The position numbers and the translations under genes are program-made. From Synergistaceae bacterium (lineage in GTDB: Bacteria > Synergistota > Synergistia > Synergistales > Synergistaceae): a DNA stretch of 64,000 bases. Location of the stretch: NCBI GenBank assembly GCA_031289775.1, contig JAITOY010000002.1, forward strand, positions 28,337-92,336, in the 5' to 3' direction. Of the stretch, positions 1 through 64,000 are shown piece after piece (within the stretch, counting starts at the first letter, position 1; every line of letters starts with the position of its first letter). Under the pieces are notes generated by a model. The model saw nothing but the letters and a program-made list of their open reading frames with translations, was not told the DNA's origin and made no database searches.

Positions 1-416
1 CGGGACTCCATGGTCGGCTGGAGCGCGACGCCGTTTTTGTAGTCGTTTTCGTTTACCGGTTCGCCCGGGTCGAATATGACGAAGTGCCGCGGGTTAGGGA
101 ACAAGCCGTTGTCGTTGATGTCGCCTCCTGTTATGTACGCCTTGACTATACAGTCCCCGTCGTCAGGGCAGTCGTCCCGCCGCACCCCATCGATGACCGC
201 CTGCCTGATGTTGGCGACGATGTCGCCGACCGCGATACCGCTTCGGAGAGCGCTGTCCTCGAGGCGTTTCAAGTGCTCGCCCAGCGCAAACGGCCTGCGG
301 CTGTAGCTCCGTATGCTGTCGAACACCCCGATCCCGCGTGTGATCACGAGATCCGTAACCGGCAGGGAGCATTCACCTGTCAGACGAAAACCCCCTTCGA
401 AAAAACAAATGGACAT
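1..416 (-). CDS. Class IV aminotransferase, N-terminal part (branched-chain or D-amino-acid aminotransferase family). The gene runs off the window start.
   Basis: The reverse-strand translation starting at the ATG (reverse complement of 414-416) reads MSICFFEGGFRLTGECSLPVTDLVITRGIGVFDSIRSY...FALGEHLKRLEDSALRSGI. This matches the conserved N-terminal fold-type IV PLP aminotransferase pattern (GdGvFE..r.y.....f.l.eHl.RL..Sa). It explains why + strand ORF 84..1649 reads through here as an artefact. Confidence 0.55.
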   Translation of the reverse strand, partial: MSICFFEGGFRLTGECSLPVTDLVITRGIGVFDSIRSYSRRPFALGEHLKRLEDSALRSGIAVGDIVANIRQAVIDGVRRDDCPDDGDCIVKAYITGGDINDNGLFPNPRHFVIFDPGEPVNENDYKNGVALQPTMES

Positions 417-560
417 ATTTTCGCAACTCCTTATTATAAAATTCGCCTCAGCAAGAGAAGTATACGACAATTTGTATGGTTTAGACAATCGCATGGTGCT
501 AAAATCTTATTGTTGCAAGCGCAAATTTGGAACGCCCTAAAATTAAGGGGAGGGAATCGC

Positions 561-1649
561 ATGTCTTCCAAGGTTCTCGCGCTTTTCCCGCGAGAAACTA
601 CGACTCAGCTCGGGCTTTTTGACGAGCGGTTCGCTATAATGCGAACGGAGATTCGCCACGACAGGGATGAACTTCTGGGGTTTAAGACGCCCGCTGATCA
701 GTGGAGCCACAGGCTGCGCGCAATCGAGGAGTCCCTTGCCGATTGCGGCGAGAGCGCAGGGGTCGACGCTGTAATAGCGCCCGCAGGGCCTGTTCTCGAC
801 CTAAATGGCGGGATATTCTCCGTGGATCGGGCTTTCCTGAAAAAAATACAGGATGGCCAGGGCTCGTTCCTCAACCTCGGCGCTCTTCTCGCAGACGCGC
901 TGGCGCTCGTGAGGGACGCCCGCGCTTTCGCGGTGGTTTCCCTCTCGGACGACGAGCTCGACCCCATCTCGCGGGTGACGGGCCTTCCGGGCGTCTTTTT
1001 CGGAAGCGCGATACGCACGTTTGTCATAAAGGACGTTATATACAGGGCGCTGCCGGAGACAGGACGCCCCTTCCAGGATGTTTCCGCAGTGGTCGCTTAT
1101 CTGGGCACGAATTTTATAATATGCGCATTTCGCGGCGGAAAAATTACCGACCTGAGCAATTCCAACGAACGCGGGCCGTTCTCTCTCACTAAAAGCGGGG
1201 CTATACCGGCAGCCGAGCTCATCAGGATGGCTTACAGCGGAATGTGGTCGATGGACAGCCTTGTGGATAAGCTTGGCCTGCATGGGGGGATGGAGAGCTA
1301 CACCGGGACTGACGACCTGGGCGGAATTGTCAGCCGCGCTTACGAAGGCGACGTGATCGCCGCGCTCATACTTCGCGGCATGGCATATCAGACAGCCCAG
1401 GAGATAGCTGCCCAGGCGGTCGCGCTCTCCGGCGACGTCGACGCGATTATCCTGACAGGGGTCTGCGCCGAAAGCGAAGTTTTCGTAAAACTCCTGAATG
1501 AGCGCGTCTCGTGGATCACAGACAGGGTCATTGTCTACCCGGAGGACGACGACCTGAGCACCGTGGCAAGATTTGCGTTCAGGGCGCTTAAAAACGAGGT
1601 TCCTGTGTTGTGCGCTTCGGATGAGACGAGAGATGGCGAAAACGCTTGA
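561..1649 (+). CDS. buk: Butyrate kinase
   Basis: GGGAGGGA sits 6 nt upstream of the ATG at 561. The 362-aa product is butyrate-kinase sized. It has acetate/butyrate kinase family motifs in the buk arrangement (…DELDPISRVTGLPGV…GPFSLTKSGAIPAAELIRMAYSG…DAIILTGVCAESEVFVKL…DDDLSTVARFAF), including the C-terminal 'DAIILTGG' type motif. The upstream part of ORF 84..1649 is antisense read-through. Confidence 0.75.
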   Translation: MSSKVLALFPRETTTQLGLFDERFAIMRTEIRHDRDELLGFKTPADQWSHRLRAIEESLADCGESAGVDAVIAPAGPVLDLNGGIFSVDRAFLKKIQDGQGSFLNLGALLADALALVRDARAFAVVSLSDDELDPISRVTGLPGVFFGSAIRTFVIKDVIYRALPETGRPFQDVSAVVAYLGTNFIICAFRGGKITDLSNSNERGPFSLTKSGAIPAAELIRMAYSGMWSMDSLVDKLGLHGGMESYTGTDDLGGIVSRAYEGDVIAALILRGMAYQTAQEIAAQAVALSGDVDAIILTGVCAESEVFVKLLNERVSWITDRVIVYPEDDDLSTVARFAFRALKNEVPVLCASDETRDGENA

Positions 1650-1721
1650 AAAATAGCCGTCAAGAGATATACTCGTTTTGCGGGAGACAAGTTTTTTTTT
1701 GCTAATTAAGCGAGGAGGAGA

Positions 1722-2993
1722 ATGGACATGAATGTTGACGGCAAGGGTTACAAGGCGCTGCTTGAAAGACGTCCGCTCAATGTACAGGCGCTTTATGGAG
1801 GAGAGCCGCTCGGTTTGGTCAGCGGCCGCGACATAGCGACGGCGGTGAAGGAGACTGGGGCGATAGTCCTCGCGGGCAACGCGCGGAACGCGCTCATTAT
1901 AAAAGGTCTCTTGAAGGCCGCGAAGGATCTGAACGCGCCGCTTCTCATAGAGCTCGCCAAGTCTGAGTGCACTTACTGCGGGGCGACATATGACAATATA
2001 CCGGACTACGCGTTGAAGTATTCGGCCGAACTGGGCCACGGGGTTATATTCGCTCTGCACGTCGACCATTACGCGATAAAAGGACACGATGACGTCAAAA
2101 AAGGCGTAGGCCATCTGTCGAAAATCGTGGCAAACGGCTTCACGTCCGTGGCGATAGACGCCTCGCACCTCGACGACTACGCAAACCTCTCCGCGACGCG
2201 CGACCTAGGCGCGTGGCTGCCGTCCGCCGTCGGGCTCGAAGTAGAGGTCGGCGAGATCAAAGGTGCGGGAGAACTGTCAACTGTCGAGGAAGCACTGTAC
2301 TTCATAGGCGGTCTGAACGCTTGGGGCGTGTTCCCCGACTACCTCGCCATATCGAACGGAAGCCTGCACGGCACATACGACATCTCCGCCGGCGTGAACG
2401 AAGGGATCGACCTGGATCGTACAAAGCAGATCGCGGACGCCATAGCCCCTTACGGAGTCTCGATCGCGCAGCACGGCATTTCCGGCACGCCGTTCAGCAA
2501 GGTCTCGAAGTTCTCGAAGTACGGCATAAACAAGGGCAACGTCGCTACGCTTTTCCAGAACGTCGTTTTCGGAATTAAAATGGATCCGGAGACCGGCAAC
2601 GCCGTGACGGACGGCGGCACGTACATAAAGGAGAGCGACAGAGGCATATCGGACGCGCTCTGGCAGCAGATTGTGGCCGAAGCCGACGGCAAGGGCATGA
2701 GCCGCAAGAGCGGCGACTACAAGAAGCTGAATCTGCCGTACCACGAGAGGATACTTGCGGAGCCGGACAATATCATCGGACGCATCGTGGACGAGGTCGC
2801 CGATTGGGGCAGGCGTTTCATAAAGGCGTTTGGCACAGAGGGCGCCGCCGAGAAGGTGATAGAGGTCGCGTCCCGCAGGACGGATCACAATTCGTCCCCA
2901 GAGCGCGTCATCAGGAGCCCAAGGGTCAAGTACGGCCCGGAGCAGGCCCCGAACAAGGCGAAGAGCGGCTCTGGCGGCAAATTTGACGATTAG
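1722..2993 (+). CDS. Class II (metal-dependent) ketose-bisphosphate aldolase family protein, FbaA-like, with a C-terminal extension
   Basis: AGGAGGAG RBS. Class II aldolase motifs occur in order: ALHVDHYA (LHxDH), SVAIDASHL, LEVEVGEIKGAGE (EiElG..gG.E) and LAISNGSLHGTYD (GnvHG.Y). About 60 extra C-terminal residues (…KYGPEQAPNKAKSGSGGKFDD) are atypical. Confidence 0.6.
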   Translation: MDMNVDGKGYKALLERRPLNVQALYGGEPLGLVSGRDIATAVKETGAIVLAGNARNALIIKGLLKAAKDLNAPLLIELAKSECTYCGATYDNIPDYALKYSAELGHGVIFALHVDHYAIKGHDDVKKGVGHLSKIVANGFTSVAIDASHLDDYANLSATRDLGAWLPSAVGLEVEVGEIKGAGELSTVEEALYFIGGLNAWGVFPDYLAISNGSLHGTYDISAGVNEGIDLDRTKQIADAIAPYGVSIAQHGISGTPFSKVSKFSKYGINKGNVATLFQNVVFGIKMDPETGNAVTDGGTYIKESDRGISDALWQQIVAEADGKGMSRKSGDYKKLNLPYHERILAEPDNIIGRIVDEVADWGRRFIKAFGTEGAAEKVIEVASRRTDHNSSPERVIRSPRVKYGPEQAPNKAKSGSGGKFDD

Positions 2994-3001
2994 TCGAGCG
3001 G

Positions 3002-3838
3002 ATGAGCCCCGATAAGGGCTGGAGGGGGCTTGTGGCCGCGTTCGCAGCGACCGCAGCTCTTTCGACTCTTTTTCTGATTTCAGTGACATTTCAACACTCC
3101 GCCGCAGCGGGACAAGGCGGCGGAGTTTCAGATTCAGCGCGGGATTTTGCGCGAGCTTATCCTGATGCCGGTATAGCGGTTGATAGCGACGACGCCGGGG
3201 TTTATATCTCGATCGGAAAAAGCCGGATGATCTTCTCGCCGGCGCCATACGACGTGACGCCGGATCCAAACTCGCAGGTCGATCAACCGATATGCGCGTC
3301 TCTCTTTTGGGAATACCCGGTCGGGGCCGGAGGACGGAACCCCGCGCCTGGATTCGACCCTGGGAGAGTGCGGCACGAGGGTCTGATGAAGCTTCTGTAC
3401 GGCGCCGACGCCGAATCCGTCAGGAAAAACTGCGTGACAGTAAAATTCATGGGGGAGAACGTTCTCTTCAACGCAAGGCACGGCGCGGCTGACGCCTTAG
3501 CGCGAGTGGCCGGAAGGCTCGAAAAACTCGCGTCGGCCGCGTCGCCTCTGCGCGGTTATCTTCTCCCGACGTCCGGAACATTCAACTGGCGAACGGTCAA
3601 AGGCAGCAAACGTCTTTCTTCCCATTCGTTCGCCATAGCCATCGACCTGAACGTAGAAAAAGCCCCGTATTGGCAGTGGTCATCGCGGAATTCCGCAGAG
3701 GTGAAGCGGGCGAGGGAAAATTATCCTCAGGCGATAGTGGACGCGTTCGAGGCCGAGGGCTTCATCTGGGGTGGCAAGTGGCATTCGTTCGACTACATGC
3801 ACTTCGAGTACAGGCCGGAACTGTTGAACGGGAATTGA
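3002..3838 (+). CDS. M15 family zinc peptidase (D-Ala-D-Ala carboxypeptidase or VanY-like), secreted or membrane-anchored
   Basis: It has an N-terminal hydrophobic segment (LVAAFAATAALSTLFLISV). The M15 signature is SSHSFAIAIDLN (SxHxxGxAxD) followed by WGGKWHSFDYMHFEY (DxxH). Confidence 0.55.
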   Translation: MSPDKGWRGLVAAFAATAALSTLFLISVTFQHSAAAGQGGGVSDSARDFARAYPDAGIAVDSDDAGVYISIGKSRMIFSPAPYDVTPDPNSQVDQPICASLFWEYPVGAGGRNPAPGFDPGRVRHEGLMKLLYGADAESVRKNCVTVKFMGENVLFNARHGAADALARVAGRLEKLASAASPLRGYLLPTSGTFNWRTVKGSKRLSSHSFAIAIDLNVEKAPYWQWSSRNSAEVKRARENYPQAIVDAFEAEGFIWGGKWHSFDYMHFEYRPELLNGN

Positions 3839-3853
3839 AAAATTTTTGATGAT

Positions 3854-5440
3854 ATGTTATTTTATTTTTCTCCAAAACATAGGAGAAATTGCGCAGGAAA
3901 CGGATATGATGCTTTCATGATATGTAGTGCGGCTACTGTGAGGCTGGAAAAAATAATCGATGGCAGACTGACTCATAATTCGGACGATCGATGTTTCTGG
4001 TGGGACGGAAAGTGGTACTCGAAAGCGGATTTTTCAAAGCTCGCTGCCGAATGCGAAAGTTATCTTCGGAACGCTGGTTTCAGCGAAGGGCAGCGTCTGG
4101 CGACTCTTATGCCAAACTGTCCGGTATTCACTGCGCTGTCGCTGGCGATCTGGAGGATAGGCGGCGCCGTCGTTCCCTTGAACATCAAGTCAGGCGCGGA
4201 ATCTTTGACCAGCACACTCGAGCTTATCGAACCTTACGCCGTCGCGATGCTTGACAATGTACGAAATGAAATGCGCTCTGTTCTGCAGGCTGGAGGATTC
4301 GACTGTCTCGCTCTGCCGCCAAACTCGCCTCTTCCGAGATTCGCCGAAAACCGGAAATTTGGAAAGACATCGTCGATCCTTAGTCCCGACACCTGCGTCA
4401 TTTTTACCACTTCGGGCACGACCGGGAAGCCAAAGGCGGTTCCTTTGAGTCACGTCAATATATACGAAAATTGCTGCGCTATTCATGAGGCCGTCATACC
4501 GCTCGATTCGAAAGACGTGCTGCTCAATGTCATGCCGAATTTTCACACTGTCGGTTATACCATCGCAAATATAATGCCCCTGATAATCGATGCCTCGCAG
4601 GCTATAGTGCCGGAATTCATGCCGCCAGGCAGGACAATTAAAGCTATTCAGGACGCGGGCGTCACATTCATGTTCGTCGTTCCGGCTGTCGTGTCATATC
4701 TGTTGCACGCCATGGAGCGCGGAGACGCCCCCAAAGATTTGTTAGAGCCTTTCACGATGATCATCACCGGAGGCGACCGTCTCGCGGATAACGTACACGA
4801 AATGGCCGTGCGTATTGGGGGGAAAGACGTGGCGGAAGGCTACGGGCTTACAGAAACTTCCCCGGCGATCGCGCTGAACCGCGATTACGAAACTCACAGG
4901 CGCGGCACGGTCGGCCCGTTCGTCAGAAACTATGAATGGCGTTTGAGAACCAAATCCGGCGAGGATACCGACAAAAACGAAGGCGTCCTGTGGGTGCGAG
5001 GGCCTTCCGTGACAACAGGTTATTTCCGTTCGCCTGAAACCACGGCGGAACGTTTCGTTGACGGATGGTTTAACACCGGCGATTACGTACAGGTGGAAGA
5101 CGGTTATCTTAAAATTCTGGACAGGATCACCGACATCATAATCGTCAGCGGTTTCAACGTCTATCCGCAGGAAGTGGAGCTTATCCTGAATGAACATCCG
5201 GCGATCCGCGGCGCTATAGTAGTGGGGATCCCGAACAAGTTCGGCGGGGAGATACCAAAAGCGTTTGTCCTGAAAGAAGAGCGCGCGAACGTGACAGAGC
5301 GTGAAATCGTGAAATACTGCAAAGAGCGCCTTGCCCACTTCAAGGTTCCGAGAAGCGTAGAGTTCGTGGACGAGTTTCCTCTCTCAGGAACAGGCAAAGT
5401 ATTGCGCCGCATCCTCCGCGACAGAGAACGCGAAAAGTAA
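3854..5440 (+). CDS. AMP-forming acyl-CoA synthetase / ligase (ANL superfamily)
   Basis: The AMP-binding P-loop motif FTTSGTTGKPKAV is present, with GYGLTETSP, a YFRSPE/GWFNTGD core and the C-terminal GKVLRR lysine motif. The true start may be the in-frame ATG at 3917 (MICSAATV…). Confidence 0.75.
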   Translation: MLFYFSPKHRRNCAGNGYDAFMICSAATVRLEKIIDGRLTHNSDDRCFWWDGKWYSKADFSKLAAECESYLRNAGFSEGQRLATLMPNCPVFTALSLAIWRIGGAVVPLNIKSGAESLTSTLELIEPYAVAMLDNVRNEMRSVLQAGGFDCLALPPNSPLPRFAENRKFGKTSSILSPDTCVIFTTSGTTGKPKAVPLSHVNIYENCCAIHEAVIPLDSKDVLLNVMPNFHTVGYTIANIMPLIIDASQAIVPEFMPPGRTIKAIQDAGVTFMFVVPAVVSYLLHAMERGDAPKDLLEPFTMIITGGDRLADNVHEMAVRIGGKDVAEGYGLTETSPAIALNRDYETHRRGTVGPFVRNYEWRLRTKSGEDTDKNEGVLWVRGPSVTTGYFRSPETTAERFVDGWFNTGDYVQVEDGYLKILDRITDIIIVSGFNVYPQEVELILNEHPAIRGAIVVGIPNKFGGEIPKAFVLKEERANVTEREIVKYCKERLAHFKVPRSVEFVDEFPLSGTGKVLRRILRDREREK

Positions 5441-5572
5441 ATAATATATAACGATATTTCGTAAAGTTCCTTCGGAGTCGGCAACGCGCGTCCTGCTGGC
5501 TCATCAACTTCATGTATTGACAAGTCATGGATTAATGGATACGATAATCGCGTTTTATATAATTAAACATAT

Positions 5573-6865
5573 ATGAAAATAGGTGTTTTGAGGGGTTCTT
5601 TCTTAATGAGCTATGATCGCTCGCACACTGGCGCTTGGCGTGAAAAGGAGCTTAGCCTGCGACAGGTAATGGAGAAATATCCGGAGGTATCTCCGTTCGT
5701 CATAATTAAAACCGACGCGCAGCGGCGCGGAGTCGAGTACGCCGACAGGGCGCTCGCCGCTGTCGATCCGGATATTCACCTCACCAAAGTCCGCAGCGAC
5801 TACAGCAACAAGGAGGATCTGACCCCAGTTTCCCTGATGATGAGGGACGGAACTTCCATCTGTACGAGCGTGGACGTGGGAGGAAATACCTCGTCCGGCC
5901 GCGATCCGTATCTTGTGGACGTCGTGGACGGTAAAGTTGTGCTCGTGGACGAAAACAGAGTCATCGAGGAGGTTTCTTACTGGGAAAAACCTGATTTCCA
6001 CGAAAAGGAGACTTCCAGGGGGACGCCGATGTGGCACGTCGTCTCCGTTCGTCCTCAGAGACTTTGCATCCATCCTCACCAGCACTGCGATTACTGGAAG
6101 ACCCCTGGTCATGGTTGTAAATTCTGCGCGATGTCGGCCGTCTACCATTCCGGCAACAAGCCGGAGCTGCTCGACGTGCGCGACATCGTGGAGAGCGTGG
6201 CTGAGGCGATAAAGGAGCCCGGTAGGAACGTCAACATATTTTTGACAGGAGGGACGCTCTGCGGCGGGGAAAATTTCCTCGACGACGAGGTGAATTACTA
6301 CGAGGAGATTCTGGGCGGTATCACGAAACTGTTTGGCGGCCGCCGCTTCCCGAGCCAACTGATCAGCACGGCGTTTTCCTTCGAACAGCTCCGGCGTCTG
6401 TACGACAACACGGGTTTGACTTCTTATACGGCCGATATCGAGGTGCTCAACAAGGATCTGTTCGCGTGGATCTGTCCCGGCAAAGCGGCCACGATCGGTT
6501 ACGACGAATGGAAGGAGCGCCTCTGCCGGGCTGTGGAAATCTTTGGAAAGGGCAACGTAAACACAGGCCTCGTCGTCGGGGTGGAGTTTGCTACGCCAAA
6601 CGGATTTGAGAACGAGGATGAGGCGCTGGAGTCGATCCTGGCAGAGGCCGATGAATTATCCTCGTGCGGGGTGGGCGTTGTAGGTTGTGTCTGGCACGTC
6701 TCCCCGGTTTCGATCTTTAAAAAACAAATTTCTCCCGGGTTGGAGTATTACGTCCGATTAGCCAAGGGCTTCGACAGGATTCGACGGAAATACGGCATTA
6801 ACGTGGATATGGATAATTACCGCCGCTGCGGTAACCATCCCGATACCGATCTCGGCAGGATTTGA
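5573..6865 (+). CDS. Radical-SAM-like protein with an atypical Cys motif (CX6CX10CX2C) and a glycine-rich GGT/GGE segment
   Basis: …CIHPHQHCDYWKTPGHGCKFCAMSAVYHSGNKPELLDVRDIVESV…NIFLTGGTLCGGENFL… resembles radical-SAM layout: a cluster-binding Cys triad, then ~35 aa, then a GGE-type SAM-binding motif, then TIM-barrel-like strands. The first loop is 10 residues instead of 3. The alternative start at 5606 (MSYDR…) has a GAGGGG RBS. The functional call is inference only. Confidence 0.4.
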   Translation: MKIGVLRGSFLMSYDRSHTGAWREKELSLRQVMEKYPEVSPFVIIKTDAQRRGVEYADRALAAVDPDIHLTKVRSDYSNKEDLTPVSLMMRDGTSICTSVDVGGNTSSGRDPYLVDVVDGKVVLVDENRVIEEVSYWEKPDFHEKETSRGTPMWHVVSVRPQRLCIHPHQHCDYWKTPGHGCKFCAMSAVYHSGNKPELLDVRDIVESVAEAIKEPGRNVNIFLTGGTLCGGENFLDDEVNYYEEILGGITKLFGGRRFPSQLISTAFSFEQLRRLYDNTGLTSYTADIEVLNKDLFAWICPGKAATIGYDEWKERLCRAVEIFGKGNVNTGLVVGVEFATPNGFENEDEALESILAEADELSSCGVGVVGCVWHVSPVSIFKKQISPGLEYYVRLAKGFDRIRRKYGINVDMDNYRRCGNHPDTDLGRI

Positions 6866-6880
6866 GGGGGCTGCAATTTA

Positions 6881-7369
6881 GTGGGAGTTTTGTTGAGCGT
6901 GTTGAACGAAGATTTTGGGCAGATCCTCGCGGATCCTGAGACGATAGCGGCTCTGGCCACCACGGGGAGCGACGGTTCCGTCCATGTCGCCTTCAAGGGA
7001 TCGTTTTGTCTTAGAGAAGACGGTAATCTGGAGTATGACGAAGTTATTGAGGCCTCGCAGACGAATAAAAACCTCGTATACTCGATATGGTTCGGGAAGA
7101 CCGTATCGATAAGCTTTCTGGCCAAAGACCACCGCAGTTTTCTCGTCATCGGGCGCCCGGTTCGCGCGCTCGTCTCGGGGCGGGAGTTCCGCGAACATTA
7201 CGTCGCCATACGCGGGAGGCTGGGGGACGTGGATCTTTCGACCGTCTGGATCATCGAACCAGTTTCTGTATGCGAGCAAAGCTTTGAGAAAAGAAGGACG
7301 GAGGAGGAAAACGCTCATCCGCTGTTTCGGCATCTTGACCGCCTGGCTGTCTCCGGAAGCGGACTTTGA
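6881..7369 (+). CDS. Pyridoxamine-5'-phosphate-oxidase-like (FMN-binding split-barrel) family protein
   Basis: GTG start with GAGGGGG upstream. The protein is 162 aa, with a general PNPOx-like/flavin-reductase-like pattern (…TGSDGSVHVAFKGSF…). This is a weak, size- and pattern-based call. Confidence 0.4.
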   Translation: MGVLLSVLNEDFGQILADPETIAALATTGSDGSVHVAFKGSFCLREDGNLEYDEVIEASQTNKNLVYSIWFGKTVSISFLAKDHRSFLVIGRPVRALVSGREFREHYVAIRGRLGDVDLSTVWIIEPVSVCEQSFEKRRTEEENAHPLFRHLDRLAVSGSGL

Positions 7370-7480
7370 TCGCGGCGGGGGGCGATATCATGACTATTAT
7401 GTAGAGATTGACTGAGAAAACATGAAGTTAATTGTAACGAAATCTATGAAATGAAATAAAAAAAGAGGAGAGAATTAATT

Positions 7481-8500
7481 ATGAGATATGAAGGGTTTAA
7501 ATTCAGATTTTCCCTTATTTCCTTTGTCGTCGCGTTGTTTTTTGCCGTTTACGGCGGGCCTTTTGCGAGCGTCACAGCGGCGGGAGAGACGAAAAAAGAC
7601 TACAAGGGATTGGTGATACATCTCGCGACCCAGCCCAGCCAGGTGCAGATTTCTCTTGCTGAGGAGCTCGGTTATTTCAAGGATGAATTCGGGGGTGACG
7701 GCATCACTTTCGACGTGCGCACCTTCCCGTCCGGTCCTCCGATTATCGAGGCGATCGCGGCCGGCAACATCGATATCGGCCAGGTCGGCAACCTGCCCGC
7801 CATTCAGGCGTTCAACAATAAAATCCCGATTAAAATAATAGGCGCTTATATGACCGACACCGGGAAAAGCCAGGGCCTGCTCTCCAGGAAGGGTTCCGGT
7901 ATCGAAAAGCTCGAGGATATCCGCGGCAGAAAGATCGGCGCCCAGATAGGTTCAGCGTCTCATTTCCTCCTGATGCAATATCTGCAAACGCTGAATTTAA
8001 CGGAGGACGACATACAGATCGTAAACCTGTCGTTCGGCGATATCAACGCGGCGCTGGAAGCCGGGAGCATTGACGGCGGTGTGAACCAGCTGCCGCAGAT
8101 GGCCTCTGTGCTTGAAAACGGGACGGCCACGTTGATTGCGGACGCGTCTGGCTACCCCCTTTCGCCGAGCACAGTCGTTGCGAGAACGGCGCTGCTTGAA
8201 AAATACCCTGAATTGATCCCCCGTATTTTAAAGACGTTCGATCGTGCCGTTCAGTACTGCATCACGAACGAGGACGACGCGATCCGCATCCTTCACGAGA
8301 GGAACGACGTGGCGGAAAGCGCCTACAAGGCTTCATTCACTAGCAACAGCTTTGCGCTGTTTCTCGACGCGAAACGCATCGAAGCGCTGAAGCTCAACGA
8401 GGTTTTTCTCAGGAAGGAAGGCACTATAACAGGCGTCGATATCGACAAGCTCGTTGATGCGTCGTTCCTCGAAGCGGCCGGTCTCAACACGCCTAAATAG
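7481..8500 (+). CDS. ABC transporter substrate-binding protein, NitT/TauT (SsuA/TauA/NMT1-THI5-like) family
   Basis: AGGAGAG RBS and a signal peptide (FSLISFVVALFFAVYGG). It has the SsuA/TauA-type periplasmic binding-fold pattern. It is first in a three-gene operon with the permease and ATPase that follow. Confidence 0.7.
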   Translation: MRYEGFKFRFSLISFVVALFFAVYGGPFASVTAAGETKKDYKGLVIHLATQPSQVQISLAEELGYFKDEFGGDGITFDVRTFPSGPPIIEAIAAGNIDIGQVGNLPAIQAFNNKIPIKIIGAYMTDTGKSQGLLSRKGSGIEKLEDIRGRKIGAQIGSASHFLLMQYLQTLNLTEDDIQIVNLSFGDINAALEAGSIDGGVNQLPQMASVLENGTATLIADASGYPLSPSTVVARTALLEKYPELIPRILKTFDRAVQYCITNEDDAIRILHERNDVAESAYKASFTSNSFALFLDAKRIEALKLNEVFLRKEGTITGVDIDKLVDASFLEAAGLNTPK

Positions 8501-8551
8501 CCGAAATAAAAAAGCCGAAGTGAGCGAAATACGGCAGGGGGAAATAGTTGA

Positions 8552-9337
8552 ATGAACGCGCGTTCGAAGAACAGTGTCAAAGCGATCGCCATTGGGTTTA
8601 TCATGCCAGTCGCGTTCCTCGTCGCGTGGGAGATTCTCGGGCGGAGGGGGATCCTGAACAGCTCTATTTTCCCCACTCCTTCGCGTATTTTCACGTCATT
8701 TATGGACATGGTGAGCCGCGGCAGGATGCAAAAGCATCTTCTGATAAGCCTCCTCCGCGTCGTAAAGGGCTTTTGCGTGGGCTCGGTTCTCGGGTTGGTA
8801 ATCGGGACGGTCATCGGTCTTTCAAACGCGGCGAATGCCCTGATGTCATCCATTATAGGCCTCCTGAGGCCGATTCCGATGGTCGCGTGGATACCAGTGC
8901 TCATACTCTGGCTCGGCATCGACGAGGCCTCGAAGGTGACGCTGATTGCGATTGGCACGTTTTGGCCCGTCCTCATAAACACGAGCCGAGGCATAAAAAA
9001 CAGCGACAGAAAACTTCTCGAAGTGGGTATTATTCTCGAGAAAACCCGCTTACAGATGCTCGCTAAAGTGGTGCTTCCCTCCGCGTTTCCCTTTATCTTT
9101 ACTGGGCTTCGCCTTGGGGTCGGCAGCGCCTGGACGTGCGTTGTAACAGCCGAGGCCATTGCCGCCGCGTCCGGCATAGGTTATCTCATCATGTACGCGA
9201 GGGAGCTTTCGCAACCGCCAGTCATGTTCTCGGCGGTTATGACAATCGCGGTTGTCGGCCTTATTCTAGACGCGATTTTGCTTCGAGTCGAAAAACGCGT
9301 CCTTCGTTGGAACGAGCCGGACGAAGAACGGGGCTAG
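8552..9337 (+). CDS. ABC transporter permease (SsuC/TauC-type)
   Basis: It has six hydrophobic spans and the EAA-like permease loop (…LIAIGTFWPVLINTSRG…). Confidence 0.75.
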   Translation: MNARSKNSVKAIAIGFIMPVAFLVAWEILGRRGILNSSIFPTPSRIFTSFMDMVSRGRMQKHLLISLLRVVKGFCVGSVLGLVIGTVIGLSNAANALMSSIIGLLRPIPMVAWIPVLILWLGIDEASKVTLIAIGTFWPVLINTSRGIKNSDRKLLEVGIILEKTRLQMLAKVVLPSAFPFIFTGLRLGVGSAWTCVVTAEAIAAASGIGYLIMYARELSQPPVMFSAVMTIAVVGLILDAILLRVEKRVLRWNEPDEERG

Positions 9338-9347
9338 ATTAAAGGCC

Positions 9348-10139
9348 ATGGCCGAACATAACGGCGAGGACAAAAGCGTAGATATCCGAGGCGTGTCGAA
9401 AATTTTTACGCTGAGCGCGGGAGACCTTCCTGTGCTCGACAAGGTCGATCTGCATATCTCGAGCGGCGAGTTCATCAGCGTTGTCGGGTCGAGCGGGTGC
9501 GGGAAAAGCACTTTTTTGCGCATTATCTCGGGGCTGGAGAGCGCGACTGCTGGCGACGTGTTTATCGGCGGAAGAAAGGTCGATCGCCCGAGCGTGAAGA
9601 CAGGAGTCATTTTTCAGGAATCCAGGCTGTTTCCGTGGCTCTCTGTGGAACAGAACATCGCGTTCGGCATTCACAAAAAAGTGGATAAAGAGGGCAGGAA
9701 AAAACTTATATGCCAACACGTCGGCCTCGTGGGGCTCGCTGGTTTTGAAAACGCCTACCCAAGGCAGCTTTCCGGTGGTATGCGGCAAAGGGTCAGCATC
9801 GCTCGCGCGCTTATCAATAAACCGGGGGTATTGCTTTTGGACGAACCCTTCGGAGCGCTGGACGCTTTGACGAGAATCCACATGCAGAACGAGGTTCTGC
9901 GCATATGGAGCGCGGAAAAATCCACGATGGTTTTGGTGACGCATGACGTCGACGAGGCAATATTCCTGAGCGACCGCATAGTAGTGATGTCCGACAGGCC
10001 GGGTTATATAAAAAATGTGCTCGATGTCGATATTTCGAGACCCAGGGATCGCAGCAGCGTTCCTTTTATGGAGATCCGCAAAAAAATTTATACGCATTTT
10101 TTTGCGGAGTCAGCGCTCTCGCTGGAGTATTATCTATAA
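9348..10139 (+). CDS. ABC transporter ATP-binding protein (SsuB/TauB-type)
   Basis: Walker A GSSGCGKST, signature LSGGMRQRVSIARAL, Walker B LLLDEPFGALD and an H-loop VTHD are all present. Confidence 0.8.
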   Translation: MAEHNGEDKSVDIRGVSKIFTLSAGDLPVLDKVDLHISSGEFISVVGSSGCGKSTFLRIISGLESATAGDVFIGGRKVDRPSVKTGVIFQESRLFPWLSVEQNIAFGIHKKVDKEGRKKLICQHVGLVGLAGFENAYPRQLSGGMRQRVSIARALINKPGVLLLDEPFGALDALTRIHMQNEVLRIWSAEKSTMVLVTHDVDEAIFLSDRIVVMSDRPGYIKNVLDVDISRPRDRSSVPFMEIRKKIYTHFFAESALSLEYYL

Positions 10140-10353
10140 AGCGAATTAATTTTCGCGCGTCGGCAACTCCTCCCTTTTCAACCCTCTCTCTGATGTTACA
10201 ATACGCTCGACTGTTCATAAGGAAACGCTGATTTATTGTCAGAGGCCTTCACGATAACGAATAAAAAACAGTCTCTGTGTTCCCGGACGAAGAAATTTCG
10301 TTTGAGGAATTTGATCAGCGCTCCCAAAAATCTCTGAAGGGTGGAAATCAATT

Positions 10354-11487
10354 ATGTCGACCCAGACGCCTCCAAACAGCGCGTCATGTCAGCCGAACTC
10401 CGCCGGATTGCCCAGTCAGTCCAGCCAGCCAAACGCATCGAGGCTCATGAATACGTCGGACGTTCGGAAGCTTGTCGCATCTGACGCGTTCAAGGGCATC
10501 TATGTTGTGAACAACTTATTAAAGAAGACTGATAAAAACGGCAGGCCGTACTGGGAGATGACTGTCTCGGATCAGCAGGGCATCCTGAACGCGAAGATAT
10601 GGTCGGACGCCGGGTGGTGGGACAGGTCGACGCCGGAGCTCGAGGGCAAACCCGACATGCTCTCGGAGGCTGGCATCAAAGCGCTCAAGGGGAAGACGGT
10701 TGGCATCACCGGTAAAGTCGCCGACTTCAGAGGGCAGCTTCAGTATAATTTCAACGCCATAACGCTCCTCAACCAGGACAAATATTCGCCGACGCAGTAT
10801 ATCGCTCATTCGGAGATACCCCTCCCCGTCCTTATTCAGCGGCTGGAGTCGGCTATAGACGTGTGCCGGCCGGAGGTGCGAGATTTCCTGAGATATGTCT
10901 TCAGCGGCGAGAGGGGCAGAGCCTTCCGGGACGCCCCGGCCGCCGTATCGAACCATCACGCCTACGCGCATGGCCTGCTCGAACACACTCTGGCCGTCGC
11001 TGACGCGGCCAGGGCGATGGCCCTCACATACGTCGACGTTCACCCGTCGCTCGACGTCGACGTCGTGGCCGCGGGCGCGCTTTTGCACGACCTGGGCAAG
11101 ATCGAGTCTTACTCCATGTCCCCGATTCCAGAGATAACGCTGCCGGGGGCTGTGCTCGACCACATCGCGATAGGTTACGCTATGTTCGCTCGCCTCACGG
11201 AGGAGTCGAACCTCGGCCGCGAGCTTCGTCTCCAGATCGGGCACATAATATTGAGCCATCACGGACAGAAGGAGTTCGGCTCGCCAGTCCTCCCCGCGAC
11301 GCTCGAGGCGCTTATCGTCTCGGCCGCCGACGAGCTCGACTTCAGGCTGTTCTGCTGGAAGGACGCGGTGAAGGATCTTTCGCCGGGACAGAGCATCTCC
11401 GCGTTCCACTTCGCGGCCCAGAGACGCTTCTGGCGAGCGGCGCCGGAGCTTGAAGAAAAACAGGATGCGAACAGAAAAGAGCCCTGA
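10354..11487 (+). CDS. HD-domain protein with an N-terminal OB-fold, YhaM-like 3'-5' exoribonuclease family
   Basis: The OB-fold region (GIYVVNNLLKKTDKNGRPYWEMTVSDQQG) is followed by HD motifs (H..AHGLLEHTL…LLHDLGKIE…ILSHHG). The N-terminal ~35 aa are low-complexity S/Q/P-rich. An alternative start lies near 10447. Confidence 0.55.
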   Translation: MSTQTPPNSASCQPNSAGLPSQSSQPNASRLMNTSDVRKLVASDAFKGIYVVNNLLKKTDKNGRPYWEMTVSDQQGILNAKIWSDAGWWDRSTPELEGKPDMLSEAGIKALKGKTVGITGKVADFRGQLQYNFNAITLLNQDKYSPTQYIAHSEIPLPVLIQRLESAIDVCRPEVRDFLRYVFSGERGRAFRDAPAAVSNHHAYAHGLLEHTLAVADAARAMALTYVDVHPSLDVDVVAAGALLHDLGKIESYSMSPIPEITLPGAVLDHIAIGYAMFARLTEESNLGRELRLQIGHIILSHHGQKEFGSPVLPATLEALIVSAADELDFRLFCWKDAVKDLSPGQSISAFHFAAQRRFWRAAPELEEKQDANRKEP

Positions 11488-12373
11488 TTTCACGGTCACG
11501 ACGGATCAGGCGGACCGGCGCCTCGACAGAGTGCTTCGCGGGCTTTATCCGGACGTGCCCTTAGGCGCGATAATGAAGGCGATGCGCAAGGGCGCCGTGC
11601 GGGTCAACGGCGCAAAAAGCGACGGCGCGACCCGGCTCGACGCCGGCGACGTCGTCTCCGTTCCCTGGGTCGTCTTGCGGCCGGACAGGCCGAAAACTTT
11701 AGATTCCGCTCGCGTCGGACAGGCAAAACGCGTCACGGCCCTGAAAACCTTGTTGCGGACGGACGACCTCTGGTGTCTCGAAAAACCAGCTGGCCTGTTG
11801 AGCCAGCCGGACAGCAAAGGCGGCGACTCTGTGATCACGAGGGCGTGGGCAGAGCTGTCCTGGGAGCGGGACGACTTTCGTCCGGCGCTCATAGGCAGGC
11901 TCGACCGCAACGTCTCCGGCGTAGTCGTCATAGCGCTGAACGCGCCCGTCCTGCGCTTACTTTCGTCCCTCGTCAGGGACGGGCTCGTCAGAAAAATTTA
12001 CAGGGCGGTAGTTTTCGGGACGCCTCCGCCGGCGGGCGCGATAGACCTGCGGGTCGCCAAGGACGCTCGGACGAACAGAGTCTTGGCCGGCGACGGCGGA
12101 CAGGACGCCCTCACGAGATACAGAGTATTGCGGAGCGGAAAAAAATTTTCACTCGTCGAACTCGATCTGGTGACGGGACGCCCGCATCAGGCGAGAATTC
12201 ATCTTTCCTCGATAGGGCATCCGATAGCCGGAGACTTCAAGTACGGCGGCGGCAAGGGCGCCCGGATATTCCTCCACGCGTGCTCTCTCTCCCTGCCGGA
12301 AGGCCTGCCGCACTATCTCCGCGGCCTCACGATCGTCTCGCCCCCGCCCGACGAATTCGAATCGATGCTTTAG
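11450..12373 (+). CDS. RluA-family rRNA pseudouridine synthase (S4-like domain plus catalytic domain)
   Basis: It has an S4-like RNA-binding N-terminus (RLDRVLRGLYPDVPLGAIMKAMRKGAVRVNG) and the catalytic motif HRLDRxxSG (here IGRLDRNVSGVVVIA), with a conserved C-terminal GRPHQ(A)R. A probable start is 11465. Confidence 0.7.
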   Translation: MKKNRMRTEKSPDFTVTTDQADRRLDRVLRGLYPDVPLGAIMKAMRKGAVRVNGAKSDGATRLDAGDVVSVPWVVLRPDRPKTLDSARVGQAKRVTALKTLLRTDDLWCLEKPAGLLSQPDSKGGDSVITRAWAELSWERDDFRPALIGRLDRNVSGVVVIALNAPVLRLLSSLVRDGLVRKIYRAVVFGTPPPAGAIDLRVAKDARTNRVLAGDGGQDALTRYRVLRSGKKFSLVELDLVTGRPHQARIHLSSIGHPIAGDFKYGGGKGARIFLHACSLSLPEGLPHYLRGLTIVSPPPDEFESML

Positions 12374-12568
12374 CCCCTTGTACGCTCATCCAATAATGCG
12401 GGCCGGTATCCCCGCCTATATTTCCTCAGATACCATATCCCATGGGTCAGAGCCGCGGGAGGCGGCAAAATTTACTGGTATACGCGGTTGATCGACGAAA
12501 TTTTGAAGCCTGCCGAGGCGTTTGGCCTGGGGATAATGGACGTTGAAACTACTGGCGACGCGCTGTCT

Positions 12569-13243
12569 TTATTTGCCTGGCACGAGCGCGAGTATTTTAT
12601 TGGCCAACCCCGCCACGGACATCGACTGAAGCCAGATTTTCCCCGGGCCGGTCGCTGTCGTCAGGAACAAGCCCTCGCCGCCGAACAGGATGTTCTTGAA
12701 GCCCTTCACCATCTGGATATCGAGGTCGACAGTCGGCTCGCACATCGCGAGGCTTCCCGTGTCTATAAGCATCTTCTGGCCTGGTTTCAGTCCGTACTCC
12801 ACCACAGTGCCGTCAAGCTCGACAAACGCTGTGCCGGGGCCTGTCAGCTTCTGCATCACGAAACCTTCGCCGCCGAAGAAACCAAATCCGATCTTTTTTT
12901 TGAAGTGGGCAGCGAGCGTGACCGAGCGCTCCGCAGCCATGAACGCGTCCTTCTGGCAGATGACGCTCTCCCCGTCGCGCAGATTCAAGGCCTTTATCTC
13001 TCCCGGATACTCCGACGCGAAGGCGATCTCACCGCTTGCCTTTGCCGTGTATGTCGTCATGAAAAACGACTCGCCGGACATTTTTCTGGTCAGCCCGCTG
13101 AAAAGGCCGCCGTCCATGTTCGTGGACATGTCGAAGCCCTCCGTCATCCACGACATGCCGCCTTTTTCGGTGAAAACGGCCTCACCCTTGTTTAGCGAAC
13201 AGATGGCTACCGGCAGAGGACTGCCGGCTATTTTATATTCCAT
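12569..13243 (-). CDS. TIGR00266 / AIM24 (DUF124) family protein
   Basis: GGGAGGG sits 6 nt upstream of the ATG at 13243. The sequence has a β-rich repeat typical of the family (…GESVICQKDAFMAAERSV…GEGFVMQKLTGPGTAFVE…). The ORF-track start at 13258 is a TTG and is less likely. Confidence 0.5.
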   Translation of the reverse strand: MEYKIAGSPLPVAICSLNKGEAVFTEKGGMSWMTEGFDMSTNMDGGLFSGLTRKMSGESFFMTTYTAKASGEIAFASEYPGEIKALNLRDGESVICQKDAFMAAERSVTLAAHFKKKIGFGFFGGEGFVMQKLTGPGTAFVELDGTVVEYGLKPGQKMLIDTGSLAMCEPTVDLDIQMVKGFKNILFGGEGLFLTTATGPGKIWLQSMSVAGLANKILALVPGK

Positions 13244-13417
13244 AAAATGCCCTCCCAATTTTTAGTGATTGTCAATATAATTTTTCCAAGCGTCGAATTC
13301 ATTCTAGTTATTATTTTACACTAAATGTGAAAGCTACACTAGGCTGTTTAAGAAGTTGCTGATAAAATGGACTCGATAAAAATTCAGTATTTTATTTTTT
13401 CTCGGGGTGAATTGTGA

Positions 13418-13912
13418 ATGGCGCTGCTTGAGGTTCTTGCTTATCCAAATCCCGTGCTTCGTGTCACAGCGGATAGTGTTACGGTTTTTGACGACAAGCT
13501 CAGAAAATTGATTTCAGATATGTGGGAGACCATGTATTTTTCAAAAGGGGTCGGACTCGCCGCCCCACAGATAGGTCTCTCCATGAGGGTTGTGGTGATT
13601 GACTGGGAGGGAGAGAGGTACGCGCTCGTCAACCCGAGAATAGTCGAAGAGGAAGGGGAGGAGCGCTGTGAGGAGGGATGTCTCAGCTTCCCGGGCATCT
13701 ACGAGGAAATAACGAGGTCGACTAAAATAAAGGTTTTATACCAGGACGAGAACAGTATCGAGCACGACGACGTCATAGAGGGATTTCTCGCGCGCGTGTT
13801 CAGCCACGAGATAGACCACCTGGACGCGAAGCTTTTGATAGACCATCTTTCGCCGCTCAAAAAAACATTCCTGAAAAAAAAGATGGAGAGGAAGGCAAAA
13901 GAGCAGGAATGA
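13418..13912 (+). CDS. def: Peptide deformylase
   Basis: The three PDF motifs are present: GVGLAAPQIG, EGCLSFPG and HEIDHL. Confidence 0.85.
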   Translation: MALLEVLAYPNPVLRVTADSVTVFDDKLRKLISDMWETMYFSKGVGLAAPQIGLSMRVVVIDWEGERYALVNPRIVEEEGEERCEEGCLSFPGIYEEITRSTKIKVLYQDENSIEHDDVIEGFLARVFSHEIDHLDAKLLIDHLSPLKKTFLKKKMERKAKEQE

Positions 13913-14883
13913 GCGGGAATGAGGGTTCGGCTTTCACCGGCTCGTTCGGTTTTTTCGGCGCTGGGAGGTTTGCGGCTCGATGCCTCGAGCTGCTTTTGAA
14001 GTGGCGCCCGCCGTCGTGGATAGTAACGTCGCCTCCAAGTCGCGCCGGGCGTGGCAATGGGCTGTTGCCGACGCCTGTAGAGGTCTTCGCGAGGTTCTCG
14101 CTTCCAGGCATACCGATCGTGAACTCGTCTTTTGTGTCGCGTGACGTTTCGGTGATCGACCTCGCGGAACGATACCAGGCGAGTTTTTGTTTTGTGATAG
14201 ATTTTGGGCAGAGGATAGAGGCGCCGTTTCTCTCGCTAGGGCAGGCCGGGTGCCTCAACATACACCCCTCGCTTTTGCCGCGCTACAGGGGCGCGGCGCC
14301 GGTTCAGCGGGCGTTGATGGATTGCGCCGGGGAGACGGGCGTGACTGTCTTCAGGCTGTCCGAGGGGATGGACGCGGGGCCGGTTTTGCTGCGCGAAACG
14401 ATACAGATAGGCGAGGATGACGACGCGGGGACGCTTCTGGAGCGTGCCGCGCTTGCGGCGACATCGGCGTTTATAAAGCACGCCCAGCGCCTGCCGATTG
14501 GCGTGTGGACGTTCGAGCCGCAGAATGACGCTCTCGCGACAGACGCCCCAAAGATACGCCCCGAGGAGGAGCGTATAGATTGGGGAAAAAGCGCCGAAAA
14601 GATATGCGGCGTCGTTCGCGCCCTCGCCCCGAAGCCAGGCGCGTGGACCACGTCGCGCGGCAGACGTCTTAAAGTGCTGAAGGCAGCGCGCGCGCGCCTG
14701 AGTTCGTTCGGGGAGAGCGCCTCGACGGGCGGGTTGCTTGGGCTGGCCGAGGGCGGCGTTGGCGTCGCCTCTGGAGAGGGGAACGTGATTTTGAAGGAAG
14801 TGCAACTGGATGGCAAAAAAATTCAAGCGGCCGCAGAGTGGTGGAATGGACTCCGCGCAGCCTCAGGGGAGCGTCTTTTATGA
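13909..14883 (+). CDS. fmt: Methionyl-tRNA formyltransferase
   Basis: It has a 4-nt overlap with def (ATGA). The formyltransferase core (…CLNIHPSLLPRYRGAAPVQRAL…) and the C-terminal Fmt domain are present. It sits in the classic def-fmt operon position. Confidence 0.8.
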   Translation: MSGNEGSAFTGSFGFFGAGRFAARCLELLLKWRPPSWIVTSPPSRAGRGNGLLPTPVEVFARFSLPGIPIVNSSFVSRDVSVIDLAERYQASFCFVIDFGQRIEAPFLSLGQAGCLNIHPSLLPRYRGAAPVQRALMDCAGETGVTVFRLSEGMDAGPVLLRETIQIGEDDDAGTLLERAALAATSAFIKHAQRLPIGVWTFEPQNDALATDAPKIRPEEERIDWGKSAEKICGVVRALAPKPGAWTTSRGRRLKVLKAARARLSSFGESASTGGLLGLAEGGVGVASGEGNVILKEVQLDGKKIQAAAEWWNGLRAASGERLL

Positions 14884-15446
14884 CATTTGATATTGGCCGC
14901 AAGGCAGACTTCAGCGAGACTCGCGTGGAGAGCAAAAGCGTATATGACGGAAAAATTCTCAACCTTAGAGTCGACCGTGTGCGCCTGACGGATGGACGGC
15001 TGGTTTCAAGGGAGGTAGTGGAGCACAGACCCGCTGTCGTTATCCTCGCGGAGAACGACGATGAGAGCGTGGCGCTCGTGCGGCAGTACAGGTACGCCGC
15101 CGGCGAGACTCTTTTTGAGCTGCCGGCCGGACTGGCCGAACCTAGCGAGGATATCGCGGAGAGCGCCGTGCGCGAGTTGAGGGAGGAGGTGGGCCTTCGG
15201 CCCTCGCGTGTCGAAAAGGTCGCCGAATTCTATACGTCGCCCGGTTTCACGGACGAGATCATCTCGATGTTTTACGCCACAGGCCTCTCCCCAGACAGGC
15301 TTCCGCTCGACGACGACGAGCTCCTCGTCGCGGGTTTCGCTTCGCGCGGAGAGATCGAGGATTTGCTGCGCGCCGGTTCAATAAAGGATTGCAAGACTCT
15401 GTTCGGCCTCCACTGGTGGCTCAACAAGCTGAACGCGAGGTCGTGA
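14880..15446 (+). CDS. NUDIX hydrolase (ADP-ribose pyrophosphatase-like)
   Basis: The Nudix box is GETLFELPAGLAEPSEDIAESAVRELREEVGL (GX5EX7REUXEEXGU). The start is taken at ATG 14880, overlapping the fmt stop. The ORF-track start is 14838. Confidence 0.65.
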   Translation: MTFDIGRKADFSETRVESKSVYDGKILNLRVDRVRLTDGRLVSREVVEHRPAVVILAENDDESVALVRQYRYAAGETLFELPAGLAEPSEDIAESAVRELREEVGLRPSRVEKVAEFYTSPGFTDEIISMFYATGLSPDRLPLDDDELLVAGFASRGEIEDLLRAGSIKDCKTLFGLHWWLNKLNARS

Positions 15447-15450
15447 TCCC

Positions 15451-16491
15451 GTGAAGGCCCGAGTGGCCGCTCCCTACATGGATGGCGATGTTTGCGAGCT
15501 CATAACAGGTTTTTTGGACTACATGCGCTTTGAGCGGGACGCGAGCCCGCATACTGTCAGCGCCTACAGGAGCGACCTCCTGAACTGGCGCGGTTTTTGC
15601 GCGGAGCAGGGCAAGCCGCATTATCCGGTGGCGCCCGAGATGCTTTCGAGGTACCTGCGGCACATGGAGAAGACGGGCATGGCCTCTGGAACGAGGGCGC
15701 GAAGGGCATCAACTCTCTCCGCATTTTCGAAGTACCTTCTGTACGACGGCAGGGTAGACTCCGTGATTCCGCTCGGGCCTCTGCCAAAACGCGAGAGGTC
15801 GCTGCCGCACGTCATGACGGAGGGCGAGATACAGCGGCTTCTGGAGAGCTGCGAAAACCCGCTCTCACTCGGCATTTCAGGCGCGCTGGGCATCAGGAAG
15901 CGGCGAAACAGGAAAAAAGGGCAAAAAATTTCCGAGATGAAGGCCGTGCTTGGCCTGAGGGATCGGACTATGATCGAGATGGCGTATGACTGCGGGCTTC
16001 GGGCGAGTGAACTCTGTTCGCTCAAGTTGTCCGACATGGACGAGACGGGCGGCGTGATGTACGTCAGGGGCAAGGGGGACAAGGAGAGGATAGTGCCATA
16101 CGTAGGCGCTCTGCGCGGAGTTGTCAGGAGGTATCTCGACGAGTCGCGCCCCGTGCTTTTGCGGCGGGCGGATGACGACGGCAGTTTTCTTTTCCTATCG
16201 TCTCGCGGACGGAGAATGTCGCGGCAGGAATTGTGGAATATTGTTCAAAAAAGGGGGAGGAGCGCTGGAATATCCTCAAAGTCGCGCCTCCATCCTCATG
16301 TATTGAGGCACTCTTTCGCGACGCACCTGCAGCGAAGGGGGATGGACCTGCGTACTTTGCAGGAGTTGCTGGGGCACTCCTCCATAGCGACCACCGAGAA
16401 GTACGTTCATCTTGACACGGATTTGAGGGATCTTTATGACAGTTTTCACCCACGCGCAAGGCATAATCAAGACGCTAAAGGAGGTTACTGA
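15451..16491 (+). CDS. xerD: Tyrosine site-specific recombinase XerD/XerC family
   Basis: GTG start. It has the N-terminal SAM-like core-binding domain (LDYMRFERDASPHTVSAYRSDL) and catalytic residues in order (…R…HVLRHSFATHL…GHSSIATTEKYVHL). There is a ~30-aa basic insertion (GIRKRRNRKKGQKISEMK) ahead of the catalytic domain. Confidence 0.8.
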   Translation: MKARVAAPYMDGDVCELITGFLDYMRFERDASPHTVSAYRSDLLNWRGFCAEQGKPHYPVAPEMLSRYLRHMEKTGMASGTRARRASTLSAFSKYLLYDGRVDSVIPLGPLPKRERSLPHVMTEGEIQRLLESCENPLSLGISGALGIRKRRNRKKGQKISEMKAVLGLRDRTMIEMAYDCGLRASELCSLKLSDMDETGGVMYVRGKGDKERIVPYVGALRGVVRRYLDESRPVLLRRADDDGSFLFLSSRGRRMSRQELWNIVQKRGRSAGISSKSRLHPHVLRHSFATHLQRRGMDLRTLQELLGHSSIATTEKYVHLDTDLRDLYDSFHPRARHNQDAKGGY

Positions 16492-16504
16492 GGAAGGCAT
16501 TGGA

Positions 16505-17344
16505 ATGCTTAACTCCGAGAAAACGGCGGAGACTTTGGCGGCGATTAACCGCAGGACGACGCTTCGCCCGAAGGTCGGTATAATACTCGGCTCCGGCCTA
16601 GGTGACATAGCCGACTCCATAGAGAACTCCGTCGCTATAGTTTACGACGAGATACCGTACTGGCCTCGCACAACAGCCATAGGACACGCGGGACGCCTCG
16701 TAATCGGCACGCTCGAGGGGGCGCCGGTCGTGGCTATGCAGGGACGAGTGCACTATTACGAGGGTTATACGATGGAGGAGATAACGTTCCCGGTGCGAAT
16801 CTTCGGGGAGATGGGCATTCGGTCGATCATTGCGACTAACGCGGCTGGCGGCGTGAACCTGGACTACGCCCCCGGAGACCTCGTGGCGATCCGCGACCAC
16901 ATCAACTTCATGGGCACGAACCCGCTCATCGGGGCCAACAACAACAAATGGGGGCAGCGCTTCCCGGACATGACGTATGCCTACGACCCGGACTACATCG
17001 AAAAAGCGGCTCAGGTCGCGCGAGATAACAACATAAGGTTTCACAATGGCGTGTACATAGCGTTTTCTGGGCCTTCGTACGAGACGCCGGCCGAGATACT
17101 CATGAGCAGGGCGCTAGGGGCCGATGTCGTCGGCATGTCCACTGTGCCGGAGGTAATAGTGGCGAACCATATGGGCATGAGGGTGCTCGCTATTTCGTGC
17201 GTGTCGAATTACGCCGCCGGCGTGAGACCGGTAAGGCTGCTGCACAACGAGGTTCTTGAGGGGATGTCGCGCGCGGTCGGTTCGCTTGCCGCGGTGATAA
17301 AGGGTTTCTTGAGGGTTATCGCCGGCGATGTCCTGGGCGCTTGA
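16505..17344 (+). CDS. Purine nucleoside phosphorylase (PNP family 2, PunA-type)
   Basis: …KVGIILGSGLG…EGAPVVAMQGRVHYYEGY…FPVRIFGEMGIRSIIATNAAGG…MSTVPEV are characteristic of trimeric PNP. The start at ATG 16505 gives the usual ~24-aa N-terminus. The ORF-track start of 16436 would overlap xerD. Confidence 0.8.
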   Translation: MLNSEKTAETLAAINRRTTLRPKVGIILGSGLGDIADSIENSVAIVYDEIPYWPRTTAIGHAGRLVIGTLEGAPVVAMQGRVHYYEGYTMEEITFPVRIFGEMGIRSIIATNAAGGVNLDYAPGDLVAIRDHINFMGTNPLIGANNNKWGQRFPDMTYAYDPDYIEKAAQVARDNNIRFHNGVYIAFSGPSYETPAEILMSRALGADVVGMSTVPEVIVANHMGMRVLAISCVSNYAAGVRPVRLLHNEVLEGMSRAVGSLAAVIKGFLRVIAGDVLGA

Positions 17345-18632
17345 GTTTATAGAGCGCAAGCGGGACGGCCTGTCTCACTCCGACGAGGAGATCCGGAAGT
17401 TCGTCGAGGCAGTCCGGGACGGAGATATGCCGGATTACCAGATATCGGCGTGGCTCATGGCGGCGTTCCTGCGCGGGTTTGACGGGGACGAGTTGAGGGC
17501 GTTCACTGCGGCCCTGGCGTCGTCCGGCGACGTCGTGAGTTTGCCAGGCGGCGCGGTTGTCGACAAACACAGCACTGGCGGCGTCGGCGACAAGACGACC
17601 CTCGTTGTCGCCCCGCTCGTCGCGGCATGCGGCCTCAGGGTCGCCAAGCTCAGCGGGCGCGGCCTCGGTTTCACCGGAGGCACAGTAGACAAGCTCGAGT
17701 CAATTCCTGGCATGGATCTCCACCTGACGACCGAACGCTTTATGAGGCAGGCTGACGAGCTGGGGATCGCGCTAAGCGGGCACTCGCTCGCGCTCGCCCC
17801 GGCGGAGGGAAAGTTCTACGCAATGAGGGACGTCACGGGCACAGTTCCGTCAATACCGCTCATAGCGAGCAGCATAGTTTCAAAAAAAATTGCCGGCGGC
17901 GCGAGCGCGTTTGTCTTCGACGTGAAGTGCGGGGCAGGCGCGTTTATGCGAACAAAGGGCGAAGCCGAAAAGCTTGCTCGCGCGCTTGTGGATCTCTCCG
18001 CGTCCCTTGACAGAAAAAGCTCGTGCCTGATCTCCGACATGGAGAATCCCCTTGGCGAGTGGGTCGGGAACTCAGCGGAGGTCGTAGAGGCGGTGGATGT
18101 GCTGTCTGGAAATGGCCCTGACGACACGAGGGAGTTGTGCCTCGCGCTCGCCTCGGAGATGCTGCTTCAGGGCGGGGCCGTGAGCGACGCCGAGTCCGCC
18201 GTCGCGATGGCGACGGGCGCGCTTGACTGCGGCGCGGGGCTGAGTAAATTCGAGGCGCTGATAAGAGCGCAGGGCGGAGACGGAGACGTGTGCGCCGCGC
18301 CGAAAAAGATTCTTCCTCTAGCGTCGCGCAAAAAAGTGATCGAGTCGGCGCGCGCCGGGCGCGTGGAGCGGATGGACGCGCGGAGCGCCGGGGAAGCTGT
18401 GCGCGCTTTAGGCGGCGGCAGGTCGCGAAAAGAGGACGCCGTCGACCCGTCCGTGGCTCTCAGGATACTGAAAAAGACCGGGGACGCCGTCGACAGGGGT
18501 GAACCTCTAGCCGAGGCCTTCTTCAACGATGAGAGCAAGCTTGAATCGGCGTTGCGGTATCTGGATTCGATGTACTCGGTCGGTTCGGAGAGCGTAAAGC
18601 GCCGCAAACTGATACTCGGCCGGGTGGGCTGA
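17328..18632 (+). CDS. pdp: Pyrimidine-nucleoside (thymidine) phosphorylase
   Basis: The N-terminal helical domain (IRKFVEAVRDGDMPDYQISAWLMAAFLRG) and HSTGGVGDKTTL phosphate-binding motif are present, followed by the C-terminal α/β domain. Confidence 0.8.
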   Translation: MSWALEFIERKRDGLSHSDEEIRKFVEAVRDGDMPDYQISAWLMAAFLRGFDGDELRAFTAALASSGDVVSLPGGAVVDKHSTGGVGDKTTLVVAPLVAACGLRVAKLSGRGLGFTGGTVDKLESIPGMDLHLTTERFMRQADELGIALSGHSLALAPAEGKFYAMRDVTGTVPSIPLIASSIVSKKIAGGASAFVFDVKCGAGAFMRTKGEAEKLARALVDLSASLDRKSSCLISDMENPLGEWVGNSAEVVEAVDVLSGNGPDDTRELCLALASEMLLQGGAVSDAESAVAMATGALDCGAGLSKFEALIRAQGGDGDVCAAPKKILPLASRKKVIESARAGRVERMDARSAGEAVRALGGGRSRKEDAVDPSVALRILKKTGDAVDRGEPLAEAFFNDESKLESALRYLDSMYSVGSESVKRRKLILGRVG

Positions 18633-18651
18633 TCCAAACTGAGGGCGGGTC

Positions 18652-19227
18652 ATGGTCGAGCGTGATTGCGGCATCGCGAGGATAGCCTCTGAGATGGGAT
18701 CGTTCCTGCCCGTCGTGATGAGCGAAGCGAGGAAGTTGTCTGGGGGCGACCTTTTCACGAGGGAGGATCTGGTTCAGGAGGGTTTCATAGCCGCGCTTCA
18801 CGCCCTGGACACATACGACCCGAAGCGAGGAAGCATCGAGGGCTACGTTAGAACATGCGCGCGCAACAGAATGATATCGTACCTTCGGCGAAGCTGGCAT
18901 GAATCCCTGATCGATTCGGACGCGCTGAACGAGCGGGCGCCTGTGCCGCCGCCAATCGGCGGCGGCTCGCAGGAGAGGATAGAGATAGGCGAAGCGCTCT
19001 CTAACCTCCTGAAGAGCCTGAGCCAGTTTGAGGCGATAGTGCTTCACGCCTACCTTAGGGGCGGAAGCGTCTCCAGCGCGGCGCTTTTGCTGCAATGCGA
19101 CAGAAAGAGGGTCGACAACGCCCTTCAGAGGATCCGCAACAAGGCGAGGGCTATGCAGGACGAAGACGAGAATGTGGATGGCGAAACCGCGTCCCGGTGC
19201 GCCTCCGAGTCCCGGCAGCAGACGTAA
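18652..19227 (+). CDS. Sigma-70 family RNA polymerase sigma factor (short, with regions 2 and 4 only; ECF/SigH-like)
   Basis: Region 2 is LVQEGFIAALHALDTYDPKRGSIEGYVRTCARNRMISYLRR. Region 4 is an HTH (LSQFEAIVLHAYLRGGSVSSAALLLQCDRKRVDNALQRIRNK). Confidence 0.55.
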   Translation: MVERDCGIARIASEMGSFLPVVMSEARKLSGGDLFTREDLVQEGFIAALHALDTYDPKRGSIEGYVRTCARNRMISYLRRSWHESLIDSDALNERAPVPPPIGGGSQERIEIGEALSNLLKSLSQFEAIVLHAYLRGGSVSSAALLLQCDRKRVDNALQRIRNKARAMQDEDENVDGETASRCASESRQQT

Positions 19228-19247
19228 TTTTATCGAGGTGAGGAGAC

Positions 19248-20111
19248 ATGCGAAAAAATCTTCCGTCAGCGATTCTGGTTTTTATGTTTATTTTCATCTC
19301 ATTCCGATGCGAGGCGGCTCAGCTTTACGGCGACCGGGCTGGCAAGGATGACCCGGTCAGAATCGCCGAGTTTTTAAATTCTCCGGCGATTCAACTGTTG
19401 CTCGTCAGCATTAACACTGTCATTGAGGATGCGGTCGATTCGCCGCCGGCATGGCAAACTCTTTCGGCTCGGACAGAGGAAGAACGGGCCGCGCTGGCAG
19501 CACAGGGAGCTATGATCCCATTCGACCTCGTCCTGACAAGCGACGAGCTCGTCGTCGGCGAGCTTTTCGCGCAGGGCGAGCTGCGGAGCGCATTCCCCAT
19601 TTTCAGCGAGGAGTTGATTTTGGTCGGTCCCTCAGGCGACGTATCCGGTTTGAACGCCGAGGGCATAATGGGAAAAATTTTTTCAGAGGAACTTCATTTC
19701 GTGAACCTCATGTATAACGCGTGGGTTTGGGAGTCCGAGCGGCGTCTCTGGAGCGCGGCCGGCGTCGAGCGCCCTGGCGATAACAAGAACTATATAGAGT
19801 CGAGCCGAAACGACGTCACCGCTCTCTTCCAGGCTGGTGACGAGGGAGCTTACGCGTTGGTCGGCGAGGGGTCGTTCGCGCAGTACTCCGACGCGCAAGG
19901 TGAGGACGCGGCGCTTGTTAAGATAGTTGGCACAGGGATATACAGGAAGTGTTATCTCTGCGTCACGAAAAGCCCCGCTTCCAGACTTCAGCGGGCAGCT
20001 GCCGCAGAAAGCCTCGGCGTCTGGTTCAGGAGCGAGGGCTTCCGCGAGGCGATAGACAACTTCGAAATTGGCGGCGTTAAGGCGTTCAAGTCGGCGCCGC
20101 CGCTCTATTAA
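19248..20111 (+). CDS. Secreted PBP-like (type-2 periplasmic-binding fold, ModA/TupA-like) protein with no adjacent transporter
   Basis: GAGGTGAGGAGA RBS and a signal peptide (LPSAILVFMFIFISFRCEAA). Weak resemblance to molybdate/tungstate-type binding proteins (DLVLTSDELVVGELFAQGEL…LILVGPSG…). No permease or ATPase gene follows it. Confidence 0.35.
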   Translation: MRKNLPSAILVFMFIFISFRCEAAQLYGDRAGKDDPVRIAEFLNSPAIQLLLVSINTVIEDAVDSPPAWQTLSARTEEERAALAAQGAMIPFDLVLTSDELVVGELFAQGELRSAFPIFSEELILVGPSGDVSGLNAEGIMGKIFSEELHFVNLMYNAWVWESERRLWSAAGVERPGDNKNYIESSRNDVTALFQAGDEGAYALVGEGSFAQYSDAQGEDAALVKIVGTGIYRKCYLCVTKSPASRLQRAAAAESLGVWFRSEGFREAIDNFEIGGVKAFKSAPPLY

Positions 20112-20157
20112 AAAAATTAAAAAATCTAAAGCAGGGTTTCCCTGTATATTGGGTGGA

Positions 20158-21048
20158 ATGCAGATGAGGATTGACAAAAAAATAGCAGACGCGCGAACGC
20201 TCTCCTTCGAGGTATTTCCGCCGAAGCCGGAGGCCGACGACGACCTCTCGGGGATAAAAAGGACAATCGCGGAGCTGTCGTCGTCGTCGCCGGATTTTGT
20301 CTCGGTTACGTTTGGCGCTGGCGGAAACAACAGGCCGCGCGCGCTCGATATCGCAAAGATAGTGACGTCGCATGGAATGGTTCCTCTGTCGCACATCACG
20401 GCGGCCGGTTACACGAGGGAGGACGCCTCGCGTCTGCTTGGCTTGCTCAGGGATCTGGGTGTCGAGAACATCCTTGCTCTACGCGGGGACGTCCCGAAGG
20501 ATGTCTCAGAGGAGACCTGCTGGAGGGATTACAGGCGCGCGAGCGAACTGTCGGCGCACGTATCCGAGTTTGGAGCGTTTTGCATAGGCGGGGCCGCCTA
20601 TCCAGAGGGTCATCAGCATAGCGTCTCCACTGAGATGGATATCAGGTTCATGAAGGAGAAGGTAGAATCTGGCGTATCTTTTTTCATCACACAGTTGTTT
20701 TTCGACAACGACGCGTTCTTTCGTTTCGCTGAAAGGGTGGCCGGCGTCCTGGACACGCCGGTTATAGCCGGGATAATGCCGGTTTTTAGGGCGTCGCAGA
20801 TAACGCGCGTCATCGAGATATCGGGGTGCCGGGCGCCTGAAAAATTATCCAGCCTTCTCGATAAGTACATGGATGACGACGACTCGATGAGAGAGGCCGG
20901 GATCGACTATGCGGTAGAGCAGATAAACGGACTGTGGAGCGCCGGGACGAGGGGCGTGCATATTTATACCATGAACAGGTCGCGGGAGATTCTCGAGATA
21001 TTGAAACGCTGTGATTTGCCCGGCAGGGGCGAATCTGTCCAACGATAA
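20158..21048 (+). CDS. metF: 5,10-methylenetetrahydrofolate reductase
   Basis: …LSFEVFPPK…VSVTFGAGG…ILALRGD…FFITQLFFD are MetF hallmarks. The start is taken at ATG 20158 (MQMRIDKK). The ORF-track start of 20068 overlaps the preceding gene. Confidence 0.8.
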   Translation: MQMRIDKKIADARTLSFEVFPPKPEADDDLSGIKRTIAELSSSSPDFVSVTFGAGGNNRPRALDIAKIVTSHGMVPLSHITAAGYTREDASRLLGLLRDLGVENILALRGDVPKDVSEETCWRDYRRASELSAHVSEFGAFCIGGAAYPEGHQHSVSTEMDIRFMKEKVESGVSFFITQLFFDNDAFFRFAERVAGVLDTPVIAGIMPVFRASQITRVIEISGCRAPEKLSSLLDKYMDDDDSMREAGIDYAVEQINGLWSAGTRGVHIYTMNRSREILEILKRCDLPGRGESVQR

Positions 21049-21208
21049 ATCATGCTCTTTTTGTCCAGAAAATTGCCGCTGTTTAAAAAGTCCGGAGGGG
21101 TTATTATATTGCTTGCCGCGGACGGGGAGATCGAGGGCTGCGGCGTGACGTGACCGAGGGGCGCCGGACGCGCGCTCCCGCCTTTTTAGCTCGCGGAGGG
21201 GCTTTGAG

Positions 21209-21874
21209 ATGACGATCAGCATCGTTATAGCGGACGACCACCCGCTCACGAGATCTGGACTCGCAGAGTGGATAAAAAAGAACGCGAATTTCACGCTAGC
21301 CGCCGAGGTGGAGGACGGGATCTCGGCGTGGGCCGTTATAGAGGCGCAGCGTCCGGATATCGCTCTGCTCGACATCCAGATGCCAGGCGAGAATGGTATA
21401 GCTGTAGCCCAGAGGATAAAGGATCTCGGATTCGCGACAAGGCCGATAATGCTCACATCCTTCAACGCCCAGCCCTACGTGATGGCGTCGCTGCGCGCAG
21501 GGGCGATGGGTTTCGTACTGAAGACGACGGCCGTTCGAGAGCTGGAGGTCGCAATAAAACAGGTCATGAGCGGCGGGTTTTACCTCGATTCGCAGGTAGC
21601 GGGAATACTCGGCGACAGGGGAGTGGTTCCGGAGTCTCTCTCCGTTCGCGAGAGAGAGGTGCTCCTCGTAACGTCGAAGGGCTTCTCCATCAAGGAGATA
21701 GCGGCCAAACTATGCATAACGGAGAGGACGGTTCAGGCGCATCTGACGTCCGTTTACTCGAAGTTCGGGTGCAGGGGCAAGGGCGAAGCGCTGCTCGTGG
21801 CGCTGAAGCACGGCATTATCACTATAGATGAGCTTCTTGAAGGCACGTCTCTCGACGAGGCGCCGGCCCAGTGA
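21209..21874 (+). CDS. Two-component response regulator, NarL/FixJ (LuxR-HTH) family
   Basis: The REC domain has the acidic pocket and phospho-Asp (IVIADDHPL…IALLDIQMPGENG). The C-terminal LuxR HTH is LSVREREVLLVTSKGFSIKEIAAKLCITERTVQAHL. Confidence 0.8.
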   Translation: MTISIVIADDHPLTRSGLAEWIKKNANFTLAAEVEDGISAWAVIEAQRPDIALLDIQMPGENGIAVAQRIKDLGFATRPIMLTSFNAQPYVMASLRAGAMGFVLKTTAVRELEVAIKQVMSGGFYLDSQVAGILGDRGVVPESLSVREREVLLVTSKGFSIKEIAAKLCITERTVQAHLTSVYSKFGCRGKGEALLVALKHGIITIDELLEGTSLDEAPAQ

Positions 21875-23346
21875 TTCGCAGAAAGCTTTTGACTATATTG
21901 TTCATCTGCATCCTTCTGCCGGTCGTAATAACCCTCGTCGAGTCGACGAGGGCGATAATATCGCAAAAAAACGCAATGACCAGCATATCTGGCGCTTACG
22001 TCAGGAATCTCTCCAACTTCGCAGCCGACAGGTGGAACGAGGGCAACGCCGAGCGGATAACCTCCTTTTTGTCGCTCGTTGCCGACAACGGCTACGATAC
22101 ACTTGTGTCCGTCAGGAACACTCCGGAGGCGCCGCCTGGGCCGCTGAGCCTGAACGCCAGGACGATGCGCGAGAAGCTCATCCCTGGTCTTGTCGCCTAT
22201 GTGAGCGGGAGCGGGCGGCTCATATCCTGCTCCCAGAACGCGGCCATACTTCTCAATATTTTCCCTCGCGCCCCGCTTGTTGCGTCAGGGAACAGGTTTT
22301 CGCGGGGAGGCGGCATCATAAGCAAGTTCAGGGTGGGCAAGGAGGATATAACCTACGTCGCGCATGTCACGCCGACAAAGGATCCGAGTGTCTACGCGGT
22401 CGCTGCAGTTACGATGCTGAGCTGGATGGGGCGCAACGACTTCAACCTCATCAGACTCGCTACGGCGGGAACGCTCTCGATGATAATGTGCCTCCTCGGA
22501 CTGCTGCTTCTGCGACGGTCAGTCATTATTCCTCTTCAGGCTCTTTCGGCGCAGGTGGAGACACTAGAATGGGGCAGACAGTCGCCGCCTGACGAGGGCA
22601 AAGCCAGGACCGCGATGCAGGTGGAGGAGATATCCTCGCTTAAAAAGGCAATATTCGACCTTGCCTTGAGGATGATAGAGAAGGGGGAGCTGGAGAAACG
22701 ATATATGCGCGACATCATGAAGGCCCAAGAGCATGAGCGCGGAAGAATCGCGCAGGATATTCACGACGGCCCCATACAAGTTGCCTCCGCTCTGATACAG
22801 AGGATACAGATGGCTAATTTAGGGGCAGGCGACATGGAGGACGAAACGCGTCGGCAACTCGTCACGGCAGAGAGCGTGGCACAGGATCTCGTGAAGGATC
22901 TCCGCGACGTCTGCGACTCGCTCGTGCCTCCCTGGGTGTCGCTGGGCATCGTCTCGTGCATGGAGGAGTCGGCGAGCCGTTTTGAGCGGCTGTACTCCAT
23001 TGAGATAAACCTGAACATCGACCAGTCTATAGACATTCCTCTGGAGCAGACGCTGGCGTTCTTCAGGGTTTTTCAGGAGGCTGTCTCGAACGCCGTCCGT
23101 CACGGCGGTGCGACAGAGGTGGAAATGGAACTGCTCCGGCGTGAAGACGGGGATGGCGTGATATTTCAGGTGAGCGACAACGGCAGAGGTTTTGACCTTT
23201 TTGACCTTGTCGGGAGGATGGAGGCGCTTCGTCTCGAGGGGAAAAGGGGTCTGAACGGAATGAGGCAGCGTGCGGAGCTGCTCGGGGGTAAGTTTGGGCT
23301 CGTCTCAAGCACGGGGAAAGGAACTTCGATTACCATAACAATCTGA
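21871..23346 (+). CDS. Sensor histidine kinase, NarX/LiaS-type (HisKA_3 plus HATPase_c)
   Basis: It has a 4-nt overlap with the response regulator gene. Two TM segments flank a periplasmic region. The H-box is HERGRIAQDIHDG. The ATPase N, G1 and G2 boxes are …AVRHGGAT…VSDNGRGF…GLNGMRQRAELLGG. Confidence 0.75.
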   Translation: MIRRKLLTILFICILLPVVITLVESTRAIISQKNAMTSISGAYVRNLSNFAADRWNEGNAERITSFLSLVADNGYDTLVSVRNTPEAPPGPLSLNARTMREKLIPGLVAYVSGSGRLISCSQNAAILLNIFPRAPLVASGNRFSRGGGIISKFRVGKEDITYVAHVTPTKDPSVYAVAAVTMLSWMGRNDFNLIRLATAGTLSMIMCLLGLLLLRRSVIIPLQALSAQVETLEWGRQSPPDEGKARTAMQVEEISSLKKAIFDLALRMIEKGELEKRYMRDIMKAQEHERGRIAQDIHDGPIQVASALIQRIQMANLGAGDMEDETRRQLVTAESVAQDLVKDLRDVCDSLVPPWVSLGIVSCMEESASRFERLYSIEINLNIDQSIDIPLEQTLAFFRVFQEAVSNAVRHGGATEVEMELLRREDGDGVIFQVSDNGRGFDLFDLVGRMEALRLEGKRGLNGMRQRAELLGGKFGLVSSTGKGTSITITI

Positions 23347-23405
23347 CAGGCGCTCTCGCATTCATGGGGCGCACCCGGATATCCCGGAGTGAAAGGACGA
23401 CGCGC

Positions 23406-24413
23406 ATGATATTCATCAGCCATGCCGAGAGAGACGCGCCTCTGGCGGCAGCTCTCAAAAATTTTTTTGCGGAATGTATCGATGTTGCGCCGAAAAAAAT
23501 ATTTTGCACATGCATTCATGATCCGGAGCAGACGGACAACGAGTTGCCTTATGGGCGGTTGAAGGAGGAAATCTCCGAGAGCAGCATCGTCTTCGCCATA
23601 GTGACGCAGGATGGAGTCTCGTCCGGCAGCGTCCTTTTCGAGCTAGGCGCGGCGTGGATACTCGCAAATGGCATTTTTTTAATCTGTCTCGACGGTTCTG
23701 ACTTTCGTGATCTTCCGGGGCCGCTCAGCGCTTTCCCTTGCGTAGACGTCGAGGACAAGGACGCCGCGATCCGCATTATGGGCATGTGTCGTGACGCGGC
23801 CGCCGCCCTTGGAGTTGGGATAAAAAGAGGACCTAAAGTCGTCTCTTCGCTGACGGATGTTCTTGACTCGATCGCAAACCGCAAGAAGGATGACGACGCC
23901 GAATACGAATACGAAGACGAAGACGAAGACGAAGACGAAGACGAAGACGAAGAGAGGGACGGCTCTGACGAAGAAACTGGCGAGCGGTATGAAGTTGCCG
24001 AGTGGAGGGGCAGCGACTATTGCGAGATAAGTTTCATGGTCGACGGAATAGGAAGGAAAGATGTCGCGACGGTGCGGATTTTCTGGGACGACGTCTTCAT
24101 GACGATTGCGCAGAACACAAGGAAGTCTCAGGACGAGCCGTTTGTGGCAAGCGTGCTGTTGGAGCTGTGCAGAGAGAGAGACCCGGATTTTTCGAAAGCC
24201 CTCAGCTATAGGCTTATGCTGAATCCCGAGATATCTCCGGAGAGCTTCGCCCTTATCATGTCGCGGCTCTCGTCCATGGGTTTCATAGGCCCGTCCCAGC
24301 CGCCCCACACCGTATTCCAAAAGCAAGCTCGCGGGACGTTCTGGAAATTGACCCATGTCGGCGAGGAACACCTGCGTAGCGTGATTGCCGGACGGAGAAA
24401 GCTTCAAATGTGA
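23406..24413 (+). CDS. TIR-like domain protein: N-terminal TIR-like domain, acidic repeat linker, and a C-terminal domain of unknown function
   Basis: AAGGA sits 9 nt upstream of ATG 23406. The N-terminus MIFISHAERDAPLAAALKNFF…SSIVFAIVTQDGVSSGSVLFELGAAW matches the bacterial TIR pattern (vFISYs..D……ivlS..y..S.WC..El). The linker is DDDAEYEYEDEDEDEDEDEDEE, encoded by (GAAGAC)6. I do not recognise the ~150-aa C-terminal domain. The ORF-track start at 23364 is less likely. Confidence 0.5.
   Translation: MIFISHAERDAPLAAALKNFFAECIDVAPKKIFCTCIHDPEQTDNELPYGRLKEEISESSIVFAIVTQDGVSSGSVLFELGAAWILANGIFLICLDGSDFRDLPGPLSAFPCVDVEDKDAAIRIMGMCRDAAAALGVGIKRGPKVVSSLTDVLDSIANRKKDDDAEYEYEDEDEDEDEDEDEERDGSDEETGERYEVAEWRGSDYCEISFMVDGIGRKDVATVRIFWDDVFMTIAQNTRKSQDEPFVASVLLELCRERDPDFSKALSYRLMLNPEISPESFALIMSRLSSMGFIGPSQPPHTVFQKQARGTFWKLTHVGEEHLRSVIAGRRKLQM
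23901..23954 (+). repeat. In-frame hexanucleotide tandem repeat (GAATAC)2(GAAGAC)6(GAAGAG), encoding EYEYEDEDEDEDEDEDEE
   Basis: Read directly from the sequence: gaatacgaatacgaagacgaagacgaagacgaagacgaagacgaagacgaagag. Confidence 0.9.
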
Positions 24414-24527
24414 GTGCCGGACGAACATCCTGCTTACGTCCTAAACGCGAAAAATCGGCGAATGCAATCGGCGGCATAACTATTGACTTATATCCTGTTT
24501 GGCGTAGAATAATCGCTTGTGATGTTT

Positions 24528-24603
24528 GAGCCGTTAGCTCAGTCGGTAGAGCACCGGATTTTTAATCCGGGTGTCCCGGGTTCAACCCCCGGACGGCTCA
24601 CCA
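24528..24603 (+). tRNA. tRNA-Lys (anticodon UUU)
   Basis: The 76-nt cloverleaf has a 7-bp acceptor stem (GAGCCGT/ACGGCTC), a D-arm AGCTCAGTCGGTAGAGC, an anticodon loop aTTTTTAAt (anticodon TTT), a T-arm GGGTTCAACCCCC and an encoded CCA. Confidence 0.85.
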
Positions 24604-24627
24604 AACATCCTTCTAAATCCCTTCAGC

Positions 24628-24703
24628 GGTCCCATCGTCCAGTGGTCTAGGACACCGCCCTTTCAAGGCGGCGACACGGGTTCAAACCCCGTTGGGACCG
24701 CCA
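24628..24703 (+). tRNA. tRNA-Glu (anticodon UUC)
   Basis: The 76-nt sequence GGTCCCATCGTCCAGTGGTCTAGGACACCGCCCTTTCAAGGCGGCGACACGGGTTCAAACCCCGTTGGGACCGCCA closely follows the canonical tRNA-Glu architecture. It has a 7-bp acceptor stem and the anticodon loop C-TTC-AA. Confidence 0.85.
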
Positions 24704-25293
24704 GGTAAAGCCAAGGTCTCACCGCGATTCAGCGTGAGGCCTTTTTCGTGGTGCGTTGCCCACGGGGGTTCCAGCAGGCAAAAATTGTAAGTACAACGAT
24801 CACCCTTTAAGACAATATCAAGAGCAGAGCCGTTTACCTTCGACTCTGAATTTTTAGAAGAAACCGCCGATGACATAAGACCTTTTACATTTTCCATGAT
24901 AAAAAAACGGGGCCGCATGTAATCTATCATTCGTATAAAATCCATAAACAAACTGCCGCAGGGGTCGGCGATACCCTTCCTCTTGCCAGCCGTCGAAAAC
25001 GGCTGGCACGGTGGACCACCGCACACTAAAAACGGCTCTCCTTGTGACAAATTTGCCGCTTCTAATAACTGCTGAGGCTGTAATTTCCTAATGTCACCCT
25101 CTAAAACCTGATGGTTATTAGCTCTCATTGTCGTAACACAAGAATTATCTATATCCTGTCCCACTTTCACTAATAAACCCGCCTGAGATAAGCCAATATC
25201 AAGCCCCATAGCGCCGGAAAAAAGAGAAATAACGTCACGATTCGACGAAATATTATCACGTTGTAAAAACAAGATTTGATACCCCCTTTCCAA
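24682..25293 (-). pseudogene. Truncated DNA (cytosine-5)-methyltransferase with motifs I, IV and VI only
   Basis: The reverse-strand ORF has ISLFSGAMGLDIGL (motif I, FxGxGG-like), GGPPCQPFSTAGKRKG (motif IV PCQ) and IMENVKGL (motif VI ENV). Motif VIII (QxRxR), the target-recognition domain and motifs IX-X are absent. Beyond about 24795 the ORF reads through terminator/intergenic sequence into the tRNA-Glu 3' end. Confidence 0.6.
24715..24746 (+). terminator. Rho-independent terminator downstream of the tRNA pair
   Basis: ggtctcac-(11-nt loop)-gtgaggcc forms an 8-bp stem with one G·U pair, followed by TTTTT. Confidence 0.5.
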
Positions 25294-25426
25294 GGGTCTG
25301 CATAAAAAATTATAGCATTAATCAATAAAGTTTGCCGGAAATGTGCGCGCTATTTTATGGCTTGACGAATTTCCCAAAGTCGGTAAATATTGATGGACGA
25401 GGTTCATGAGAACAGGAGGGATTCGT

Positions 25427-25510
25427 ATGTCGACGCAGACCGTGACGGCAGAGCAGCAGGAGTTACTCGAGATTATAGAGGAGGTGGCATACTATGTCCG
25501 ACATCATTAA
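25427..25510 (+). CDS. Small ORF (27 aa, MSTQTVTAEQQELLEIIEEVAYYVRHH) upstream of and overlapping the next small ORF
   Basis: GGAGGG sits 7 nt upstream of the ATG. Its stop overlaps the next ORF, consistent with translational coupling. It is below the 60-aa cutoff of the ORF track. Confidence 0.2.
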   Translation: MSTQTVTAEQQELLEIIEEVAYYVRHH

Positions 25511-25661
25511 GGATGTTGAACGCACCTGTGCTTATTGCGGCAGGCCCTTGAATAGCCTCGAAATCGGCCATGATTATCTGAACGGCCTTTGCGAGAAGTG
25601 TCATGGCGTTGGAGTATCCGTAAATGCTGCGGCAGATTGGGTGCCTTACGATGGGAATTAA
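25494..25661 (+). CDS. Small zinc-ribbon-like protein (55 aa, CxxC-x17-CxxC)
   Basis: GAGGAGG sits 9 nt upstream of the ATG. The product is MSDIIKDVERTCAYCGRPLNSLEIGHDYLNGLCEKCHGVGVSVNAAADWVPYDGN, with two CxxC knuckles. It lies in the low-GC islet. Confidence 0.3.
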   Translation: MSDIIKDVERTCAYCGRPLNSLEIGHDYLNGLCEKCHGVGVSVNAAADWVPYDGN

Positions 25662-25894
25662 CGATTCGAGCAATCGAGAGTAAATCGGCGTTCCGCGTTT
25701 CTTCACGTCACACTACGTCACCTTCTGGAATTACGAATTATATCGCGGTGGCGCCAGAGAAAAAAGCGCCCCCGCGCTCTTCTCCTAATCGCTTGCGGGT
25801 ATCTGACTTTAGTAACAAAAACGGTCTTTTATTTTTAGGGATGTCTGTTACAATATTCTTACATTGGCGTCGATAGTGCGAGGTGGGGTTTTTC

Positions 25895-28426
25895 ATGAAA
25901 AAAAATCTCAGCAATCATTTGGTCATACTTTCATTTTTCGTCTCTGCCATAACCGTGCTTATCATATCAGTATACGCCAGTCTCATGATGAACTCCACAT
26001 CGGACTTCCTGAAGTCGAATATCGAATCGCGCCTGCTCTCCATCAGCCGCTACGCGGCTCAGTTGATTTCAGCGGACGAGCTGGAACAGCTCGTCACGCC
26101 GGAGGACATGCAAAAGCCGATTTACGCCGAGATCAAGGAACGGCTGATTGCCTTTGGCGAGGAAGCGGACATACTCTTCGTCTATTATTTGCGAGACGCC
26201 GGCAACGACGAGATGCAGTTCATCGTCGACAACGACACGACCGAGGACGCGGTTGACCTCGAAACTCCGCCGATACCTTATGAGGAGAGCCCGAAATTAG
26301 CGCAGAGCGGCACGGCGTCCACCGCTGGGCTGGGGAATTACTCCGTCGGTTATACAGGGCTCCTCTCGGCGTTCGCGCCGGTGTTCGATTCGGAGGGGAA
26401 CGTCATTGCGATAGTGGGGGTCGACATCACGGACGAGCATGTCCTGCTGATGAAGAGGCGCATAAACACGCTCTCTCTTTTGCTGATCGTCTCCATGACC
26501 GTCGCCATATCGAGCGGTTACATCGGTTTTTCGCTCTACAAAAAGAAGGCGGCGCAGTCCGAGGTCGCCAACATATCGAAGAGCCTCTTCCTCGCCAACA
26601 TAAGCCACGAGATGCGCACGCCCCTCAACGCCATCATCGGCCTCTCAGAGCTGACCCTCGACTCGGACGACGTGCGCGGCGAGGCCAGAGAGAACATGGA
26701 GAAGGTCTACAACTCAGGCATGACTCTGCTTAGTCTCATCAACGACATTCTCGACATCTCAAAAATCGAGGCGGGAAGGTTCGATCTGATTCCGGCCGAG
26801 TACGACACGCCGAGCCTCATCAACGACGCTGTCACGCTCAATATAATCCGCATTGGCTCAAAACCCATTACGTTCAGCCTGTCGATCGACCCGGCTCTGC
26901 CGGGCAGCCTCTTAGGGGATGAGGTGAGGATCAAGCAGATTCTGAACAACCTCCTCTCCAACGCTTTTAAATACACGAAGGAGGGCAAAATCGATCTTGG
27001 CATCTCGTTCGAGCGAGAAGGGGAAAGCGTCTGGATCACCTTTAGTGTCAGCGACACCGGCATTGGCATACACCGGGAGGACATGGAGAAGCTGTTCGTC
27101 GACTACAGCCAGCTCGACTCGAAAAGCAACCGTAAAATCGAGGGCACTGGGCTCGGCCTCGCCATCACGAAAAGGCTCGTGGATATGATGGACGGCGCCA
27201 TCACGGTCGAGAGCGAGTACGGCAGGGGCAGCGTCTTTACAGCGCGCCTCAGACAGGGCGCCGCCGGTGATACCCCTATAGGCGAGGATGTCGTGGAGAA
27301 TCTCAAGCGCTTTCACTACTCCGACAACAAGCGCGACCGAAACGCGCGGCTCGTGCGCGTCCAGATACCGTACGCGAATGTGCTCGTGGTCGACGACATC
27401 GCGACAAATCTTGACGTCGCGAGGGGGATGCTGAAGCCATATGGTATGCAGATCGACTGCGCTACGAGCGGGGCCGCCGCCATCGAGCTCGTGAGGGCCG
27501 GGACGAAGTACAGCGCGATATTCATGGATCATATGATGCCCGGTATGGATGGGATCGAGGCCCTGCGTCTGATTCGGGAGGATATAGGCACGGAGTACGC
27601 CAGGACTGTCCCCATAATCGCGCTCACGGCCAACGCGGTCGTCGGCAACAAGGAGATGTTCCTCAAGAGTGGCTTCCAGGACTTCCTTACGAAGCCTATC
27701 GACATCATGAGAATGGATGCCGTCATAAACCGCTGGGTGCGCGACATGGAGATGGAGATGGCCCCTGCGGAAGCCCCGGCAGGGGAGGACTCCGCCAACG
27801 GAGGACTGGCGGGGAAGCCGGACAGGAGGAAGCTCCGAGAGAGGAGGGTTAACGGAGTCGATTTAGAGATTGGACTGAGGCGTTTCGGCGGCGACGAGGA
27901 CGTTTATTATGACGTGTTGAAGTCATACGTGCGCAACACGCCTTCCCTGATCGACGAGATTCGGGACTGCCGGGAGGATGGCTTGGCCGCTTACGCCGTG
28001 GTAGTTCACGGCATAAAGGGCAGCAGCCGAGGCATCGGGGCTGAGATGATGGGCCTGAGGGCCGAGTCGCTCGAGTTCGCGGCGAAGGACGGCGATTTCG
28101 CGTTCGTCGAGGCGAACAACGGTATTTTCATTGCTGAGACTGAAAAGTTGATCGGCGAGCTCTCCGCCATACTGCAAAGCGTTGACGCCGAGACGGAAAG
28201 ACCGATGAGGCCTGCGCCGGATGAGGCGGCGCTGGACTCCCTGATGGAGGCCTGCGCCGGATTCGACATCGACGGCGTGGATAGGGCAATGGAGGAGTTG
28301 GAGAGCTTCGATTACGAATCCGGCTTCGAGCTTGTAGTTTGGCTGAGAAATCAGGTGAGCCTCATGGGCTTCAAGGGGATCAAGGAACGTCTCGAGAGCA
28401 GAAAAAAATCTCGGGCGCAATCCTGA
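25895..28426 (+). CDS. Hybrid sensor histidine kinase (TM-sensor-TM, HisKA, HATPase_c, REC, Hpt)
   Basis: GAGGTGGGG RBS. The H-box is [17 protein letters not shown]. The N/G boxes are …NAFKYT…SDTGIGI…GTGLGLAI. The receiver is [10 protein letters not shown]…[13 protein letters not shown]…ALTANA. The C-terminal Hpt-like histidine is in [15 protein letters not shown]. Confidence 0.8.
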
Positions 28427-28516
28427 AACGGCGCGGGCATAAGCGCTCGCCCAAGGCTCTGGCAAGAGCCGTGCGGTTCGGCTATTCCGGGCTTATCCGA
28501 GGAGGTTTTAAGAGAG

Positions 28517-29596
28517 ATGGACAAAGCGCGCAGGACGATTTTGCTCGTGGACGACAACGCCACTAACCTCACGATGGGGAAGGAAATCCTGAAGGAGAAT
28601 TATAAAGTTTACCCGATTCCCTCGGCTGAGATCATGTTCGATTTGATAGAGAACGTCACGCCCGACATGATCCTCCTCGATATAGAGATGCCTGAGATGG
28701 ATGGATACGAGGCCATAAAAAAATTGAAGGCCAACCCGGCATTGGCGGAGATTCCAGTCATATTTCTGACCTCGAAGATAGATGAGGGCAGCGAGCTGGA
28801 GGGTCTGAGCCTCGGCGCCATAGACTACGTCGCGAAGCCTTTTTCAGCCCCGCTCCTGCTCAAACGGATAGAAAACCATCTTTTTACCGAGCTGCAGAAA
28901 AAGCAGCTGAAGGAGTTCAACAACAACCTCGAGGAGATGGTGAACCTGAAGACGGCACAGGTGCTGAATCTGCAAAACGCCGTTTTGAGCACGGTGGCGG
29001 ATCTTGTCGAGTTTCGCGACGACGTCACGGGAGGGCATATAGCGCGGACGCAGAGGTACCTGAAGATTTTGCTAGACGAGATTCTCGCCGGGGACATCTA
29101 CGCCGATGAGAGGGCAAACTGGGAAATGAACTACCTGCTTCCCTCGGCACAGCTCCACGACGTTGGGAAAATAGCGATCAGCGACTTGATATTGAACAAG
29201 CCCGGGAAGCTCACGCCCGAGGAGTTCGAGATAATGAAGACGCACGTGGTGATTGGCGTCAAGGCAATAAGGAAAATCGAACAAAACGCTGAGGAGCACT
29301 CTTTTTTGAGGCACGCGCGGCTCATCGCCGGGGGCCACCATGAAAAATGGGACGGCAGCGGATATCCAGCAGGGCTCCGGGGGCGCGACATCCCGCTCGA
29401 GGGGCGCCTCATGGCGATCGCGGACGTTTACGACGCGCTGGTATCGACGCGCCCATACAAACGACCAATGAGCATCGACGAGGCGCGTGCGATCATAGAG
29501 GCTGGCAGTGGGGCTCACTTCGACCCCATACTGACCGACGTCTTCTCGAAGACGGCCGACAAATTCGCCGAGGTGGTGAAGGACTCGATAATATAA
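28517..29596 (+). CDS. Response regulator with an HD-GYP domain (c-di-GMP phosphodiesterase type)
   Basis: The REC domain is ILLVDDNATN…MILLDIEMPEMDG. The HD-GYP motifs are HDVGKIAI…GHHEKWDGSGYP. Confidence 0.8.
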   Translation: MDKARRTILLVDDNATNLTMGKEILKENYKVYPIPSAEIMFDLIENVTPDMILLDIEMPEMDGYEAIKKLKANPALAEIPVIFLTSKIDEGSELEGLSLGAIDYVAKPFSAPLLLKRIENHLFTELQKKQLKEFNNNLEEMVNLKTAQVLNLQNAVLSTVADLVEFRDDVTGGHIARTQRYLKILLDEILAGDIYADERANWEMNYLLPSAQLHDVGKIAISDLILNKPGKLTPEEFEIMKTHVVIGVKAIRKIEQNAEEHSFLRHARLIAGGHHEKWDGSGYPAGLRGRDIPLEGRLMAIADVYDALVSTRPYKRPMSIDEARAIIEAGSGAHFDPILTDVFSKTADKFAEVVKDSII

Positions 29597-29616
29597 TATC
29601 TTTATTATAGAAACGA

Positions 29617-29638
29617 GCGCGGTTATCCGCGCGAATTT
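29617..29638 (+). terminator. Possible weak terminator hairpin after the HD-GYP response regulator gene
   Basis: gcgcgg-ttat-ccgcgc forms a 6-bp stem, followed by gaattt. The U-tract is poor. Confidence 0.25.
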
Positions 29639-29654
29639 GACTGGGGGAGAATGC

Positions 29655-30833
29655 ATGAACAACTTCGAGTTTTTCGCGCCGACGCGCATCATTTATGGCC
29701 GGGGCACTCACAGGGAGATAGGCGAGCTTTTGAAGCCGATCGCGAAAAAAGTTCTGCTGCACTACGGCGGCGGCAGCGTAAAAAAAAGCGGCGTCTACGA
29801 CGCAGTGGTAGCGTCGCTCGAGGCGAGCGGGATTGAATTCGTCGAGCTTGGCGGGGTAGCGCCCAACCCAAAACTATCGCTCGTCCTGGAGGGCGTTGCG
29901 CTTTCTCGGAGGGAGAACGTGGACGCCGTTCTCGCCGTTGGCGGCGGAAGCGCGATCGACTCGTCGAAGGCAATCGCGCTTGGCGTCTGCCTCGACGGCG
30001 ACCTATGGGACATCTATGAGAGCAAGGCCAGTGTTGAACGCGCCCTGCCGGTCGTGGTCATATTGACGATACCGGCTGCCGGCAGCGAGTCGAGCGAGGT
30101 CTCTGTCATCACGAACGAGAAAAAAGAGCTCAAGATCGGCTACCATAGTCCTCTTATCCGTCCGAAACTCAGCGTGATAAACCCGGAGCTTTTTTTCACG
30201 CTCCCGAAAAACCAGATTGCGAACGGCATAGCGGACATGATGAGCCATATTTTCGAGCGTTATTTCACGAACACGCTTCACGTCGACCTGACGGACTCTC
30301 TCTGCGAGGCTACGCTCAGGACGATAATAAAAAATGGGCCGGCGCTTGTCGAAAACCCGCGCGACTACGACGCGTGGGCAGAGATAGGTTTTTCCGCGAC
30401 CATCGCTCATAACGACATTTTAGGTGTCGGGCGTGAGCAGGACTGGGCGTCGCACCGCATACAACACCAACTGTCCGCACTGTACGACATCGCGCACGGC
30501 GCCGGGCTCGCCGTACTCACGCCCTTCTGGATGAAATACGTTTACAAGGACAACGTCAACATGTTCGCGCAGTTTGCCGTAAAGGTCATGGGCGTGGACG
30601 CGAGCTTCCGCGACCCGGAGGCCGTCGCCCTGGCGGGAATCGACAGATTGAGCGCGCTTTTCAGGGGGATGAACCTCCCCGTCACGCTCCGGGATCTCGG
30701 TATAGGCGAGGAGAATCTGGAGCGCATGGCGAAAGGCGCGACCGGCGAGTCATCAGGCAAGGAAAAACCGATAGGCGGTCTGAAAAAACTGTACTGGCAG
30801 GACGCGCTCGCGATATACAAAATGGCGCTGTGA
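29655..30833 (+). CDS. Iron-containing alcohol dehydrogenase (NADH-dependent butanol/1,3-propanediol dehydrogenase family)
   Basis: MNNFEFFAPTRIIYGRG… with a GGGS NAD-binding motif (LLHYGGGSV), and Fe-ADH signatures (AVGGGSAIDSSKAIA; HxxxH region HGAGLAVLTPFWM). Confidence 0.8.
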   Translation: MNNFEFFAPTRIIYGRGTHREIGELLKPIAKKVLLHYGGGSVKKSGVYDAVVASLEASGIEFVELGGVAPNPKLSLVLEGVALSRRENVDAVLAVGGGSAIDSSKAIALGVCLDGDLWDIYESKASVERALPVVVILTIPAAGSESSEVSVITNEKKELKIGYHSPLIRPKLSVINPELFFTLPKNQIANGIADMMSHIFERYFTNTLHVDLTDSLCEATLRTIIKNGPALVENPRDYDAWAEIGFSATIAHNDILGVGREQDWASHRIQHQLSALYDIAHGAGLAVLTPFWMKYVYKDNVNMFAQFAVKVMGVDASFRDPEAVALAGIDRLSALFRGMNLPVTLRDLGIGEENLERMAKGATGESSGKEKPIGGLKKLYWQDALAIYKMAL

Positions 30834-30865
30834 TGCGGCGTTCGGCGCGGATGATATAATAAATC

Positions 30866-31993
30866 ATGTTCGAGTTCAAGATAATCGCGGCGTGTCCCGT
30901 GACCGGGGCGAGGGCGGGGGAGTTTGTCACTCGGCACGGCACGGTCGAAACTCCTCTTTTTATGCCTGTCGGCACTCAGGCGACCGTGAAGGCCATGTCG
31001 CCGCGAGAACTGGAGGAGATAGGCGCTTCTATCGTCCTCGGCAACACATACCACCTTTACCTTCGGCCCGGCGCGGCCGTAATCGCCGAAGCGGGCGGGC
31101 TTCACGGCTTCATGAACTGGAACGGAGGAATACTCACCGACAGCGGCGGATTTCAGGTATTTTCGTTATCGCAGCTTCGTAAAATAACGGAGGACGGCGT
31201 CGAGTTTCGCTCGCACATCGACGGGAGCGCTCACTTCATGACGCCGGAGCTTTCGATCGACGTCCAGCAAAAGCTGGGCAGTGATATAGCCATGTGTTTC
31301 GACGAGTGCGTGAAACTGCCGACGACGGAGGATACGTCGCGCGAGGCGGTCGGGCGCACCTTAAGATGGGCAGAGCGGTGTAAAAATTTTCACAAGCGGG
31401 ACGACCAGGCGCTTTTTGGCATAGTGCAGGGGGGGCTTTTTGAGGATCAGAGGCTCCTTTGCGCCAGCAGCCTCGTCGACATCGACTTCCCTGGCTACGC
31501 GATCGGCGGGCTATCTGTGGGCGAACCTCGCGAGGAGATGTATCGAATCCTCGACGTCCTGGGCCCTGCGCTTCCGAAGAACCGGCCGAGATATCTCATG
31601 GGCGTCGGGATGCCGGACAACCTCGTAGAGGGGGTCGCTCGCGGCGTCGATATGTTCGACTGCGTCCTGCCGACCCGCAACGGGCGCAATGGCAACCTGC
31701 TCACCCACGTCGGCAGGATAAATATAAAAAACGCGGCATACGCGCGGGACTTCAGGCCGATCGACGAAAAGTGCGGCTGTTATGCCTGCTCCAACTTCAC
31801 GAGGGCTTACGTAAGGCACCTTTATAAATGCGGAGAGATACTCGCGGCTCGCCTTTGCACCTGGCACAACCTTCATTTTCTCGTGGGGTTGATGAAAGAG
31901 GCGCGAAGGGCGATAATAAACGGAAGTTATCCTGACTTTTACAACGGTTTTTTGCGCAGCTGGTTTGCGGAGGACGTGGGCAATGATTTATGA
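30866..31993 (+). CDS. tgt: Queuine tRNA-ribosyltransferase (tRNA-guanine transglycosylase)
   Basis: The start is MFEFKI…TRHGTVETPLFMPVGT. It has LGNTYHL, a DSGGFQ active site and the Zn motif CxC…C…H (CGCYACSNF…H). Confidence 0.85.
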   Translation: MFEFKIIAACPVTGARAGEFVTRHGTVETPLFMPVGTQATVKAMSPRELEEIGASIVLGNTYHLYLRPGAAVIAEAGGLHGFMNWNGGILTDSGGFQVFSLSQLRKITEDGVEFRSHIDGSAHFMTPELSIDVQQKLGSDIAMCFDECVKLPTTEDTSREAVGRTLRWAERCKNFHKRDDQALFGIVQGGLFEDQRLLCASSLVDIDFPGYAIGGLSVGEPREEMYRILDVLGPALPKNRPRYLMGVGMPDNLVEGVARGVDMFDCVLPTRNGRNGNLLTHVGRINIKNAAYARDFRPIDEKCGCYACSNFTRAYVRHLYKCGEILAARLCTWHNLHFLVGLMKEARRAIINGSYPDFYNGFLRSWFAEDVGNDL

Positions 31994-32981
31994 AACGAGC
32001 GAAACGAAAATAGTCCCGGCGACACGGGAGTGGATTGCGAGTGCCGCGGAGATAATAAAATCCGGCGGGCTCGTCGCGTTTCCGACAGAGACTGTATATG
32101 GGCTGGGGGCGAACGCTCTCGACGGCGGGGCTGTGGGAAAAATTTTCAAGGCGAAGGGGCGTCCGCAGGACAACCCGCTGATCCTTCACGTCTCAGGCAT
32201 ACGAGACGCCATGAAATACGCTGAGGTAAACGAAAGCGCGGAGGCCATGATGCACGCCTTCTGGCCAGGTCCGCTCACGATAGTGATGTTTTCGACCGCC
32301 TCGGCGGACACAGACTGCCAGGTTCCATCTGTGACGAGAGCAAACCTCGGCACAGTGGCGTTGCGGGCGCCGCTTCACCCTGTCGCGATATCCCTGATAG
32401 AGTCGACCGGTTTCCCAATTGCGGCCCCGTCGGCGAACAGAAGCGGGCGTCCAAGCCCAACGACGGCACAGGCCGTCGCCGACGACCTCGGGGACGCGGT
32501 CGACCTGATACTCGACGGCGGCCCGACAAAAATCGGGGTGGAGTCGACAGTCGTCGACGCGACGCGCGGTTCTGTAGCGATCCTGAGGCCTGGCGGAGTG
32601 ACTGAAGAGATGCTCGGGAAGGTCGTCGACCTGTTCGAAGGTGACGAGGGCGATATCGCGCACAGGTCGCCTGGCACGAGACACAGGCATTACGCACCCG
32701 ATATTCCCCTGTTTCTTTGGGATGGAGAGGAGCGCGATTCGTTCGTGAGGGTGCTCGGCGTCAGGTGGTGTTATATGGGGCTCAGGGAGCCCCCGAGCGA
32801 CCTGGATACGTCGCACCGCAAGGCAATATTCAGCTCGGTCGACGAATACGCGAGGGAGCTTTTTACGAAACTGCGCGAGTTCGAGTCCTGCGGCGGGGAG
32901 ATAATAATAGCGGAGCTCCCGGACGGGCGTAACATTGGCGGCGCGGTTCGCAACCGGCTTATGCGGGCCGCCGGCTCATAA
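31983..32981 (+). CDS. L-threonylcarbamoyladenylate synthase (Sua5/YwlC type with a C-terminal Sua5 domain)
   Basis: The YrdC-fold motifs are GGLVAFPTETVYGLGANALD and KGRPQDNPLILHV. The ~338-aa length implies the extra Sua5 C-terminal domain. The start is taken at ATG 31983. Confidence 0.7.
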   Translation: MIYETSETKIVPATREWIASAAEIIKSGGLVAFPTETVYGLGANALDGGAVGKIFKAKGRPQDNPLILHVSGIRDAMKYAEVNESAEAMMHAFWPGPLTIVMFSTASADTDCQVPSVTRANLGTVALRAPLHPVAISLIESTGFPIAAPSANRSGRPSPTTAQAVADDLGDAVDLILDGGPTKIGVESTVVDATRGSVAILRPGGVTEEMLGKVVDLFEGDEGDIAHRSPGTRHRHYAPDIPLFLWDGEERDSFVRVLGVRWCYMGLREPPSDLDTSHRKAIFSSVDEYARELFTKLREFESCGGEIIIAELPDGRNIGGAVRNRLMRAAGS

Positions 32982-32999
32982 AAAAGGGGAACGAATATT

Positions 33000-33824
33000 A
33001 TGAAGATTTACATAAGCGCGGATATGGAGGGCGCGACTGGCGTTGTCCATAGTCGCCAGACGGATCACAGGGAACCGGAGTACGCCTTTGGACGCAAAAT
33101 GCAGCTGCACGATGTCAGGGTCGTCGTCAAAGGCGCGCTCGACGCAGGCGCGGACGAGATATTGATAAACGACTCCCACTGGCGCATGATCAACCTCGAC
33201 ATCTCCGAGCTAGGTTTTGATTCGAGGGTGCGCCTTATCTCGGGCGCGTCCAAAACGCTCTGCATGGTCGAAGGGCTGCAGGGGTATGACGCGGCGTTTT
33301 TTGTGGGTTATCACGCCAAGGCCGGGACGCCGAGGGCGATCATCGACCATACGATGAGCGACGCGATATACTCCATATCCCTGAACGGTCGCGAGGTGGG
33401 GGAGACGGGCCTAAACGCGGCGGTTTGCGCGGCTTGCGGCGTTCCCGTAGCTCTCGTGACCGGCGACACCGCGCTCTGCGCCGAGGCTGTGGAGCTTTTG
33501 GGCGATGGGCTTGTGGCCGCGGGGGTGAAAGAGGCTCGAGGCTGTCAGGCGGCTACTTGCCTGCTCCCTGAGGAGAGCGGCCCCCTGCTGAAAGAGGCCG
33601 CTTCCAAGGCGACAGAGCGCGCGCGCTCCGGAGGCGCGCCCGTTATGGACATCGGCGACGGTTCGTTCGACCTCCGCCTCACGTTCCGCAGCGCGGCTCA
33701 GTGTGACAACGCCGCTGTAGCGCCAGGTTCCGAGAGAATTGACGGACGAACCCTGCGCATAACCGGCAGCGGCATGACGGATATGATGCGCTGGACTCTG
33801 GCGCTTATTTCGCTTTCCTCATGA
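33000..33824 (+). CDS. D-aminopeptidase DppA (peptidase family M55)
   Basis: MKIYISADMEGATGVV… is the characteristic M55 N-terminus. It sits ahead of a Dpp ABC operon, as in Bacillus dppA. Confidence 0.65.
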   Translation: MKIYISADMEGATGVVHSRQTDHREPEYAFGRKMQLHDVRVVVKGALDAGADEILINDSHWRMINLDISELGFDSRVRLISGASKTLCMVEGLQGYDAAFFVGYHAKAGTPRAIIDHTMSDAIYSISLNGREVGETGLNAAVCAACGVPVALVTGDTALCAEAVELLGDGLVAAGVKEARGCQAATCLLPEESGPLLKEAASKATERARSGGAPVMDIGDGSFDLRLTFRSAAQCDNAAVAPGSERIDGRTLRITGSGMTDMMRWTLALISLSS

Positions 33825-33868
33825 GCGGGAAAATATAATCAATCGAGAAATAGGAGGAGTGACTTAAT

Positions 33869-35479
33869 ATGGAAAAAATGAATAAAAACCTGATATGTAG
33901 AATTTCGCTCGCGGCAGCCCTCTGTCTTTGCCTCTCTTTGCCGCTTTTCGCGGCGGAGGCGGACAAAAAAATCCTGCGCTACGGCGCGGTGAACCAGAAA
34001 TCGACGCTCGACATGCAGTTGAACACTTACAGCCGCGTGATGGACATATCCGACGCCATCGTGGAGCCGCTCCTGCGGATCGATGAGGAGAACAGGTTGA
34101 TTCCGGTTCTCCTGGACGAGACGCCGAAGCCGTCGAAGGACGGACGGACATATCGCTTCAAGCTCAAACCAGGTATAAAGTTCCACGACGGCACGACGCT
34201 AAAAGCGTCCGACGTGCAGTACACGTTCGAGCGTATGTTCAAACCCTCCACGGAGGCCGTGGCGACGTATATATGCGACATGATCGTCGGCGCTCAGGAT
34301 ATGCTCGAGGGCAACTCCGAGGATCTGAAGGGCTTCAAGGTAATAGACGACCTCACGTTCGAGATAACGCTCGACTTCCCGTACTCGCCGTTTTTAAATG
34401 CGATCGCGACGTCGTACGCTGGGATATACTCGCGGAAAGCTTGCGAGGCCGCCGGAAAAGATTGGGGGCTTGTGACATACATCGGCACAGGGCCGTTCAA
34501 GGTGACGAAAATGGATCTCGACAACGGCGTCGTCACTGAACGCTTTGAGGATTATCACGGCGACAAACAGCCCCTCGACGGCATAGAGTTTATTTTCATC
34601 GAGGATCCGAACACGAGGCGCATGGAGTACGAGAGCGGCAATATAGACATCATGACGCTCGACGCCATGCTGTACCCCGAGTACTCGAAGAGCCGCCTTG
34701 CGCCCGAGATAGGCAGCTACGCTCCTATAGGAATTATATTCGTGGATCCGAACGTGAAAAGCGAGTTCCTGGGCGACGTCAGGGTGCGCGAAGCAGTCAG
34801 TCTCGCTATCGACAGGCGTGCTCTCGCCGATGACCTGATGAAAGGAACGGCGATAGAGGCCCGGTCATTCCTGCCAAAAGGGATGGTTGGTTATGACGAC
34901 AAAGTCGCTCCGTACAAGCGCGACGTCGAGCGGGCCAGGAAGCTGCTGGCGGACGCCGGCTATCCAAATGGCATCGAGGTCGAGAGCTATATCCGCAACA
35001 CGGCGATGAACGAGATGACCGGGCGCATCCTGCTTGCCGTCCAAAACCAGCTCGCGGAGGCCGGGATAAACATCCGCGTCATACAGGTCGACCCGGCGAC
35101 GATGAGCGACATGAGAAGCAACGGCGCCGTGCCATTTGAGGTTTTTGACTGGTATGCCGACTTCCCCGACCCTGACGGGTTTTTATACTCCATGCTTTAC
35201 TCCGTAAACGCCGAGCAGTTGACGAGCAACTACAGAAGCGCCGAGTTCGATAAGCTGCTCGACGACGCGCGCGCGACAGCCGACGCGGAGAAGAGGGCGG
35301 AGCTTTACAAAAAGGCCGACAATATGGCAACGAGGGTCGACTACGCGGCCATCCCCCTGTTTCACGAGAAGCTATACTTCCTCGCGAAGCCGTATGTGAA
35401 AAATTTCAAAATGGTCTACAACGACGTGTTCCACTTCTACGGAGTCGACATAGACCTCGCGGCCAGGAAGAAAAAATAA
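33869..35479 (+). CDS. ABC transporter substrate-binding protein, family 5 (dipeptide/oligopeptide/nickel)
   Basis: AGGAGGAG RBS and a signal peptide. The family-5 SBP pattern (…KFHDGT…TLKASDVQYTFERM…) is present. Confidence 0.8.
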   Translation: MEKMNKNLICRISLAAALCLCLSLPLFAAEADKKILRYGAVNQKSTLDMQLNTYSRVMDISDAIVEPLLRIDEENRLIPVLLDETPKPSKDGRTYRFKLKPGIKFHDGTTLKASDVQYTFERMFKPSTEAVATYICDMIVGAQDMLEGNSEDLKGFKVIDDLTFEITLDFPYSPFLNAIATSYAGIYSRKACEAAGKDWGLVTYIGTGPFKVTKMDLDNGVVTERFEDYHGDKQPLDGIEFIFIEDPNTRRMEYESGNIDIMTLDAMLYPEYSKSRLAPEIGSYAPIGIIFVDPNVKSEFLGDVRVREAVSLAIDRRALADDLMKGTAIEARSFLPKGMVGYDDKVAPYKRDVERARKLLADAGYPNGIEVESYIRNTAMNEMTGRILLAVQNQLAEAGINIRVIQVDPATMSDMRSNGAVPFEVFDWYADFPDPDGFLYSMLYSVNAEQLTSNYRSAEFDKLLDDARATADAEKRAELYKKADNMATRVDYAAIPLFHEKLYFLAKPYVKNFKMVYNDVFHFYGVDIDLAARKKK

Positions 35480-35535
35480 GGATGACTAGATAAATTGATT
35501 GCGTTATTTCTCACGTCGGGGGACAGTTTGGCGGC

Positions 35536-36465
35536 ATGATTGTTTATATCCTGAAGCGTCTGCTCCAGACGATATTTGTCCTGTGGGGCGCCTCGCTAGT
35601 GACATTTATACTGATGAACGTTCTGCCGGGCGACCCGGTTCGCCTCATGCTCGAAAAACGCGCGACGCCGCAGGCCGTTGAACGAATACGGCACGAGATG
35701 GGCCTCGACAAACCAAAGATCACGCAATACCTGGATTTTGTCAAAAACGCGCTAAAGCTGGATCTCGGGCGCTCCTACTTCACAAGGGAGCCGGTGATGA
35801 CCGCGCTGTCGAGGCGGTTTGGGGTTACGCTACGGCTGGCGTCGTCCGCTTACGCAATAGCGCTTGTTCTCGGGATATCCATAGGAGTCCTGTCCGCGCT
35901 CCAGAGGGGGCGTGCGCTAGATTCGGCCGTCAGGGGCGTTGCGGTGCTCGGCATTTCGGCGCCGGTCTTCTGGGTCGCCATCATTTTACAGATGGTCTTC
36001 GGGCTCCGGCTCGGCTGGTTTCCCATCAGCGGCATCCGGTCGGCCGGCAGTTTCGTGCTGCCGGCCGCCGCGCTTGGGCTTCGCCACATGGCCTCTATTT
36101 CGCGCGTCACGCGAACGAGCATGCTCGAAGTCATAAGTCAGGATTATATCAGAACCGCGCGGGCGAAGGGCCTTGCGGAGAACGCCGTAATCCTGAAGCA
36201 CGCGCTCAAAAACGCCCTCATCCCGATAATAACGCTCGCCGGAACGGAGCTTGGCGACCTGTTGACCGGCTCGATGCTCACCGAGTGGGTATTCGCGATT
36301 CCAGGGATAGGCAAGCTGATGGTTGACAGCATACTTATGCGAGACCTGCCGATGCTTCAGGGAACCGTGCTTTATGTGGCCGTGGTTTTTGTCCTCTCGA
36401 ACCTTGCCGTAGACATATCTTACGCGTTTATCGATCCCCGAATACGCTATGCGAAGTCGGACTGA
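35536..36465 (+). CDS. Dpp/Opp ABC permease (DppB-like)
   Basis: It has the N-terminal MIVYILKRLLQTIFVLWGASLVTF and an EAA loop (…YIRTARAKGL…). Confidence 0.8.
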   Translation: MIVYILKRLLQTIFVLWGASLVTFILMNVLPGDPVRLMLEKRATPQAVERIRHEMGLDKPKITQYLDFVKNALKLDLGRSYFTREPVMTALSRRFGVTLRLASSAYAIALVLGISIGVLSALQRGRALDSAVRGVAVLGISAPVFWVAIILQMVFGLRLGWFPISGIRSAGSFVLPAAALGLRHMASISRVTRTSMLEVISQDYIRTARAKGLAENAVILKHALKNALIPIITLAGTELGDLLTGSMLTEWVFAIPGIGKLMVDSILMRDLPMLQGTVLYVAVVFVLSNLAVDISYAFIDPRIRYAKSD

Positions 36466-37372
36466 GACGATGGCGCCCGTAGATAAAGACAGCGCGGGTC
36501 TCTTTGGCCCGGATGGCTTGGCGGTGGAGAGCCGCGGTTTTTTCGCGGACAGCGTTTTGCGGCTGTGCGCGAATCGTCTCGTTATCCTCGCCGCTGTCGT
36601 TCTTGCGATCTTGGCGGCGCTGGCACTGTTCGCGCCGTTCATATCGCCTTACGACCCAATGAAGCAGACTCTGGCGGACAGCCTTCATGGGCCGGGCGCG
36701 AAGCATCTTCTCGGGACGGACGAGCTCGGGCGCGACATCCTGTCCAGAATTATTTACGGCGCGAGAATATCCCTCAGCGTCGGCCTCGTCTCACAGTTGA
36801 TAGCCTGTAGCATTGGTGTTCTGCTGGGCGCGATCGCTGGCTTTTACGGCGGTTTCGCCGACACGCTGATCTCGCGTACGATGGAGATATTCGCCGCATT
36901 CCCAGAGCTTTTGTTCGCCATAGCTATAATGTTCGTACTCGGGCCTGGGGTGATAAATGTTTTTATCGCGCTCGGGCTTTTGTCGTGGACGCACTACGCC
37001 AGGCTTGTTCGCGGGCAAGTCATGCTGCTGCGCGAGATGGAGTACGCTCAGGCGTGCCGCGTCTGCGGCGGTTCGAACGCCCGAGTGATAATCCGCCACC
37101 TTCTGCCTAACTGCTTCTCGACGATCATAGTCCTCGTCACTCTCGGCATCCCTGGCGCGATACTCACGGAGGCCTCGCTCAGCTACATCGGGCTAGGCGT
37201 ACAGCCGCCGATGGCGAGCTGGGGCCAGATGATAAGCACAGCGCAGCAATACGTCAGCTTCTACCCGTACTACAGCGTCGCACCGGGGCTCGCTATCGTC
37301 ATAACCGTGCTCGCGTTCAATATTTTCGGCGATGGGCTGCGCGACGCTCTCGACCCGCGTCTGCGCAGATAG
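36449..37372 (+). CDS. Dpp/Opp ABC permease (DppC-like)
   Basis: It has membrane spans and an EAA loop region (…YAQACRVCGGSNARVI…), which are typical of DppC. Confidence 0.8.
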   Translation: MRSRTETMAPVDKDSAGLFGPDGLAVESRGFFADSVLRLCANRLVILAAVVLAILAALALFAPFISPYDPMKQTLADSLHGPGAKHLLGTDELGRDILSRIIYGARISLSVGLVSQLIACSIGVLLGAIAGFYGGFADTLISRTMEIFAAFPELLFAIAIMFVLGPGVINVFIALGLLSWTHYARLVRGQVMLLREMEYAQACRVCGGSNARVIIRHLLPNCFSTIIVLVTLGIPGAILTEASLSYIGLGVQPPMASWGQMISTAQQYVSFYPYYSVAPGLAIVITVLAFNIFGDGLRDALDPRLRR

Positions 37373-37383
37373 CGAGACTCGTC

Positions 37384-38376
37384 TTGGGTGATTCGGGAAC
37401 GGTCGTTCTTTCGGTGAAAAACCTGCAGACGAGCTTTCCGTCAAGGAATGGCAAGGCGCGGGCAGTCGACGGCGTCAGCTTCGACGTAGGGAGAGGCGAG
37501 ACGCTCGGGATAGTGGGAGAGTCCGGCTGCGGCAAGAGCGTAACCGCGCTTTCGATAATACGCCTCGTCGGCGAACCGGGGCGCGTCGAGGGCGGCGAGA
37601 TACTTTACGGCGGCAGGGACTTGCTCGAGCTTCCGCTCGGGGAGATGCGCCGGATTCGCGGCAACAAGATCGCGATGATTTTTCAGGAGCCTATGACGTC
37701 GCTCAACCCGGTCTTGACAGTAGGCGCGCAGATTTCCGAGGCGCTGAGGCTTCACGAGGGCCTCGGGAAGCGCGAGGCGATGGCGAGGACGAGAGAGATG
37801 CTGGCGATGGTGAACTTTCCCGCGCCGGAAAAGCGGGCGAAGGAGTATCCGCATCAGTTATCCGGGGGGATGCGGCAGCGTGTGATGATAGCGATGGCGT
37901 TGTGTTGTACTCCCGACGTACTCATCTGCGATGAGCCGACTACAGCGCTCGACGTGACGATCCAGGCGCAGATAATATCGCTGATAGAGGAGCAAAAGAG
38001 CAGAACCGGCGCGGCGGTTTTGATGATAACACACGATCTTGGCCTCATTTCGGAGATGGCCGACAGGGTGATAGTCATGTACGCGGGAAAGATCGTAGAG
38101 GAGGGGACGAAGATGAATGTTCTTACGAACCCGCTTCACCCGTACACGGAGGGACTTTTGAACGCCGTGCCGCGCATAGACAGGGACAGCGGGACGCTCG
38201 ATGTGATCCCAGGCATGGTTCCGAACCTCGCCTGTCTGCCCGAGGGCTGCGCTTTCAGGCCGCGCTGTTCCAGAGCATCGGAGGCCTGCCTGATGTCGCC
38301 GCCGCGTTTCGAGACATTGGGCAGCGACAGTTCCTTTCACGGCGTGAACTGTTGGCTTGCGGAGTCCGCGTCATGA
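37384..38376 (+). CDS. Dpp/Opp ABC ATP-binding protein (DppD-like)
   Basis: Walker A GESGCGKS, LSGGMRQRVMIA, and a C-terminal oligopeptide-transporter C-domain with cysteines. Confidence 0.8.
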   Translation: MGDSGTVVLSVKNLQTSFPSRNGKARAVDGVSFDVGRGETLGIVGESGCGKSVTALSIIRLVGEPGRVEGGEILYGGRDLLELPLGEMRRIRGNKIAMIFQEPMTSLNPVLTVGAQISEALRLHEGLGKREAMARTREMLAMVNFPAPEKRAKEYPHQLSGGMRQRVMIAMALCCTPDVLICDEPTTALDVTIQAQIISLIEEQKSRTGAAVLMITHDLGLISEMADRVIVMYAGKIVEEGTKMNVLTNPLHPYTEGLLNAVPRIDRDSGTLDVIPGMVPNLACLPEGCAFRPRCSRASEACLMSPPRFETLGSDSSFHGVNCWLAESAS

Positions 38377-39434
38377 GTTCGAAGTTCGCGGATTCCGCGA
38401 TTTTCAGGAGAAACGTGCCTGAGGAGAAAATCCCGATAGAGGACATGGCGTTCATAGTGGAGGGGAATTCGGCGCCTCTGCTTGAGGTGAAGGATCTGAA
38501 AAAATGGTTCCGAGTCTCGAAAGGCGCGTTTTCTAGCGGCGGCGCCGTGCGAGCGCTTGACGGCGTCGACCTCGACGTGCGGGTGGGCGAGACGGTCGCG
38601 TTGGTGGGGGAGTCCGGATGCGGAAAGTCGACGCTGGGCCGCGCGATTGTCCGGCTGCTCGTTCCGACGTCCGGCAGCGTCCGTTTCGAGGGGGAGAACC
38701 TCGCGAGCTTGAGAAGCGAGACGCTGCAAAAAAAACGCCGCGACATGCAGTTTATCTTTCAGGATCCGTACGCGTCCCTTGACCCTCGGATGACCATAGG
38801 GGACGTGATAGCCGAGCCGCTCGATATCCACAGGATATGTGCATCCCGGGCGGAACGCTCGTCGCGGGTGGGCGAGATAATGGAGACTGTGGGCCTCAAC
38901 CCGTCGTACGCGTCCCGATACGCCCACGAGCTTTCTGGCGGCCAGCGCCAGAGGATAGGCATAGCGCGCGCCATAGCGCTTCACCCAAAACTAGTGATCT
39001 GCGACGAACCAGTCTCGGCCCTCGACGTATCCATACAGGCCCAGATCATCAATCTGTTGAAGGATCTCCAGACGCGCTTTGGGATGGCGTATATTTTCAT
39101 ATCGCACGACCTCAACGTCGTTCGGCACATAGCGGATCGCGTATGTGTCATGTATCTGGGAAAGTTCGTTGAGACTGCCGACAAGCGCGACATCTTCGGT
39201 TCTCCGCGCCACCCGTACACGCAGGCGCTCCTTTCGGCCATACCTGTCTCGAACCCGAGGGTGAAGCGCGAAAAAATAGTGCTGAAAGGGGATATACCGA
39301 GTCCGGCGAACCCTCCGTCAGGCTGCCGTTTTCACACGAGATGCCCGGCGGCAACGGAAGTCTGCCGACAGGTATCCCCGGAACTGAAGGAGGTAGCTCC
39401 AGGGCATCGATGCGCCTGTTCGCGGATGATGTGA
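38352..39434 (+). CDS. Dpp/Opp ABC ATP-binding protein (DppF-like)
   Basis: Walker A GESGCGKST, LSGGQRQRIGIARA and a C-terminal Cys motif CRFHTRCP. The true start is probably ATG 38373 (MSSKFADS…). Confidence 0.8.
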   Translation: MACGVRVMSSKFADSAIFRRNVPEEKIPIEDMAFIVEGNSAPLLEVKDLKKWFRVSKGAFSSGGAVRALDGVDLDVRVGETVALVGESGCGKSTLGRAIVRLLVPTSGSVRFEGENLASLRSETLQKKRRDMQFIFQDPYASLDPRMTIGDVIAEPLDIHRICASRAERSSRVGEIMETVGLNPSYASRYAHELSGGQRQRIGIARAIALHPKLVICDEPVSALDVSIQAQIINLLKDLQTRFGMAYIFISHDLNVVRHIADRVCVMYLGKFVETADKRDIFGSPRHPYTQALLSAIPVSNPRVKREKIVLKGDIPSPANPPSGCRFHTRCPAATEVCRQVSPELKEVAPGHRCACSRMM

Positions 39435-39608
39435 AGCGCCTCGCTCTGTCGCATGTTCCAAATCATTCACTTTCACGACGCCTGAATGGATATTGTGTAT
39501 GAAGGGCGCTCTTCGACCGCTTTCTTAAACTTTATTTATAGGCTTCGCCGCAACGACCTTCGATGAAAATTTCATAAAATACTGATAAATTATCGGCTAA
39601 ATTACTGG

Positions 39609-39637
39609 TTGACAGCAAAACCGACGAAGCGTAATAT
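39609..39637 (+). promoter_or_regulatory. Near-consensus sigma-70-type promoter (TTGACA, 17 nt, TAATAT) with no ORF downstream
   Basis: ttGACAgcaaaaccgacgaagcgTAATATgatggc has a perfect -35 hexamer and an exact 17-nt spacer. The -10 matches TATAAT at 5 of 6 positions. Confidence 0.4.
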
Positions 39638-39643
39638 GATGGC

Positions 39644-39816
39644 GCAGTAAACGAGAACATTTGCCACATTTTGAGGTTCCGGTGAAGCTGGCAAGACATA
39701 ATTACGCCACAGGCAGGTCTATTGATAGAGCCTGAAATCCCATCATAAATCCGCACAAATATCCACGTACCAAGTTCCTTTCTCGGAGGCCCCGATGAGT
39801 CGGGGTCTCTGATTTT
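39644..39816 (+). ncRNA. Candidate small RNA (~170 nt) between the promoter at 39609-39637 and the terminator at 39786-39816
   Basis: A strong promoter and a strong terminator bracket ~170 nt with no ORF above ~17 codons. I did not recognise the family. Confidence 0.3.
39786..39816 (+). terminator. Rho-independent terminator (10-bp stem, GNRA-like tetraloop, U-tract)
   Basis: gaggccccga-tgag-tcggggtctc forms a 10-bp stem with one G·U pair, followed by tgaTTTTgg. Confidence 0.45.
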
Positions 39817-39911
39817 GGCGCCCCAGGCATGAGCCCGGCCCGCCGCCCATGCGCGCCAACGAATCAGCCCGACGGCCAAGGACGGCGGCTGTCGCACTCT
39901 TTCTGAAACTT

Positions 39912-40985
39912 TTACCGGAGGATGATTATCATGTCCCGCGTGAACTTGTTGAGCGGCTCCGCTGTCCCGTCATCCCGTACTGCGACTAAGTTTTCGATTC
40001 TGACGCCGAATTTCCCCTCCAAGTAAATCCCGGGCTCCACGCTGAAGACGTTGCCGGGCTGTAACGGGATGTCGTTGCCCTCGATTATGTACGGCGATTC
40101 ATGTATCGCGATCCCGACCCCGTGGCCGACCCTGTTGATGAAATGGGCCCCGTACCCGGCGCTGTTTATGACGGCCCGCGCGGCCCTGTCGACATCCTGA
40201 CCGGTTGCGCCTGGGCGGACGGCGGCTTCGCCCGCCTTCTGCGCCTCGAGGACGATGTCGTATACTTTTCGCTGTTCGTCGTCCGGCTCGCCAATGCAGA
40301 ACGTCCGCGTCATGTCGGAGCAGTAGCCGCGGTACTTGCATCCCATGTCGACGACAAGGAAATCCCCGGGTCGAAGCCTGCGATCGTTTCTGGAGTAGTG
40401 GGGCATAGATCCGCCGGGCCCGGACGCGGCGATCGGGCTGAAGGAGAGCTTCGGAGCGCCGCGTTCGGCGCAGAGACGCGCTATTTCGTCCTGCACCTCC
40501 TTTTCGGAGACGCCGGCTCGGATGAAACGAGATAGCTCGTCCATCACTTCGTCCGCGATGCCGCCGGCCCGCCTGAGATAATCCAACTCCGTCGAGTCCT
40601 TCACCATACGGAACGGCGCAAGGGCGTCGCTCCCGTTCGCCCATTCGAAATCGAGGACGGCCCTCATATCAATCAAGTCTACGGCGCGTACCCCGTCGTT
40701 GAAGGCGATTACGCTCCTTTTGCCATTTTTGTCAGAGCCCAGCCCCATTTCAGAGCATCCTGCGGCAAACGCGCCGGCAAACCCCTCGTGGTCGGCCCAC
40801 TCTTTGTAGATAACGTCGGGGCCAAGAGCGGCGCGCATCTCCTCGCGGTAAATGAGCGGGGTCATAGCGAAAAGTCCGCCGGTTGTCACCATAAGCCCCT
40901 TCACTCGCTCATCCTGAAAGAGCCTCAGCTCGGCCAGATATTCCATGTCCGTAGATGGGCCAAAATAAATGGCGTCCACTTCCAT
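39912..40985 (-). CDS. M24 family Xaa-Pro dipeptidase / aminopeptidase (PepQ/PepP-like)
   Basis: The creatinase N-domain is followed by the M24 pita-bread fold. Metal ligands lie in …DFLVVDMGCKYRGYCSDMTRTF…HGVGIAIHE…EPGIY…ENLV. Confidence 0.8.
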   Translation of the reverse strand: MEVDAIYFGPSTDMEYLAELRLFQDERVKGLMVTTGGLFAMTPLIYREEMRAALGPDVIYKEWADHEGFAGAFAAGCSEMGLGSDKNGKRSVIAFNDGVRAVDLIDMRAVLDFEWANGSDALAPFRMVKDSTELDYLRRAGGIADEVMDELSRFIRAGVSEKEVQDEIARLCAERGAPKLSFSPIAASGPGGSMPHYSRNDRRLRPGDFLVVDMGCKYRGYCSDMTRTFCIGEPDDEQRKVYDIVLEAQKAGEAAVRPGATGQDVDRAARAVINSAGYGAHFINRVGHGVGIAIHESPYIIEGNDIPLQPGNVFSVEPGIYLEGKFGVRIENLVAVRDDGTAEPLNKFTRDMIIILR

Positions 40986-41290
40986 TGAAACGAGATGCCG
41001 TTTTAGTTTATTAACCCTATCAGTGTTAAGAATGATAACGCCCCCTTATATGATATACTATAAATAAATTATAGGATATTAATGACGAAAACTTCGTTGA
41101 ATTCTGCTAAATCACGCGTAATTTCTTGTTTATCGAAACACACTAAGCAATTAGTATTACCAAAATTAGCATAAATCAAGTATTTATGGAAATTATTTTA
41201 TATTTATTGCGCCTTTCCCCTTCCCAATTTCAATATTCGTTGATATCATCAAATTACGGGGATAATTTATTTTACTCGAGGTGATCTCAC

Positions 41291-41956
41291 ATGAAACCTA
41301 TTCATTTGTTAATAGTCGAATCAGATCCGCTAGTCCTATTCTCCATCAGCCAGGTAATCAGGTATTTTGACAATTATCTGGTGGTGGATAAAGTGGACAA
41401 CGCCGAAGATGCCCTCGAGAGAATGAGGGTCGTGCCTGTAGACCTCATTATATTGGGGGGGCAGGAGAACATTGGCAAGTGGCACATTTTTGTCGAGTCT
41501 GGGCTCAAAACCAAGCTCCTGATGCTGGTGACAAATCCAGCGAAGGAGATGGTTCAGGACGCGATATCCTATGGGGTATGGGATATGGTCATCAGGCCCA
41601 TATCCACGGAGAGGCTGAGGTTCTCCCTCGAAATGTTCAGGTATCGCCATATATACGGCGAGTCGCTTGAGTATCCGGTACAGCAGGAGAGGCTCGACTC
41701 TATATTTTTCCCGCGCGAGCGTCATCAGCACATCATCGCTGGAACGATAAAAAACAGCGAGATGCTTGAAAAAGTCCTGCAGCTTATCGAAAACGGCGAC
41801 GAACCGCAGTCGGCGGGCGAGATAGCCGGCGTACTGAGCGTGTCGAGGATAACAGTCCGCAAATACTGCGAGGCACTCGTAAACACTGGCAAACTCCACG
41901 TGAAGAACAAATACCAGGCGAAGGGACGGCCGATAAAACAGTACTATATGGCCTGA
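41291..41956 (+). CDS. CitB/DcuR-family response regulator (REC plus C-terminal HTH) with no cognate kinase nearby
   Basis: The REC-like N-terminus is LLIVESDPL…VDLIILGG. The C-terminal …ISRITVRKYCEALVNTGKLHV…KGRPIKQYY matches the DcuR/CitB HTH tail. Confidence 0.55.
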   Translation: MKPIHLLIVESDPLVLFSISQVIRYFDNYLVVDKVDNAEDALERMRVVPVDLIILGGQENIGKWHIFVESGLKTKLLMLVTNPAKEMVQDAISYGVWDMVIRPISTERLRFSLEMFRYRHIYGESLEYPVQQERLDSIFFPRERHQHIIAGTIKNSEMLEKVLQLIENGDEPQSAGEIAGVLSVSRITVRKYCEALVNTGKLHVKNKYQAKGRPIKQYYMA

Positions 41957-41960
41957 TCGG

Positions 41961-43205
41961 TTACGCAAGGCCAGTCGCAAGCAGAAGCCTCTCAATCGAG
42001 ACAGAGCCGCCCCATTCGCCGGGATATTCGTGCGACCCGTCACGGTCTCGGAACGACAGACGCCGTTCCGAGACGTGAGCGGCGCCTGTTCTTATCTCAC
42101 CGGATTCTCGAAAGCTCGCCGATTCGAAAGCCCCTCCACAGGGGCAGGGAGTTCCGGGGGCGCAGGCGGCTATGTCGGCCATGGGAGGGTCGAAGTCCCT
42201 TCCGTGACAGCAGCCGGTTCTGTGGAAGCCGGGACGGTTGGCGCCGGCCACGATGTTTTTGGCGCCGGCCACGCTGTTGTCGCACACGGCGATCACATTA
42301 TCTGGAAGGCCAACGGGGCCGCAGTAACCGGCAACATCCCCGACAAGCTCGTAAAGCTCCGGTTTCTCGGCGATCCTGAGGCCGCCTAGTCCAAAAGTCG
42401 CATTCAAGTAACGCGCCAGTTTGTTCATGCTGACGTTGAAGTCGCCCCTGACAAAGGAGGCAACAGCGCGTCGCGCCGATGGCTTCCCGGCCTCGGGTTT
42501 TTCCATGGCAACGTACAGCATCGCCTTCACTGTGCGCTCAACTCGTATATCCAATAGCGAACAGAGCGCGGCGATAGTGTTCGCGCCAGGCGTTTCGATA
42601 TCGCTCATACTCTCCTCCGGCTCTTTCACGCCCGGCTGGCGTACGGGAAAGTCAATCGGCGAGTCCGGCAGGAGCAATTTACCGCAGGCCGTGCAGACAA
42701 AACCTAGCCTCGCGTCGATTGTGCCTGGGCCAGACTGACAAAGCAGCGAAAAAAAACGGCTGTCCTCAGAGCGGATCTCCTCGACGAAATTGAAGTTCAC
42801 GCGACTTTCGCGAAGCACAGAGATTATTGCGGACATAGCCAACTCGGCAGCGCTAAACGCGAGATATTCATCCTCTCGCCAGCCCAAAAGCCGGAGCTCC
42901 CTGTGCCTTGTGTCGCAATACGAGAGAGCCTGATCCTTCCACTCCCTCACGTACCTCTCCGCAAGCGAGAAGATCGCTTCGTCGCTTCCGCAGTCGACCG
43001 ATTGCAGCCCGCTATCTTGAAAAAGCGCGCGTTCGATATTTTCGCAAAGCGCGCGAGCCGCGGCGAGGCCGGTTGGCAGAAGCAGAAGCTCGCCGGATTT
43101 AGCGTTGTAAGCGGCCGCTCCGGCCTTGACGAGGGCTATTACGCCGTCGTCCTTCTGCTTCGCCGGCGCGTTTTGCGTCGCCGGTTTGAATATCTCTCGT
43201 TTCAT
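41961..43205 (-). CDS. Prolyl-tRNA-synthetase-like paralog: class II catalytic core with degenerate motifs and an INS editing domain, but no anticodon-binding domain
   Basis: It follows bacterial ProRS from the N-terminus (…ALVKAGAAAYNAKSGELLLLPTGLAAARALCENIERAL… versus L.RAG.i.....GlY.wLPtG.rv..kv.n.ire). The INS domain follows (DIETPGANTIAALCSLLDIRVERTVKAMLYV…FVRGD…AGANRPG). It terminates right after a motif-3-like segment (GEWGGSVSIERLLLATGLA). The motif 2 and 3 consensus residues are degenerate. There is a 4-nt start/stop overlap with hisC. Confidence 0.5.
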   Translation of the reverse strand: MKREIFKPATQNAPAKQKDDGVIALVKAGAAAYNAKSGELLLLPTGLAAARALCENIERALFQDSGLQSVDCGSDEAIFSLAERYVREWKDQALSYCDTRHRELRLLGWREDEYLAFSAAELAMSAIISVLRESRVNFNFVEEIRSEDSRFFSLLCQSGPGTIDARLGFVCTACGKLLLPDSPIDFPVRQPGVKEPEESMSDIETPGANTIAALCSLLDIRVERTVKAMLYVAMEKPEAGKPSARRAVASFVRGDFNVSMNKLARYLNATFGLGGLRIAEKPELYELVGDVAGYCGPVGLPDNVIAVCDNSVAGAKNIVAGANRPGFHRTGCCHGRDFDPPMADIAACAPGTPCPCGGAFESASFRESGEIRTGAAHVSERRLSFRDRDGSHEYPGEWGGSVSIERLLLATGLA

Positions 43206-44368
43206 TTCCCAAATATTCCCGCAGAGATTATCTCCTTCAACGCCGCGATAAGTTTCTCGTTCTCCTCCGTCGTCCCTATCGAAAACCTCAGCCCGCTGGG
43301 AGCTTTATCATGCTTGAGGGCGCGGACAAGTATTCCGCGTTTGGCAAGTTCATTCGCTGCTTTTACGTGCTCCTCGTAAGGTTTGTCGTAAAACGCGAAA
43401 ACAAAGTTCGCCTTAGATGGGACGTACGTTATGCCGGAGTCCTTGAGGAAGTCCTCAAGGCGCTCCCTGCCGGCGATTATTATCCCGCGCGCGTTATCCT
43501 TGAACAGTTTAACGGACTCGTCCGTGAGGTCGATCAGCGCAGATTCCTGCGCGATGGAGTTCACTGTGTACGGCGGCCTTACCCTGTAGATGTACGAGAG
43601 CATGCTCGGCCGCGCTATGATATAACCAGCCCGAAGGCCGGCAAGGCCGGAGAGTTTCGAGAACGTCCGTAAAACCGCGAGATTCGTGAAACCATTCATG
43701 TATTTTATCGCGTTTACGGAGTCGCCAGCCGGTCTGTCGAAGTCGACGTAAGCGTGGTCGACTAACAGAATAGGCTGTGCCGGCATGTGCGCTAGTTTTT
43801 CGAGGAACGAGTCGAACTCGTTCCTCTTTATCGTAGTCCCCGTCGGGTTGTTCGGGCTGCACAGAAAAATTATCTTTGTATTGCTTTTTATAGCGTCGGC
43901 TGTCGCGTCGAGGTCAATGGACATGTCGGGCCTCATCGGTATTATTATAGGCGACGCGCCCATCATCCGGGAGGCGTTCGTATACGCCGAAAATGTGGCG
44001 GCCGGTATTATGACGCTGTCGTTTGGGCTCAAAAACGAGAGAGCGATCATGTTTATCACGTCGTCGAGCCCGTTTCCCAGAAGGAACCAGTCCGGCGGGA
44101 AGCGGTATTTTTCGGACAAGGCCTCTCGTATTCTTGTGCAGGTGATGTCCGGGTATCTGTGCAGCCTCGCGTCCCCCATCATGCGGGATTTGAGCGCTTC
44201 GATCACGGCGGGTGGCGCACCGAATCCATTTTCGTTCGCCGATATTCGCACAGTTTCAGCGTCCTCGTGAACCATTCCAGGGGAGTATGGTTCCAGCGCG
44301 AGTATATGCGACCTCGCTAACCTCTTGAAATAGAAGTCCGTAGTATCCCTCTTGGCGTTTTTTTTCAT
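43202..44368 (-). CDS. hisC: Histidinol-phosphate aminotransferase (class II aminotransferase)
   Basis: …ISANENGFGAPP…NPNNPTG (SPNNPTGT)…TFSKLSGLAGLRAGY… carries the HisC-type PLP lysine motif. The start is taken at ATG 44368, overlapping the HAD stop (ATGA). The ORF-track start is 44398. Confidence 0.7.
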   Translation of the reverse strand: MKKNAKRDTTDFYFKRLARSHILALEPYSPGMVHEDAETVRISANENGFGAPPAVIEALKSRMMGDARLHRYPDITCTRIREALSEKYRFPPDWFLLGNGLDDVINMIALSFLSPNDSVIIPAATFSAYTNASRMMGASPIIIPMRPDMSIDLDATADAIKSNTKIIFLCSPNNPTGTTIKRNEFDSFLEKLAHMPAQPILLVDHAYVDFDRPAGDSVNAIKYMNGFTNLAVLRTFSKLSGLAGLRAGYIIARPSMLSYIYRVRPPYTVNSIAQESALIDLTDESVKLFKDNARGIIIAGRERLEDFLKDSGITYVPSKANFVFAFYDKPYEEHVKAANELAKRGILVRALKHDKAPSGLRFSIGTTEENEKLIAALKEIISAGIFGK

Positions 44369-45225
44369 GACTTTTCTCTCCTCCATCCGAGAATACAAAA
44401 AAGCGCATCCTCAACGTTCGCGAAGTTAGGCTTGTCGTCTCGCAGTATATCCCCAATGGCCACAAAATGTCCCTTTCCGAAGGCCTCCCACGCTTTCCTG
44501 TCGCTCGCGGTGTCGCCAAAAAACATTGGCCGCTCGTGACCAAAAGCGTCGCACAGCGAAAAAAGACCTCGCGGGGACGGCTTGCGGATGCCGCTGTCGA
44601 AACCGATGACTCGTTCGTCGGGGAAGTCCTCCCATGAGAGTATCTCCTTGGCGAGGCCCCATTCGGCGCCGTTGCGCCCCGTGTATATGTAGGCAGGAAG
44701 CGGAAGAGATCTCCAGTGGGAGCGGAGAAGCGGCGTCTCTATAGCGTACATTCCCTTTTGTTCCTCCAGGCCGAAGTACGTTCTAACGCACATCTCACGA
44801 ACATGTTCGCGTCCGAACCTCTCGGGGAAAGCCGACCGCATCCACTCTACGCAGTCGCCGGCGCAGCGCGAGATAATGTCCCCCAACTCCTCGGGTGACA
44901 GCGGGAATTCGGGCGATCTTTTGCCGTTTTCGCCGCGTCGGTTCGTCCCGGATCGAAACGCCATTATGTTGAGAAGAGACCACGCTATGTCATAGTCGTC
45001 GTTAAAAGAGCCGTGGCGTTTGAAGACATAGTTCAGTTCCGCCGAGTAGCCTGGCGATTCCGCGACAAAACCAGCGCCGTGCCATAAATCCTCAACGACA
45101 GCCCGAATCATCTCCGGGAATGATTTATCGGCCTCGATAAGGACGCCGTCAACGTCGAAGATCAGGCAATCCGGCGAAAAATCGCTGTCATTCCCAAACT
45201 CGACGCCGCCAGGGGGAAAAACCAT
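44365..45225 (-). CDS. HAD-superfamily hydrolase, a candidate histidinol-phosphatase
   Basis: HAD motif I is CLIFDVDGVLIE. A second Asp-containing motif is FFGDTASDRKAWEAFG. It lies immediately upstream of hisC on the same strand. Confidence 0.6.
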   Translation of the reverse strand: MVFPPGGVEFGNDSDFSPDCLIFDVDGVLIEADKSFPEMIRAVVEDLWHGAGFVAESPGYSAELNYVFKRHGSFNDDYDIAWSLLNIMAFRSGTNRRGENGKRSPEFPLSPEELGDIISRCAGDCVEWMRSAFPERFGREHVREMCVRTYFGLEEQKGMYAIETPLLRSHWRSLPLPAYIYTGRNGAEWGLAKEILSWEDFPDERVIGFDSGIRKPSPRGLFSLCDAFGHERPMFFGDTASDRKAWEAFGKGHFVAIGDILRDDKPNFANVEDALFCILGWRREKS

Positions 45226-45315
45226 TTTACCACCTCCATGTCACAAATCGGGATTCATGATATCATCAAAAAGAAGCGCTTGCGACATATTTTTTTCGAA
45301 GGGAGCCTCAGACTT

Positions 45316-46515
45316 ATGAACATTACCCCGCGCGGGTGCGTCAGCATAGGCGGGGAGCTTGCGCATGGTATGGAGGAGTGCCGCGCCAGGACGCTCGGGC
45401 TTTTTACGTCCTACGGGTACAACCCCTTTAATCCTGCGGAGTTCCAGCTTATCGAGGGCACGATGAAAAACCTCCACCGACGGAGGAGCGGGCGTATCAT
45501 CGCCGTCAACAGTCCTTTTGGCGAGCCCTGCTGCCTGAGGGCGGATATAACGCTGTCCGCGTTATCATACATGGCGCTTCACCACGCTCCGGAGGAGTTC
45601 CCGCTCCGGCTCTGTTACGCGGAGCGCGTTTTTGCGTCCCCGAAGGCGCCGAAAGAAAATCTGGAGGACACGCAGGTGGGGGTCGAACTTCTTGGCTGGG
45701 AGGGTCTCGGCGCGGACGTCGAAGTAATCACGCTTCTGTTGCGCGCCCTCGACTCCCTCGGGCTGAGCGGCTCCGTCGTCGTTCTCGGCGACGCGTCCAT
45801 CGCCCCCGCGCTTTTCTCAGGCCTGCCGGGAAATCTCGCGGACGTTCTCGTCGACTATCTCCAGGAGGGCGCATACTACGACTTCGAGCGGACTCTGGCA
45901 AGCGCGGACGCGCTCTCCGATCATGACAAAAAAATCCTGAGCGAGCTTCCGTCGCTCAAGGGAACGATAGACGTGCTGGATTACGCGGAGGATCTGTTTG
46001 GGGCGCGACGCCTCATGAAACCGCTCAGCGAAATTTGCGGCGCGCTCGGCAGGCTCGGCCTCGGAAGCAGGGTCAGGATAGACCTTGGGTTCATCAGGGA
46101 TCTTGGCTACTACAATGGCCCAATGTTCAACGTCTATTCGTCTCCGGACGGCGTCCTGCTCGGCGGCGGCGGCAGGTACGACGGGTCGCTCGCGGACACG
46201 CGTTTTTATTGTCAGGCCGTCGGTTTCGGTGTCAGCCTGCGCGAGCTCGCCCTCGCGCGCAAACCAACCGCAAGGGCGGAGCGACTCATGATATGGTCGG
46301 GCGGAGCATATCCAGACCGCGCTCTTTCTTACGCGTCGTTGCTCGCGGACAGAGGCGTCTCCTTTGAAATTAGCTGGAACCCGGATATGGAGGCATCGAA
46401 AAAATTTGCCCTCTTGCGCGGATGCAGTTGGTGGGTGGACGTAGAGTCGGACGTCGCGCACGAGCTGCCGTCGGGCAGGCGTCTTGCGGCGCGAGAGATA
46501 CGGGGGACTGCGTAA
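45316..46515 (+). CDS. hisZ: ATP phosphoribosyltransferase regulatory subunit (HisRS-like paralog)
   Basis: It has a class II aaRS-like core without an anticodon-binding domain (…LRADITLSALSYMAL…GGGGRYDGSL…). It precedes a short-form hisG. The start is taken at ATG 45316. Confidence 0.7.
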   Translation: MNITPRGCVSIGGELAHGMEECRARTLGLFTSYGYNPFNPAEFQLIEGTMKNLHRRRSGRIIAVNSPFGEPCCLRADITLSALSYMALHHAPEEFPLRLCYAERVFASPKAPKENLEDTQVGVELLGWEGLGADVEVITLLLRALDSLGLSGSVVVLGDASIAPALFSGLPGNLADVLVDYLQEGAYYDFERTLASADALSDHDKKILSELPSLKGTIDVLDYAEDLFGARRLMKPLSEICGALGRLGLGSRVRIDLGFIRDLGYYNGPMFNVYSSPDGVLLGGGGRYDGSLADTRFYCQAVGFGVSLRELALARKPTARAERLMIWSGGAYPDRALSYASLLADRGVSFEISWNPDMEASKKFALLRGCSWWVDVESDVAHELPSGRRLAAREIRGTA

Positions 46516-47165
46516 TGCCCATAATGGCCCTTCCCACAGGACGTTCGCTGGACTCCTGTATAGAGGTAATAGAGGGCGCCGGCCTTCCTTCGAAAAACCT
46601 GAGGAGCGTCGGACGAAATCTTGTTGTGGACGAGGGGGGTTACAGATACCTCCTCGGGAAACCGTCGGACATACCGACGCTCGTTTCGCAGGGGCTGGCG
46701 GAGCTCGCGCTTGTCGGCAACGACGTGACCGACGAGTCGGAAGTCGAGTTGACCGAACTGCTCGACACTGGCAGGGGTCGCTGTTTCATGGCGATAGCCG
46801 GTCCTCCGGAGCTTACGCTTCGCTTTGACGGACACGCCAGCAGCCTCATGGGACTCAGAGTCGCGAGCAAGTACCAGCACAGCGCGCGCCGCACGTTCGA
46901 GTCGTGGGGCGTCCAGGTGAAGATACTCCACCTGAACGGCTCCGTCGAGCTCGCCCCGGCACTCGGTTTCGCGGACTGCATCTTCGACATCGTCCAGACT
47001 GGTGGAACGCTAAAGGCGAACGGGCTCGCCGTCATAAAACGCGCGCAGGACGTCTCGCTGCGTCTCGTTGCTAATCCAGGGATCCTTCAGCTCCGCTGGG
47101 AGACGCTTCGCGGCACGGTGGAAGCCATGAAAAAATTTGTAAACGCGCGACAAACGGAGGTCTGA
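46515..47165 (+). CDS. hisG: ATP phosphoribosyltransferase, short form
   Basis: MPIMALPTGRSLDSCIEVIEGAG… matches the short HisG fold and lacks the C-terminal regulatory domain. The start overlaps the hisZ stop (TAATG). Confidence 0.8.
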   Translation: MPIMALPTGRSLDSCIEVIEGAGLPSKNLRSVGRNLVVDEGGYRYLLGKPSDIPTLVSQGLAELALVGNDVTDESEVELTELLDTGRGRCFMAIAGPPELTLRFDGHASSLMGLRVASKYQHSARRTFESWGVQVKILHLNGSVELAPALGFADCIFDIVQTGGTLKANGLAVIKRAQDVSLRLVANPGILQLRWETLRGTVEAMKKFVNARQTEV

Positions 47166-47170
47166 GTCGT

Positions 47171-47749
47171 ATGTATACTGTCAACAGGAACACGAGGGAG
47201 ACCAAAGTGGCCCTTTCCGTCTCGCATCCCGCTCCCTCGGGGAGCAGCCATGTTAGCGTGGGCTGCGGTTTTTTGGCCCACATGCTTGAACTTATGGCTC
47301 ACCGCGCGAAACTTTGCCTGGAAGTCGAGGCTTCCGGCGATGCGCACGTCGACGCTCACCACATCACAGAGGACGTGGGCATCGTTTTCGGCATGGCGCT
47401 CAAGAAGATGCTCTCCTCGACAGAGTCGCCGCGCAGCAGGTACGGCTGGTGCCTCTTGCCGATGGACGGCTCGCTCGCCCGAGTCGCGCTCGACCTGAGC
47501 GGCAGAGGGGGGCTTTATTGGGAGGGAAACTTCCCGACGCACAGGTGCGGCGACTTCGACCTCGAACTCGTCCCGGAGTTCTTCCGCGCGTTCTGCCGTG
47601 AGTCGTGCTCGACGCTGCACATAGCCCTGATAACCGCCGACAACTCGCACCACGCTGCGGAGGCCGTCTTCAAGGGCTTTGGGATAGCGCTCGACATGGG
47701 GCTCGCGCCCTCACAAATCGATCCAAGCACAAAGGGGGAGTGGATATGA
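47171..47749 (+). CDS. hisB: Imidazoleglycerol-phosphate dehydratase (monofunctional)
   Basis: The IGPD motifs are RNTRETKV, HMLELMAHRA, DAHHITEDVGIVFG and HHAAEAVFKGFG. Confidence 0.85.
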   Translation: MYTVNRNTRETKVALSVSHPAPSGSSHVSVGCGFLAHMLELMAHRAKLCLEVEASGDAHVDAHHITEDVGIVFGMALKKMLSSTESPRSRYGWCLLPMDGSLARVALDLSGRGGLYWEGNFPTHRCGDFDLELVPEFFRAFCRESCSTLHIALITADNSHHAAEAVFKGFGIALDMGLAPSQIDPSTKGEWI

Positions 47750-48462
47750 TAGTCCTCCCCGCCATAGACCTCTACGACGGGAAAGTCGTGCGCCTCAGCA
47801 AAGGAGATTTTTCCAAAAAAACGGAGTATGGCACGGACGCCCTGGAGGCAGCGCGCGCTTATGCCGGGCTCGGCTGTACAAACCTCCACGTCGTCGACTT
47901 GGAGGGGGCAGAGTCAGGCTCGCCGAAACACTTGCGCGTCCTTCGGAAAATAGTGAACCTGGGGCTCGAAATAGAGTACGGCGGCGGCCTCCGGGAGCGA
48001 AGCGCGATACGAGACGTCCTGTCGGCCGGTGCGGCGCGCGCCATACTCGGCAGCCTTCTATTTAAATCGGAGGACGCGGCCGGCGCAATATTCGAGGAGT
48101 TCGGGAACTCCGTCCTGCCGGCGATAGACGTGCGAGACGGCAAAGTAGCGGTCTTTGGCTGGGCGGAGAGCACGGGCTATGCGCCAGAGTCATGCCTCGA
48201 CCGTCTGTCCGCTGTAGGTTTCAAAAGGTTCCTGGTGACTTCCGCGGACAGGGACGGCATGCTAGCTGGCCCCGACATGGAGCTTATAGGAAGTCTTATC
48301 CGCGCCCCCCTGGAGATAATCGCGGCGGGCGGCGTCACGACGTTGGACGACATAAAAAAACTCAAGGCTGCCGGCGCTTTCGGCGCCGTCGTGGGCAAGG
48401 CTCTATACGAAAGCGGTTTTGACCTCGCGGCCGCTCTCGAAATAGCGGAGGATGCCCGATGA
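47746..48462 (+). CDS. hisA: 1-(5-phosphoribosyl)-5-[(5-phosphoribosylamino)methylideneamino]imidazole-4-carboxamide isomerase
   Basis: MIVLPAIDLYDGKVVRL… plus the C-terminal GG…GAFGAVVGKALYE. It has a 4-nt overlap with hisB. Confidence 0.8.
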   Translation: MIVLPAIDLYDGKVVRLSKGDFSKKTEYGTDALEAARAYAGLGCTNLHVVDLEGAESGSPKHLRVLRKIVNLGLEIEYGGGLRERSAIRDVLSAGAARAILGSLLFKSEDAAGAIFEEFGNSVLPAIDVRDGKVAVFGWAESTGYAPESCLDRLSAVGFKRFLVTSADRDGMLAGPDMELIGSLIRAPLEIIAAGGVTTLDDIKKLKAAGAFGAVVGKALYESGFDLAAALEIAEDAR

Positions 48463-49103
48463 TGGACGTTTCACCGGATTTTTCGGAGGCGATAAAAAAA
48501 ACAAAGTTCGACCGTGACGGCCTGGTGACGGTTGTAGTCCAGGATTCCGACACTGCCGAGGTTCTCATGGTCGCGTGGGCGAACGAGGAGGCGCTGCGCC
48601 TCACTGCGGAGCGCGGCGAGATGGTCTTCTGGAGTCGTTCGCGCAACGAGATATGGCACAAGGGCCTCACAAGCGGCAACAGGCTGAAGGTTCGCGAGAT
48701 CAGGCTTGACTGCGACGGGGACGCCCTGCTGGCCTTGGTCGAACCCACAGGCCCCGCCTGCCACACCGGCGAGAGGAGCTGTTTTTTCAAGAGAGTCCTC
48801 GAGGTTGGCGACTCGGACGCTGGGACATTCCTCGGCAAACTCTTCAGATATCTAGAGACACGCTCAAAGGATTCCCCGGAGGAGAGCTACACGGCACGGC
48901 TTCTTGGCATGGGTATGTCGAGGGTCGCCCAGAAAGTGGGGGAGGAGGGCGTAGAGACGGCGCTGGCCGTAGCGACAGGCGACGCCGCAGGCTTCCGCTA
49001 CGAAGCCGCCGACCTGCTCTACCACCTGCAAGTAGCCTGCATCGCAGCCGGCGTCCCATTCGCCGATATTCTGAAGGAGCTGAAGTCGCGGCATAAGGCG
49101 TAA
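48459..49103 (+). CDS. hisI: Bifunctional phosphoribosyl-AMP cyclohydrolase / phosphoribosyl-ATP pyrophosphatase
   Basis: The HisI part is GLVTVVVQD…VWANEEAL…WSRSRNEIWHKG…CDGDALL. The HisE part is a MazG-like helical C-terminus (…YLETRSKDSPEESYTARLL…EAADLLYHLQV). Confidence 0.8.
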   Translation: MMDVSPDFSEAIKKTKFDRDGLVTVVVQDSDTAEVLMVAWANEEALRLTAERGEMVFWSRSRNEIWHKGLTSGNRLKVREIRLDCDGDALLALVEPTGPACHTGERSCFFKRVLEVGDSDAGTFLGKLFRYLETRSKDSPEESYTARLLGMGMSRVAQKVGEEGVETALAVATGDAAGFRYEAADLLYHLQVACIAAGVPFADILKELKSRHKA

Positions 49104-49160
49104 TCGGGGATATACGCCGTGACTGCCGGCGCCGAAAACCCTCATGCGCAACGGAGGATT

Positions 49161-50444
49161 CTATGTCTTCACGATCTGCTTCCTGTGTTCAGTCGTCTTC
49201 GAAATTATCTCGTCCCTGTCCATTGTGAGATATCTGCCGTCTTTGTACAGGATTTTGCCGCCGACTATCGTCGCGCGGACGTCGCGGGACGATCCGGCGT
49301 AGACGAGGAACTCCGGCAGATTCGTCACGTCGGCGCCGACGTATGCCGGGCCGGCGATGTTGACTAGGGCGAGGTCGGCATGCCAGCCTTTTTTGATCAA
49401 GCCGACGCGCTCGAAGCCCATGCCGGACGCGCCCGCCACAGTCGCCATCTTCAGAACCTGCCGGGCGGAGAGAAGCGTCGGATCCTTGTGGTATCCCTTG
49501 TGCATCAGGGCGGCCGTGCGCATCTCGTCCCAGACGTCGAGTCTGTTGTTGCTCGCCGCGCCGTCCGTGCCCAACGCCACGTTCACGCCTTTCTCCAGCA
49601 TCTGTTTAATTGGGGCGTAACCGCTGCCCAGCTTCAGGTTGCTCTTTGGGTTGTGCACGAGCGTCACGTTGTCACGCTTAACCCTGTCGAGCTCGTCGAC
49701 CGGGTGCCAGACACAGTGGGCAAGCAGAAGTTTTGGAACGGCTAGCAACCCTGTCCCCTCGAGGTAGTCTGACGGCGAAATTTTATATTCGTCGCGGAAC
49801 GTTTCGAGTTCGCCCTCCGTTTCGAGCCAGTGGAAGTGGACGCCGAGTTTTTTGTCTCTGGCGATCGAAGCTATTTTTTCTATAGCGTCGCGCGGGACAG
49901 TGTAGGGAGCGTGGGGGCCAAGCTGAACGATGATCCTTCCGTCGCGGCCGTTAAACTCGTCGGCCAGCGCCAGATTTTCGTTGAGTTTTTTCGAGTCGTC
50001 GCCGGTGATTCCGCGGCAAAGAGCGGCCCTCATGCCGGCGCCGACCGTCGCGGCCGCTACCTCCCTCATGAAGTAGTACATGTCGGCGAAGCACGTCACG
50101 CCGCCGGAGATCATCTCGAGCAGAGCAAGTTCACCGCCGGATCTTATATGCTGGGGCAAAAGCCTGTTCTCGACTGGGAAAATCTTCGTCTGGAGCCACC
50201 GCATTAGGGGCAACTCCTCGGCGAGCCCGCGCAACAGCGTCATCGAAACGTGCGTGTGAGAGTTCACGAGCCCGGGAATTGCCGCCGTGTAGCCGCCTCC
50301 ATCGAAGAGGCGCTCGCCCTTTGCGCTTTTTGGCGGCAAAATCTCCGAAACAAGACCGCTGTCATTTATGACTATATCGCCGGCCTCGGCGTTTTGCCGT
50401 TCGCTGTCCCAGATGAGCACGTCACGTATTATGGACACTCTCAA
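49161..50444 (-). CDS. Amidohydrolase-superfamily deaminase (MTA/SAH deaminase MtaD-like)
   Basis: HxH metal motif (NSHTHVSM), …HAPYT…, HWLET/HFHW, …LGTDGAASNN…. It is transcribed ahead of ahcY on the same strand. Confidence 0.6.
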   Translation of the reverse strand: MRVSIIRDVLIWDSERQNAEAGDIVINDSGLVSEILPPKSAKGERLFDGGGYTAAIPGLVNSHTHVSMTLLRGLAEELPLMRWLQTKIFPVENRLLPQHIRSGGELALLEMISGGVTCFADMYYFMREVAAATVGAGMRAALCRGITGDDSKKLNENLALADEFNGRDGRIIVQLGPHAPYTVPRDAIEKIASIARDKKLGVHFHWLETEGELETFRDEYKISPSDYLEGTGLLAVPKLLLAHCVWHPVDELDRVKRDNVTLVHNPKSNLKLGSGYAPIKQMLEKGVNVALGTDGAASNNRLDVWDEMRTAALMHKGYHKDPTLLSARQVLKMATVAGASGMGFERVGLIKKGWHADLALVNIAGPAYVGADVTNLPEFLVYAGSSRDVRATIVGGKILYKDGRYLTMDRDEIISKTTEHRKQIVKT

Positions 50445-51715
50445 GCCCTCCAGTCGTTGAGGTATTTTTCCTGCTCGGCCGTCAATTTCTCAAGCTTCAG
50501 TCCAAGCGACTCCACCTTGTAATTCGCGACTATTTCGTCCAGGAAAGCCGGAACCGGCTGTAAGCCTTTTTTCAGGTCGGCCCCCTTCGCGATGTAAAGC
50601 GCGGAGAGGAGTTGGGTCGCGAAGCTCGTGTCCATGATTTCGACAGGGTGGCCGTCGCCGGACGCGAGGTTCACCAGCCGCCCTTCGCCCAGAAGATGCA
50701 GCCTCCTGCCGTCCCGAGCCTCATATGTGCGGATGCCCTCGCGGGACTCGTACACTTTCGCGGCCATCGTCTCGAGATCGGGGATACTGACCTCGACGTC
50801 GAAGTGCCCGGCGTTCGCCAGGAAAACTCCGTCCTTCATGCGAGCGAAGTGCTCGCCTCGGATGACCCGCGAGTTGCCTGTGACTGTCACGAAAACGTCG
50901 CCGACCTCGGAGGCCTGCGCGATGTCCATGACTCGGAAGCCGTCCATGTGGGCTTCGAGCGCCCTGTGCGCGTTTATCTCCGCGACGACGACGCTCGCAC
51001 CGAGGCCGTCGGCCCGCTTCGCCACGCCCTTGCCGCACCAGCCGTAGCCGATGACCACGGAGGTTCTGCCTGCTATGACGCAGTTTGTAGTGTTCATTAT
51101 GGCCTCCCAGACGGATTGTCCGGTACCATATCGATTGTCGAACAGGTACTTGCTCAGCGCGTCGTTCACGGCGAGCATTGGGAACTCGAGAAGCCCCTCG
51201 GCGTCCATGGCGCGAAGGCGCTTTATGCCGGTCGTAGTCTCCTCGCAGCCGCCGAGTATTTTGGGGGCGAGGCCGCGGTGCTTGTTGTGAATTAGCGCCA
51301 CGGCGTCCGCCCCGTCATCGATCAAAACGTCCGGTTCCCATGCCAGCATTTTGGCGAGGTTCTCCTCGTACTCCTCCGCGCTCATGCCGTGCCTGCTGAA
51401 TACGTGGACGCCGTACTCGGCGAGGGCCGCGCAGATCGGATCCTGAGTGGAGAGCGGGTTGCTCCCGGCCGCCGAGACCGTCGCGCCGAGATCCTTCAAC
51501 ACCTTCAGGAGACACGCCGTCTTCGCTTCAAGGTGGAGACATGCGGCCACAGTGCGCCCCTCGAGCGGTTTTTTGCCGCCGGCGAGCTCTTTCTCCTTGA
51601 TGAGCCTTATGACTGGCATATATTGCCACGCCCAGTCGATCCTCGCTCTCCCTGCCGGGGCGAGTCTTATATCGGCGACACCGTATTCCTCTCTTTTTAG
51701 ACCTTTTTGCTCCAC
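50441..51715 (-). CDS. ahcY: Adenosylhomocysteinase
   Basis: It has the NAD-binding GYGWCGKGVA motif and conserved SAHH blocks (…CLHLEAKTA…DDGAD…). Confidence 0.85.
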   Translation of the reverse strand: MEQKGLKREEYGVADIRLAPAGRARIDWAWQYMPVIRLIKEKELAGGKKPLEGRTVAACLHLEAKTACLLKVLKDLGATVSAAGSNPLSTQDPICAALAEYGVHVFSRHGMSAEEYEENLAKMLAWEPDVLIDDGADAVALIHNKHRGLAPKILGGCEETTTGIKRLRAMDAEGLLEFPMLAVNDALSKYLFDNRYGTGQSVWEAIMNTTNCVIAGRTSVVIGYGWCGKGVAKRADGLGASVVVAEINAHRALEAHMDGFRVMDIAQASEVGDVFVTVTGNSRVIRGEHFARMKDGVFLANAGHFDVEVSIPDLETMAAKVYESREGIRTYEARDGRRLHLLGEGRLVNLASGDGHPVEIMDTSFATQLLSALYIAKGADLKKGLQPVPAFLDEIVANYKVESLGLKLEKLTAEQEKYLNDWRA

Positions 51716-51829
51716 GTCCGAGTCCTCCCTAAAAATGAATGGCGTGCATTTTCATATTGCTATATTACCACTTTAGCCATCTGATATAATTGGCTTGCAT
51801 AACGAATTTGCGCGTGGAGGGACGAATTT

Positions 51830-54502
51830 ATGCGTTCAATAAAATGGAGGAGCTCGAAGGAGCTTCGCGAGCTGTTTTTATCATACTTCGAGGGACATGG
51901 ATGCAGGCGATACCCGAGCTTTCCGCTCGTCCCGGATGATCCTACGCTTCTTTTCACGGTCGCCGGCATGGTTCCTTTCAAGCCTTATTTTCTCGGGTTG
52001 AGGACGCCCGAGGTAACGCGAGCGACCACGTCGCAGAAGTGCATTCGCACGAACGACATTGACAACGTCGGGCACACCGCGAGGCACCATACGTTTTTCG
52101 AGATGCTAGGGAACTTCAGCTTCGGCGACTACTTCAAAAAAGAGATAATCCCCTGGGCGTGGGAATTTATCACAAGCCAGATCGGGCTCGACCCTGGTCG
52201 CCTGTACGCGACGATATACCTCGACGACGACGAGGCGCGCGATTTCTGGCGCGACCTTGTCGGTCTGCCTGAGGACAGGATAATTCGCCTCGGCGAGGAC
52301 GACAACTTCTGGGCGGCCGGCCCGACGGGGCCTTGCGGCCCATGCTCCGAGATATTGTACGATCAAGGGCCGTCGTATTCCTGCGGCAAGCCCGGCTGCG
52401 GCGTCGGGTGCGGTTGCGACAGGTACCTCGAGATATGGAACCTCGTTTTTATGCAGTACTCGCGCGACGAGGCCGGCGTTCTCTCGCCGCTGCCGAAAAA
52501 AAATATCGATACCGGCATGGGCCTCGAACGCCTGGCGAGCATCGTGCAGGGCGTGAGGGGAGACTTCGAGACCGACCTGTTCAAGCCTATAATGGACAAG
52601 GCCTGTTCCGTGGCCGGCGTAAAATATGGCGACTCGCCGAAATATGACCTCGCGATGCGGGTCATCTCCGACCACTTGAGGGCGTCGGCCTTTATGATCG
52701 CGGACGGGATTCTCCCGTCGAACGAGGGCCCAGGCTACGTCCTGCGCAGACTGATCAGGCGCGGAGTCCGTTATGGGCGTCTCACCGGCGTCGACCGCCC
52801 GTTCCTGCTCGAGCTGCTGCCGGCGGTAAACGAAATAATGAGCGACCCATACGGCGAGCTGATCGAATATTCGTCCACGATAAAACAGGTGCTCGAGCTG
52901 GAGGAGTCCAGATTCGGCAAAACCCTTGCGCAGGGCATGGAGCTTTTGGAGAACGAGCTCGGAAAGTTAGCTCGCGAAGCGGGCAGAAGCAGCCTCCCGG
53001 GCGAGCTCGCCTTCACCCTGTACGACACGTTCGGTTTTCCGCTGGAACTGACGGAGGAGATAGCGTCGGAGGCCGGCGTCGACGTCGACAAAAACGGCTT
53101 CGACGTCGAGATGGAGCGGCAGAGGGATCGCGCCCGCGCGTCGAGCAAGCAGAGCGCCGCGGTCATATCGGCAAATGTTTACACAAGGCTCGCGGACAGG
53201 CTGGGCCCGACGAGGTTCGACGGCTACGAGACGACGAGCGGCAGCGCCGTCGTGTCTGCAATAGTGTCGGATGAGCGCGTGGTGGAGTCGATAACCGCGG
53301 GCGAGTCCGCGACGGTTTTTCTGTCGAACACGCCCTTTTACGCGGAGCGCGGAGGTCAGGTGGGGGACAAGGGAGTTTTGGGGATTTTCGGCGGCGACCC
53401 CGCGAAGGACGTGCGCTTCGAGGTGGATGACGCGGTATACTCGAGCGGCGAGACGATAGGGCACTCAGGCAGGCTCGCGGCGGGCGAGATTCGCCTCGGC
53501 ATGACCCTCGACGCGCTGGTCGACGAGGATAGGCGCAACGCGATCAGGCAGCATCACACGGCGACACACTTGCTGCACGAGGCGCTCTCCCGGGTGCTCG
53601 GCAGCCACGTTCGCCAGGCCGGCTCTCTAGTCACGCCGGCATTCCTGAGGTTCGACTTCAACCACTTCGCGCCTCTTTCGACGGACGAGATTCGCGACGT
53701 GGAACGCTTGGTTTACGAGCAGGTGCTGCGAGCCATCCCTGTGACAACGAGCGTCATGAACTATGACGAGTCGAGGAAAAGCGGCGTGAAGGCACTGTTC
53801 GAGGAAAAATACGGCGACGTCGTCCGTGTTCTGGATATCCCGGGTTTTTCGACGGAACTTTGCGGCGGTACGCACGTCGGCAACACAGGTGAAATAGGCG
53901 TCGTCAAGATCATAAGGGACGAGGGCATAGGATCCGGCATCAGGCGCATAAACGCCGTCGCCGGCTTGATATCGCTGCGCCTTTTGCAGGAAGCGCTTTA
54001 CACGATGAGGCAGCTCTCTGAGCTTTTGGGCGGCGACGTAGACTCGCTCGCGTCGAAGGCAGAGGATCTGTTGGAGGAGAAGAAGGTTCTCGAGCGAAGG
54101 AACAGAGAGCTTCTTCTGCGCGGCGCGTCGGAGGACATAGAAGCCCGCCTGAGAAGGGCCGTAAGGATAGGGGATCTCGCGCTCGTCGTCGATAAATTCG
54201 ACGGCATCCCGAGGGACATGCTGCGACAGATCGGCGACAGGATAAAGCAGGTCGAGCAGAACTCGGTCGCGCTGCTGGCGGGCTTGGAGGACGGCGCCGT
54301 ATCCCTCGTCGGGATGGCCTCGGATAACGCGGTGAAAAAAGGAGTTCACGCCGGCAACCTCGTGAAGGAGGTCTCGGCGATTATTGGCGGAAGCGGGGGA
54401 GGCAAGCCGGCCACAGGCCAGGGCGGCGGCAAGGACGCGGCCAAGCTGAAAGAGGCCCTCGACGCGGCGGAGGATATAGTGAGGGCTCAACTGTCGAAAT
54501 AA
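51830..54502 (+). CDS. alaS: Alanyl-tRNA synthetase
   Basis: The class II AlaRS N-terminus is FLSYFEGHGCRRYPSFPLVP…FTVAGM. The editing-domain HxxxH/CxxxH Zn motif is HTATHLLHEA…CGGTH. The C-terminal DHHA1-like domain ends in GGGKP. Confidence 0.9.
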   Translation: MRSIKWRSSKELRELFLSYFEGHGCRRYPSFPLVPDDPTLLFTVAGMVPFKPYFLGLRTPEVTRATTSQKCIRTNDIDNVGHTARHHTFFEMLGNFSFGDYFKKEIIPWAWEFITSQIGLDPGRLYATIYLDDDEARDFWRDLVGLPEDRIIRLGEDDNFWAAGPTGPCGPCSEILYDQGPSYSCGKPGCGVGCGCDRYLEIWNLVFMQYSRDEAGVLSPLPKKNIDTGMGLERLASIVQGVRGDFETDLFKPIMDKACSVAGVKYGDSPKYDLAMRVISDHLRASAFMIADGILPSNEGPGYVLRRLIRRGVRYGRLTGVDRPFLLELLPAVNEIMSDPYGELIEYSSTIKQVLELEESRFGKTLAQGMELLENELGKLAREAGRSSLPGELAFTLYDTFGFPLELTEEIASEAGVDVDKNGFDVEMERQRDRARASSKQSAAVISANVYTRLADRLGPTRFDGYETTSGSAVVSAIVSDERVVESITAGESATVFLSNTPFYAERGGQVGDKGVLGIFGGDPAKDVRFEVDDAVYSSGETIGHSGRLAAGEIRLGMTLDALVDEDRRNAIRQHHTATHLLHEALSRVLGSHVRQAGSLVTPAFLRFDFNHFAPLSTDEIRDVERLVYEQVLRAIPVTTSVMNYDESRKSGVKALFEEKYGDVVRVLDIPGFSTELCGGTHVGNTGEIGVVKIIRDEGIGSGIRRINAVAGLISLRLLQEALYTMRQLSELLGGDVDSLASKAEDLLEEKKVLERRNRELLLRGASEDIEARLRRAVRIGDLALVVDKFDGIPRDMLRQIGDRIKQVEQNSVALLAGLEDGAVSLVGMASDNAVKKGVHAGNLVKEVSAIIGGSGGGKPATGQGGGKDAAKLKEALDAAEDIVRAQLSK

Positions 54503-54532
54503 TTAAAAAACTTTACTAAATAAAGGGGATAG

Positions 54533-56173
54533 ATGATTATGTCAATCTTAACAGTATTTATCGCTTTACTCGTTCTTTTTGTGTTCATGACGTTCATAGC
54601 GCTCTTGAGGCGCTACAGGCGCTGCCCGTCGGACAAGATTCTCGTCATATTCGGAAAAACTGGCGAGGGCTCCGCTAGGTGTATTCATGGAGGCGCTGCG
54701 TTCGTCTGGCCGCTCTTTCAGGATTATTCTTATCTCGACCTCACGCCAATATCCATAGATATCCCGCTCCAGGGGGCGCTCTCGCAGGAAAACATTCGAA
54801 TCGCGGCCCCGTCGACGTTCACCGTCGGCATCAGCACGGAGCCAGTCGTCATGAAAAACGCCGCCGAGAGGCTGCTCGAACTGAACCAGGCCGACGTCAG
54901 GAAAGTGGCCGAGGACATAATATTCGGCCAGTTTCGCGCCACGATAGCCACGATGAAAATCGAGGAGATAAACATGGACAGGGAGAAATTCCAGTCCGCA
55001 GTCATGGGCTCCGTCGAGGTAGAGCTCGCGAAGGTCGGCCTTCGCGTCATCAACGTCAACATAAAGGACATAGACGACGAGTCCGGTTACATAAAGGCCC
55101 TCGGCCAGAAGGCGGCGAGCGAGGCGATAAACCAAGCGAGGATCGATGTCGCGGAGCAGGAGAAAACGGGGCAGATAGGCGTCGCCGAGGCCGACAAGGA
55201 GAAGGAAATAGGCGTCGCCGAAGCCGCGAAAGAGCGGGAGATAGGCGTCGCCGGCGCGAGCAAGGAACGCGAAATCGGGCTCGCTCAGGCCGCCAAAGAG
55301 CGCGAGATAGGCATAGCCGGCGCGAACCGCGACAGGGATATAGGCATCGCCGACGCCGACAAGGACAAGGAGATCGGGCTCGCCGAGGCGGAGAAGGAGC
55401 GGGAGATAGGTATTGCGCTCGCCGCGAAGGTACGGGAAATAGCGCTCGCCGACGCGACGAAGGAACAGCGCATAGGTGTCTCCTCCGCCGACGCCCAGGC
55501 CGTAAAGGGCGAAAACATAGCGCGCCAGATAAAGGCCGACTCGGACGCGGAGCTGCGTGAGAAAGTGGCCGAGGCGAACAGGCGGGGCACGGTGGCCGAG
55601 AAGACAAAAGAGGCCGAGGCGAAACGCCTCGCGTACCAGGCCGAGATGGAGGCCGAAAAAGCGCGCGCCGAGCGCGACAAAGCGTCGAGGATCGCCGACA
55701 CGATCCCTGTGGCCGAGGCTGAAAAACAGCGCATGATAATAGAAGCGGACGCCCAGATGGAGCGCCAGAGCCGCGAGGGCCGAGGCGAGGGCGAGCGCGT
55801 CAAAAACGAGATGCTCGGCCGCGCCGAGGGCATGAAGGCCGTTTTCGACGCGAACTCCGAAGGTATAAAAAAGCTCGTCGCGGCCGCCTCCGGCGACGCA
55901 AACGCCGCCTTCCTCCTCATGATGGCCGACCGCGTCCCCGAGATGATGGGCATACAGGCCACAGCGATCTCGAACTTCAAAGTCGACAAGGTCACTGTCT
56001 GGGACTCCGGCGCGTCCGGCGGCAAGTCGATTTCGAACCTCGTCAAAGACTACGCCACAAGCCTGCCGCCGCTTCACGACCTGTTGAAGATGACGGGCGT
56101 GATGCCGCCCGGGATAATGGGCGGCGACGATAAAGCGGGTAAAGAGGCAAAAGCGGCGGAGCCTGTGGAATAA
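54533..56173 (+). CDS. Flotillin-like SPFH (band 7) domain protein with an EA-rich repeat region
   Basis: An N-terminal TM segment and the SPFH domain are followed by eleven 11-aa repeats (…KEREIGVAEAA…). Confidence 0.7.
   Translation: MIMSILTVFIALLVLFVFMTFIALLRRYRRCPSDKILVIFGKTGEGSARCIHGGAAFVWPLFQDYSYLDLTPISIDIPLQGALSQENIRIAAPSTFTVGISTEPVVMKNAAERLLELNQADVRKVAEDIIFGQFRATIATMKIEEINMDREKFQSAVMGSVEVELAKVGLRVINVNIKDIDDESGYIKALGQKAASEAINQARIDVAEQEKTGQIGVAEADKEKEIGVAEAAKEREIGVAGASKEREIGLAQAAKEREIGIAGANRDRDIGIADADKDKEIGLAEAEKEREIGIALAAKVREIALADATKEQRIGVSSADAQAVKGENIARQIKADSDAELREKVAEANRRGTVAEKTKEAEAKRLAYQAEMEAEKARAERDKASRIADTIPVAEAEKQRMIIEADAQMERQSREGRGEGERVKNEMLGRAEGMKAVFDANSEGIKKLVAAASGDANAAFLLMMADRVPEMMGIQATAISNFKVDKVTVWDSGASGGKSISNLVKDYATSLPPLHDLLKMTGVMPPGIMGGDDKAGKEAKAAEPVE
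55171..55480 (+). repeat. 33-bp tandem repeat array inside the flotillin gene (encodes repeated EIGxAxAxKER units)
   Basis: gataggcgtcgccga(g/a)gccg…aaggag… recurs about 9-10 times. It also creates the spurious antisense ORFs at 55056..56046. Confidence 0.7.
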
Positions 56174-56197
56174 AGGAGGCCGGCGAATAAATTCACT

Positions 56198-56776
56198 ATG
56201 CACAGGAGAGCGCGCGGCGATGCCATCGAAAAAAATATCGACGGACAATTTCGCGGGACAAGTCAAACGAGAATCATCGCTCTCGATATCGGAACGGTTC
56301 GGATAGGAGTCGCGGCGAGCGACCCGCTAGGTACGTTCGCGCAGGGGATCGCCGTGCTCCAGATGTCGGGCGAGTGGATGGACGAGTTGTCGGTCATAAT
56401 GAACGAGTACAGGGCGGGGAAACTCGTCGTTGGGATGCCCCGGCGAACCGACGGCTCGGACGGGCCGGAGGCTGTCAGGATGAGGAGCGTTATCGAAAGC
56501 CTGTCGGAGCGTTTTACGGGTATCGAGATTATTCCGTGGGACGAACGCTTCACGACGACGATCGCAAATCAGGCTCTTATAGGGGCGGACGTCTCGCGCA
56601 AAAATCGCAGAGGACAGGTCGACAAAGTCGCGGCGGCGCTCATCCTCCAGAACTACCTCGACTCGCTTTGCGGAGCTTCGCGGTTGGTTGGCCCGCCGGC
56701 CGAGTTCGCCGAACCAGTTTTGGATTCGAGGGACGCGGGACGAAACAAACGCAAGAAAAAAAGGGCCTATGACTAG
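56198..56776 (+). CDS. ruvX: Holliday-junction resolvase-like nuclease RuvX/YqgF (pre-16S rRNA nuclease)
   Basis: IIALDIGTVRIGVAASD… is the RNase H-like N-terminus of YqgF. The C-terminal ~45 aa are a basic extension. The true start is probably downstream of the ORF-track start. Confidence 0.65.
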   Translation: MHRRARGDAIEKNIDGQFRGTSQTRIIALDIGTVRIGVAASDPLGTFAQGIAVLQMSGEWMDELSVIMNEYRAGKLVVGMPRRTDGSDGPEAVRMRSVIESLSERFTGIEIIPWDERFTTTIANQALIGADVSRKNRRGQVDKVAAALILQNYLDSLCGASRLVGPPAEFAEPVLDSRDAGRNKRKKKRAYD

Positions 56777-56809
56777 AAAAATTCGTTCAACAACAAAAGA
56801 GGTCGAGTC

Positions 56810-59410
56810 GTGAAACTGCCGGACGGGATCAAAATAACCCCGATGCTGAAACAGTACTCCGAGTGGAAGGATAAATACCCGGACTGCTTGTTGCTTTTTC
56901 GCATGGGAGACTTCTTCGAGATGTTCTTCGAGGATGCCGTGACCGCCTCCGAGGTGCTGGATATCGCGCTCACGGCGCGAGACCAGGACAAGGCCATACC
57001 GATGGCCGGCGTCCCGCACCACGCGCTCGACGCCTATATGGGGAGGCTGATTGCCGCCGGTTTCAGGGTGGCTGTCTGCGACCAGATGACGGCGCCCGAC
57101 GGCAAGACGCTCGTCGAACGAAGCGTCGTCCGTGTGGTGACGCCCGGCACTTACGTGCCGCAGGACTTGGAGGGCGACGGCAGGCTCGCTTCGATTTTTT
57201 TCGCGGGGGAGTCGGCCGCAGTGGCGCTTCTCACGGCTGGGACAGGGCTTTTGGAGGCTGGGACATTTCCGTGCGACGAGGCATTATCGCTCGTTTTTGC
57301 GTACCGCCCCGGCGAGCTGCTTTTGGCGAAGGGGCAGGAAGTGGAGTTCGAGAGACGTCTCGAAGCCGCCCTCTCGCTCGCTGGCGAACGGCCCGTCACT
57401 GTAACGCGGGAGCGAGGCGAGTTCGCGCCAGTCGCCGCGTCCGACTGGCTCTGCCGTCGGTGGGGGGTGTCGAGCCTCATGGCGATGGGGATCGAAGACG
57501 CGGATCCCGCGGCTGGCGCGGCGGCAGCCGCTCTGAGATATCTCGAGGAGACGCAGTTCGGCGGGGCCGGCCACATCCACGGGGTGAGGCCGCTTCTGCA
57601 GGAGGGCATGCTCATACTCGACCACGCTACGCAGTCGAACCTCGAGCTTCTTGACGGAGAAACGTCGCTCTACTCCGTGCTCAACAGGTGCAAAACTCCC
57701 ATGGGGAAAAGGCTCCTGCGCGAGTGGATAATCCACCCGCTCATAAACCTCGATACTATAGCGTTTCGCCACGATTGCGTCGGATTCTTCGCCGGAGAAC
57801 CGTCATTAATGAAAAAATTATCCAGCGCGCTCTCCCTCTGTCGCGACATGGAGCGCGCGCTTGGCAGACTCAGCATGAAGGTCGGAAACCCGAGGGATCT
57901 CGGGGTCGTCCGCGACACGCTTGCCGCGATTCCTCCAATTCGCGGGATACTGGAGGAATCCGGAGCGTTTCTCCCAGACTCAATTTTTGACGAAGCGCCG
58001 GACATGTCCGAGTTGGAACTATTGCTCTGCCGCGCGCTCTCCGACGAACTGCCGAGGGCGCTTTCGGCCGGCGGGGTCATTCGCGACGGCTTCGACGAAA
58101 ACCTGGATGACGCGCGCGACGCCATAACCCACGCAGAGGAGAACCTGAAGGTCTTCGAGCAAAACGAGCGGGAGAGAACCGGAATTAAAATCAGGGTTGG
58201 CATAAACAAGGTCTTCGGCTATTACATCGAGGTGAGCCGGAACCAGGCGGATAAAGTCCCCGACGACTACGTGAGGCGGCAGACAGTTGTGAACGGCGAG
58301 CGTTTTATCAACGAGGCGCTGAAGGATATAGAGCGCCGCGCGTTTCGCGCAGAGCACGAAAGCGGCGCGCGCGAGGAGGAGCTTTATAAAAAAGTTCTCG
58401 CGTCGGCGCTCGCGGAGAGCAGGGCGTGCCAGACGCTCTCACGCGCCGTCGCTGAACTTGACGTCCTGCGTTCGCTCGCGGAGGTCGCGCGCGACAATGC
58501 CTACACGAGGCCTGAGATGGACGGCAGCAGAAAATTCGTCGCGAAAGGCGCGCGCCACCCCGTAGTCGAAAAATTTCTCGGCAACCTGCCATTCACTCCA
58601 AACGACATCGAGCTCGACCCTGACTCGCCGGATAAAGGCTGCATCGCCATAATCACCGGCCCAAATATGGCGGGCAAGTCGACGTATCTGCGCACGGCCG
58701 CATTAATCGCTCTCATGGCGCATACTGGCTCGTTCGTCCCGGCCCAGAGCGCTTGTATAGGCCTTCTCGACAGAATATTTACGAGGATCGGGGCGCGCGA
58801 CGAGCTCGCGAAGGGACGCAGCACATTTATGGTCGAGATGGTTGAAACCGCCAACATACTCAGGCACGTCACGCGCCGGAGCCTCGTGATTCTCGACGAG
58901 ATAGGGCGGGGGACGTCGACGTTCGACGGCATGAGCATAGCCTGGGCCGTCGTCGAGTTTCTCTCGCTCAACATAGACGGCCGCACAAAAGCGCTTTTTG
59001 CCACGCACTATCACGAGCTGACAAACCTGGCCCTGCCGCAGCTCGTGAACCTGAGCATGGCGGTGGACGAGTCCTCGGCCGGGATAAGATTCCTCCACAA
59101 AGTCGTCCCTTGCCCCGCGAACAGATCCTATGGCATTGAGGTAGCCAGGCTCGCCGGAGTACCGAGCATCGTCATCCGCAGGTCTCAAGAGCTGCTGGAT
59201 GAGTTCGAGAGGGATCCGGCCAAATCGAGGGAGGATCTTCAGGGCATATCGAAAAAACACGTTCAAAAGGAGATATTTTTCGACGTCGAGCGCGAGGGCG
59301 TGATTGAGCAGCTTGCGCAGACCGACCCGAACGCCATGACCCCTATGGAGGCGCTCGACCTCATATTTCGCCTCAGGGAGAAGAGCAGAAAGATCCTGGG
59401 CCTGAAATGA
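56810..59410 (+). CDS. mutS: DNA mismatch repair protein MutS
   Basis: TPMLKQYSEWKDKYPDCLLLFRMGDFFEMF (mismatch-binding domain with Phe-x-Glu), Walker A GPNMAGKST and DEIGRGTST. Confidence 0.9.
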   Translation: MKLPDGIKITPMLKQYSEWKDKYPDCLLLFRMGDFFEMFFEDAVTASEVLDIALTARDQDKAIPMAGVPHHALDAYMGRLIAAGFRVAVCDQMTAPDGKTLVERSVVRVVTPGTYVPQDLEGDGRLASIFFAGESAAVALLTAGTGLLEAGTFPCDEALSLVFAYRPGELLLAKGQEVEFERRLEAALSLAGERPVTVTRERGEFAPVAASDWLCRRWGVSSLMAMGIEDADPAAGAAAAALRYLEETQFGGAGHIHGVRPLLQEGMLILDHATQSNLELLDGETSLYSVLNRCKTPMGKRLLREWIIHPLINLDTIAFRHDCVGFFAGEPSLMKKLSSALSLCRDMERALGRLSMKVGNPRDLGVVRDTLAAIPPIRGILEESGAFLPDSIFDEAPDMSELELLLCRALSDELPRALSAGGVIRDGFDENLDDARDAITHAEENLKVFEQNERERTGIKIRVGINKVFGYYIEVSRNQADKVPDDYVRRQTVVNGERFINEALKDIERRAFRAEHESGAREEELYKKVLASALAESRACQTLSRAVAELDVLRSLAEVARDNAYTRPEMDGSRKFVAKGARHPVVEKFLGNLPFTPNDIELDPDSPDKGCIAIITGPNMAGKSTYLRTAALIALMAHTGSFVPAQSACIGLLDRIFTRIGARDELAKGRSTFMVEMVETANILRHVTRRSLVILDEIGRGTSTFDGMSIAWAVVEFLSLNIDGRTKALFATHYHELTNLALPQLVNLSMAVDESSAGIRFLHKVVPCPANRSYGIEVARLAGVPSIVIRRSQELLDEFERDPAKSREDLQGISKKHVQKEIFFDVEREGVIEQLAQTDPNAMTPMEALDLIFRLREKSRKILGLK

Positions 59411-61164
59411 CTGAAATCGACAATAATCGTATCAAAAAGCTCGGGCCGAGCATCGCGAGCAGGATAGCGGCGGGAGAGGTCATCGAGCGGCCAGTTTCGG
59501 CCGCGAAGGAGCTTCTCGAGAACTCCATCGACGCGGGGGCGACCGACGTCAGGATCAGCCTGGAGCAGGGGGGGAAGGTCTCTCTTGTCGTCGAGGACGA
59601 CGGGCGAGGCATTTTCGGTGACGACTTGCTTTTAGCCTTAGAGCGATACGCGACGAGCAAAATAAGGCGCCTCGACGACCTGGAGCGCGTCCGCACCCTT
59701 GGTTATAGGGGCGAAGCGCTTTCGAGCATCGCGGCTGTGAGCAGACTCGAACTGCGCAGCCGCGCGCGTGGGGCGGAGTCGGGCGGTTTGATCCGCTGCG
59801 AGGGCGGCGAGATTCTCTCCAACGTCGAGATACCGCTCTCGCCCGGCACGAGGGTTCAGGTGGACGACCTGTTCTACAATCTGCCGGCAAGGAAAAAGTT
59901 CATGAAAAGCGCTACGGCAGAGCTGAAGCGCATTATTCAGGTTGTGCAGGACTACGCGCTCGTCCACCCGAACGTCCGCTTCAGGGTGACGAACGACGGG
60001 AAGCAGCTCCTCGACCTCGGCGACGCGGAGACGACTGACGATGTGCTCCGGGAGCTGTGGGGCGACGAACACCGCACCGTTTCCGCGACGGTTCGCCGCG
60101 AAAGCGCGTCGGCATCGCTCTGGTGGAACAAACTGCCGGGTTCGAGGCGCGTCAACGTGACGACGTTCGTGAACGGCCGGCGGGTGCAGGACGCGACAGT
60201 GCGATCGGCCCTGAACTCGACCGGCGCGTCCATGTACGGCGAGTGGATAGTGATGATCGACATATCACCGGAGGAGGTCGACGTAAACATCCACCCTGCA
60301 AAGGCTGAGATTCGCTTCCGAAAGACCGGCCCGATATTCGAGCTCGTCCGAAGGGGAGCGCAGGAGCTGTTGCTGTCCGCCGGCGGTTTTGCGGACGGCG
60401 CCGATAAAGGATCGCCAGCGCGGATCGACCCGTGGGAGAACTACGTGCCGCAAGTGGATCCGATACGGCAGAGCGCAAAAAGCGAGGATTTTTTTTCGCC
60501 AACGCCCCCAACGACGTTCGAAGCTAAACAAGAGACGCGAGAGCGGATGCTCAAATTTCCCGGCGAGACGCCAGATACTCTCCGCAAATTTCTAGGGCAG
60601 GCTCAGGGCGGTTATCTCGTTTTCGACGACAATCGCGGGCTTTGCCTCGTAGACGCCCACGCCGCTCACGAGAGGATTCTATATGAGGAGATTGAGGACG
60701 CGTGCGCCGGGCGGGACGCGCCACGCCAGCAGCTTGTCATCGAGCAGGAGATCCCTTCGGCGATAGCGGCCGGAGTCGCGTTGCACAGGGACGAACTCGG
60801 GAGCATGGGTTTTGTGTTCAGGCTGCCGGGCGACGACGACATCGACCAGAAAGAGGCCGCAATGACCGCGGTGCCGTCTGTGAGAGGTCTTGGCAGACTC
60901 TCGCCAGTAGAGCTGCTGCGCTCGGCCCTGCGAGGAATTGAGGAGGAGGACGACCCATCGAAGCGCGACAGGGAAGTCTGGTGGAGGTGGGCGAGGACGG
61001 CCTGCCGCGACGCCATAAAACACGGCGCGTCGATCGGCCGCGACGAGGCTCTCGCTCTTTTCGACAGGCTGGAGCGCTGCCGCTCTCCTTATAGCTGCCC
61101 GCACGGCCGCCCCACAACAATTTTCCTCGCCGGCGACAGGCTCAAGAGCTGGTTCGAGAGATGA
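59407..61164 (+). CDS. mutL: DNA mismatch repair protein MutL
   Basis: It has the GHKL ATPase N-terminus (IASRIAAGEVIERPVSAAKELLENSIDAGAT…DDGRGI) and the C-terminal dimerisation domain with an endonuclease-type motif. It has a 4-nt overlap with mutS. Confidence 0.9.
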   Translation: MTEIDNNRIKKLGPSIASRIAAGEVIERPVSAAKELLENSIDAGATDVRISLEQGGKVSLVVEDDGRGIFGDDLLLALERYATSKIRRLDDLERVRTLGYRGEALSSIAAVSRLELRSRARGAESGGLIRCEGGEILSNVEIPLSPGTRVQVDDLFYNLPARKKFMKSATAELKRIIQVVQDYALVHPNVRFRVTNDGKQLLDLGDAETTDDVLRELWGDEHRTVSATVRRESASASLWWNKLPGSRRVNVTTFVNGRRVQDATVRSALNSTGASMYGEWIVMIDISPEEVDVNIHPAKAEIRFRKTGPIFELVRRGAQELLLSAGGFADGADKGSPARIDPWENYVPQVDPIRQSAKSEDFFSPTPPTTFEAKQETRERMLKFPGETPDTLRKFLGQAQGGYLVFDDNRGLCLVDAHAAHERILYEEIEDACAGRDAPRQQLVIEQEIPSAIAAGVALHRDELGSMGFVFRLPGDDDIDQKEAAMTAVPSVRGLGRLSPVELLRSALRGIEEEDDPSKRDREVWWRWARTACRDAIKHGASIGRDEALALFDRLERCRSPYSCPHGRPTTIFLAGDRLKSWFER

Positions 61165-62144
61165 CCCGCGAGGCTGGGGACGAGGCTCGTCGAACCATAT
61201 ACGCGATTATAGGCCCGACGGCGGTCGGCAAGACCAGAGCCGGCTTCGAGCTCGCCAAACGTCTGGGGGCGGAGATAATCTCCGTCGACTCGAGGCAGGT
61301 TTACCGCTATCTCGACGTCGGCACGGACAAGATCTCTATCGAGGATAGGAAAATCGTCCCTCACTACCTGATCGACGTAGCGGATCCCGACGAGGTTTTT
61401 ACTGCGGCCGACTTCGTGATGCAGGCAGAGGCCGCCATAAGGCGCGTATATGCCAGAGGCAGGATACCGATTCTGGTCGGCGGCACGCCGTTTTATTACA
61501 AGGCGCTCGCGGGCGGCGTGTTGTCCAAGTCGCTGCCGAGGGACGAATCGATACGCGTGGAGCTCGAGGAGGAGGGGGATCTCCGGGGGACTTCCACGCT
61601 TCACGAGCGCCTTTCCATAATCGACCCGGCGAGCGCGGCACGGATACACCCGAACGACCGGGTCAGGATCGTGAGGGCGCTTGAAATTCACGCGCTCACC
61701 GGACAGAGCGCCACAGAGCTCTATGCGGCGAGCGAAAAAATGGGCTCGTCCAGAATTTTTTACTTCGGCTTCAACTCGCCGAGGACGTTATTATATGAAA
61801 GAATCAGCCGCAGGGTCTCCGAACAGTTTTCGTCCGGCTATCCGGAGGAGGTGATGCGGCTCCTCGACAACGGATACTCGCGCGATCTTCCGGCGCTCTC
61901 TGGGTTCGGATACAGGGAGCTCGTTCTTTTTTTGGACGGCCAGATGACATTCGATGAGGCGCTTCAGGGCGATATAAAGTCGACCAAGGCATTTGCCCGA
62001 AGACAAATGACGTGGTTTAAACAATTTTCCCCTGTTATATGGTATGATCTATCGGCAAATTCTTTCGAAAGCACAGTAGGGGATATGGAGAAAATTATCA
62101 CAGACGAAAAAAACAATTTGAAAACGAAGTCGGACTGGGCATGA
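61161..62144 (+). CDS. miaA: tRNA dimethylallyltransferase
   Basis: P-loop GPTAVGKT, DSRQVYR, and the MiaA insertion-domain pattern. Confidence 0.85.
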   Translation: MTREAGDEARRTIYAIIGPTAVGKTRAGFELAKRLGAEIISVDSRQVYRYLDVGTDKISIEDRKIVPHYLIDVADPDEVFTAADFVMQAEAAIRRVYARGRIPILVGGTPFYYKALAGGVLSKSLPRDESIRVELEEEGDLRGTSTLHERLSIIDPASAARIHPNDRVRIVRALEIHALTGQSATELYAASEKMGSSRIFYFGFNSPRTLLYERISRRVSEQFSSGYPEEVMRLLDNGYSRDLPALSGFGYRELVLFLDGQMTFDEALQGDIKSTKAFARRQMTWFKQFSPVIWYDLSANSFESTVGDMEKIITDEKNNLKTKSDWA

Positions 62145-62974
62145 ATCTTGTGGTGGCTAGCCCGACTGGTTTGTGTTTCGGAGTCAGGCGGGCCATTGAG
62201 CAGCTTGAAAAAGCGCTTGGTCAGTATGGGACGGTTTATTCGCTCGGCAGTCCTATACACAACCCGCAGGAGGTCGGACGCCTCGCCGGACTCGGCCTGA
62301 AGCTAGTGGAAAACGCGTCCGATGTGCCAACGGAGTCTATTTCCTTTGTAAGGGCGCATGGCGTCGCAAGGGACGAGCTAGTCGACCTCTCGGAGCGCTC
62401 GCGAGTCGTTGTGGACGGCACGTGCCCATTTGTCAGAACGGCCCACGAGCGGGCGGAAACCCTCTCGAGCGAGGGATACAGGATCGTGGTAGTCGGCGAC
62501 TCGAACCACCCGGAGGTTCGCGGAATACTCGGCTACATAGACGGCGAGTCGCTAGTAATAGCGGGGGCGGAGGAGATAGACTCCGGGGCGAGGTACGGAC
62601 GCCTCGGCATATTGAGCCAAACGACGCAAAAAGAGTCGTCCCTTGCGGCAGTTGTCGCAAAATTAGTACTTATTACTGGGGAGGTTAAAGTATATAATAC
62701 CATTTGTCGTGCTACTATAGAAAGGCAGGAGTCGATTCAAAGGCTTGCACCCCAAGTCGACGGCATAGTGGTCATTGGGGGAAAAAACAGCGCCAATACG
62801 CGCAAATTGGTGGAGATCGCGGAATCGCTGAGCGTTTCCACCCTTTGGATAGAACACTCGGGGGAACTCGACCGGAGGTGGTTGGAGGGGAAGCGATCGA
62901 TAGGTGTAGCCGCCGGGGGGAGTACTCCCGACTGGCTCATAAAAGATTTAAAGGAAAAATTACAGACGCTGTAG
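62141..62974 (+). CDS. ispH: 4-hydroxy-3-methylbut-2-enyl diphosphate reductase
   Basis: The three cluster cysteines are present in context (…GLCFGVRRAI…DGTCPFV…NTICRAT…) with the HNPxE motif SPIHNPQEV. Confidence 0.85.
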   Translation: MNLVVASPTGLCFGVRRAIEQLEKALGQYGTVYSLGSPIHNPQEVGRLAGLGLKLVENASDVPTESISFVRAHGVARDELVDLSERSRVVVDGTCPFVRTAHERAETLSSEGYRIVVVGDSNHPEVRGILGYIDGESLVIAGAEEIDSGARYGRLGILSQTTQKESSLAAVVAKLVLITGEVKVYNTICRATIERQESIQRLAPQVDGIVVIGGKNSANTRKLVEIAESLSVSTLWIEHSGELDRRWLEGKRSIGVAAGGSTPDWLIKDLKEKLQTL

Positions 62975-62994
62975 GTTCGAGGAGGCTGTGACGA

Positions 62995-63999
62995 GATGGT
63001 GGATGATGTCCGCAACGAAGAATTGACAACGCAGGATACAAACGAAGAAACGATGGAAAGCATCATGGAGCAGATGGGAGGCGGCTTCGGGGATATCCAT
63101 CGCGGCAAGGTGGTCGAGGGCGTGGTTGTGGACGCTCGGGACGATGGTTGGCTCGTGGACGTGGGCTACAAATGCGAGGGTTTTCTTCCGCAGAAGGAGT
63201 GGTCTCACCGCGTTCTAGTGGAGTCCATTAAAGAACCGGCTGTGGGGGATAAGGTTCGCGTGCAGGTGACCAATATCAGCCAGGGCGAGGAGGCCCAGCT
63301 GACGCTAAGCCGCTGGCGTTGTGAATTCGACGAGAGGTGGAACCGGCTCGAAGAGGAACTCGAAAAGAGCGAAATCATCGAAGTTAGAGGCCTGCGCAAG
63401 GTAAAAGGCGGACTTATAGTAGACTGTTTCGGCATAGAGGGCTTCATTCCAATATCCCACCTCGCTGAAGAGGGCCGCGGGGTCAACCCTGGCCGCTTAG
63501 TGGACCAGACATTCACAGTCAAGGTGATAGAGCGCGACCGCCGCAAAAGGCGTTTCGTACTTTCACGCCGCTCCATCCTCGAAGAAGAACTCAATGTCGA
63601 GCGAGAGAAATTCTACGAGACTGTGCATGAAGGTGACCTGGTCGAGGGCGAAGTAAGCAGCATCACCAGTTTTGGTGTCTTCGTGAACCTCGGGGTCATA
63701 GAAGGGCTCGTCCATGTGACAGAGCTCGCGTGGCAGCGCAACGCCAAGGCTAAGGATATCGTCTCAAAGGGAGACAAAATCCAGGTCAAGGTGATTGGAA
63801 TAGACAGGGAGAAGAACAGAATATCGCTTTCAATCCGTCAGAACCTCCCGGACCCGTGGGAGACGGTCTCAGAACGGTGGCCCAAGGATACTGAGACGGA
63901 GGGCGCAGTCACCAACATGACCGACTTCGGCGCTTTCGTGGAGATAGAGCCCGGCGTCGAGGGTCTCATACACATCGGCGACTTGAGTTGGAGCCGCAT
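62995..63999 (+). CDS. rpsA: 30S ribosomal protein S1, running off the window end
   Basis: The open frame from ATG 62995 has repeated S1 motifs (GKVVEGVV…D…GFLP; GEVSSITSFGVFVNL…GLVHVTEL). It is adjacent to ispH, as in many Clostridia-like genomes where the two are fused or neighbouring. Confidence 0.75.
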
Positions 64000-64000
64000 A

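Follow-up and report, generated by a model that had tools for sequence, protein, structure and literature searches.

A variant radical SAM enzyme paired with a split-barrel protein and a TauA/SsuA-type importer in a Synergistaceae bacterium

Results

Gene organization of the locus

The window analyzed here, a 64-kb stretch of DNA from a Synergistaceae bacterium, contains a module of five genes on the forward strand, with successive intergenic gaps of 15, 111, 51 and 10 nt. The first gene (5606..6865) encodes a variant radical SAM protein, and the second (6881..7369), located 15 nt past the stop codon of the first, encodes a 162-aa partner with a predicted PNPOx-like (FMN-binding-type) split β-barrel. 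They are followed by three importer genes, encoding an NMT1/SsuA/TauA-type secreted substrate-binding protein (7481..8500), an SsuC/TauC-like ABC permease (8552..9337) and an ABC ATPase of the NitT/TauT type (9348..10139).

In a first-pass annotation, the radical SAM gene had been delimited as an open reading frame at 5573..6865 (+) encoding 430 aa. This reading frame is indeed present, but translation likely starts at M12, the ATG at 5606, which would give a product of 419 aa. This is also the length of the identical protein in the database, and a GAGGGG sequence is found approximately 10 nt 5' of this ATG. Two overlapping σ70-like promoter candidates, both of them consensus matches only, are found at 5517..5563 on the forward strand (TTGACA-17-TACGAT and TGGATA-16-TATAAT), within the 165 nt that lie between the gene and its upstream neighbor. 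No Rfam elements were found in this gap. If the hexamers at 5517–5563 constitute the promoter, the ATG at 5573 would lie at, or adjoin, the transcription start.

Cluster loop and conserved residues of the radical SAM protein

The sequence CIHPHQHCDYWKTPGHGCKFC occupies residues 165–185 of the 430-aa product and contains cysteines at positions 165, 172, 182 and 185. The spacing is thus CX6CX9CX2C, with a loop of nine residues rather than the ten originally counted (CX6CX10CX2C). To judge conservation we used 120 homologs, with identities down to 50%. C172 is kept in 99% of them and C182 and C185 in 100%, whereas Cys165, originally taken as part of the motif, is an Asp in 75%. As Cys165 is variable among the homologs, the actual motif is CX9CX2C. 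Poor conservation of the cysteines had been named as a result that would count against a radical SAM protein; the opposite was found, and an arrangement kept across 120 homologs, down to 50% identity, is not a matter of chance. A pattern search, which also demands a small residue three positions past the last cysteine, detected CX9 in 90 of the homologs and CX8 in 20, and left 10 unmatched.

The canonical CX3CX2C motif is accordingly absent, its place being taken by CX9CX2C or, in a minority of homologs, by a CX8 loop. In the AlphaFold2 model the cluster cysteines (C172/C182/C185, CDYWKTPGHGCKFC, 6086..6127) sit between β1 and α1, that is, between strand 152–155 and helix 176–182 in 419-aa numbering (pLDDT 91–95), and it is in this loop that the SAM-binding [4Fe-4S] cluster is predicted to be held. 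Expanded loops are more widely spread than the few families to which they had been thought limited, as RadicalSAM.org contains clusters with spacings from CX4 to CX11, including CX8 and CX9 in Megacluster-4-6 (PMC9477430).

Two further segments match SAM-binding-type motifs, by position and sequence only. FLTGG (6239..6253), at the end of β2, is found where a GGE-type SAM-binding motif would be expected, and its G227 is invariant. GLVVGVE (6566..6586) is predicted to lie on β5, at the position of the GxIxGxxE-type motif; its G332, V334, G336 and E338 are at least 97% conserved within the window family, and the last three of these residues are kept in the IsrB family too. A glycine-rich segment had been noted about 35 residues beyond the cysteines, and FLTGGTLCGGENF is present there, starting 38 residues past the last of them. 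An ICPGK motif (6470..6484) contains C301, which is invariant in both the window family and the IsrB family. In all, approximately 84 further positions are at least 97% conserved among the 120 homologs. The product ends in a YRRCGNHPDTDL tail (6818..6853) with an invariant C419, which is specific to the window family and absent from IsrB-type proteins. At the other end, a β-rich domain of approximately 150 aa (5606..6052), with no assigned fold, is shared with IsrB; the first cluster cysteine comes after about 160 residues, in agreement with the N-terminal extension of some 150 aa reported before.

Family placement

With the PF04055 radical SAM profile, the protein scores 29.1 bits (E 1.4e-6), marginally under the gathering score of 29.5, and most homologs carry a precomputed PF04055 match. 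A far stronger match was obtained with NCBIfam NF045502 'variant_rSAM', at 172.2 bits (cut-off 125, E 1.5e-50), the alignment covering residues 45–405 and model positions 7–356 of 357. Following the motif, β/α units alternate in the AlphaFold2 secondary structure, as the first-pass annotation had described, and the model has a partial or full (β/α) TIM-barrel core. The profile matches, the predicted fold and the conserved cysteines were the points on which the original radical SAM call had been staked, and it holds on each of them. On this evidence, we regard the gene product as a genuine radical SAM enzyme with an expanded cluster loop, predicted to cleave SAM.

The same call had left the protein outside any named family. 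Having passed the NF045502 cut-off and being a full-length homolog of IsrB, it is by profile and alignment a member of the named but uncharacterised family NF045502. Membership in the QueE, HmdB or ThiC families was rejected, as profile matches were absent. No papers on the window subfamily were found in the literature searched.

Comparison with IsrB and other relatives

IsrB (NflB, rcc02237) is the radical SAM component of the isethionate reductase IsrBHDK of Rhodobacter capsulatus, and genetic work has shown that anaerobic growth with isethionate as sulfur source depends on it (PMC11423573). We recovered the R. capsulatus isrBHDK genes (locus L026) by means of a primer sequence from the supplement of that paper. 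The primer 20-mer for isrB, TCTGGGACAAGGGCATCTAT, gave no match, and it was a second primer, in the NifH Cys motif, that matched; the R. capsulatus protein is not among the best 120 matches of an IsrB-type query (L007). With 427.8 bits on NF045502 and a CX8CX2C motif, R. capsulatus IsrB is a core member of the family.

The window protein and IsrB are homologous over their full length, including the N-terminal domain, and both match NF045502. A BLASTP comparison with R. capsulatus IsrB gave E 1e-21 over 379 residues at 24% identity, and hhalign of the two family profiles aligned 357 columns (E 2e-40, probability 100%). Forty positions, ICPGK among them, are conserved in both families, and the IsrB family (22–24% identical) keeps the cluster motif as CX8CX2C. 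Both proteins thus share the expanded cluster loop and ICPGK, as well as a sulfonate-type ABC transporter nearby and anaerobic settings. Similarity at the level of orthologs is nevertheless absent: identity is 24%, the window loop is CX9 and not CX8, the C-terminal YRRCGNHPDTDL tail is its own, and the NF045502 score is 172 bits, as compared to 422–428 bits for IsrB-type proteins. The gene context differs as well, since the window enzyme is paired with a split-barrel flavoprotein-like gene and not with NifH/D/K-like genes. No homologs of NifH, NifD or NifK were found by tblastn of the 64-kb window, and a NifH-like gene occurs in only 5 of the 30 large metagenome loci. The window family is a branch of its own.

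The only biochemically characterised relative is BciD, which in green sulfur bacteria hydroxylates the C-7 methyl group of bacteriochlorophyllide c and which the literature places in the same wider group. IsrB/rcc02237 (24% identity to BciD) and Sll0785 have been reported as BciD paralogs, at 24–26% identity (PMC3613366). In a strict anaerobe, BciD hydroxylates one methyl group twice (PMC7242693), and the 2013 paper proposed water as the oxygen source (PMC3613366). BciD differs from the window protein in its tetrapyrrole substrate, and neither a transporter nor a flavoprotein partner has been reported for it.

There is also a weak but significant match to the profile of the MSMEG_0568/Sll0785 family (TIGR04043, Nit1C), at 52.6 bits over residues 105–338, far short of the cut-off of 303.7. 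This family, too, consists of variant radical SAM proteins that are uncharacterised and belongs to a gene cluster for nutrient starvation, but its context is nitrogen and cyanide assimilation, with a nitrilase. The BioB/HydE/HydG/PylB/ThiH/LipA structural class (SFLD 'biotin and thiazole synthase' subgroup; RadicalSAM.org Megacluster-4) differs from the window protein in its canonical CX3CX2C motif, shows only 12–19% identity and has no N-terminal domain of approximately 150 aa.

The split-barrel partner

We regard the pairing of the enzyme with its partner as obligate. In 10 assembly loci, for which all called genes were read, the partner is directly downstream of the enzyme in 11 of 11 modules. 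A partner gene of approximately 155 aa holds the same position in 61 of 71 metagenome loci, and of the 30 loci that extend 5 kb or more to either side, 29 contain the partner. Enzyme and partner genes are in some loci separated by the gene for the binding protein. Six proteins of 567–621 aa, from a sister clade, are natural fusions of enzyme and partner; the C-terminal extensions of these long relatives, to which Pfam is blind, were matched by a profile of the partner family. The neighborhood of a fused relative is non-sulfur and biosynthesis-like, so that the enzyme-plus-barrel unit is a general catalytic module rather than one specific to sulfur, a point against the sulfur reading.

The partner is modeled as a split β-barrel with a pLDDT of 80.6. 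In a Foldseek search it matched HupZ, the FMN-binding protein Swol_0183, the Desulfovibrio FMN-binding protein and F420-binding proteins, with E-values from 1e-6 to 1e-3. The best of these matches is the heme-associated HupZ, while the FMN- and F420-binding barrels score nearly as high. PF01243 has no match in the window partner and weak matches in four of six homologs (best E 4.5e-4), and two of the six homologs gave weak matches to HutZ. The cofactor of the partner may be FMN, as we think probable, or heme.

Importer genes and genomic neighborhood

The binding protein scores 164.9 bits on TIGR01728 (SsuA_fam), a narrow margin of 1.4 bits above the cut-off of 163.5. Its closest solved relatives are TauA (6ssy, 5e-19) and SsuA (2x26, 6e-18). 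The NMT1/NitT/TauT class of transporters also carries nitrate, bicarbonate and pyrimidine precursors, an observation that speaks against a sulfur reading of the module. Importer genes occur in 23 to 25 of the 30 large metagenome loci (approximately 80%), so that the enzyme is usually accompanied by an importer in addition to its partner.

Of the other neighbors, metK and Cys/Met genes are frequent. Among the large loci, metK was found in 11 of 30 and a Cys/Met PLP enzyme in 8 of 30, and in 13 of the 80 metagenome loci metK is directly upstream of the enzyme gene. Single loci have nitrogenase-like genes, IsrB-type paralogs, a glycyl radical enzyme, MetNIQ or an alkylsulfatase as neighbors. In C. 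tyrobutyricum, an IsrB-type operon adjoining the module is controlled by a SAM riboswitch, and a second SAM riboswitch is located downstream of the module in locus L003. Known RNA elements were not detected on the module itself, neither in the window nor in eight related loci. Nor does the 64-kb window show any further evident gene for sulfur assimilation close to the module; both findings speak against a sulfur reading. With tblastn, no homologs of MetK, of the ThrC-like PLP enzyme from a related locus (L004), of GNAT or of alkylsulfatase were found in the window. Upstream of the module lie butyrate-kinase-like, class II aldolase-like, M15 peptidase and acyl-CoA ligase genes, which are not conserved neighbors. 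An acyl-CoA ligase is present in 7 of the 80 loci, but with approximately 28% identity and approximately 4 kb downstream.

Discussion

From the homology to IsrB, the type of importer, the recurrent neighbors and the precedent of BciD, we infer a sulfur role, a substrate class and a mechanism for the module. The reading that we favor, and to which we give about an even chance, is that an IsrB/BciD-type enzyme working with a second component, together with a TauA/SsuA-type importer, would provide strict anaerobes with sulfur from an organosulfur compound, most likely a sulfonate. This would probably be an uncharacterised oxygen-free route to organic sulfur. The enzyme would act as a two-component system with the split-barrel protein encoded 15 nt downstream, which most likely moves electrons to or from it, and the pair would be co-transcribed with the importer genes. 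In the proposed chemistry, the reduced cluster would split SAM to generate a 5'-deoxyadenosyl radical, and this radical would take a hydrogen atom from the sulfonate-bearing carbon. The substrate radical would then give one electron to the flavoprotein or the cluster and add water, and the 1-hydroxysulfonate so formed would collapse into an aldehyde and sulfite. The outcome would be that of the oxygen-dependent SsuD and TauD, reached without O2 through the water-derived hydroxylation that was proposed for BciD.

SsuD/SsuE and TauD would thus be functional analogues and not homologs, with the same proposed net reaction from sulfonate to aldehyde and sulfite, but with unrelated folds and cofactors and a need for O2. 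Their layout may be likened to that of the module, as it too combines a catalytic protein and a small flavin protein with an SsuABC-type importer. For SsuD, induction is limited to conditions in which sulfate is unavailable. A sulfonate C-S bond is also broken by radical chemistry, without O2, in the glycyl-radical isethionate sulfite-lyase IslA/IslB. There, however, the radical SAM protein serves only as the activator of a large glycyl radical enzyme, and the window module encodes no such enzyme.

It is possible, though we hold it only tentatively, that the family is itself a self-sufficient O2-independent desulfonating enzyme that needs no nitrogenase-like component. With its radical SAM catalytic subunit and a small flavoprotein, it would be the anaerobic counterpart of SsuD/SsuE. 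If so, self-sufficient desulfonation would imply that in IsrBHDK it is IsrB, and not only IsrDK, that performs or initiates the C-S chemistry. The published Isr proposal is a different one, namely reductive cleavage by the nitrogenase-like component (PMC13474568) and not hydroxylation by IsrB, and it speaks against the hydroxylation step.

That proposal is also an argument for a first alternative, which keeps the same system and sulfur role but invokes reductive chemistry: electrons fed by the partner would drive C-S cleavage to a hydrocarbon or alcohol and sulfite or, if the substrate is a methylthio or methylsulfonyl compound, to methanethiol, in parallel with Isr, where this is proposed, and Mar, where it is shown. 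Small FMN-binding proteins, for instance the Desulfovibrio FMN-binding protein, could be electron carriers, which would favor a role of this kind for the partner. The frequent O-acetylhomoserine-sulfhydrylase-type PLP enzyme and metK neighbors would fit a path from methanethiol to methionine and SAM. Yet hydrogen-atom abstraction by the 5'-deoxyadenosyl radical offers no obvious path to a net two-electron reduction, BciD, the only relative studied biochemically, is a hydroxylase, and the binding protein is similar to proteins that bind sulfonates and taurine rather than volatile thioethers. We consider the reductive version unlikely.

A second alternative, which we rate as more unlikely still, is that the imported and modified substrate contains no sulfur and is instead a nitrogen compound, a vitamin or pyrimidine precursor, or a tetrapyrrole or heme. 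In that case heme would be bound by the split-barrel partner, as it is by HutZ, which is encoded beside the radical SAM protein HutW/ChuW. HupZ does top the structural matches of the partner, and HutZ is weakly matched by two of its six homologs, but FMN- and F420-binding barrels match almost equally well, and the transporter is of the TauA/SsuA and not of a heme or siderophore type. The tetrapyrrole substrate of BciD, the nitrogen-starvation and cyanide-assimilation cluster of the related MSMEG_0568/Sll0785 family, a BioY gene inside one module and the non-sulfur context of the fused relative all point in this direction. Against it stand the recurrent neighbors, which are metK, Cys/Met PLP enzymes, MetNIQ and nitrogenase-like sulfur systems. 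Heme-uptake and nitrilase genes were not seen in the 10 fully read assembly loci; for the 80 metagenome loci, the screen covered a set list of other neighbor genes.

A role as maturase is one of two debated for IsrB, and we also considered, as a rather improbable third alternative, that the window protein is not a catalyst but builds or repairs the cofactor of another enzyme, in the manner of NifB. IsrB-type members, which adjoin NifHDK-like genes, frequently carry a NifB annotation, and activation of IsrHDK by IsrB has been left open in the literature. The module, however, offers no candidate client enzyme, just a 155-aa barrel and a transporter. There is no NifH, NifD or NifK in the window, and the scarcity of NifH-like genes in the large loci (5 of 30) argues in the same direction. 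The window enzyme also probably lacks the extra cluster-binding cysteines of NifB, which would count against a NifB-like function. Finally, a decayed, catalytically dead protein of the radical SAM fold, with a stretched loop and no cluster, would account for the marginal PF04055 score and for a loop three times the canonical length, but is highly improbable given that the three cysteines, TGG, GxVxGxE and approximately 84 other positions are at least 97% conserved in 120 homologs, that the genetically essential IsrB has the same type of loop and that metK is often co-transcribed with the enzyme gene.

The extraction of sulfur from sulfonates without O2 is partly understood in strict anaerobes, the known O2-independent desulfonating enzymes being Xsc, the glycyl radical system IslAB and, recently, IsrBHDK (PMC11423573, 2024). 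If the favored sulfonate-cleaving role were confirmed, the window family would represent a new enzyme class for anaerobic sulfur cycling. As a paralog of IsrB that mostly lacks a nitrogenase-like partner, it is also a simpler study system, in which one could test whether an IsrB-type protein cleaves C-S bonds alone and what purpose the expanded CX8/CX9 loop serves. Database names place members of the family in Clostridia, Synergistaceae, Desulfovibrio and spirochaetes, among them several named species that are culturable.

A radical SAM enzyme whose CX9CX2C loop is conserved

The 430-aa ORF at 5573..6865 (+) encodes a protein, here called the window enzyme, with cysteines at residues 165, 172, 182 and 185. 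The segment spanning residues 165–185 reads CIHPHQHCDYWKTPGHGCKFC, and FLTGGTLCGGENF follows 38 residues past it. The first-pass annotation had recognized this motif string correctly but described its spacing as CX6CX10CX2C, one residue more than the CX6CX9CX2C that we count. It had also left the protein outside any named family; however, the window enzyme scores 172.2 bits (cut-off 125) over residues 45–405 against the NCBIfam model NF045502 (‘variant_rSAM’), and thus belongs to a named model. PF04055 matches at E 1.4e-6 and 29.1 bits, slightly below its gathering score of 29.5. Motif class and profile family are already catalogued, and RadicalSAM.org Megacluster-4-6 contains CX8CX2C and CX9CX2C sub-clusters inside the biotin/thiazole synthase subgroup (PMC9477430), a placement that agrees with the fold matches.

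An AlphaFold2 model, with 45 sequences as input, predicts an N-terminal beta-rich domain followed by at least six beta/alpha units (pLDDT 91.3, pTM 0.90), the putative cluster loop having a pLDDT of 91–95. Among 120 homologs (50–100% identity), C172, C182 and C185 are kept in 99–100%, and the position of C165 is Asp in 75%. A pattern search of the same set returned a CX9 loop in 90 proteins and a CX8 loop in 20, with the pattern unmatched in 10. C301, within ICPGK, and C419, within the C-terminal YRRCGNHPDTDL, are invariant, and C372 is 90% conserved. Profile match, barrel-type fold and cysteine conservation, the three points on which the first-pass annotation had staked its radical SAM assignment, thus all turned out in its favor, and the window enzyme is almost certainly a radical SAM protein.

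Translation likely starts at M12 (ATG at 5606), giving 419 aa, since a Synergistaceae metagenome-assembled genome encodes a database protein of identical sequence that has this length, GAGGGG lies ~10 nt upstream of this ATG, and two promoter-like sites are found at 5517–5563, so that the ATG at 5573 would coincide with the transcription start. Wholly within the radical SAM gene, the complementary strand carries an ORF of 251 aa (5603–6358 (-)), which has the appearance of a shadow ORF in 57% GC sequence rather than of a gene.

Relation to IsrB

In R. capsulatus, the radical SAM protein IsrB and the nitrogenase-like enzyme are all needed for anaerobic growth with isethionate as sulfur source (PMC11423573). 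The isrBHDK locus (L026) was found via the second primer from the supplement of that paper, the first 20-mer being without a match. IsrB (L026:1380-2606) has the loop C-SYKAKGED-C-LF-C (CX8CX2C), carries an ICPGKA motif, and scores 427.8 bits on NF045502. The window enzyme is a full-length homolog of IsrB: 379 residues align, including the N-terminal domain, at 24% identity (E 1e-21), an alignment of the two family profiles spans 357 columns (hhalign probability 100%, E 2e-40), and 40 positions hold an identical residue that is at least 90% conserved in both families. A Lachnospiraceae locus (L007) carries, as neighbor of the module, a 407-aa radical SAM gene immediately upstream of NifH-, NifD- and NifK-like genes, the same order as in isrBHDK. 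Its product scores 422 bits on NF045502, and it has 22% identity and the ICPGKA motif in common with the window enzyme.

Judged by sequence, the window-enzyme family is a separate branch of the NF045502-type group, because it scores lower (172 bits for the window enzyme, against 422–428 for IsrB-type proteins), has a CX9 rather than the CX8 loop of IsrB, and ends in a C-terminal tail of its own that sets it apart from IsrB-type proteins. Homologs of NifH, NifD or NifK were not found anywhere in the 64 kb of the window. Among 1.84 billion representative proteins, relatives form 1251 clusters at E ≤1e-3 and 154 at E ≤1e-30, pointing to a wider group of modest size. In the literature that we searched, no paper describes proteins of this subfamily, or an IsrB-type enzyme working without a nitrogenase-like partner.

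A split-barrel partner

The partner gene (6881..7369 (+), 162 aa) starts 15 nt past the stop codon of the enzyme. Its product is modeled as a PNPOx-type split beta-barrel (pLDDT 80.6), with HupZ, FMN-binding proteins of Syntrophomonas and Desulfovibrio, and F420-binding proteins as closest structural matches. PF01243 gave no match to the window copy and matched four of six homologs, with weak support. Enzyme and split-barrel protein form an obligate pair. A partner-type gene lies downstream of the enzyme in 11 of 11 modules at the 10 assembly loci examined, which include Caproiciproducens, C. tyrobutyricum, a Desulfovibrio genome bin, Lachnospiraceae, C. paraputrificum and Treponema, among others. 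Of 80 metagenome loci, 71 have sufficient sequence, and in 61 of these the partner follows the enzyme immediately. Where flanks of at least 5 kb are available on either side (30 large loci), it was found in 29; in some loci the binding-protein gene stands between the two.

Six representative proteins of 567–621 aa (P0368, P0369, P0372, P0375, P0379, P0382), 31–39% identical to the window enzyme, have C-terminal extensions that match the partner profile (E 5.6e-10 to 7.5e-4), with fused genes in L076:1104-2807 and L077:2312-4015. These natural fusions argue that both proteins act as one unit, and a two-component unit is what we consider quite probable. The neighbors of fusion P0368 are a methyltransferase, a second radical SAM gene, a 2-hydroxyacid dehydrogenase and an ABC2 exporter fused to DegT, a setting that looks biosynthetic rather than one of sulfur acquisition, which makes the enzyme-plus-barrel unit a general catalytic module. 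P0393 (303 aa) combines the N-terminal third of the enzyme with the last two-thirds of the partner (partner profile E 7.6e-36) and is probably a deletion or assembly chimera.

Importer and neighboring genes

Downstream of the partner follow genes for a secreted binding protein, a permease and an ATPase (intergenic gaps 111, 51 and 10 nt). The binding protein narrowly passes TIGR01728, the SsuA family (164.9 bits, cut-off 163.5), and its nearest solved structures are TauA (5e-19) and SsuA (6e-18). The enzyme is usually paired with such a sulfonate-type importer: in the large metagenome loci, binding protein, permease and ATPase are present in 23, 25 and 25 of 30, metK in 11, a Cys/Met PLP enzyme in 8, a GNAT acetyltransferase in 7 and a NifH-like gene in 5. 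Immediately upstream on the same strand, metK is found in 13 of the 80 loci (L078-L157); its frequent co-transcription fits SAM consumption at each turnover, or expression under sulfur scarcity. A GNAT gene immediately follows the partner in 9 of the same 80, making it a recurrent third component, possibly for N-acetylation of an amino-sulfonate. In Treponema (L073), a GNAT gene lies upstream of the enzyme.

At individual loci the module is joined by MetNIQ, by a glycyl radical enzyme and its activase, by an alkylsulfatase, by IsrB-type paralogs or by a further copy of the module itself. L075:1-21251 is a dense sulfur-acquisition island, with two paralogous modules (enzyme, partner, ABC transporter) in tandem adjoining a NifD/K-like gene, a glycyl radical enzyme and activase, metK and MetNIQ. 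L072:4993-13108 has the biotin transporter gene BioY inside the module, between partner and binding protein, and, after the ATPase, another gene of the radical SAM family, with a PLP-dependent decarboxylase and a GNAT next in line. In Caproiciproducens, 5–9 kb upstream of the module, L001:587-5147 holds ThiS-like, ThiF-like and JAB genes, TusA, a Cys/Met PLP enzyme and a small sulfite-reductase-like protein, a set that resembles sulfur-carrier-protein pathways by which homocysteine and methionine are made.

Proposed function

We lean slightly toward acquisition of organic sulfur as the role of the enzyme, and infer that strict anaerobes use the module to draw sulfur from an organosulfur compound that they import, with a sulfonate as the likeliest candidate. 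BciD, Sll0785 and IsrB are reported to be paralogs of one another (PMC3613366), BciD being the sole biochemically studied member of this group; it performs a double hydroxylation of a methyl group in a strict anaerobe (PMC7242693), for which water was proposed as the oxygen source (PMC3613366, 2013). BciD-like chemistry is what we favor for the window enzyme. A hydrogen atom would be taken from the sulfonate-bearing carbon, the substrate radical would give up one electron, passed on to the partner or returned to the cluster, and water added after this oxidation would yield a 1-hydroxysulfonate that would collapse to an aldehyde and sulfite, the products of SsuD and TauD, but without O2. Hydroxylation as the specific mechanism, drawn by analogy, is nevertheless doubtful. 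Alternatively, the C–S bond could be cleaved reductively, or the substrate could be free of sulfur, including a heme or tetrapyrrole, as suggested by the resemblance of the partner to HupZ/HutZ; a maturase role and, last, a catalytically dead enzyme are the remaining rivals. With its partner, the window enzyme offers a simple two-protein system to probe IsrB-type radical SAM function, and also a handle on O2-free desulfonation by anaerobes.

RNA control and the remainder of the window

Known RNA elements were not found in front of the module in the window and the related loci searched. In C. tyrobutyricum (L004), a SAM riboswitch (92 bits) controls the operon adjoining the module (L004:11898-17242), which encodes a NifH-like ATPase, a ThrC-like PLP enzyme, an NMT1-type binding protein, GNAT and an IsrB-type variant radical SAM enzyme. 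As this 17-kb locus has no NifD/K-like gene, the NifH-like reductase may act directly for the radical SAM enzyme. A SAM riboswitch also lies at L003:12083-12190, in another assembly locus.

Beyond these genes, the window consists of ordinary chromosomal sequence, with tRNA synthetase genes, mutS, mutL and a histidine kinase among its content. Upstream of the module, a same-strand block comprises a butyrate-kinase-like ORF (84-1649 (+), 521 aa, with a ~160-aa N-terminal extension past the kinase profile), an unusually long class II fructose-bisphosphate-aldolase-like ORF (1722-2993 (+), 423 aa, far under all equivalog cut-offs), an M15 peptidase and an acyl-CoA ligase; the block is not conserved beside the module in other loci. 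At 49161-51715 (-), 43 kb from the radical SAM gene, an S-adenosylhomocysteine hydrolase gene adjoins an amidohydrolase that may be a nucleoside deaminase for SAM by-products. A tandem pair of tRNAs, tRNA-Lys(ttt) and tRNA-Glu(ttc), occupies 24528-24703 (+).

Follow-up and report, generated by a model that had tools for sequence, protein, structure and literature searches.

The window, which is the whole 64,000-nucleotide stretch of Synergistaceae DNA that was analysed, contains a compact block of 3 genes on the forward strand, to which all coordinates below refer unless stated otherwise. The block opens with a gene for a NarL/LuxR-type response regulator with REC and GerE HTH domains (21209..21874; Pfam Response_reg, E 6e-24; GerE, E 7e-15), near which a consensus scan placed a promoter-like site (21082-21110). 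The second gene, which overlaps the first by 4 nt, encodes a histidine kinase of the HisKA_3 type (21871..23346; Pfam HisKA_3 and HATPase_c). A spacer of 59 nt (23347..23405), in which the consensus scan detected no promoter-like or terminator-like site, leads to the gene studied here (23406..24413), with the motif AGGA about 9 nt ahead of its ATG. Further downstream, a promoter-like site (TTGACT-16-TAGAAT, 24483..24510), matching 10 of 12 consensus positions, lies ahead of genes for tRNA-Lys(UUU) (24528-24603) and tRNA-Glu(UUC) (24628-24703), both detected by ARAGORN and Rfam; judged by this consensus match only, the site may mark the end of the protein-coding unit. The 2 tRNA genes form the boundary between the conserved block and an AT-rich islet (24704-25882, GC 0.457). 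The islet carries, as context only, a fragment of a C5 cytosine DNA methylase gene (24682..25293, reverse strand; Pfam DNA_methylase, E 5e-34), truncated to positions 3-117 of the 324 in the profile. An Rfam scan of 20900-26100 returned nothing beyond the 2 tRNAs, and a search of 24400-26100 for att-like repeats of the tRNA-Glu 3' end found only the similarity between the tRNAs themselves.

The order of regulator, kinase, and third gene is collinear in 8 loci, in each of which the third gene directly follows the kinase after 25-94 nt (25 nt in L084-L087, 61 nt in L001, and 94 nt in L076). Gaps of this size, lacking a terminator, suggest that the 3 genes are read as a single transcript. The downstream neighbors differ among the 8 loci, being tRNA-Lys/Glu (the pair found here also follows the gene in L077 and L085), tRNA-Leu, tRNA-Pro with smpB, or genes for PfkB or AcnX. 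The regulator, the first gene of the block, is 85-91% identical across the syntenic loci, and the kinase 70-81%. Of 18 informative orthologous loci, 8 contain the third gene; the other 10, from which it is absent, belong to more distant Synergistaceae with kinases that are 54-62% identical. It is a clade-specific accessory, not a universal core gene: the possibility that it is a syntenic core gene in all relatives applies to the near relatives (those with kinases 70-81% identical), but not to the 10 distant loci. In sister clades, the slot 14-36 nt after the kinase is occupied by a gene for a small GAF protein; such proteins are typical ligand-binding accessories.

Within the clade, the third gene evolves 2 to 4 times as fast as the kinase and regulator genes. 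Its product is 38-52% identical across loci, versus 72-91% for the products of its neighbors, and dN/dS values for the closest pair were 0.22 for this gene, 0.12 for the kinase, and 0.075 for the regulator. Purifying selection holds on both domains of the protein. The synonymous divergence of the gene equals that of its neighbors, with synonymous sites saturated in most pairs, which argues that it was inherited vertically within the clade, apparently as the third gene of a two-component system operon.

In the original prediction, the gene was placed between a two-component system and a tRNA-Lys/tRNA-Glu pair next to a decayed foreign islet, and these features are indeed present. The gene was also thought to sit at a tRNA/island junction, in the kind of context where antiphage genes accumulate, and to be richer in AT than its neighbors. 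The first 2 of these interpretations are not supported: the tRNAs separate the gene, on their upstream side, from the islet, on their downstream side, the foreign remnant is found only past the tRNAs, and all loci linked to the regulator and kinase are flanked by housekeeping genes (encoding MTHFR, MetH, AcnX, PfkB, and SmpB), with no other defense gene flanking this gene in any locus. We rejected membership of the tRNA islet in view of synteny and composition, and likewise a defense-island gene, given these flanks and the collinearity and co-divergence of the block within the clade. As for composition, a slight shift exists (GC 0.540 compared to a window mean of 0.573 +/- 0.037; GC3 0.64 compared to 0.67-0.77 in neighboring genes), but at the 17th percentile of the window the gene is no outlier.

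The open reading frame extends over 23364..24413, and the start was placed at 23406 (MIFISHAERD), a choice backed by homologs that open with MIFISH. The existence of these homologs and the dN/dS of 0.22 in the closest pair establish 23406..24413 as a genuine, functional gene, encoding an uncharacterized two-domain protein of 335 amino acids (plus stop codon). An antisense open reading frame (23679..24428) was dismissed as an artefact of a repeat in the coding sequence. The most conservative description of the product is "uncharacterized TIR domain-containing protein", in line with the existing NCBI name of one family member, P0018 (TIR domain-containing protein). Sequence profiles and structure predictions together point to the fusion of a TIR domain, of the type that destroys NAD in immunity, to a PadR-like winged helix. 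AlphaFold2 reached a pLDDT of only 49 on the single sequence; on an alignment of 16 family sequences, both domains were modeled with confidence (pLDDT 82), while a pTM of 0.50 leaves their relative placement unfixed. The architecture is extremely rare: a profile search of 1.84 billion representative proteins recovered approximately 13 clusters, all of which keep it.

The N-terminal domain (residues 1-167; 23406..23906) is most similar to SpbK. The protein matched the PADLOC spbK model at E 3.4e-10, with HMM positions 151-250 of 308 aligned to residues 2-102 and positions 1-150 unmatched, and a family profile of the domain matched the PDB structure of SpbK (9phb) at E 9e-8, against 7e-3 at best for any other structure. 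The match to Pfam TIR_2 (PF13676; residues 2-120, E 7e-5) scored 23.7 bits and fell below the 28-bit cut-off; relatives with 25-39% identity exceed this cut-off with 34-89 bits, and 9 of 14 family members match TIR_2 at E < 0.01 (best 4.7e-9). The predicted fold is of the TIR type, with a five-stranded, flavodoxin-like sheet and helices A-E, and resembles TIRs more than it does other folds of the flavodoxin-like kind. A receiver domain was rejected as an alternative, as Pfam Response_reg was not found in the protein, receiver structures ranked below TIRs, and the aspartate after strand 3 (D69), where receivers have their conserved phospho-acceptor, varies in homologs.

Within this domain, the helix-C motif F78-E79-L80-G81-A82-A83-W84 (23637..23657, with the codon for E79 at 23640-23642) aligns with N191-E192-M193-G194-A195-T196-W197 of SpbK. 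SpbK with the mutation N191R, G194R, or W197A forms no filaments and has no NADase activity; E192A is another of the mutants that were constructed (PMC12847820). Conservation of the motif was assessed in an alignment (A3) of family members that had been recovered through the C-terminal domain alone, making it an independent test: the glutamate was found in 12 of 13 members, the glycine in all 13, and the tryptophan in 12 of 13. The residue equivalent to Glu79 is also a glutamate in the Synergistaceae loci L084-L087. The occurrence of FELGAAW in loci L003-L075 was discounted, because that pattern had been used to retrieve them. Other positions are less constant. The aromatic residue 4 positions before the glutamate (the tryptophan of WxxxE motifs, a tyrosine in SpbK) is Ser75 here and varies across the family, D69 after strand 3 is replaced by P, Q, G, or A in homologs, and in P0007 an arginine takes the place of the catalytic-position glutamate.

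The 2 domains are separated by a disordered, hyper-acidic linker (residues approximately 160-200; 23883..24005), which contains 26 aspartate or glutamate residues among 41 and has a pLDDT below 50 over residues 170-200 in the family-based model. Its core is encoded by a hexanucleotide repeat, (GACGAA)x10.3 at 23892-23953, as determined by Tandem Repeats Finder, and its length and sequence differ in all homologs. The domain plan originally proposed for this protein was recovered: an N-terminal TIR domain with an FISHAxxD start (of the TIR-type IFISHxxxD motif) and a conserved glutamate at the catalytic position, followed by an acidic linker and 1 further domain.

That further domain had been considered impossible to assign, and indeed it matched nothing in Pfam, NCBIfam, or PADLOC; its predicted structure, however, allows an assignment as a beta-hairpin followed by a PadR-like winged helix. 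The first half (24006..24134) comprises the hairpin (residues 205-226) and a helix that carries an invariant WDD motif, with the W227 and A235 columns invariant in alignments A3 and A7. It was modeled with a pLDDT of 82-95 and matched no known family. The second half (residues 244-335; 24135..24410) has the predicted elements of a winged helix, with a helix at 278-290, wing strands at 294-297 and 312-315, and a C-terminal helix at 317-334, and has a pI of 9.5. Foldseek matched it to the PadR structure 5dym in the PDB (probability 1.0, TMt 0.64), and the best BFVD match was a PadR regulator (E 7e-3). Sequence scores were weak. The profile of the domain matched eS10 and PadR structures (3l7w, 1xma, and 9qbc) in the PDB at E 0.016-0.6, with PadR sequences at E 0.07-0.6, and hhalign gave a probability of 80% for the PadR protein SMU.1704. 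Pfam PadR (PF03551) was found in only 1 of 14 members at E 0.18, so that significance was not reached.

The closest known system is SpbK (YddK) of the Bacillus subtilis element ICEBs1, a single-protein TIR abortive-infection system (PDB 9PHB; PADLOC PDLC03825). Apart from the residue at position -4 from the glutamate (tyrosine in SpbK, serine here), the 2 proteins differ in several respects. The TIR domain of SpbK is C-terminal rather than N-terminal, its residues 1-94 bind the phage portal protein YonE, in place of which the window protein has the unrelated hairpin and winged helix, and SpbK resides on an integrative and conjugative element, whereas the window gene belongs to a chromosomal two-component operon with apparently vertical inheritance. 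Membership of the full-length SpbK system was rejected on account of the reversed domain order, the partial HMM match, and the unrelated second domain. Other TIR effectors differ in their sensors. TIR-APAZ of SPARTA, TIR-STING, TIR-SAVED, and Cat1 carry APAZ (with an Argonaute partner), STING, SAVED, or CARF domains, and respond to guide-target duplexes or to cyclic nucleotides made by partner genes, unlike the window protein with its predicted winged helix and no signal-producing gene nearby. ThsB of Thoeris (TIR-like, DUF1863) is mostly TIR-only, compared to 2 domains here. The window protein showed no match to ThsB, and Thoeris was excluded by the absence of a gene for ThsA (SIR2/SLOG or Macro) from the neighborhood in the window and from all homolog loci. 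The predicted fold of residues approximately 244-335 matches that of the short PadR-s2 regulators CdPadR_0991 (5DYM) and SMU.1704 (3L7W), and the pattern G-[FY]-I ... [FY]-W-x-[LI]-T-x-x-G-x-x-x-L aligns with the recognition helix, wing, and C-terminal helix of PadR. Unlike PadR-s2 proteins, the domain has the additional N-terminal hairpin and WDD helix, and is fused to an enzyme domain.

Judging from these sequence features, a role as an NAD-depleting or defense effector appears most plausible. Specifically, we consider the chances about even that the protein is a self-contained NAD+ glycohydrolase, gated by oligomerization, that serves in abortive defense or growth arrest. Its TIR domain would hydrolyze the N-glycosidic bond of NAD+ using Glu79, and would be active only upon head-to-tail assembly into two-stranded oligomers, as in SpbK and other TIR NADases, with Gly81 and Trp84 of helix C supplying the contact for strand pairing. 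The C-terminal hairpin and mildly basic winged helix would form the domain for sensing or assembly. On binding a trigger, for which nucleic acids, proteins of foreign origin, and small ligands are candidates, this domain would gather the TIR domains and switch on NAD+ depletion, with growth arrest or abortive infection as the outcome. The linker would act only as a flexible tether, its acidic repeat representing an allele-specific expansion. In the Synergistaceae lineage, the gene would be expressed as the last of the NarL-type two-component operon; in distant relatives, it is placed behind an XRE-family HTH gene of its own. No gene for a ThsA-like or other signal-receiving partner was found near the gene in the window or in the homolog loci, which fits a self-contained depleter. 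Several observations count against this explanation: the housekeeping context, the empty search of the phage collection, Ser75, the arginine in P0007, and the sub-threshold TIR_2 score, as well as the maintenance of the gene at one locus through deep divergence, which is unusual for defense genes.

Bacterial TIR effectors are defined by their fusion partners, because the partner domain decides what triggers the destruction of NAD+. As far as can be judged from sequence and predicted structure, the window protein adds a beta-hairpin and a PadR-like winged helix to these partners, located C-terminally of an SpbK-like TIR domain; the libraries and papers that were searched contained no description of this combination. 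Should nucleic acid be what the winged helix senses, the protein would amount to a minimal NADase, built from one chain and triggered by nucleic acid. Should its expression depend on the two-component system, TIR activity would here be under signal control. The genomic behavior of the gene is also unusual for an immune gene, as one clade of the Synergistaceae has long kept it as the last gene of a two-component operon, in contrast to the distant members, which are mobile as two-gene cassettes coupled to XRE genes.

This conserved position speaks for the strongest alternative, which we consider unlikely: the protein may belong to the adjacent two-component system, as an accessory or as its output, and serve normal physiology rather than immunity, with a DNA-binding winged helix and a TIR-like domain that binds, senses, or processes a nucleotide, for example NAD+ or ADP-ribose derivatives. 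Consistent with this, the block has stayed intact in 8 loci despite changing downstream genes, the short gaps imply a single transcript, synonymous divergence matches that of the neighbors, and sister clades carry the small GAF protein in the same slot. In addition, the domain order, flavodoxin-like first and winged helix second, mimics that of a response regulator, the pI of the winged helix is basic, and wherever the upstream flank of a distant member is informative, the member follows a gene for a transcription factor. A more novel reading is improbable, in our estimation: a TIR enzyme domesticated as a chromosomal signaling component in the third position of the NarL-type operon, acting either as a TIR-winged-helix transcription factor or as a second-messenger enzyme. 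The two-component signal would then turn on its NAD+-derived chemistry, or this chemistry would act back on the binding of DNA, and the TIR chemistry of bacteria would be tied to ordinary gene regulation instead of immunity.

The N-terminal domain could also act on a different substrate, since Pfam Nuc_deoxyrib_tr (PF05014) matches 8 of 14 family members at E < 0.01 (best E 1e-8). It would then be a nucleoside 2-deoxyribosyltransferase, or an N-glycosidase resembling DNPH1 or MilB, that acts on (deoxy)nucleotides or modified nucleotides and not on NAD+, and the winged helix could direct it to DNA or to pools of nucleotides for salvage, detoxification, or restriction of phages with modified nucleotides. 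A search of the window protein itself with PF05014 gave no match, the deoxyribosyltransferase-type matches in the PDB span positions 49-93 only, and the N-terminal motif is of the TIR type. We regard such a function as rather improbable.

The family as a whole was recovered by an exhaustive profile search with the C-terminal domain, compared to 2 partial homologs from a word-indexed search, and those of its members whose source is named belong to the Synergistales. The MAGs Nc350 and Cd354 presumably originate from termite guts. No homolog of the protein was found in the phage collection, the C-terminal domain was found in neither phages nor plasmids, and its profile matched none of 73 metagenomic relatives of the N-terminal domain. 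A wider distribution of TIR domains with this winged helix was suggested by 2 of these 73, L047 and L007, which look winged-helix-like by eye, and was discarded after hhalign showed no relation. P0014, a STAND/repeat protein of 1434 amino acids, owes its match with the C-terminal profile to a helical motif that is repeated in it, and is not homologous.

The distant members are two-gene cassettes of an XRE-HTH gene and a TIR gene, the signature of a mobile, regulated effector. P0011 and P0015 each lie behind an XRE gene with overlapping or abutting stop and start codons, in unrelated flanks, and their XRE partners are homologous over the full length at 37% identity. P0012 is preceded by a pair of genes encoding HTH_3 and Peptidase_M78 proteins. 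In Xre-RES modules, an Xre antitoxin neutralizes an NAD+-degrading toxin, and the distant members are similar in that the XRE gene directly precedes and overlaps that of a putative NAD+-degrading effector, with a TIR fold instead of RES. It is improbable, however, that the window protein is the toxin of such an addiction module, orphaned and domesticated after the loss of an XRE antitoxin or repressor and persisting under tight transcriptional control or with attenuated activity (of which Ser75, in place of the WxxxE aromatic residue in the window clade, could be a sign), as no XRE or other small partner gene lies beside the gene in any of the 8 loci, including the window, and both domains are under purifying selection. 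The roles of toxin-antitoxin and abortive-defense systems are compatible, moreover, so that this scenario overlaps with that of the oligomerization-gated NADase. Relatives of the N-terminal domain also occur on conjugative plasmids, where they adjoin genes for an ATPase, a peptidase, and a second TIR protein.

The open reading frame of the TIR gene spans 23364..24413 on the forward strand in the six-frame ORF list, and the proposed start at 23406 (MIFISHAERD) proved sound, since homologs also open with MIFISH and an AGGA lies ~9 nt before it. The original prediction had seen a TIR pattern in the N-terminal part of the protein, and this was borne out by several searches. The PADLOC spbK model matched with an E-value of 3.4e-10, while Pfam TIR_2 matched residues 2-120 at 23.7 bits, under its 28-bit cut-off. 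When searched against the PDB, the profile of the family N-domain matched SpbK of Bacillus subtilis ICEBs1 (9PHB) over positions 2-97 (E 9e-8), and an AlphaFold2 model built from a 16-sequence alignment (mean pLDDT 82) was matched by Foldseek to SPARTA TIR-APAZ (9e-5) and SpbK (TM 0.71). By sequence and model, the N-terminal domain is thus a predicted TIR domain with SpbK as its closest relative. A reading of this domain as a response regulator was tested and ruled out.

The predicted catalytic glutamate is likewise conserved. The segment F78-E79-L80-G81-A82-A83-W84 aligned onto SpbK N191-E192-M193-G194-A195-T196-W197. In helix C of SpbK, N191R, G194R, and W197A each abolish filaments and NADase activity, E192A is among the mutants made, and ADPR and N1-cADPR are produced only in the self-associated state (PMC12847820). 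In the family alignment, Glu79 was kept in 12 of 13 members (Arg in the profile hit P0007), Gly81 in all 13, and Trp84 in 12 of 13, which is informative because these members were retrieved without using the N-domain. The aromatic residue 4 positions before the glutamate (the Trp of WxxxE) is Ser in the window protein, Tyr in SpbK, and variable across the family. A second motif, G-x-DFRDLP-x-PL (residues 97-107, nt 23694-23726), follows strand D and is near-invariant in the family (D102 at least 90%, P104 invariant), and its LPGPL form is widely kept across the broader TIR subfamily; the motif may contribute to the active site or to a head-to-tail interface.

The C-terminal domain had been described as unassignable, which still holds for family libraries, as no match was found in Pfam, NCBIfam, or PADLOC, but its fold can now be predicted. 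The model (pLDDT 82-95 per 10-residue block, except for the wing loop at 59 and the C-terminal tip at 78) shows a long beta-hairpin (residues 205-226), a helix in which W227 and A235 are invariant (WDD motif), two further helices, a strand, and a helix at 278-290; the chain ends in a wing of two strands (294-297 and 312-315) and a last helix (317-334). Foldseek against the PDB returned PadR 5dym (prob 1.0, TMt 0.64), and the best match in a viral structure library was also a PadR regulator (E 7e-3). The sequence profile of the domain gave weak but consistent PDB matches to eS10 and to PadR 3l7w, 1xma, and 9qbc (E 0.016-0.6), and hhalign to SMU.1704 reached 80% probability, spanning the recognition helix and wing. 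Three independent routes thus point to a PadR-like winged helix, as a fold prediction that does not imply membership of the PadR family. The domain is mildly basic: its pI is 7.0-9.7 among family members, and that of the winged-helix portion of the window protein is 9.5.

Between the two domains, the hyper-acidic linker noted earlier was confirmed (26 of 41 residues D/E at about 160-200), and the model leaves it disordered (pLDDT <50). Its core is a hexanucleotide tandem repeat, (GACGAA)x10.3 at 23892-23953 with 91% matches, encoding (ED)n. As this repeat was absent from every homolog, it is a recent in-frame expansion. Linker length and sequence vary across the family, and the acidic stretch is an allele-specific expansion in a tether rather than a functional domain.

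A self-contained SpbK-type effector is the best-supported reading of this architecture, and we give it roughly even chances. Glu79 would cleave NAD+, activity would require TIR-TIR assembly via the conserved helix-C face, and the C-terminal hairpin and winged helix may serve as a trigger-binding or assembly module; NAD+ depletion would then lead to growth arrest or abortive infection. New in this protein is the partner domain, a beta-hairpin with a PadR-like winged helix. Fusions of TIR enzymes to sensor domains are a well-known kind, however, SpbK is already characterised, and one family member is named "TIR domain-containing protein" by NCBI. Compared with SpbK, the domain order is reversed, and both this order and the rarity of the family are likewise new.

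The surroundings are as originally described: a response regulator of the NarL/LuxR type (21209-21874) and a histidine kinase with HisKA_3 (21871-23346) upstream, and tRNA-Lys(UUU) (24528-24603), tRNA-Glu(UUC) (24628-24703), and a decayed methylase islet downstream. A defence-island context does not hold, however, as the foreign islet lies beyond the tRNAs and does not include the gene. The islet (24704-25882, ~1.2 kb) has a GC content of 0.457 against 0.572 for the window, and holds only the N-terminal third of a C5 cytosine DNA methylase (24682-25293, reverse strand; ~142 residues, Pfam positions 3-117 of 324), whose reading frame enters the 3' end of tRNA-Glu. The stretch has the look of a degraded remnant of a restriction-modification system or island that inserted at the tRNA; a search for att-like repeats found none. 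The gene itself is only marginally AT-richer than its neighbours (GC 0.540, at the 17th percentile of windows of equal size; GC3 0.64 versus 0.67-0.77). The kinase-TIR junction carries no promoter-like or terminator-like site, consistent with co-transcription of the three genes. A strong sigma-70-like promoter match (TTGACT-16-TAGAAT, 10/12; 24483-24510), 18 nt ahead of tRNA-Lys, points to transcription of the tRNA pair apart from the regulator-kinase-TIR unit.

The same regulator-kinase pair precedes the TIR gene in the window and in the retrieved loci L001, L076, L077/L085, L084, L086, and L087 (gaps of 25-94 nt), while the downstream genes differ: tRNA-Lys and tRNA-Glu in the window and L077/L085, tRNA-Leu in L076, tRNA-Pro, smpB, and tmRNA in L087, PfkB in L084, and AcnX in L002. 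A kinase-anchored search gave 16 orthologous loci, all in Synergistaceae MAGs. The TIR gene was present where the kinase was 70-73% identical to that of the window, and absent in 10 informative loci where it was 54-62% identical; in these, what comes after the kinase is a GAF protein at five loci, and tRNA-Ser or different genes elsewhere. The operon ends in a slot whose content varies between loci. The GAF protein (161 aa, 14-36 nt after the kinase; L096 2874-3359, L091 2944-3429, L094 7511-7999, and L099 2719-3204, among the TIR-less MAG loci L088-L099) is followed in L091, L096, and L099 by a chemoreceptor-like gene in opposite orientation.

Protein identity to the window was 85-91% for the response regulator, 72-81% for the kinase, 65-73% for MTHFR, and 38-52% for the TIR-winged-helix protein. 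In the closest pair, L086-L087 (dS 0.33-0.49), dN/dS was 0.075, 0.12, and 0.22 for regulator, kinase, and TIR gene, respectively, so that the latter is under purifying selection while evolving at two to four times the rate of its neighbours. Synteny and divergence together indicate that the gene was gained once, or lost in other clades, and it has since been inherited vertically alongside the operon; such long-term persistence as the last gene of a two-component operon is new. An accessory or regulatory role bound to the two-component system would fit this linkage; we consider such a role unlikely.

Action as an N-glycosidase on a nucleotide instead of NAD+ seems more doubtful still. The next PDB matches of the N-domain profile after SpbK were nucleoside 2-deoxyribosyltransferases, at E-values of at least 7e-3 and covering solely the Glu segment.

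The family is extremely rare. Scoring the C-terminal profile against 1.84 billion representative proteins gave 16 hits, 13 of which shared architecture and length (314-367 aa); the named members are Synergistaceae or Synergistales. Another hit, P0014, was rejected as a repeat artefact. Among the distant members, P0011 and P0015 each have an XRE-family HTH gene upstream, with its stop codon overlapping or directly adjoining their start codon. Homology between the two XRE proteins extends from end to end (37% identity), whereas their surroundings are unrelated, with S8 peptidase and GGT at one locus and pilMNO at the other. P0012 is preceded by an HTH_3 and Peptidase_M78 pair (ImmR/ImmA-like), and P0006 and P0010 are solitary amid housekeeping genes. 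The cassettes with an HTH gene (L100 7633-9002, L081 584-2021, and L080 604-2582) resemble toxin-antitoxin or mobile-element regulatory modules. Outside the regulator-kinase clade, the family thus behaves as a small mobile cassette that carries a regulator or antitoxin of its own. That the window protein is an orphaned toxin from such an XRE-type module, a view that overlaps the SpbK-type effector reading, is the least probable alternative.

No relatives were found in the phage collection searched. A metagenome scan gave 73 further loci with the N-domain alone in common (25-39% identity), carrying many other fusions, including FGE-sulfatase, DUF4062, and double TIRs; FELGAAW in these loci is no evidence of conservation, because it was the search pattern. 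In L016, L020, L021, and L047, the subfamily IFISHSxxD ... LFELGAAW ... LPGPL is joined to a coiled coil and FGE-sulfatase, DUF4062, or a second TIR; DUF4062 has lately been proposed as an NADase domain (bioRxiv 10.64898/2026.09.04.749371). Enterococcus conjugative plasmids also hold N-domain relatives, adjoining an ATPase, an S8 peptidase, and a second TIR. On the E. faecium conjugative plasmid NZ_CP059824.1 (L103, 5683-10945 of the locus), a relative of 36% identity forms a candidate defence cluster, bordered by IS256 and IS66, together with an ATP-binding protein, an S8 peptidase, and another TIR protein.

Follow-up and report, generated by a model that had tools for sequence, protein, structure and literature searches.

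The window, by which we mean the whole 64-kb stretch of Synergistaceae DNA that was analysed, carries a pair of tRNA genes (tRNA-Lys and tRNA-Glu), followed by a GC-poor islet and then by a hybrid histidine kinase gene (Table 1). The tRNA pair is preceded by a promoter-like sequence and ends in its own intrinsic terminator, the hairpin of which has a folding energy of -23.6 kcal/mol (z = -3.08); none of 200 shuffled sequences was equally stable. An Rfam scan of 24300-26200 returned nothing beyond tRNA-Lys and tRNA-Glu. Within the islet, two divergent units are separated by an AT-rich spacer. On the minus strand lies the 5' part of a C5-cytosine methyltransferase gene (M), which is read towards the tRNA genes, while the plus strand carries a 27-aa ORF and a small gene that we call zn55. 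On the far side of the tRNA pair, as seen from the methylase stump, there is a TIR/SpbK-like defence-type gene.

Table 1. Genes and sequence features of the tRNA-kinase interval (positions of the window; R-M, restriction-modification)
Feature	Position	Strand	Basis or remark
Promoter-like TTGACT-16-TAGAAT, upstream of tRNA-Lys	24483-24510		Promoter scan
tRNA-Lys (UUU)	24528-24603	+	ARAGORN; Rfam tRNA 71.9 bits
tRNA-Glu (UUC), intact, CCA encoded	24628-24703	+	ARAGORN; Rfam 67.5 bits
203-aa ORF of the first reading	24682-25293	-	Only 24802-25272 is methyltransferase
Intrinsic terminator of the tRNA operon, 11-bp hairpin then UUUUU	~24714-24746	+	RNA fold
Putative 5' remainder of M from a type II R-M cassette, ~residues 1-165 of ~400	24802-25272	-	PF00145, relatives, composition
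AT-rich spacer (39.8% GC), which separates the M stump from the divergently read small genes of the plus strand	25294-25426
Promoter-like TTGACG-18-AATATT	25362-25391	+	In the AT-rich spacer
27-aa ORF with AGGAGGG ribosome-binding site, overlaps the zn55 start	25427-25510	+	Sequence only
zn55, gene of a 55-aa CxxC...CxxCH zinc-ribbon protein	25494-25661	+
Intergenic region and kinase leader (46.8% GC)	25662-25894
Hybrid histidine kinase gene (HisKA, HATPase_c, receiver, Hpt)	25895-28426	+	Pfam; exact match to MDR3254030.1

The GC content of 24704-25880 is 45.7%, compared to a window mean of 57.2% (z = -3.25, computed with the standard deviation of 3.6 among same-size segments across the 64 kb), and only 0.33% of the same-size segments are as GC-poor. 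The GC minimum of the whole 64 kb, 44.1%, is found at 24776-25952. Thus, the sharp drop that an earlier note on this DNA had placed just past tRNA-Glu and its terminator is real, while the background, which the note had put at ~60% GC, measured ~57%. The same note had let the islet end at the kinase gene. GC does recover there, but the dip persists for ~250-300 nt into the gene: the first 300 nt from the kinase start are 48% GC, and a profile of 300-nt segments is back to at least 55% from 26000-26299 onward. The codon-usage comparison proposed together with windowed GC pointed the same way, as GC3 is 41% in the methylase fragment and 65-77% across ten neighbouring genes. The stump itself has a GC content of 42.9%, and its composition is foreign. 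The rest of the islet is composite and is not demonstrably part of an R-M element.

The 203-aa ORF matches PF00145 (5e-34) and TIGR00675 (9e-30), with a PF00145 match that spans profile positions 3-117 of 324 only. Motif I (LFSGAMGLD, invariant in the alignment of homologues), motif IV (GGPPCQPFS) and motif VI (MENVKG) are all kept. Motif VIII (QFRER / QxRxR), the target recognition part (TRD) and motifs IX-X are absent from the fragment, and homology to the full-length relatives ends at ~24802-24808, that is, at residue ~161-175 of 400-406 and before motif VIII. The last ~35 codons of the ORF are without any homologue; here the frame runs on by chance through junction DNA and the terminator into the 3' end of tRNA-Glu, and it overlaps the tRNA by 22 nt. 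The earlier note had described a minus-strand dcm-type methyltransferase that retained motifs I, IV and VI, had lost the TRD and motifs VIII-X, and read into the tRNA 3' end, and the profile matches and the alignment agree with it on each of these points, the last by way of the terminator. The lost parts do not lie elsewhere in the window. When two full-length and five longer homologues were compared with the whole window by tblastn, the sole match was 25266-24802, and no displaced C-terminal half of the methylase was found in the 64 kb. Likewise, two 249-aa restriction endonuclease (R) proteins used as tblastn queries had no match in the 64-kb window.

The fragment is annotated by NCBI as a 196-aa 'DNA (cytosine-5-)-methyltransferase' that is not flagged as a pseudogene, and the start in this gene model is a TTG at 25272 with GGGGG 9 nt upstream. 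To what extent the stump has decayed by point mutation can be read from 61 columns that are conserved at 97% or more among homologues. It differs at three of them: N109A, R112C (the Arg of DPRGSLF) and I126M. In the comparison set of 119 homologues the mean number of deviations at such columns is 0.48, and only five homologues have three or more. These three substitutions suggest, as a modest sign, relaxed constraint. The stump still has its start codon and ribosome-binding site and is open over ~165 codons, and 58 of the 61 highly conserved residues are intact, so that point-mutation decay appears slight and a truncated protein may conceivably be expressed. Without motif VIII, the TRD and motifs IX-X, such a product could neither recognise nor methylate DNA. 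Judged from its sequence, the fragment belongs to the C5-cytosine DNA methyltransferases by descent and is predicted not to be a functional member of them. The locus as a whole is predicted to be without R-M function, as it encodes no restriction activity and its methylase is incomplete.

The protein search returned several hundred homologues of the fragment with 58-77% identity, the few with names being from Clostridia, Coriobacteriales and Blautia MAGs. Full-length versions were found on two IMG/VR (viral) contigs, L082 and L083, in which M has 400 and 406 aa, respectively. The stump is 63% identical to both, over residues 10-161 in L082 and 29-175 in L083. Directly downstream of M, each of the two contigs encodes a 249-aa R protein that matches PF14511 (EcoO109I family) at 3e-63 and 1.5e-58, respectively; R is also adjacent to M in three further loci (L204, L207 and L209). 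Hence, the search for the nearest methyltransferase and its native neighbours that the earlier note had proposed led to full-length relatives with a restriction endonuclease just downstream. Since the full-length relatives carry M and then a PF14511 R, we take the window fragment to be what is left, at the 5' end, of a type II R-M cassette. A phmmer search with the relatives' R proteins against the PDB, which includes the EcoO109I sequence, gave no match, so it is the Pfam profile that carries the link to EcoO109I, and by that profile the R proteins would be distant members of the family. EcoO109I itself cuts RG^GNCCY, and AvaII cuts G^GWCC (PMC7337904).

The DNA upstream of M shows no shared similarity among the relatives; the mobile unit would therefore start at M, which suggests a minimal unit of M and R. 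The segment 25273-25900 of the window showed no similarity to the neighbours of the relatives' cassettes (Vsr, C protein and others). In the plasmid collection, only distant methylases with up to 53% identity were found, and no informative named system. The cassette of L083 adjoins a second C5-methyltransferase and a phage structural-type gene. The earlier note had seen the locus as the scar of either an R-M cassette or a prophage fragment. An eroded R-M cassette is what the relatives point to, while a phage origin of the cassette is only possible, given the two phage-like contigs with intact copies.

The earlier note further held that the element had integrated at the tRNA. Both R-M units that move alone and integrase-bearing R-M units that are inserted in tRNA genes have been documented (PMC2853133). 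If the second type had been at work here, then the stump would be all that is left of a larger integrative element (a prophage or an island) that targets tRNA genes, entered site-specifically at the 3' end of tRNA-Glu and was mostly deleted later. This would fit the distance of only 100 nt between the stump and the tRNA gene, the intact cassette copies on two IMG/VR viral contigs, one of them beside a phage structural gene, and the TIR/SpbK-like defence-type gene that flanks the tRNAs on the opposite side. However, no integrase or recombinase was found among the ORFs of 17.3-33 kb. The genes of the 17-33 kb region encode a nucleoside phosphorylase, a sigma factor, MTHFR, a LuxR-type two-component pair, the TIR protein, the tRNAs, the M stump, zn55, the hybrid kinase, an HD-GYP-type response regulator, Fe-ADH, TGT and Sua5. 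The duplication that the earlier note had proposed to look for did not appear: a search of the 64 kb for the 24 nt at the 3' end of tRNA-Glu, with up to three mismatches allowed, returned a single copy, and no flanking direct repeats (attL/attR) were found at the islet. The tRNA is directly followed by its own strong terminator. Classical integration at the 3' end of a tRNA gene normally displaces the terminator, and its presence here would be abnormal for an attL left by such an event. Moreover, in five non-viral relatives the cassette resides in unrelated, tRNA-free contexts. Integration at tRNA-Glu is thus not supported by these results, and we regard a larger tRNA-targeting element as unlikely.

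An empty site was sought among relatives of the flanking genes. No genome with a protein identity of 90% or more was present in the databases searched, and the 90%-identity clusters of TGT, two response regulators and the kinase consisted of this contig only. By these exact cluster look-ups, the species has been sampled once. Relatives of TGT in metagenome_contigs had up to 72% identity and kept the TGT-Sua5 synteny, with no tRNA-Lys/Glu, methylase or zn55. Relatives of the kinase in genome_contigs had up to 64% identity and came from termite-gut MAGs of several phyla, with no tRNA synteny. The exact tRNA-Glu sequence had zero matches in metagenome_contigs.

Many homologues of the fragment are themselves short. 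Dozens have 130-200 aa, several of them on contigs of 20-200 kb, and the window ORF retains its start, ribosome-binding site and open frame and is annotated by NCBI as a methyltransferase rather than as a pseudogene. From these observations one could argue that the ~200-aa protein is complete as it stands and belongs to a short C5-methyltransferase-like family, either as the subunit of a split enzyme or as a domesticated AdoMet-binding protein. The short homologues, however, end at different points, from residue 133 to residue 199, and in four of the five that were examined, what follows the short frame is either a broken R or the remainder of M, shifted in frame or lying behind a stop; the fifth is cut by contig ends. 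L204 (L204-206) has a frameshift in both genes, at residue ~182 of M and at ~110 of R. A deletion has joined residue 188 of M to residue 105 of R in L207 and L208; among long contigs, this is the closest non-self relative found. L209 has an M with a stop and an R with a frameshift, whereas in L001 a premature stop interrupts M, and R is reduced to its last 35 aa. In L201-203, M is cut at residue 146, which is exactly where about 20 contigs end, and a divergent vsr lies upstream. The intact short-family reading was rejected, as the break points all differ among independently broken cassettes.

The fragment itself does not resemble a subunit either. M.AquI is a split C5 methyltransferase of two subunits, of which alpha reaches motif VIII and part of the TRD, and the beta gene follows. 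The window locus is similar to it in that an N-terminal part of a C5-methyltransferase forms a separate polypeptide, but here the break lies before motif VIII, there is no partner half in the 64 kb, and the C-terminal 35 residues come from the terminator/tRNA read-through and are without homologue. An intact short family is therefore largely refuted and very improbable, and the earlier note's claim of a decayed methylase survives the comparison: the short homologues were broken independently, through frameshifts, stops and deletions that differ from one to the next. Overall, the cassette is intact on the two phage-like contigs and broken in all six non-viral contexts inspected (the window included), a pattern that fits fast turnover of R-M systems after transfer.

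That the islet is an assembly chimera, with ~1 kb of DNA of another organism joined into a metagenome-assembled contig, is barely credible: the source is a MAG contig, the composition changes abruptly and the nearest homologues are from Clostridia and Coriobacteriales, but the anomaly lies inside a single contig and is flanked on either side by normal Synergistaceae-type genes, the fragment, only 65% identical to its best non-self homologue, does not come from a sampled organism as read-level contamination, and the stump ends mid-gene at a junction with native-looking tRNA-downstream DNA, as a deletion would leave it.

The core of the islet is very probably the dead remnant of a type II R-M cassette that was horizontally acquired by this Synergistaceae gut bacterium. 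Herein, we describe how the remnant may have formed. The ancestral cassette would have comprised a gene for a C5-cytosine methyltransferase of ~400 aa and, directly after it, a gene for a 249-aa endonuclease of the EcoO109I family (PD-(D/E)XK). M and R would have been acquired together by horizontal transfer, possibly from a phage, and the cassette would have settled in intergenic DNA, with the tRNA operon on one side and zn55 or the kinase gene on the other, where it later collapsed. R would then have been lost or inactivated, intermediate stages of which are seen in L204, L209 and L001, and a deletion across the 3' part of M and R would have followed. This deletion would have removed the 3' ~60% of M and the whole of R, with an endpoint at ~24802, ~55 nt beyond the tRNA-Glu terminator; in the M-sense orientation, the missing part of M would have pointed towards the tRNA. 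What remained would be the AdoMet-binding and catalytic-loop part (motifs I-VI) together with the start codon and the ribosome-binding site. A cell that loses M but retains an active R is expected to be harmed (PMC4176335); by this argument, either R had died beforehand or the two genes disappeared together. We infer that R once stood at this locus, that a single deletion made the stump, and that the acquisition was recent. As the frame, start codon and ribosome-binding site are intact, the main lesion would be one deletion, probably a recent one, and GC3 agrees with this; as the composition has not ameliorated, the acquisition would be recent as well.

Several known systems resemble the locus in part. 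Compared to the EcoO109I-family R-M systems, the likeness is that the full-length relatives of the fragment carry a PF14511 endonuclease directly after M; the differences are that the window has ~40% of M and no R, and that the R proteins of the relatives match the Pfam profile and not the EcoO109I sequence in the PDB. In M.HaeIII, the nearest solved structure, the stump aligns with residues 2-117 of 324 (E = 1.8e-21) and motifs I, IV and VI are conserved, while in M.HhaI it aligns with residues 14-126. Unlike both enzymes, the stump has neither the small TRD domain nor the later half of the catalytic domain, with motif VIII and motifs IX-X, and would thus be unable to work as they do. R-M cassettes move as small units and turn over quickly (Furuta et al. 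2010, PMC2853133; Oliveira et al. 2014, PMC4176335). The decayed and solitary R-M components described in these two studies share with the window locus a foreign composition, a small unit, the lack of conserved flanks, rapid turnover and a remnant after loss. In contrast to the mobile R-M cassettes of the same studies, no integrase, target duplication or inverted repeats are detectable at the window locus. In conclusion, the eroded R-M cassette is a well-known kind of object, of which the window locus is one more, ordinary instance, and its significance goes little beyond annotation. The 196-aa NCBI protein should be flagged as a truncated pseudogene and should not be counted as an active methylase or defence gene.

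The other gene of the islet, zn55, is preceded by the ribosome-binding site GGAGGTGG and has a promoter-like site of its own. It has a homologue, P0122, on the 1.3-kb contig L120 (JGI), which also has 55 aa and is 78% identical; similarity at the DNA level is confined to the CDS. The dN/dS between the two is 0.13, and zn55 is a genuine gene under purifying selection. A word-indexed search with zn55 returned only zn55 itself and this one homologue at 78% identity, and in an exhaustive profile search of 1.84 billion representatives no further relatives were found, only non-specific Cys-rich matches. NCBIfam, PADLOC and PHROGS gave nothing for zn55. The 'McrA'/HNH label used for it at JGI found no support in the profile searches, as there was no HNH match at E up to 0.1, and a Pfam zinc-ribbon match stayed sub-threshold (DZR 0.0043); the pattern CxxC..H..N..CxxCH resembles a minimal HNH finger by eye only. 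The AlphaFold model (pLDDT 60.7) is too poor for a fold search, and no significant RNA fold was detected after zn55. The 27-aa ORF that overlaps the zn55 start is absent from L120, has no family match and is not conserved, and its status as a gene is unsupported.

Because zn55 is absent from all cassette-bearing loci of the relatives, it is probably not cargo of the R-M element, and probably a resident small gene instead. The earlier note had remarked that junction DNA beside decayed methyltransferases can retain functional orphan genes. This holds insofar as a real 55-aa gene lies in the islet, but zn55 is never linked to the cassette in the relatives. By its sequence, zn55 encodes a genuine micro-protein, one that is apparently missing from the NCBI annotation.

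In L120, the zn55 homologue starts 24 nt after a tRNA-Leu(CAG) gene on the same strand, and its stop lies 5 nt from the end of a convergent gene, the product of which is P-type ATPase-like by eye; this contig has no methylase. Both known members of zn55 are thus found downstream of a tRNA gene and on the same strand, and in the window the R-M stump sits between tRNA-Glu and zn55. That zn55 represents a small protein of a new kind, with a link to tRNA genes, is highly doubtful. If the linkage were functional, either through co-transcription or because zn55 is a small nuclease or regulator at tRNA-adjacent hot spots, then the islet would hold something unrecognised. If the linkage were true, the R-M cassette would have inserted between the tRNA and zn55. 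Two features of the locus are mildly unusual: the tRNA-adjacent zn55 with its two members, and a cassette family that is broken in every non-viral context inspected.

The cassette of a C5-cytosine methyltransferase (M) and an EcoO109I-family endonuclease (R) was intact on two viral contigs, and in all five non-viral contexts inspected (5/5; L001 and L201–L209, loci of relatives) the same cassette was broken. The lesions differed among these five, comprising frameshifts, stops, a deletion fusing M to R, and loss of R. In L201–203, where a vsr gene lies upstream of M in divergent orientation, approximately 20 contigs all terminated no more than 36 nt past M residue 146, and this shared end point suggests a repeat or an inserted IS at that position.

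On the other side of the tRNA pair lies a gene for a TIR-domain protein. The protein matched the PADLOC spbK model (1.2e-11), while its match to Pfam TIR_2 (8e-5) was under the cut-off; it also contains an acidic (ED)n tract, coded by (GAAGAC)n at 23889-23954. Since the gene stops 115 nt upstream of tRNA-Lys, a defence-type gene and the restriction-modification remnant, the 5' stump of M, flank the tRNA pair on opposite sides.

Features of the window and of contig L120
Feature	Position	Strand	Remarks
TIR-domain protein, 349 aa	window 23364-24413	+	TIR domain N-terminal
27-aa ORF, MSTQTVTAEQQELLEIIEEVAYYVRHH	window 25427-25510	+	AGGAGGG ribosome-binding site
zn55, 55-aa zinc-ribbon gene	window 25494-25661	+	JGI gene call, named 'McrA'
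zn55 homologue	L120 228-395		78% identity to zn55; only homologue
Hybrid kinase	window 25895-28426	+	
Response regulator, 221 aa	window 41291-41956	+	HTH_11 domain; inside low-GC segment

The zinc-ribbon gene zn55 seems to be missing from the NCBI annotation, because the accession run MDR3254026-033 has no free slot for it. Its homologue on the short JGI contig L120 starts 24 nt downstream of tRNA-Leu(CAG), with no terminator between the two. Thus, both known copies (2/2) lie downstream of tRNA genes and on the same strand. In the window, the start of zn55 is overlapped by 17 nt by the 27-aa ORF, an arrangement that looks, from the sequence, as if the two were translationally coupled; upstream of the L120 homologue a counterpart of this ORF is absent.

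The core of the hybrid kinase (kinase and receiver, residues ~220-840) was 57-64% identical to kinases of its best-matching termite-gut MAGs (loci L003-L081), which span phyla as different as those of Desulfovibrio, Treponema, Lachnospiraceae and Adiutrix. These matches begin at about residue 220, so the sensor part (residues 1-~220) has no match there. A core alike across phyla and an unmatched sensor suggest that the core was widely spread by horizontal transfer, while sensors are lineage-specific.

The Synergistaceae lineage of the window has essentially been sampled once so far, since even for the housekeeping gene TGT exact cluster look-ups among ~15 billion proteins returned no relative at ≥90% identity, and the closest metagenomic TGT was 72% identical. 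Elsewhere in the window, the second-lowest-GC kilobase (40850-42026, 45.9%) holds the HTH_11 response regulator gene, flanked on one side by the gene of an M24 peptidase and on the other by that of a protein with a tRNA-editing domain.

Follow-up and report, generated by a model that had tools for sequence, protein, structure and literature searches.

A probable stand-alone small RNA gene beside a dpp operon in Synergistaceae

What does an intergenic spacer of a few hundred base pairs express when it carries a consensus-like promoter and an intrinsic terminator, and no obvious protein gene between them? This question is raised by a locus in a 64-kb stretch of DNA (64,000 nucleotides; hereafter the window) from an uncultured Synergistaceae bacterium, for which an original prediction, made by eye, put forward a stand-alone unit that runs from promoter to terminator and encodes a small RNA. 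Members of the Synergistota are anaerobes that ferment amino acids in guts and digesters; to our knowledge almost nothing is known about post-transcriptional regulation in this phylum. A 2022 review lists a single annotated sRNA for Synergistetes/Synergistota in its Table 1 (PMC9029176). A survey of intergenic regions of Thermovirga lienii by the Breaker laboratory highlighted an SLH riboswitch candidate, while most other conserved motifs were classed as mobile or repeat elements and none was linked to a dpp operon (PMC6429828).

The spacer, which had been estimated at about 470 bp, is 477 bp long (39435-39911) and separates two convergent genes, a dppF-like ABC ATPase gene and, on the opposite strand as predicted, an M24 Xaa-Pro peptidase gene (Table 1). 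The ATPase, the second of the two encoded by the operon, clears the cutoff of the NCBIfam subfamily "dipeptide ABC transporter ATP-binding protein", and the labels "dppF" and "pepQ" are family-level assignments only. The best match among species-representative genomes in the M24 peptidase scan was a Synergistaceae MAG with 67% amino acid identity, and scans of genomes and metagenomes with this peptidase returned distant relatives only. The nearest non-identical homologs showed 74% identity for the peptidase and 80% for the ATPase; close relatives of the window genome are scarce. On the far side of the peptidase gene, an AT-rich island with sharp edges (40986-41290, 27-31% GC in a genome of roughly 60% GC) sits between this gene and a divergent response-regulator/HTH-like gene (41291-41956), and is likely a shared regulatory region.

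Table 1. Features of the small RNA locus and its neighbours (window coordinates)
Feature	Position	Strand	Basis or remark
M55 D-aminopeptidase, within the dpp operon	33000-33824	+	
Family-5 solute-binding protein, within the dpp operon	33869-35479	+	
Remainder of the dpp operon: two permeases, then two ABC ATPases	second ATPase (last gene) ends at 39434	+	
dppF-like ABC ATPase	stop at 39434	+	NCBIfam NF008453, 429 bits against a cutoff of 408
AT-rich stretch 5′ of the -35, partly conserved	39519-39608	+	L043 nhmmer alignment begins here
Sigma-70-type promoter: TTGACA -35 (39609-39614), 17-nt spacer, TAATAT -10 (39632-39637)	39609-39637	+	10/12
5′ domain of the predicted RNA, variable, with no conserved fold or ORF	39644-39697	+	start predicted about 7 nt past the -10
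Short hairpin, invariant CAGG...CCUG base, variable top	39714-39734	+	RNAalifold and single-sequence folds
Conserved unpaired G-poor (C/A-rich) stretch, about 48 nt	39735-39782	+	comparison and folds
Intrinsic terminator: 13-bp hairpin (39783-39812), loop UGAG, then UUUU (39813-39816)	39783-39816	+	
M24 (Xaa-Pro) peptidase	39912-40985	-	NCBIfam

Our comparison covered three loci on the peptidase side (L040-L042) and, on the dpp side, seven contigs (L043-L049) plus the window. The element was found in two further Synergistaceae contigs near dpp operons, L043 and L045, whose dppF orthologs share 80% and 72% amino acid identity, respectively, with that of the window. Together with the window, these contigs make up three independent carrier sequences, and the conservation in relatives that the original prediction had proposed as a check is thus found in both. 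In L043 the element lies directly downstream of the dpp operon, as in the window; in L045 it lies about 1.4 kb further on, past a minus-strand alanine racemase gene whose 5′ end stands back to back with the sRNA promoter (5320-5470 of L045), and upstream of citX.

The near-consensus promoter described in the original prediction is present in the window and matches the consensus at 10 of 12 positions. It is the sole 10/12 match across 38500-41000. When both strands are counted, the 64-kb window contains 14 sites that score 10/12 or better; about 0.1 would thus be expected per 477-bp spacer, and just one other site combines a perfect -35 with 17-nt spacing. Taken alone, such a match is suggestive, not decisive. 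The promoter is conserved in both relatives, with 10/12 counterparts at 4270-4298 of L043 (TTGACA-17-TAGGAT) and 5436-5464 of L045 (TTGACA-17-TAACAT), so that TTGACA, the 17-nt spacer and TAnnAT stand in register in all three genomes. The AT-rich stretch upstream of the -35 shows 42-64% identity between genomes, and the three-way alignment contains the conserved blocks TTTCATAAAATAC(T/C)G and AAATTACT directly 5′ of TTGACA; judged by its sequence, this stretch may serve as an UP element or as a regulator binding site. Two palindromes that were spotted by eye 5′ of the -35 in the window, ATGAAAATTTCAT and GATAAATTATC, are lost in L043 and L045 and are not claimed here for that reason. Elsewhere in the window, two plus-strand tRNA genes (24528-24600 and 24628-24700) are preceded at 24483 by another 10/12 promoter, TTGACT-16-TAGAAT, and this type of promoter therefore appears to drive stable-RNA genes in this genome.

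At the other end of the unit, about 150 nt past the promoter, the terminator had been described as a 10-bp GC stem with a TGAG loop and a TTTT tract at 39786-39816. The terminator is real and its inner stem (39786-39795 paired with 39800-39809) does have ten pairs around the TGAG loop, but the stem is not purely GC, as it includes one G-U and two A-U pairs, and it extends to a hairpin of 13 pairs with a folding energy of -23.1 kcal/mol. The U-tract in the window is short. Our terminator scan missed this site because the extended stem takes the first T of the tract and leaves four. The same scan detected the terminator of L043 (12 bp followed by GTTTTT), and folding revealed that of L045, a 9+3-bp hairpin followed by TTATTTTTTT. 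The three genomes thus carry three different hairpin sequences, each with a T-run after it, at a constant distance of about 180 nt from the -10 to the terminator end. Between the window and L043, 17 of the 30 hairpin nucleotides differ and 12 of the 13 pairs are kept, with five pairs changed on both sides in a compensatory manner and two on one side, so the covariation of the terminal hairpin that the original prediction had suggested looking for is observed. Pairing that is kept despite such sequence change is a signature of selection on the structure of the RNA or its terminator.

Conservation is distributed very unevenly over the transcribed region. The first 55 nt or so of the predicted RNA show 37-54% identity between genomes and the terminator segment 40-50%, whereas an 85-nt core between them (39698-39782) shows 79-88%. 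Within this core, the 41-mer 39742-39782, ATCATAAATCCGCACAAATATCCACGTACCAAGTTCCTTTC, is 100% identical in L043 and matches at 36 of 41 positions (88%) in L045. Between the window and L043, identity falls abruptly from 100% to about 50% right at 39782/39783, the junction with the terminator hairpin.

These boundaries predict a non-coding RNA of about 170 nt on the plus strand, running from approximately 39644 to 39816; we infer both its transcription and its exact ends. Its variable 5′ domain gave folding z-scores of +1.2 in the window and +0.6 in L043. The short hairpin that follows contains four invariant base pairs and inner pairs that are partly variable (RNAalifold, alignment columns 72-92). 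In each of the three copies, the centroid or MFE fold leaves the G-poor stretch between this hairpin and the terminator unpaired; this stretch carries the motifs UCCC, UCCG, UCCA and UUCCUUUC, the last directly 5′ of the terminator. The full-length RNA folds no better than shuffled sequences (z = -0.8), which is usual for base-pairing sRNAs but lends the gene no structural support.

The known distribution of the element is narrow, as it is present at three of the eight dpp loci sampled. No copy was detected in the fetched DNA of the dpp loci L044 and L046-L049 by nhmmer, a fuzzy pattern or a covariance model, and at the peptidase-side loci L040-L042 the synteny is not kept and neither a copy nor a related sequence was found. 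The lack of the element at these five dpp and three peptidase loci points to a narrow distribution or a mobile gene. A covariance model built from the three copies (R1) gave exactly one match per carrier and none in the rest of the window or at twelve further Synergistaceae loci. A repeat search, nhmmer and the covariance model with its filters off detected no paralogue within the window; distant blastn gave no match to the element among PLSDB plasmids, and viral contigs contained no match to a 26-nt core pattern. The DNA pattern ATCCGCACAAATNTCCACGNACCAAG can be used alongside R1 to look for more copies. A hint of one comes from assembly data: the Logan contigs L019 and L020, from the same strain (SRR14710898), overlap by exactly 30 nt (39753-39782), and the left contig stops at 39782, the final base of the conserved 41-mer. 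In a graph with k = 31, an overlap of k-1 nucleotides indicates a branch, and therefore a second sequence in the sample that has the core in common and departs from the window exactly where L043 does. Judged from the contig ends, this branch is compatible with a further carrier, or a further copy, within that community.

Which known class of RNA could this be? The original prediction had found no assignment to 6S RNA, tmRNA or a known riboswitch by eye and had proposed an Rfam search, whose outcome agrees with it. Rfam 15 gave no match for the element at gathering thresholds over the whole window, and at E ≤ 10 each of the three copies gave only chance-level matches (E > 1) that differed from copy to copy. 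ARAGORN found nothing, so there is no tRNA or tmRNA at the element. For 6S RNA in particular, no Rfam 6S match appeared at E ≤ 10 in any copy, and the MFE structure, with the z-score given above, is not rod-like. The element thus passes the membership test of no named RNA family.

We also looked for pairing partners of the RNA in the 64-kb window, which holds only a small fraction of the genome. RNAduplex predictions against the whole 64-kb window and 185 start regions were not better than those for shuffled seeds, and the RNA showed no pairing with the leader or the start regions of dpp. For exact complementarity of at least 10 nt, the 64-kb window contained one 11-mer, inside a histidine-kinase coding region; one 13-mer exact complement was present in the window, but against a non-conserved part of the RNA. 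The Shine-Dalgarno sequences of the window genome are mostly of the GGAGG type and the exposed segment contains no CCUCC; therefore, a generic mechanism in which the RNA mimics an anti-Shine-Dalgarno sequence was rejected as not supported.

Given the frames that overlap the unit, we considered whether it might encode a protein instead. The original prediction had allowed no ORF longer than about 17 codons. A GTG-initiated frame of 17 codons is indeed present on the plus strand, but this becomes a 24-codon ORF (39661-39735) if TTG starts are allowed, and a 121-codon ORF on the minus strand (39532-39897), which spans the whole element, had gone unmentioned. A plus-strand mRNA for a very small protein, or a dual-function RNA, would be in keeping with a GAGG followed 4-5 nt on by GTG/ATG-AAG in both the window and L043. 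Nevertheless, the corresponding frame has 5 codons in L043 and is replaced by a different frame of 36-39 codons in L045, the peptides are unrelated, and the stop codon of the window frame precedes the conserved part of the RNA. In the 85-nt core, codon changes are mostly non-synonymous in all six frames, with no synonymous bias in any of them, almost all of these frames are interrupted by a stop codon in one or more of the genomes, and a 1-nt deletion is present in L043. We therefore regard a small protein as very unlikely. The minus-strand ORF begins 15 nt past the peptidase stop on the same strand and might be co-transcribed after the peptidase gene, but it has no NCBIfam family match, and a chimeric six-frame peptide query found nothing similar among 5.8 billion predicted proteins. 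It is broken into pieces of 28-83 codons in L043 and 34-38 codons in L045, its changes are nearly all non-synonymous, the part that would be encoded by the terminator hairpin is completely different between genomes, and the peptidase loci of relatives lack such an ORF or sequence. On this comparison of sequences, the minus-strand reading is effectively refuted by non-conservation, and the ORF is likely to give rise to spurious "hypothetical protein" annotations. Across the three genomes, neither strand contains a conserved reading frame. The promoter-then-terminator layout of the unit is also that of a cis-regulatory leader, or riboswitch, that carries an attenuator, and in L045 citX does follow on the same strand. 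However, the next gene in the window is the convergent peptidase gene, the next annotated gene in L043 is a minus-strand HIRAN gene, the three genomes have unrelated genes downstream, and we found no aptamer-like conserved fold and no Rfam match. Because the downstream gene differs in each genome, the element is not a cis-acting leader, as the original prediction had already argued from gene orientation in the window, and an attenuator or riboswitch is even less probable than a small protein.

Two further explanations accept the conservation and place its cause elsewhere. The constraint could act on DNA, with the element as the 3′ UTR and terminator of the dpp operon next to a fortuitous promoter, or with the 41-mer as a recombination or attachment site. 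In the window, no clear terminator separates the element from the dppF stop, which would fit the former, and for the latter one may cite the gene order past the element, which differs in all three genomes, as well as the abrupt drop in identity and the Logan assembly branch, both exactly at 39782/39783. Neither version accounts for TTGACA-17-TAnnAT in register in all three genomes, or for a hairpin and T-run that persist past the break in each of them, as expected of a terminator that evolves by compensatory change; there is no integrase and no repeat of the 41-mer, and in L045 the minus-strand alanine racemase gene lies between dppF and the element, which therefore cannot be a dpp 3′ UTR there. 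We consider conservation at the DNA level decidedly improbable. The main rival is titration in place of mRNA pairing, in which the C/A-rich strand would act as a platform for an RNA-binding protein (e.g., Hfq, Rho or a different single-strand binder) or would soak up a G/U-rich sRNA as a sponge. Such a role would suit the conserved segment, which is long and unstructured, has very few G and repeats UCC and CA(A)AU motifs, and it would also fit the search of the 64-kb window, which yielded no mRNA target. On the other hand, perfect identity over 41 nt at a DppF identity of 80% fits base pairing better than the degenerate motifs recognized by proteins, and no CsrA-type GGA motifs occur in loops. 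Titration is thus unlikely in our view, if somewhat less so than conservation at the DNA level.

The reading we prefer, with a probability of roughly 0.6, is a stand-alone RNA gene of about 170 nt with its own promoter and terminator, most likely encoding a trans-acting base-pairing sRNA. The stand-alone unit of the original prediction is supported by the conserved promoter, core and terminator and by the lack of a conserved ORF, and that the element is a genuine non-coding RNA gene we hold to be highly probable; base pairing as its specific mechanism is an even call. Under the base-pairing model, a strong sigma-70-type promoter and an intrinsic terminator, both belonging to the gene itself, would start and end transcription on the plus strand, and the RNA would present the exposed segment 39735-39782 as the proposed functional surface, either seed or binding site. 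This segment, with its four UCC-containing motifs and UUCCUUUC, could pair with purine- or G-rich stretches of mRNAs, such as ribosome-binding regions, and the pairing would alter the translation or stability of these targets. Both the mode of action and the nature of the targets are what we infer from an exposed, sequence-invariant segment beside a terminator hairpin, an arrangement that favours a trans-acting antisense regulator. The recurrent position beside the dpp operon further suggests a link to peptide or amino-acid metabolism. A bolder proposal, which we put forward tentatively and at slightly less than even odds, is that the element is the founding member of an undescribed, dpp-linked RNA family of Synergistaceae, in which the 41-nt segment would control genes for peptide or amino-acid utilisation. 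A more unusual variant would have the segment act as a decoy for an RNA-binding protein or another RNA.

We then compared the element with known systems. Like generic trans-encoded sRNAs, for example the Hfq-dependent ones of enterobacteria, it is an orphan intergenic unit of about 170 nt with a strong promoter, a U-tailed terminator and no ORF, in which a conserved single-stranded segment lies between hairpins and the remainder is variable. It differs in having no sequence or Rfam relation to any described family and in carrying its conserved segment directly before the terminator, not at the 5′ end. RsaE/RoxS of Firmicutes likewise offers several unpaired UCC(C)-type motifs in a G-poor region that could pair with G-rich ribosome-binding sites; the C-rich motifs of RsaE/RoxS are CCCC-like and located in hairpin loops, whereas those of the element stand in one long linear stretch with no CCUCC and no Rfam RsaE match, and the similarity is a resemblance only. 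DapZ is an sRNA at the 3′ side of an operon, has its own promoter and regulates peptide transporters, and GcvB is a regulator of dpp/opp in enterobacteria. The element shares the dpp theme with them, and in the window and L043 it is placed directly past a peptide-transport operon with no clear terminator in between. However, the seeds of GcvB and DapZ are G/U-rich and act on C/A-rich targets, while the element is itself C/A-rich, the opposite composition, and its copy in L045 does not follow the operon on the same strand. With 6S RNA the element has in common a length of about 170-180 nt, a strong promoter and the lack of an ORF, but not the long irregular rod with a central bubble, which is not predicted for it.

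If the bolder proposal above is correct, this would be among the first trans-acting sRNAs with a function to be defined in the Synergistota. The element probably represents a new and well delimited sRNA family, not a new kind of element, and offers a place to start for transcriptomics and for predicting targets on complete MAGs. It would also serve as a positive control that scanning from sigma-70-type promoters to terminators works in the Synergistaceae lineage.

Several minor observations were made in the related loci and elsewhere in the window. In L046 and L047, which carry no copy of the sRNA, an alanine racemase gene also follows the dpp operon; with alanine racemase genes as neighbours and an M55 D-aminopeptidase gene in the operon, the locus appears to be devoted to peptides that contain D-Ala. 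In L043, an unannotated short ORF on the plus strand with a GGGAGG ribosome-binding site (4644-4830, recognized by eye only) sits past the sRNA terminator, inside a 785-bp gene-free stretch. At the contig end of L044, after the dppF ortholog, apparent 5S and 23S rRNA sequences lie on the opposite strand (3990-4223, again by eye only). Within the window, the long minus-strand ORF 54566-56266 contains a degenerate 33-nt tandem repeat (55173-55410, 7.2 copies, 66% matches), which probably reflects an 11-residue repeat in the protein rather than a CRISPR array. Finally, a GAAGAC/GACGAA trinucleotide-type repeat at 23889-23954 encodes a D/E-rich acidic run in the ORF 23364-24413.
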